Shown here: piece after piece, positions 1 to 30,163 of the stretch
How positions within the stretch are numbered: position 1 is the stretch's first letter
Layout: each line of letters starts with the position of its first letter
From: a virus
Taxonomy: Duplodnaviria > Heunggongvirae > Uroviricota > Caudoviricetes
IMG/VR virus record: IMGVR_UViG_2850796239_000002
DNA: 30,163 bases
Direction: 5' to 3' (one strand)
Program-made: the position numbers and the translations under genes
The notes under the pieces: model-generated
Seen by the model: only the letters and a program-made list of their open reading frames with translations
What the model was told of the DNA's origin: nothing
The model's database searches: none

Positions 1-9301: not shown

Positions 9302-11145
9302 TAACCCTGCTCCACGCTGGTGACGCCAGCCTGCGCACTGAGTCTGACGCCGGGTTGATCCACTCTGACGCTTTTCACGCGGGCATCACCTTCCACCACC
9401 ACACGGATTTCCCCCTGCAATTGTTGCGGAAGGAAAGGATAATTCTGTGTGGGTTGCATACCTGCCCACGGTCGCGGGTCGGCAATGTTCTTGTCACCCA
9501 GCGAATTAAACCAGTCCGTTACCTTACGCCAGACGGACTCGAGCGCTTTCTGGTTATCCTGGCTTTGTTGAGCGAACTCGCGCTCCCACGGGCTGGCGCT
9601 GGCATCACCGGCAACGAATTTTGTAAGGCTGTCAACCTCACCTGGTAGGGCATATTGCGTGGTCAGAAAATCGTAAAACTCCAGAGCACCGGCAATGATG
9701 CCAGCGCCTTTACCTGTCTTTCCTCCACGGTTACCCGAACCTCGTGGATTGCGTGGGTTACGGGGATTGCGCGATGAATCCGGCGCATCCGGCAGACCGC
9801 CGGTATTACCCTTCAGCCCGCCACTGCCCATATTGACCACATACACCGGCATCACGCCGGAGCCGAAAACATCCGTAATACCGCCGGGTATCCCTTTGCC
9901 TTTCCCTTTGGGATTCATGATGTCGTGGATGGTTTTACCGAGCTTGTACGTCTTACGTACGGCGATAATGCCACCCAGCGCAATTGCCATATATTTACCG
10001 ACCTGCAACCAGTTCTGGTCCACGCTGTTGATGGCATCCGCCAGGTCCTGAACGGGTTTTGCCAGATTTTTTTCAGCAAAAACCTCATATTCATTCTTCA
10101 GGGACTGCATCGCAGACTGAAAACTCCGGGCGTTTTTCTCCGCAGCTTTTCTCATGGCACCGGATTCAACCGGGGCGTAAATCATTTTTTCTGTTAGCTG
10201 AAGGGCGTCTTCACTGAGCAGTGCCCTTAATCCACGCATGGAAGTATCCCCGAAAACATCCTGCAAGTTCTGCTCATTAAATTTTGCCCGCCTGACAACG
10301 TCTCTGATTACGTCATAAGGCAGACGGGGTTTTCCTGTGACAGGATCAAGCACATCAACCCCGTTTCTTTTCAGAAACTTGATATTGTCTTTTCGGGTGA
10401 CTTCACTCCAGATACTGTTCAGCGCGGTCACCGCTTCATCCGCAGAGCCGGTTGTTTTTGCCAGCATCTGTTCAAGTGCCCCCAACTGGGCCATCGCCTC
10501 TTTGCCACCACCGGTATAAATCGAAAACAGTTTTGCTGATACACGCGCCAGTTGATCCACACCAACCGAACCAATGGAAAACTGGTGGTAGAAGCGGTCG
10601 AACATGCCTTCAACCTCCTGAGGCGCTTCAATCTGTTTTTCGGACATCTGTGCCATCAGTGCCGCGGCATCCTGTGGCGCAGTCCCGAATGCCTGCGTGG
10701 CCAGCCCCTGATTGCGGATGTTTTTTTCAACAAATTCCGGCTTACCGGTCAGGCCATACAGTGCATCCTGGCCTTCCAGTAAGACCTGGGCACTGAGGCG
10801 AATGTCTGACATTCTGGCGGTTTCCCGGATGTTTTTTCTTAAACGGGATACCTGCTCATCGGTCAGTTTTGCATTTGTACCCGCACGGCGGATTTGCGCA
10901 TCAAAATCTGTCAGGCCTTTAAGGGTCATACCACCACCGAACCCGGCAATCATCGCCGTGTAGCGGTTGCCAAGCGCATCCAGACTGCGCCCGGCAGCCT
11001 CCGTTGTGGCTTTGACCAGGCGCATGGCTTTCTGGTTGTTCCGGGCGAACTGCGACATGTTTGCACCGTACTGCCGGGCTTTGGCGGTCAGGTTCCCGGC
11101 AAGGTTGATCATGATTTCCGTGCTGAGACGGTTACCTGTTGCCAT
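9301..11145 (-). CDS. Tail tape measure protein
   Basis: 614-aa ORF with helical N-terminal region and Gly-rich C-terminal segment; downstream of tube and chaperone genes. Confidence 0.65.
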   Translation of the reverse strand: MATGNRLSTEIMINLAGNLTAKARQYGANMSQFARNNQKAMRLVKATTEAAGRSLDALGNRYTAMIAGFGGGMTLKGLTDFDAQIRRAGTNAKLTDEQVSRLRKNIRETARMSDIRLSAQVLLEGQDALYGLTGKPEFVEKNIRNQGLATQAFGTAPQDAAALMAQMSEKQIEAPQEVEGMFDRFYHQFSIGSVGVDQLARVSAKLFSIYTGGGKEAMAQLGALEQMLAKTTGSADEAVTALNSIWSEVTRKDNIKFLKRNGVDVLDPVTGKPRLPYDVIRDVVRRAKFNEQNLQDVFGDTSMRGLRALLSEDALQLTEKMIYAPVESGAMRKAAEKNARSFQSAMQSLKNEYEVFAEKNLAKPVQDLADAINSVDQNWLQVGKYMAIALGGIIAVRKTYKLGKTIHDIMNPKGKGKGIPGGITDVFGSGVMPVYVVNMGSGGLKGNTGGLPDAPDSSRNPRNPRNPRGSGNRGGKTGKGAGIIAGALEFYDFLTTQYALPGEVDSLTKFVAGDASASPWEREFAQQSQDNQKALESVWRKVTDWFNSLGDKNIADPRPWAGMQPTQNYPFLPQQLQGEIRVVVEGDARVKSVRVDQPGVRLSAQAGVTSVEQG

Positions 11146-11231
11146 GCTGTTTCTCCAGTTGCTTTATCAGGCGGAACAGCTGCCGCAGGGGCAGCTGTTC
11201 CAGGTACTGAATGCTGAATCGCGAAGACAGG

Positions 11232-11627
11232 TTAACCAGCAGGTTCATCAGTGCCGCCGCCAGCGGCATCAGTTCGCCCCCGCGTTGCCACCTCCTCAAG
11301 CATGTCATCCAGCACAGCCGCTTTCGTGCTGATAAGCTCAAGGTCTGCCGGGTGGAGCATTCGCAGCTGTTTCATGTCCAGCGGGCCGGGGATATTACCG
11401 ATTGACGCAACCTGACGGCGCATCATCTCCAGTCCCATCAGCACCTCAGAACAGTAGGCCACCGCCTTTCCGTTCCCGCCCATGACGACGCGTTCTGCGG
11501 CCAGTTGCGCATCAATCACATCACTGGCGGTCAGTTCGCGCAGTTTCACGGTTTTATGCAGGGTTTCATCTGCCGTGCCTTTGCCGGTCAGAAGCCCGTG
11601 TTTCAGTTCAAATTCCATTGCGGCCAT
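11232..11627 (-). CDS. Tail assembly chaperone (Mu gp41-like)
   Basis: 131-aa ORF between tail tube and tape measure; a second ORF (11132..11341) in the +1 frame spans the gap to the tape measure start. Confidence 0.45.
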   Translation of the reverse strand: MAAMEFELKHGLLTGKGTADETLHKTVKLRELTASDVIDAQLAAERVVMGGNGKAVAYCSEVLMGLEMMRRQVASIGNIPGPLDMKQLRMLHPADLELISTKAAVLDDMLEEVATRGRTDAAGGGTDEPAG

Positions 11628-11628
11628 G

Positions 11629-11985
11629 TCACACCTTCACGCATTTTTCACCGATAAAGTTGGCACTGATGGTGCCGGAATCCTCGTCCAGCTCTGCCGG
11701 GTTATCCGTGGCGGAACCCGTCATCATGTAGTTCAGGCCGTTGTCGCCGTAGAACATCACCGTGACATCTTCCCAGCTGCTGATTTCAATCACGTCCATA
11801 TCCGCTGCCGCCGCAATGGTTACCTTGATGGACGGCGAGGCCATCTTGCTGGAGATACCCCAGACCTTGCCGCCGCCCATATGCTGGGTGCGGCTGAAGC
11901 CGCCCGGATTCAGCGTGGATTTCCCCTCGGTTTTAATTTCGCGGCCATTCACGCGAATGGTCGCCATGCCAAGAATTTTTGCCAT
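11629..11985 (-). CDS. Tail tube protein (Mu gp40/M-like)
   Basis: 118-aa ORF directly downstream of the sheath gene. Confidence 0.55.
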   Translation of the reverse strand: MAKILGMATIRVNGREIKTEGKSTLNPGGFSRTQHMGGGKVWGISSKMASPSIKVTIAAAADMDVIEISSWEDVTVMFYGDNGLNYMMTGSATDNPAELDEDSGTISANFIGEKCVKV

Positions 11986-11994
11986 GTGGCCCCC

Positions 11995-13470
11995 TTAAAG
12001 CTTGAACTGAATCAGGCCTGCCAGCACACGCAACTGGTTCACCAGATTCGGGTGGCAGATAAAGTTCAGGCGGTTTTTATCGCTGCTGTCGCGTGTCACC
12101 TGAAGCGTGTCCCTGTAATCGCTGAAGTTTTCCACAAGGCCCGCCGGGAGAAGTTCGGTCTGGCAGATATCCAGCAGCTCTGCAGTGCACAGCTTCGGCG
12201 TCATCACCGGCTGCCCCGCATCCAGCGAGTCCAGCACGTCATCATCCGCCAGCTTGTGGCGCGGATAACGGTTCGAGAAACGGTTTTTAATGATGTAACG
12301 GATACGGCCCAGCGTGGCGGGTGACTGCACATCAAGATACGACACATCCGCATCACCGTACTGGTTAACCCGGTACATGGTGATTTCACGCTCGATGCAG
12401 ACGTTATCCCCGGCGTCCACCATGTGCGTGGCAATGCCGTCATGCAGCAGCAGGTTACGTTCCGGCATATCCCAGCGAACATTACGCGCAGGCGGCAGAA
12501 TGCCGGTCAGGACCAGCGTCTGAAGCGGACGCGCCGGGTCAATGGCAAGGTGATACGCTGCCGTTGCGCCGTATGACGCGGCCCACATCCACGCCGGATG
12601 CGGCGACAGGTTGGTGCCGATGCAGCTAATCAGCCAGTCATTGCGGGTTTCACCAAACGTGCCGGTTTCCCCGTGCGTGCCACAAAACGCCGTCCACAGC
12701 TGCGCTTCCATCATTTTGAGCGGCCCCCAGCGGTTCAGCAGTTCATCACGCAGGGTGTTCAGGCTTTTCGTGTCGGTGAACGGGGCGATGATATCGGTAA
12801 ACCACTCCGGGCCGATGGCCGCAACGGCGTCTGCCATTTCCGGTGTCCCGGTGCCGCTGGTAAACGCGGTTGCGGTCACCTTCACACCTGCCGGGAAGGC
12901 TTCACCGGTGTGGTAGTTCAGGCGAACGTCGGCACCGTTGCCGGTGACGCCGTGCCAGTTCACGGTCAGCTCCACGGTATCCGTGGCATCATCCTTCACC
13001 GCAGCGGCCACCTGCGTGGCAGGCTTTTTCGTCACCGCATCAGCAATGGCTTTTGCAATGTTTTCCTTCGTATCCCCGGCGCTCACGCTCACCTGAACGG
13101 ACACACCGTTAATCAGCAGTGCCACCGTTCCGGCTTCGGTCGCTGTACCCAGCACGGTCAGCGTGGCTTTTGCGGCAGCGCCTTCAGGAGCGGCAACCGG
13201 CATCGCCCAGGTTTCCGTGTACGTGTTGGCACGACGCAGCATTTTGAGCATTTCAGCCAGCATCGACCCTTTGCCATAAAGCTGGTCTGCCTGGCTGTCA
13301 CTGGTGATACGGGTCAGTGACAGGGCGTCTGCGCTGCCGGACGATACCGCATGGCCCATGACCAGAATTTTTCGGCTTTGCGCGGATGCACCCTCCAGCG
13401 CCTGTGAATTGTCGATATCGATCCAGACAAGCGGGACGCGGATATCATCAGGAATGGAACCCAGCGACAT
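11995..13470 (-). CDS. Contractile tail sheath protein (Mu gp39/L-like)
   Basis: 491-aa ORF, first gene of the sheath-tube-chaperone-tape measure block. Confidence 0.7.
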   Translation of the reverse strand: MSLGSIPDDIRVPLVWIDIDNSQALEGASAQSRKILVMGHAVSSGSADALSLTRITSDSQADQLYGKGSMLAEMLKMLRRANTYTETWAMPVAAPEGAAAKATLTVLGTATEAGTVALLINGVSVQVSVSAGDTKENIAKAIADAVTKKPATQVAAAVKDDATDTVELTVNWHGVTGNGADVRLNYHTGEAFPAGVKVTATAFTSGTGTPEMADAVAAIGPEWFTDIIAPFTDTKSLNTLRDELLNRWGPLKMMEAQLWTAFCGTHGETGTFGETRNDWLISCIGTNLSPHPAWMWAASYGATAAYHLAIDPARPLQTLVLTGILPPARNVRWDMPERNLLLHDGIATHMVDAGDNVCIEREITMYRVNQYGDADVSYLDVQSPATLGRIRYIIKNRFSNRYPRHKLADDDVLDSLDAGQPVMTPKLCTAELLDICQTELLPAGLVENFSDYRDTLQVTRDSSDKNRLNFICHPNLVNQLRVLAGLIQFKL

Positions 13471-13632
13471 TATTTTTTCCCTCTGGTTTTGTTGTTATTT
13501 TTCGGAAGTGTGGTTATTTCCACATCTCCCTCGGCTTCACGGCGCAGCCAGTAAGCGCAGACGTTGAGTGAGGTAGCCTGAGTTTAACGGACACTCCTTC
13601 CTGAAATAGAATGGCATCAGAAGGAGCTAATA

Positions 13633-13935
13633 ATGAGCAGAAAAACCCAACGTTACTCTAAAGAGTTCAAAGCCGAAGCTGTCAGAACGGTTCTTGAAAA
13701 TCAACTTTCGATCAGTGAAGGCGCTTCCCGATTATCCCTTCCTGAAGGCACTTTAGGACAATGGGTTACCGCCGCCAGAAAAGGGCTCGGTACTCCTGGT
13801 TCCCGCACGGTGGCTGAACTGGAATCTGAAATTCTGCAACTGCGTAAGGCGTTAAATGAAGCTCGCCTTGAGCGAGATATATTAAAAAAAGCAACAGCGT
13901 ATTTTGCACAGGAGTCGCTGAAAAATACGCGTTAA
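13633..13935 (+). CDS. IS600 OrfA (IS3-family HTH protein, 100 aa)
   Basis: MSRKTQRYSKEFKAEAVRTV... IS3-family OrfA; slippery run AAAAAAAG at 13884..13891 near its 3' end. Confidence 0.85.
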   Translation: MSRKTQRYSKEFKAEAVRTVLENQLSISEGASRLSLPEGTLGQWVTAARKGLGTPGSRTVAELESEILQLRKALNEARLERDILKKATAYFAQESLKNTR

Positions 13936-13970
13936 TCGAACAATGGCGACAACAATTTCCCATTGAAGCG

Positions 13971-14789
13971 ATGTGTCAGGTATTTGGTGTATCCAGGAGC
14001 GGTTATTACAACTGGGTACAGCATGAACCCTCAGACAGAAAACAAAGTGATGAGCGGCTAAAACTGGAGATTAAGGTGGCACATATCCGCACTCGCGAAA
14101 CATATGGAACCCGGCGGCTCCAGACGGAGCTGGCAGAGAATGGCATCATCGTTGGTCGTGACCGACTGGCACGTCTTCGTAAGGAGCTAAGGCTACGCTG
14201 TAAGCAGAAACGCAAGTTCAGAGCGACTACGAACCCGAACCACAATCTGCCAGTTGCGCCAAATCTGCTGAACCAGACGTTCGCTCCTACAGCACCAAAT
14301 CAGGTCTGGGTGGCGGACCTGACGTATGTTGCCACACAGGAGGGATGGTTGTACCTCGCTGGCATCAAAGATGTTTATACGTGCGAAATTGTCGGCTACG
14401 CCATGGGAGAGCGCATGACAAAAGAGCTGACAGGTAAAGCCCTGTTTATGGCGCTCAGGAGCCAGCGCCCACCTGCCGGGCTAATCCACCACTCTGATCG
14501 AGGTTCACAGTACTGCGCATACGATTACCGGGTCATACAGGAGCAGTTTGGTCTGAAAACATCAATGTCGCGTAAAGGTAACTGTTACGACAACGCTCCG
14601 ATGGAAAGCTTCTGGGGAACGCTGAAAAATGAGAGCCTGAGCCACTATCGTTTTAATAACCGGGATGAAGCCATCTCAGTAATACGGGAATACATTGAGA
14701 TTTTCTACAATCGTCAGCGTCGTCACTCTCGTCTGGGGAATATCTCCCCGGCAGCCTTCAGGGAAAAATATCATCAGATGGCTGCTTAA
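13971..14789 (+). CDS. IS600 OrfB (DDE transposase catalytic domain; expressed as OrfAB fusion by programmed -1 frameshift)
   Basis: 272-aa ORF in the -1 frame relative to orfA; the frame is open back to the slippery site (...KSNSVFCTGVAEKYALIEQWRQQFPIEAMCQVFGV...). Confidence 0.85.
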   Translation: MCQVFGVSRSGYYNWVQHEPSDRKQSDERLKLEIKVAHIRTRETYGTRRLQTELAENGIIVGRDRLARLRKELRLRCKQKRKFRATTNPNHNLPVAPNLLNQTFAPTAPNQVWVADLTYVATQEGWLYLAGIKDVYTCEIVGYAMGERMTKELTGKALFMALRSQRPPAGLIHHSDRGSQYCAYDYRVIQEQFGLKTSMSRKGNCYDNAPMESFWGTLKNESLSHYRFNNRDEAISVIREYIEIFYNRQRRHSRLGNISPAAFREKYHQMAA

Positions 14790-14902
14790 AAAAAGAACAA
14801 ATGGTAGTGTCCGCTATTGCCAGTACACCTCAGAGACGTTCCTCTTCCGGGGATAAATGTGCGCCATCCGGTTTACGGACACGGACGTTTTCCCGCGCTG
14901 GC

Positions 14903-15229
14903 TTAATCAGTTTCTGTTCCATCGTCACCCCGTACATGGATCACGTCGTTAATTTCAGTGTGTTCGCCGCTGCGCAGTGTCGCCCCGAGGCGCAGGAAAT
15001 CCGGGAGCGCGGCGAGATCAATCTCTTCATCCAGCCGGAATTCCTGCTCCCACGTCACCGCCCACATGGTGACACCCAGCCCGTCGAGGCTGACGGAGTA
15101 AATGTTGTCTGCCCGCACATCAGCAGCCATGCGTTCAGCCCCCATGCCCGCTGTGGCATCCGACGACAGCAGGCGTTTGATCACCTTTCCGGCCAGCACT
15201 TCACAGCGCACGTCGCGGGAATACCCCAC
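14903..15229 (-). CDS. Hypothetical phage protein (gp38-region); may be the 3' part of a frameshifted gene or a shorter gene starting at an internal Met (~15145)
   Basis: Minus-strand ORF just upstream of the IS600 insertion; overlaps the next ORF by 49 bp in another frame. Confidence 0.3.
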   Translation of the reverse strand: MGYSRDVRCEVLAGKVIKRLLSSDATAGMGAERMAADVRADNIYSVSLDGLGVTMWAVTWEQEFRLDEEIDLAALPDFLRLGATLRSGEHTEINDVIHVRGDDGTETD

Positions 15230-15513
15230 GAATCCGTCGCCATGATGTAAGCCACCCAGGTGACCAGACCGGACAGCCCGCCGCGCGGGTTGATATCCCG
15301 GACACGCAGGGCCGCGACACGGATACAGCCGGTGCGACCGGACAGATAGCGTTTCACTTCATCCGGGCTGTTGAACTGGCCGATGTGACGCTCCACCACG
15401 TCAGCCCGGTCAGGGGTGTCCCCCTGAAGGGCCGTCTGCAGCCAGGCCACAATGTGCTCTGCGGCCGCAACGGTGCTCCCCGGTGTGCGCAGTTCAGGGC
15501 GTTGTTCTGTCAT
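15181..15513 (-). CDS. Hypothetical phage protein (gp38-region)
   Basis: 110-aa ORF with start overlapping the stop of the upstream 181-aa gene. Confidence 0.35.
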   Translation of the reverse strand: MTEQRPELRTPGSTVAAAEHIVAWLQTALQGDTPDRADVVERHIGQFNSPDEVKRYLSGRTGCIRVAALRVRDINPRGGLSGLVTWVAYIMATDSWGIPATCAVKCWPER

Positions 15514-16055
15514 GGCAGAACCTCCTTCCAGAAATGACTGATAACCTGTTGCAGCTCCTGCTGGCTGGCAGAAGACAGCCCCAGAAATTCACGTTGCGGA
15601 ATGTTCATCATGCGGTGATGTGCGCCGACGGTCTGCCAGACCGGATATTTCAGCGCCCGCCCGAAACACTGCGAGATAAGCCGTTTGTGGGCGCTGACCG
15701 GCACGCTGCCGGAAAAGCCGTCATTCATGATGCGGGCATAATCCAGCGGTGAACCGATACGCACCACGCGGTTTTCCACGATGTACTGGATACTCTCCAG
15801 CAGATGGCCTTCACCGCGCAGCAGACTCTGGTTGCCGTGGCGGGTCTTTTTGTACCCGTCAGACCAGTCCGGCCAGCGTTCGCCACCCGGACTGGTTTTC
15901 TCATCGATGATGCGGCGGCGGGTCTGTGATTCCACCACCGCACCGATGCTTTCCAGCAGCTCTGACTGCAATGAACCCTCTGCCAGCTTTTCAACGGCGC
16001 GGCGGATATCCTCCAGACGCCGGTCACCGCTGACCTGTACAGAAATCCCCATCAC
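15510..16055 (-). CDS. Virion morphogenesis / tail completion-like protein (Mu gp37-like)
   Basis: 181-aa ORF in the head-tail joining region with stop/start coupling; family assignment from memory, moderate. Confidence 0.45.
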   Translation of the reverse strand: MMGISVQVSGDRRLEDIRRAVEKLAEGSLQSELLESIGAVVESQTRRRIIDEKTSPGGERWPDWSDGYKKTRHGNQSLLRGEGHLLESIQYIVENRVVRIGSPLDYARIMNDGFSGSVPVSAHKRLISQCFGRALKYPVWQTVGAHHRMMNIPQREFLGLSSASQQELQQVISHFWKEVLP

Positions 16056-16489
16056 AGCACCCCTTTCAGGTTGTTACGGGTGAACAGCCGGGCATTGGCA
16101 CCCACCACAATAATTTTCCCGTTGTCGGTTTCTGCCGGGGTGGCATACGTCGGCAGGCCCAGGTCACGGGTGCCGTTCGCCATTTCACGCAGGGTTTTAA
16201 TGGCGTCGTCGTAGCGTTTCTGGATCAGCTCCGTGATTTGATTGTCACGCTCTGATAACCAGTAAAACGCCAGCGATACCGCCACGCGTTGCAGCGGGCG
16301 CGGGATTTCCGTCACCCCCAGCGGCAGCTGGTAGCGGCGGGACAGAAACGAATCAATTTCCGCTTCCGCATCACTGATGGCCTGACGGATTTTGTCTTCA
16401 TCCAGCCCGTTGGTTTCCCGGTTAATCGCCATGTTCCAGACAAGATTGCCGTCCGCGCGTAACAGGTCTTCCTGCGTGATGTATCCCAT
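16052..16489 (-). CDS. Mu gp36-like protein (DUF1320-type head-tail connector region protein)
   Basis: 145-aa ORF in Mu order upstream of the gp37-like gene. Confidence 0.45.
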   Translation of the reverse strand: MGYITQEDLLRADGNLVWNMAINRETNGLDEDKIRQAISDAEAEIDSFLSRRYQLPLGVTEIPRPLQRVAVSLAFYWLSERDNQITELIQKRYDDAIKTLREMANGTRDLGLPTYATPAETDNGKIIVVGANARLFTRNNLKGVL

Positions 16490-16795
16490 CAGCCTTTCTC
16501 CGCTTCCCGGACAATCAGATTCGGCTCTGCCATCAGGCGGGTGGCAACCGCAACGCTCACCGCCACATCCTCACCGATATGTGACCAGAAACGGCCACAG
16601 CGCCAGAACCCGTTTTCAGACACGGCCCTGACGTTCAGCCGGACAGGGGCGTCACCCTGTACAGCAACCGGGTCTTCAGCCGGACGTGGTTCATTCGCCT
16701 GACCGTCAGCCACAATAACGTCTGCCAGCGGTGCCGGGTTTTCCTGTGCAGCGCTGTTCTTTGCGGCTTTCGCGCCTTTGGTTTCTGCTTTTTCA
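16489..16795 (-). pseudogene. 5'-truncated phage gene (head-proximal); reading frame is open up to the IS66-family element boundary
   Basis: The frame containing 16489..16713 stays open on the minus strand through 16795 (…EKAETKGAKAAKNSAAQENPAPLADVIVADGQANEPRP…) and runs straight into the IS terminal repeat at 16796. Confidence 0.45.
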
Positions 16796-16827
16796 GTAAG
16801 CGCCCCGAGAAGTACGTAGCGTAAGGA

Positions 16828-18428
16828 TTATTTTACAGACGAGAAGTTCCAGGGCAGCAGTTCATGCACTTGGTTCGACGGCCAGTCATTGAGCTTCTCG
16901 ATCACTTCGCGCAACCAGTCCTCCGGCTCCACTTCGTTCTGTTTGCAGGTGACCAGCAGACTGTAGATGATCGCCGCACTTTCTCCTCCCTTGTCTGAGC
17001 CGAAAAAGAGATAATTTTTTCTTCCAACCGCCACCGATCGTAACGCGTTTTCACCGATGTTGTTGTCTATTTCCACCCAGCCGTCACGACAGAACTCGTT
17101 CAGCGCATTCCAGTGATTCAGGATATAGTCGAACGCCTTCGCCATCTCCGCATGTTTCGACAGCGTTTTCCTCTGCAATTGTATCCAGTCGTACAACGAC
17201 TGCATCAACTGGACGCTTCTGGCTTTTCTGACTGCAAGCCGTTCCTCTGCCGGACTGCCACGTATCTCCGCTTCTATGTCGTATAACTCTGCTATCCGTC
17301 TGAGCGCTTCCTGAGTCATTTCTGTCGGACGGCGCACATCCTCGTCATGGATTTTTCGGCGGGCGTGGGCCAGGCACCCGGCTTCCTTCACCCGGCCCGT
17401 TTCGTACAGTACGTTATAACCTGCATAGGCATCAGCCTGCAGTACGCCCTGATACTTTGCCAGGTGGAGCTGCGGATGTTCTCCTTTGCGATCTGCCGAA
17501 TACGCGAACCAGACGGCTGCCGGCAGGGATGAACCCGCATTACGATCATCCCTGACGTATACCCACAGACGACCCGTTTTCGTCTTTCCGTTCCCCGGGG
17601 CCAGTACTTTCACCGGAGTGTCATCTGCGTGCACCTTTCCTGCCTCCAGAACATAGTCATTCAGCGCTATATACAGAGGACGGAGTTTGTCTGCCATTTC
17701 TGATACCCAGCGCACCATGGTATTACGGCTCAGCTCCACGCCCTGTCGCGCGTATATTTCTGACTGGCGATATAAAGGGATATGTTCCATATATTTGCTG
17801 ACCAGGATCCGTGCAAGTAACCCTGCACTGGCATAACCGCGTTCGATCGGTTTAGGGGAAGTGGTGCCTGAACGATGACATCACACCGGCTACAGGCCAG
17901 TTTGGGACGTATGGTTTCGATAACTTTAAAGGCGGTATTAATGATATCCAGTTGCTCTGAGATTGTTTCCCCCATTTCTTTCAGAACACCTCCACAGGCC
18001 GGGCAACTGGTTTCAGCAGGCAGAAGGCGATGTGTCTCCCGGGGAAGTTCTGCCGGCAGCGGTTTTCGTGAAGATTTTCGTCCCGGGGATTCAGGCTTAC
18101 TGGCGATCGGGTTTTCTGACGGGGGACTGGTGTCAGGTGAATCTGTGACTGACGATGCATCTTCCAGAAGATTTCTGGCTGTGTTCAGCCGGTTTTCCAG
18201 TTCCGACAGTCGTTTTTCTGCCTGTCGGATCTGATTTTCAAGCTTATGACGCTTTTTCTCTGAACTCTGGCCGAACAACATACGACGCAACCTGTCGAGT
18301 TGCGCTTTCAGCCGTTCAATTTCCTGCTCATAGCCCGCGACCTGACAGGCATACTGTCGAAGCCGACTCTGTTGCTTACGCAACATGGCTTTAAGCAGCT
18401 CAATATCATCGGGGAGTTCATTGTTCAT
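16828..18428 (-). pseudogene. IS66-family transposase TnpC, split into 232-aa and 320-aa ORFs by a frameshift near 17730..17790
   Basis: Two overlapping ORFs in different frames whose combined length (~530 aa) matches IS66 TnpC; N-terminal coiled-coil plus Cys pair, C-terminal DDE-type domain. Confidence 0.65.
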
Positions 18429-18447
18429 TCCCTTGTTTTATCACGGG

Positions 18448-18795
18448 TTATATCCGGATGCCAGGCCGTTCTGTCCGTTTGGGATGTTGCCACGCGATCC
18501 CCTCCAGTAGCATGGATAACTGAGCTGGCGTCAGGTGCACTTTCCCTTCCCGGGTCACCGGCCAGACGAAGCGGCCCCGTTCCAGGCGTTTGGCGAACAG
18601 GCATAACCCGTCACGATCGGCCCACAGTATTTTCACCATTTTGCCACTGCGGCCCCGGAAGACGAAGATATGCCCGGAGAACGGGTCATCTTTCAGCGTG
18701 TTCTGCACCTTCGAAGCCAGGCCATTGAAGCCACAACGCATATCTGTGATGCCAGCGATGATCCAGATTTTGGTACCGGTCGGCAGCGTTATCAT
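18448..18795 (-). CDS. IS66-family TnpB (orf2)
   Basis: 115-aa ORF MITLPTGTKIWIIAGITDMRCGFNGLA... typical of IS66 orf2; its ATG overlaps the upstream tnpA stop (ATGA). Confidence 0.75.
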   Translation of the reverse strand: MITLPTGTKIWIIAGITDMRCGFNGLASKVQNTLKDDPFSGHIFVFRGRSGKMVKILWADRDGLCLFAKRLERGRFVWPVTREGKVHLTPAQLSMLLEGIAWQHPKRTERPGIRI

Positions 18796-18924
18796 CGGAT
18801 ACCCCCTTTCATTTCGCGGATTAGCGCCCGTAACAGTTCCGGAGTGAGAGGGTCAAACAGTTTTACCACACCTGATTTAAGATGCAGCTCGCACCGTGGG
18901 ACGTTTCCGGGAGCCCCCTCAGGG

Positions 18925-30163: not shown

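Follow-up and report, generated by a model that had tools for sequence, protein, structure and literature searches.

A Mu gp37-type tail terminator gene split by a single-base loss in one Shigella dysenteriae prophage record

Two overlapping open reading frames in the tail gene cluster of a Mu-like prophage remnant raise a simple question: are they two genes, one gene broken by an indel, or one gene read through a shift of frame? The remnant lies in the window, by which we mean the whole 30,163-nt stretch of DNA analysed, from IMG/VR virus record IMGVR_UViG_2850796239_000002. The earlier note, made from the letters of the window, had reported that ORFs 15181..15513 and 14903..15229 overlap by 49 bp in different frames, had offered a split gene and a two-gene arrangement without choosing between them, and had placed the pair in the "gp38 region". 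The ORF list bears out these coordinates exactly, with both ORFs on the minus strand and the overlap at 15181..15229. The features at issue are the following:

14903..15513, minus strand: gp37-family tail-terminator gene in the window, 611 nt long where all orthologues have 612 nt (203 aa)
15181..15513, minus strand: N-terminal fragment ORF, 110 aa, ATG start
14903..15229, minus strand: C-terminal fragment ORF, 108 aa, GTG start
15224..15227, minus strand: site of the missing base, sense G4 (CCCC on the plus strand) against G5 in all other loci

We conclude, at about 95% probability, that the two ORFs are halves of one gene, a Mu gp37 homologue, split by the loss of 1 bp. Megablast of window positions 14850..15560 against complete E. 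coli genomes returned 46 records, all of which span 712 bp where the window has 711 bp. In the two E. coli records that were opened the region is one 612-bp CDS of 203 aa, preceded by a Phage_tail_S 'virion morphogenesis' CDS and followed by a DUF2635 gene of 61 aa immediately adjoining the tail sheath gene; a single 612-bp, 203-aa ORF was also found in every Shigella and viral-contig locus fetched. Three-way alignment with E. coli VL40 and STEC383 places a single gap, in GTGGGGGT, the sense strand reading GATTCGTGGGGGTAT in the orthologues and GATTCGTGGGGTAT in the window, and the same lone gap appeared in blastn against 10 further loci. The split-gene option of the earlier note is thus the one that held, the window being 1 bp shorter than its orthologues in a G5 run.

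Translation of the two ORFs agrees with this position. The reading frame is broken after codon 97 of 203 (…DSWG): ORF 15181..15513 consists of 97 native residues, 13 out-of-frame residues (IPATCAVKCWPER) and a stop, and residues 2-108 of ORF 14903..15229 are residues 97-203 of the intact protein, its GTG 'start' falling on the frameshift site by coincidence. The missing G of the G5 run accounts for this layout: the first ORF reads 13 foreign codons to its stop, and the second carries what is left of the native frame. The first ORF covers positions 2-84 of the phrog_490 profile (E=7e-14) and the second positions 89-185 of its 190 (E=4.8e-19); because these are consecutive halves of one profile, the pairing of the ORFs is not due to chance.

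More distant relatives have the same undivided form. At identities as low as about 25%, each is one protein, 180-206 aa long, whose alignment spans both halves, and in the isolated Mu-like phages Klebsiella Kp4866-3, Vibrio martha 12B12 and Shewanella MuM16-2 the match is one unbroken piece. Two separate genes of matching sizes, the arrangement that the earlier note had named as evidence against a split gene, were found in none of more than 300 relatives. With the G restored, the window protein is identical to a protein (P0121) present in at least 152 Shigella contigs and in 248 indexed blocks, and named from S. dysenteriae and S. flexneri.

The identity of the gene was reached through its family. 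Pfam gave no match for either fragment or for the intact orthologue, which had none even at E<=1, and single-sequence phmmer against PDB returned only noise (fibritin, E=0.5). A search of 1.84 billion representative proteins yielded 297 relatives, 69 of which were aligned as a family profile; 39 of the 69 match PF08873 (Phage_Mu_Gp37). Searched against PDB, the 69-sequence profile matched 9khy_1, the Mu 'Probable tail terminator protein', over its full length (positions 6-180, E=4.5e-14), with the R-type pyocin collar PA0615 as next-best match. An AlphaFold model built on the family alignment has a pLDDT of 92.7 and a predicted C-terminal hairpin (strands E175-182 and E186-193). Its best Foldseek matches are 9khy_1 (1.4e-8), 9lj8_A, the pyocin R2 collar, T5 p142, lambda gpU and T4 gp15; TM reaches only about 0.5, which the extended form of the hairpin in the assembled structure explains in part. 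The split gene is a Mu gp37-type tail terminator, an assignment that rests on the profile and fold evidence together.

Two other names were considered and set aside. PHROG labels its family 490 'portal protein', a label copied in some phage records, yet in phages of this type the real portal is a Portal_Mu protein of 523 aa, and the profile and the fold alike lead to the terminator; the label is misleading for the Mu gp37-type terminator family. Nor is the split gene gp38, the region to which the earlier note had assigned it, since it lacks a PF10948 match and the DUF2635 gene that is gp38 comes next downstream.

The gene order around the split pair is gp36 (PF07030), Phage_tail_S, terminator, DUF2635 and sheath, with an insertion sequence inside gp38:

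16052..16489, minus strand: Mu gp36-family head-tail adaptor (PF07030, E=5.7e-31)
15510..16055, minus strand: Phage_tail_S virion-morphogenesis / tail-completion gene, the upstream neighbour (PF05069, E=6.6e-15)
14833..14922, minus strand: 5′ fragment of gp38 (DUF2635), from orthologue annotation; homology breaks at the IS end
13569..14832, plus strand: IS600 (IS3 family, 1264 bp), inserted in gp38 after 90 nt
13470..13568, minus strand: 3′ fragment of gp38 (DUF2635), collinear with VL40 to 13568 and ending at the start of the sheath gene
11995..13470, minus strand: tail sheath, the downstream neighbour (PF04984, PF17482, PF17481)

The genes are tightly packed: 4 nt are shared between the end of the Phage_tail_S gene and the start of the gp37 homologue, and 20 nt between the end of the gp37 homologue and gp38, whose ATG is at 14922..14920. 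The gp38 orthologue matches PF10948 (E=6.2e-13); a gp38 gene would be expected to encode about 61-66 aa and to lie directly upstream of the sheath gene. Over its 1264 bp the IS600 copy has 100% identity with elements annotated 'IS3-like element IS600 family transposase', its transposase ORFs match HTH_Tnp_1 and rve, and it is flanked by a 3-bp target duplication (13566..13568 and 14833..14835), the two flanks overlapping by 3 bp on the uninterrupted VL40 sequence. Since the same IS600 junctions occur in the draft assemblies of loci L008, L017 and L033, the insertion is real and common to a lineage.

The sheath is the binding partner of the terminator. In Mu, cryo-EM resolved gp37 as a hexameric ring capping the tail tube and sheath, with a C-terminal beta-hairpin that pairs with the final layer of the sheath and becomes stretched when the tail contracts, while gp38 could not be resolved (PMC11915804). 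By homology, the protein encoded here may form a similar hexameric capping ring. In the predicted model the break after residue 97 parts strands 62-92 from helix 100-115, from the later strands and from the sheath-binding hairpin 175-193, and on this structure neither fragment would be expected to function.

The split is private to one record. Exact-sequence look-ups placed the 110-aa and 93-aa products (the latter from 15184..14903) that the NCBI gene caller made from the two pieces in the window's own record only (CP026875.1, GCA_002950355.1, S. dysenteriae). Exact-pattern scans of genome, metagenome and viral contig collections gave 0 matches for the G4 allele and found the G5 allele in 10 viral contigs. 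A regex count over the 27 fetched loci containing the site found G5 in 25 of them; G4 occurred only in the window and in L003 and L018, both excerpts of the record to which the window belongs. Most informative are the nearest relatives: L008 (AERN01000091.1) shares the IS600 insertion and the IS66 truncation with the window, yet has an intact 203-aa gene, and L033, a draft contig of 2,071 bp whose ends are the IS600 and IS66 termini seen in the window, differs from window positions 14780..16849 by this base only, with 0 substitutions.

What, then, removed the base? It was probably not lost in the bacterium at all: we consider the missing G a likely homopolymer undercall in the assembly consensus. 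Private differences were counted between the window's record and its nearest relatives (L008, L017, L030 and L033) over about 22.5 kb. Four 1-bp deletions, each in a G/C run of 5-6, are the only indels that set the record apart from these:

~5702: private 1-bp deletion, splits baseplate J
15227: private 1-bp deletion, splits the tail terminator
~17858: private 1-bp deletion, splits the IS66 transposase
~19453: private 1-bp deletion, in an IS4-family element

Over the same ~22.5 kb there were 3 substitutions and no insertions. G/C runs of at least 4 make up only 2.4% of the compared bases, and of the 108 A/T runs of at least 5 in the window none is affected. Single-base deletions of this kind in G/C runs have the look of homopolymer undercalling in a long-read consensus. 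The same class of deletion occurs at other G/C runs in two Shigella records with neighbouring accessions, CP026836.1 (L006) and CP026824.1 (L007), where it fragments sheath, tape-measure and transposase genes; CP026824 alone has 13 such deletions in about 10 kb of the same prophage. This suggests a batch-wide consensus problem, and the neighbouring-accession assemblies presumably come from one platform and submitter, although a literature search on CP026875.1 and its neighbours found no publication on the assembly. Given this pattern in the record, other apparent frameshifts in the window are suspect, for example those in baseplate J at ~5702 and in the IS66 transposase at ~17858.

The baseplate J gene (Mu gp47-like) shows a comparable split, into ORFs 4916..5680 and 5392..5991 on the minus strand, by the 1-bp deletion in a G6 run at ~5702. 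The near-identical draft L017 has an intact 358-aa baseplate J, and a single substitution is the only other difference over 9.4 kb. The prophage remnant ends with a gene for the Mom DNA modification protein, at positions 1..738 on the minus strand (PF25680, E=2.7e-75); a small com gene called in the identical draft L030 is absent from the calls of this record.

One observation tempers the claim of an artefact without overturning it: an adjacent 8.2-kb stretch of the record (its leftward extension) matches a short-read draft at 100% identity, which shows that the quality of the assembly is not poor throughout. In addition, IS copies contain two of the four private deletions, and at such places the draft assemblies may themselves carry a collapsed consensus.

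The competing explanation, which we consider unlikely but by no means negligible, is that the G4 is real, a recent replication-slippage deletion that inactivated the terminator in this strain only, as further decay of a dead prophage. G5 runs are natural slippage sites, a frameshift in a defective prophage would meet no counter-selection, and the clean 8.2-kb stretch shows no assembly discrepancy. Some other differences in the region are clearly genuine, for example the 4-bp loss of a CAGT repeat unit at ~1897, by comparison with E. coli VL40, in a gene of the tail-fibre region; because the independent draft L030 (100% identical) shares it, this deletion is a true property of the lineage, not a fault of the assembly. 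The prophage was also already defective, with IS600 in gp38, homology that stops at 16795, and head and early genes absent. Against a real deletion, neither any other assembly nor the read-derived Logan assemblies contain the allele, dense defects of like kind are found in the neighbouring-accession assemblies, and a ratio of 4 G/C-run deletions to 3 substitutions, with no insertions and nothing in A/T runs, is unusual for true divergence.

The state of the prophage is clear under either explanation. Intact prophages are homologous as far as 16795, a point within a 103-aa gene upstream of gp36 of which a 74-aa stub (16489..16713) remains, and the sequence then passes into mobile elements:

16796..~20857: IS66-family element, truncating the Mu-like prophage
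18911..20238 and 26858..28164: an IS4-family element in two copies, the inverted ends 33 nt long

The IS66 transposase is divided into pieces of 232 and 320 aa by the 1-bp deletion in a G5 run at ~17858, and is intact at 533 aa in L008. The IS4-family copy at 18911..20238 is nested in the IS66 element and has its 1-bp deletion in a C6 run at ~19453; the copy at 26858..28164 encodes an intact 407-aa transposase. Beyond the IS66 element we found no head, packaging or early genes, and type VI secretion (T6SS) genes instead. With no head or early genes and with gp38 interrupted, the prophage was already non-viable whatever explains the missing G. The T6SS island occupies 20855..25997, and the prophage remnant sits inside the T6SS cluster, with TssM/IcmF just to the left of the window (L029). 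Within it, comparison with E. coli G3X16-2 shows vgrG (23505..26018) broken into three, 1-bp deletions falling at ~25232, ~25719 and ~25785.

The title of the earlier note also mentioned a possible additional frameshift. A programmed −1 ribosomal frameshift or transcriptional slippage within the 49-nt overlap, fusing the ORFs or giving two products, has a very small chance of being right. Phage tail clusters do have one conserved programmed frameshift, in the tail assembly chaperone, and a −1 shift just after the GGT codon would restore the orthologous …SWGYSRD exactly. Against recoding, all orthologues have G5 and one ORF and none needs a shift: the undivided layout is that of the 46 E. coli records, of every Shigella locus and of 10 viral contigs, and the split one is confined to a single record. 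A scripted search found no X_XXY_YYZ heptamer, either in frame across the first ORF or, to a distance of about 40 nt from the overlap, in any frame at all, and a G4 run is far too short for transcriptional slippage.

Two genuinely separate genes are just as improbable. The second would begin at GTG 15184, as in the NCBI annotation of 110-aa and 93-aa products, which is what speaks for this reading, or at the internal Met near 15145 that the earlier note had proposed, which is ATG 15145, residue 29 of ORF 14903..15229. Set against this, the two pieces align to successive halves of a single profile, all relatives are undivided proteins of about 200 aa, and no two-gene orthologue was found among more than 300 relatives. 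The prediction, moreover, is of one compact fold, in which separate genes would part the central helix 100-115 and later strands from strands 62-92.

It is scarcely credible, finally, that the G4 is genuine and that the G run in the terminator serves as an on/off (phase-variable) switch of a head-less tail cluster domesticated as a tailocin-like module: the tail gene cluster is well preserved from adaptor to tail fibres, lies within the T6SS locus and has identical proteins in many Shigella contigs, but we rejected phase variation on finding G5 in all other isolates, and a G5 run is too short for it.

The broken tail terminator is therefore an ordinary, known gene, and its split is a one-base defect of one record, with little biological weight; if not an artefact, it would otherwise be a trivial private pseudogenising mutation in a dead prophage. 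The locus is better annotated as a single gp37-type tail terminator (pseudo)gene than as two hypothetical proteins or as gp38.

Several known systems place the locus. It is like the homopolymer undercalls of long-read-only bacterial assemblies in that private single-base deletions in G/C runs give apparently frameshifted genes, and unlike them in the error-free 8.2-kb stretch adjoining it, the platform here being assumed. With the −1 frameshift of the tail assembly chaperone (lambda gpG/gpGT) it shares two overlapping same-strand ORFs in a tail cluster; the lambda-type frameshift is conserved and has a slippery sequence, whereas the split in the window has neither and affects a different gene. 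The intact Shigella/E. coli allele (P0121; e.g. WP_235387397.1, STEC383) gives a direct comparison: the repaired window protein is 100% identical in amino acids to P0121 and 97-99% identical to E. coli alleles, with the same neighbours, and the window differs from the P0121-type allele in having G4 rather than G5 at 15224..15227.

Mu gp37 itself (the gene K product; PF08873; PDB 9khy / 9lj8) is also among the closest known systems. The window copy differs from it in being broken after codon 97, with no intact ORF, and the subfamily differs in having only about 16% identity to it in structural alignment and no direct Pfam match; an extra Phage_tail_S gene also stands between gp36 and the terminator in this phage, unlike in Mu. 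In other respects the two agree: Mu gp37 is matched over its full length by the family profile and is the best structural match of the predicted fold, the lengths are similar (203 aa here against 182 aa in Mu), and in both phages the gene follows that of the gp36 adaptor and precedes gp38 (DUF2635) and the sheath gene.
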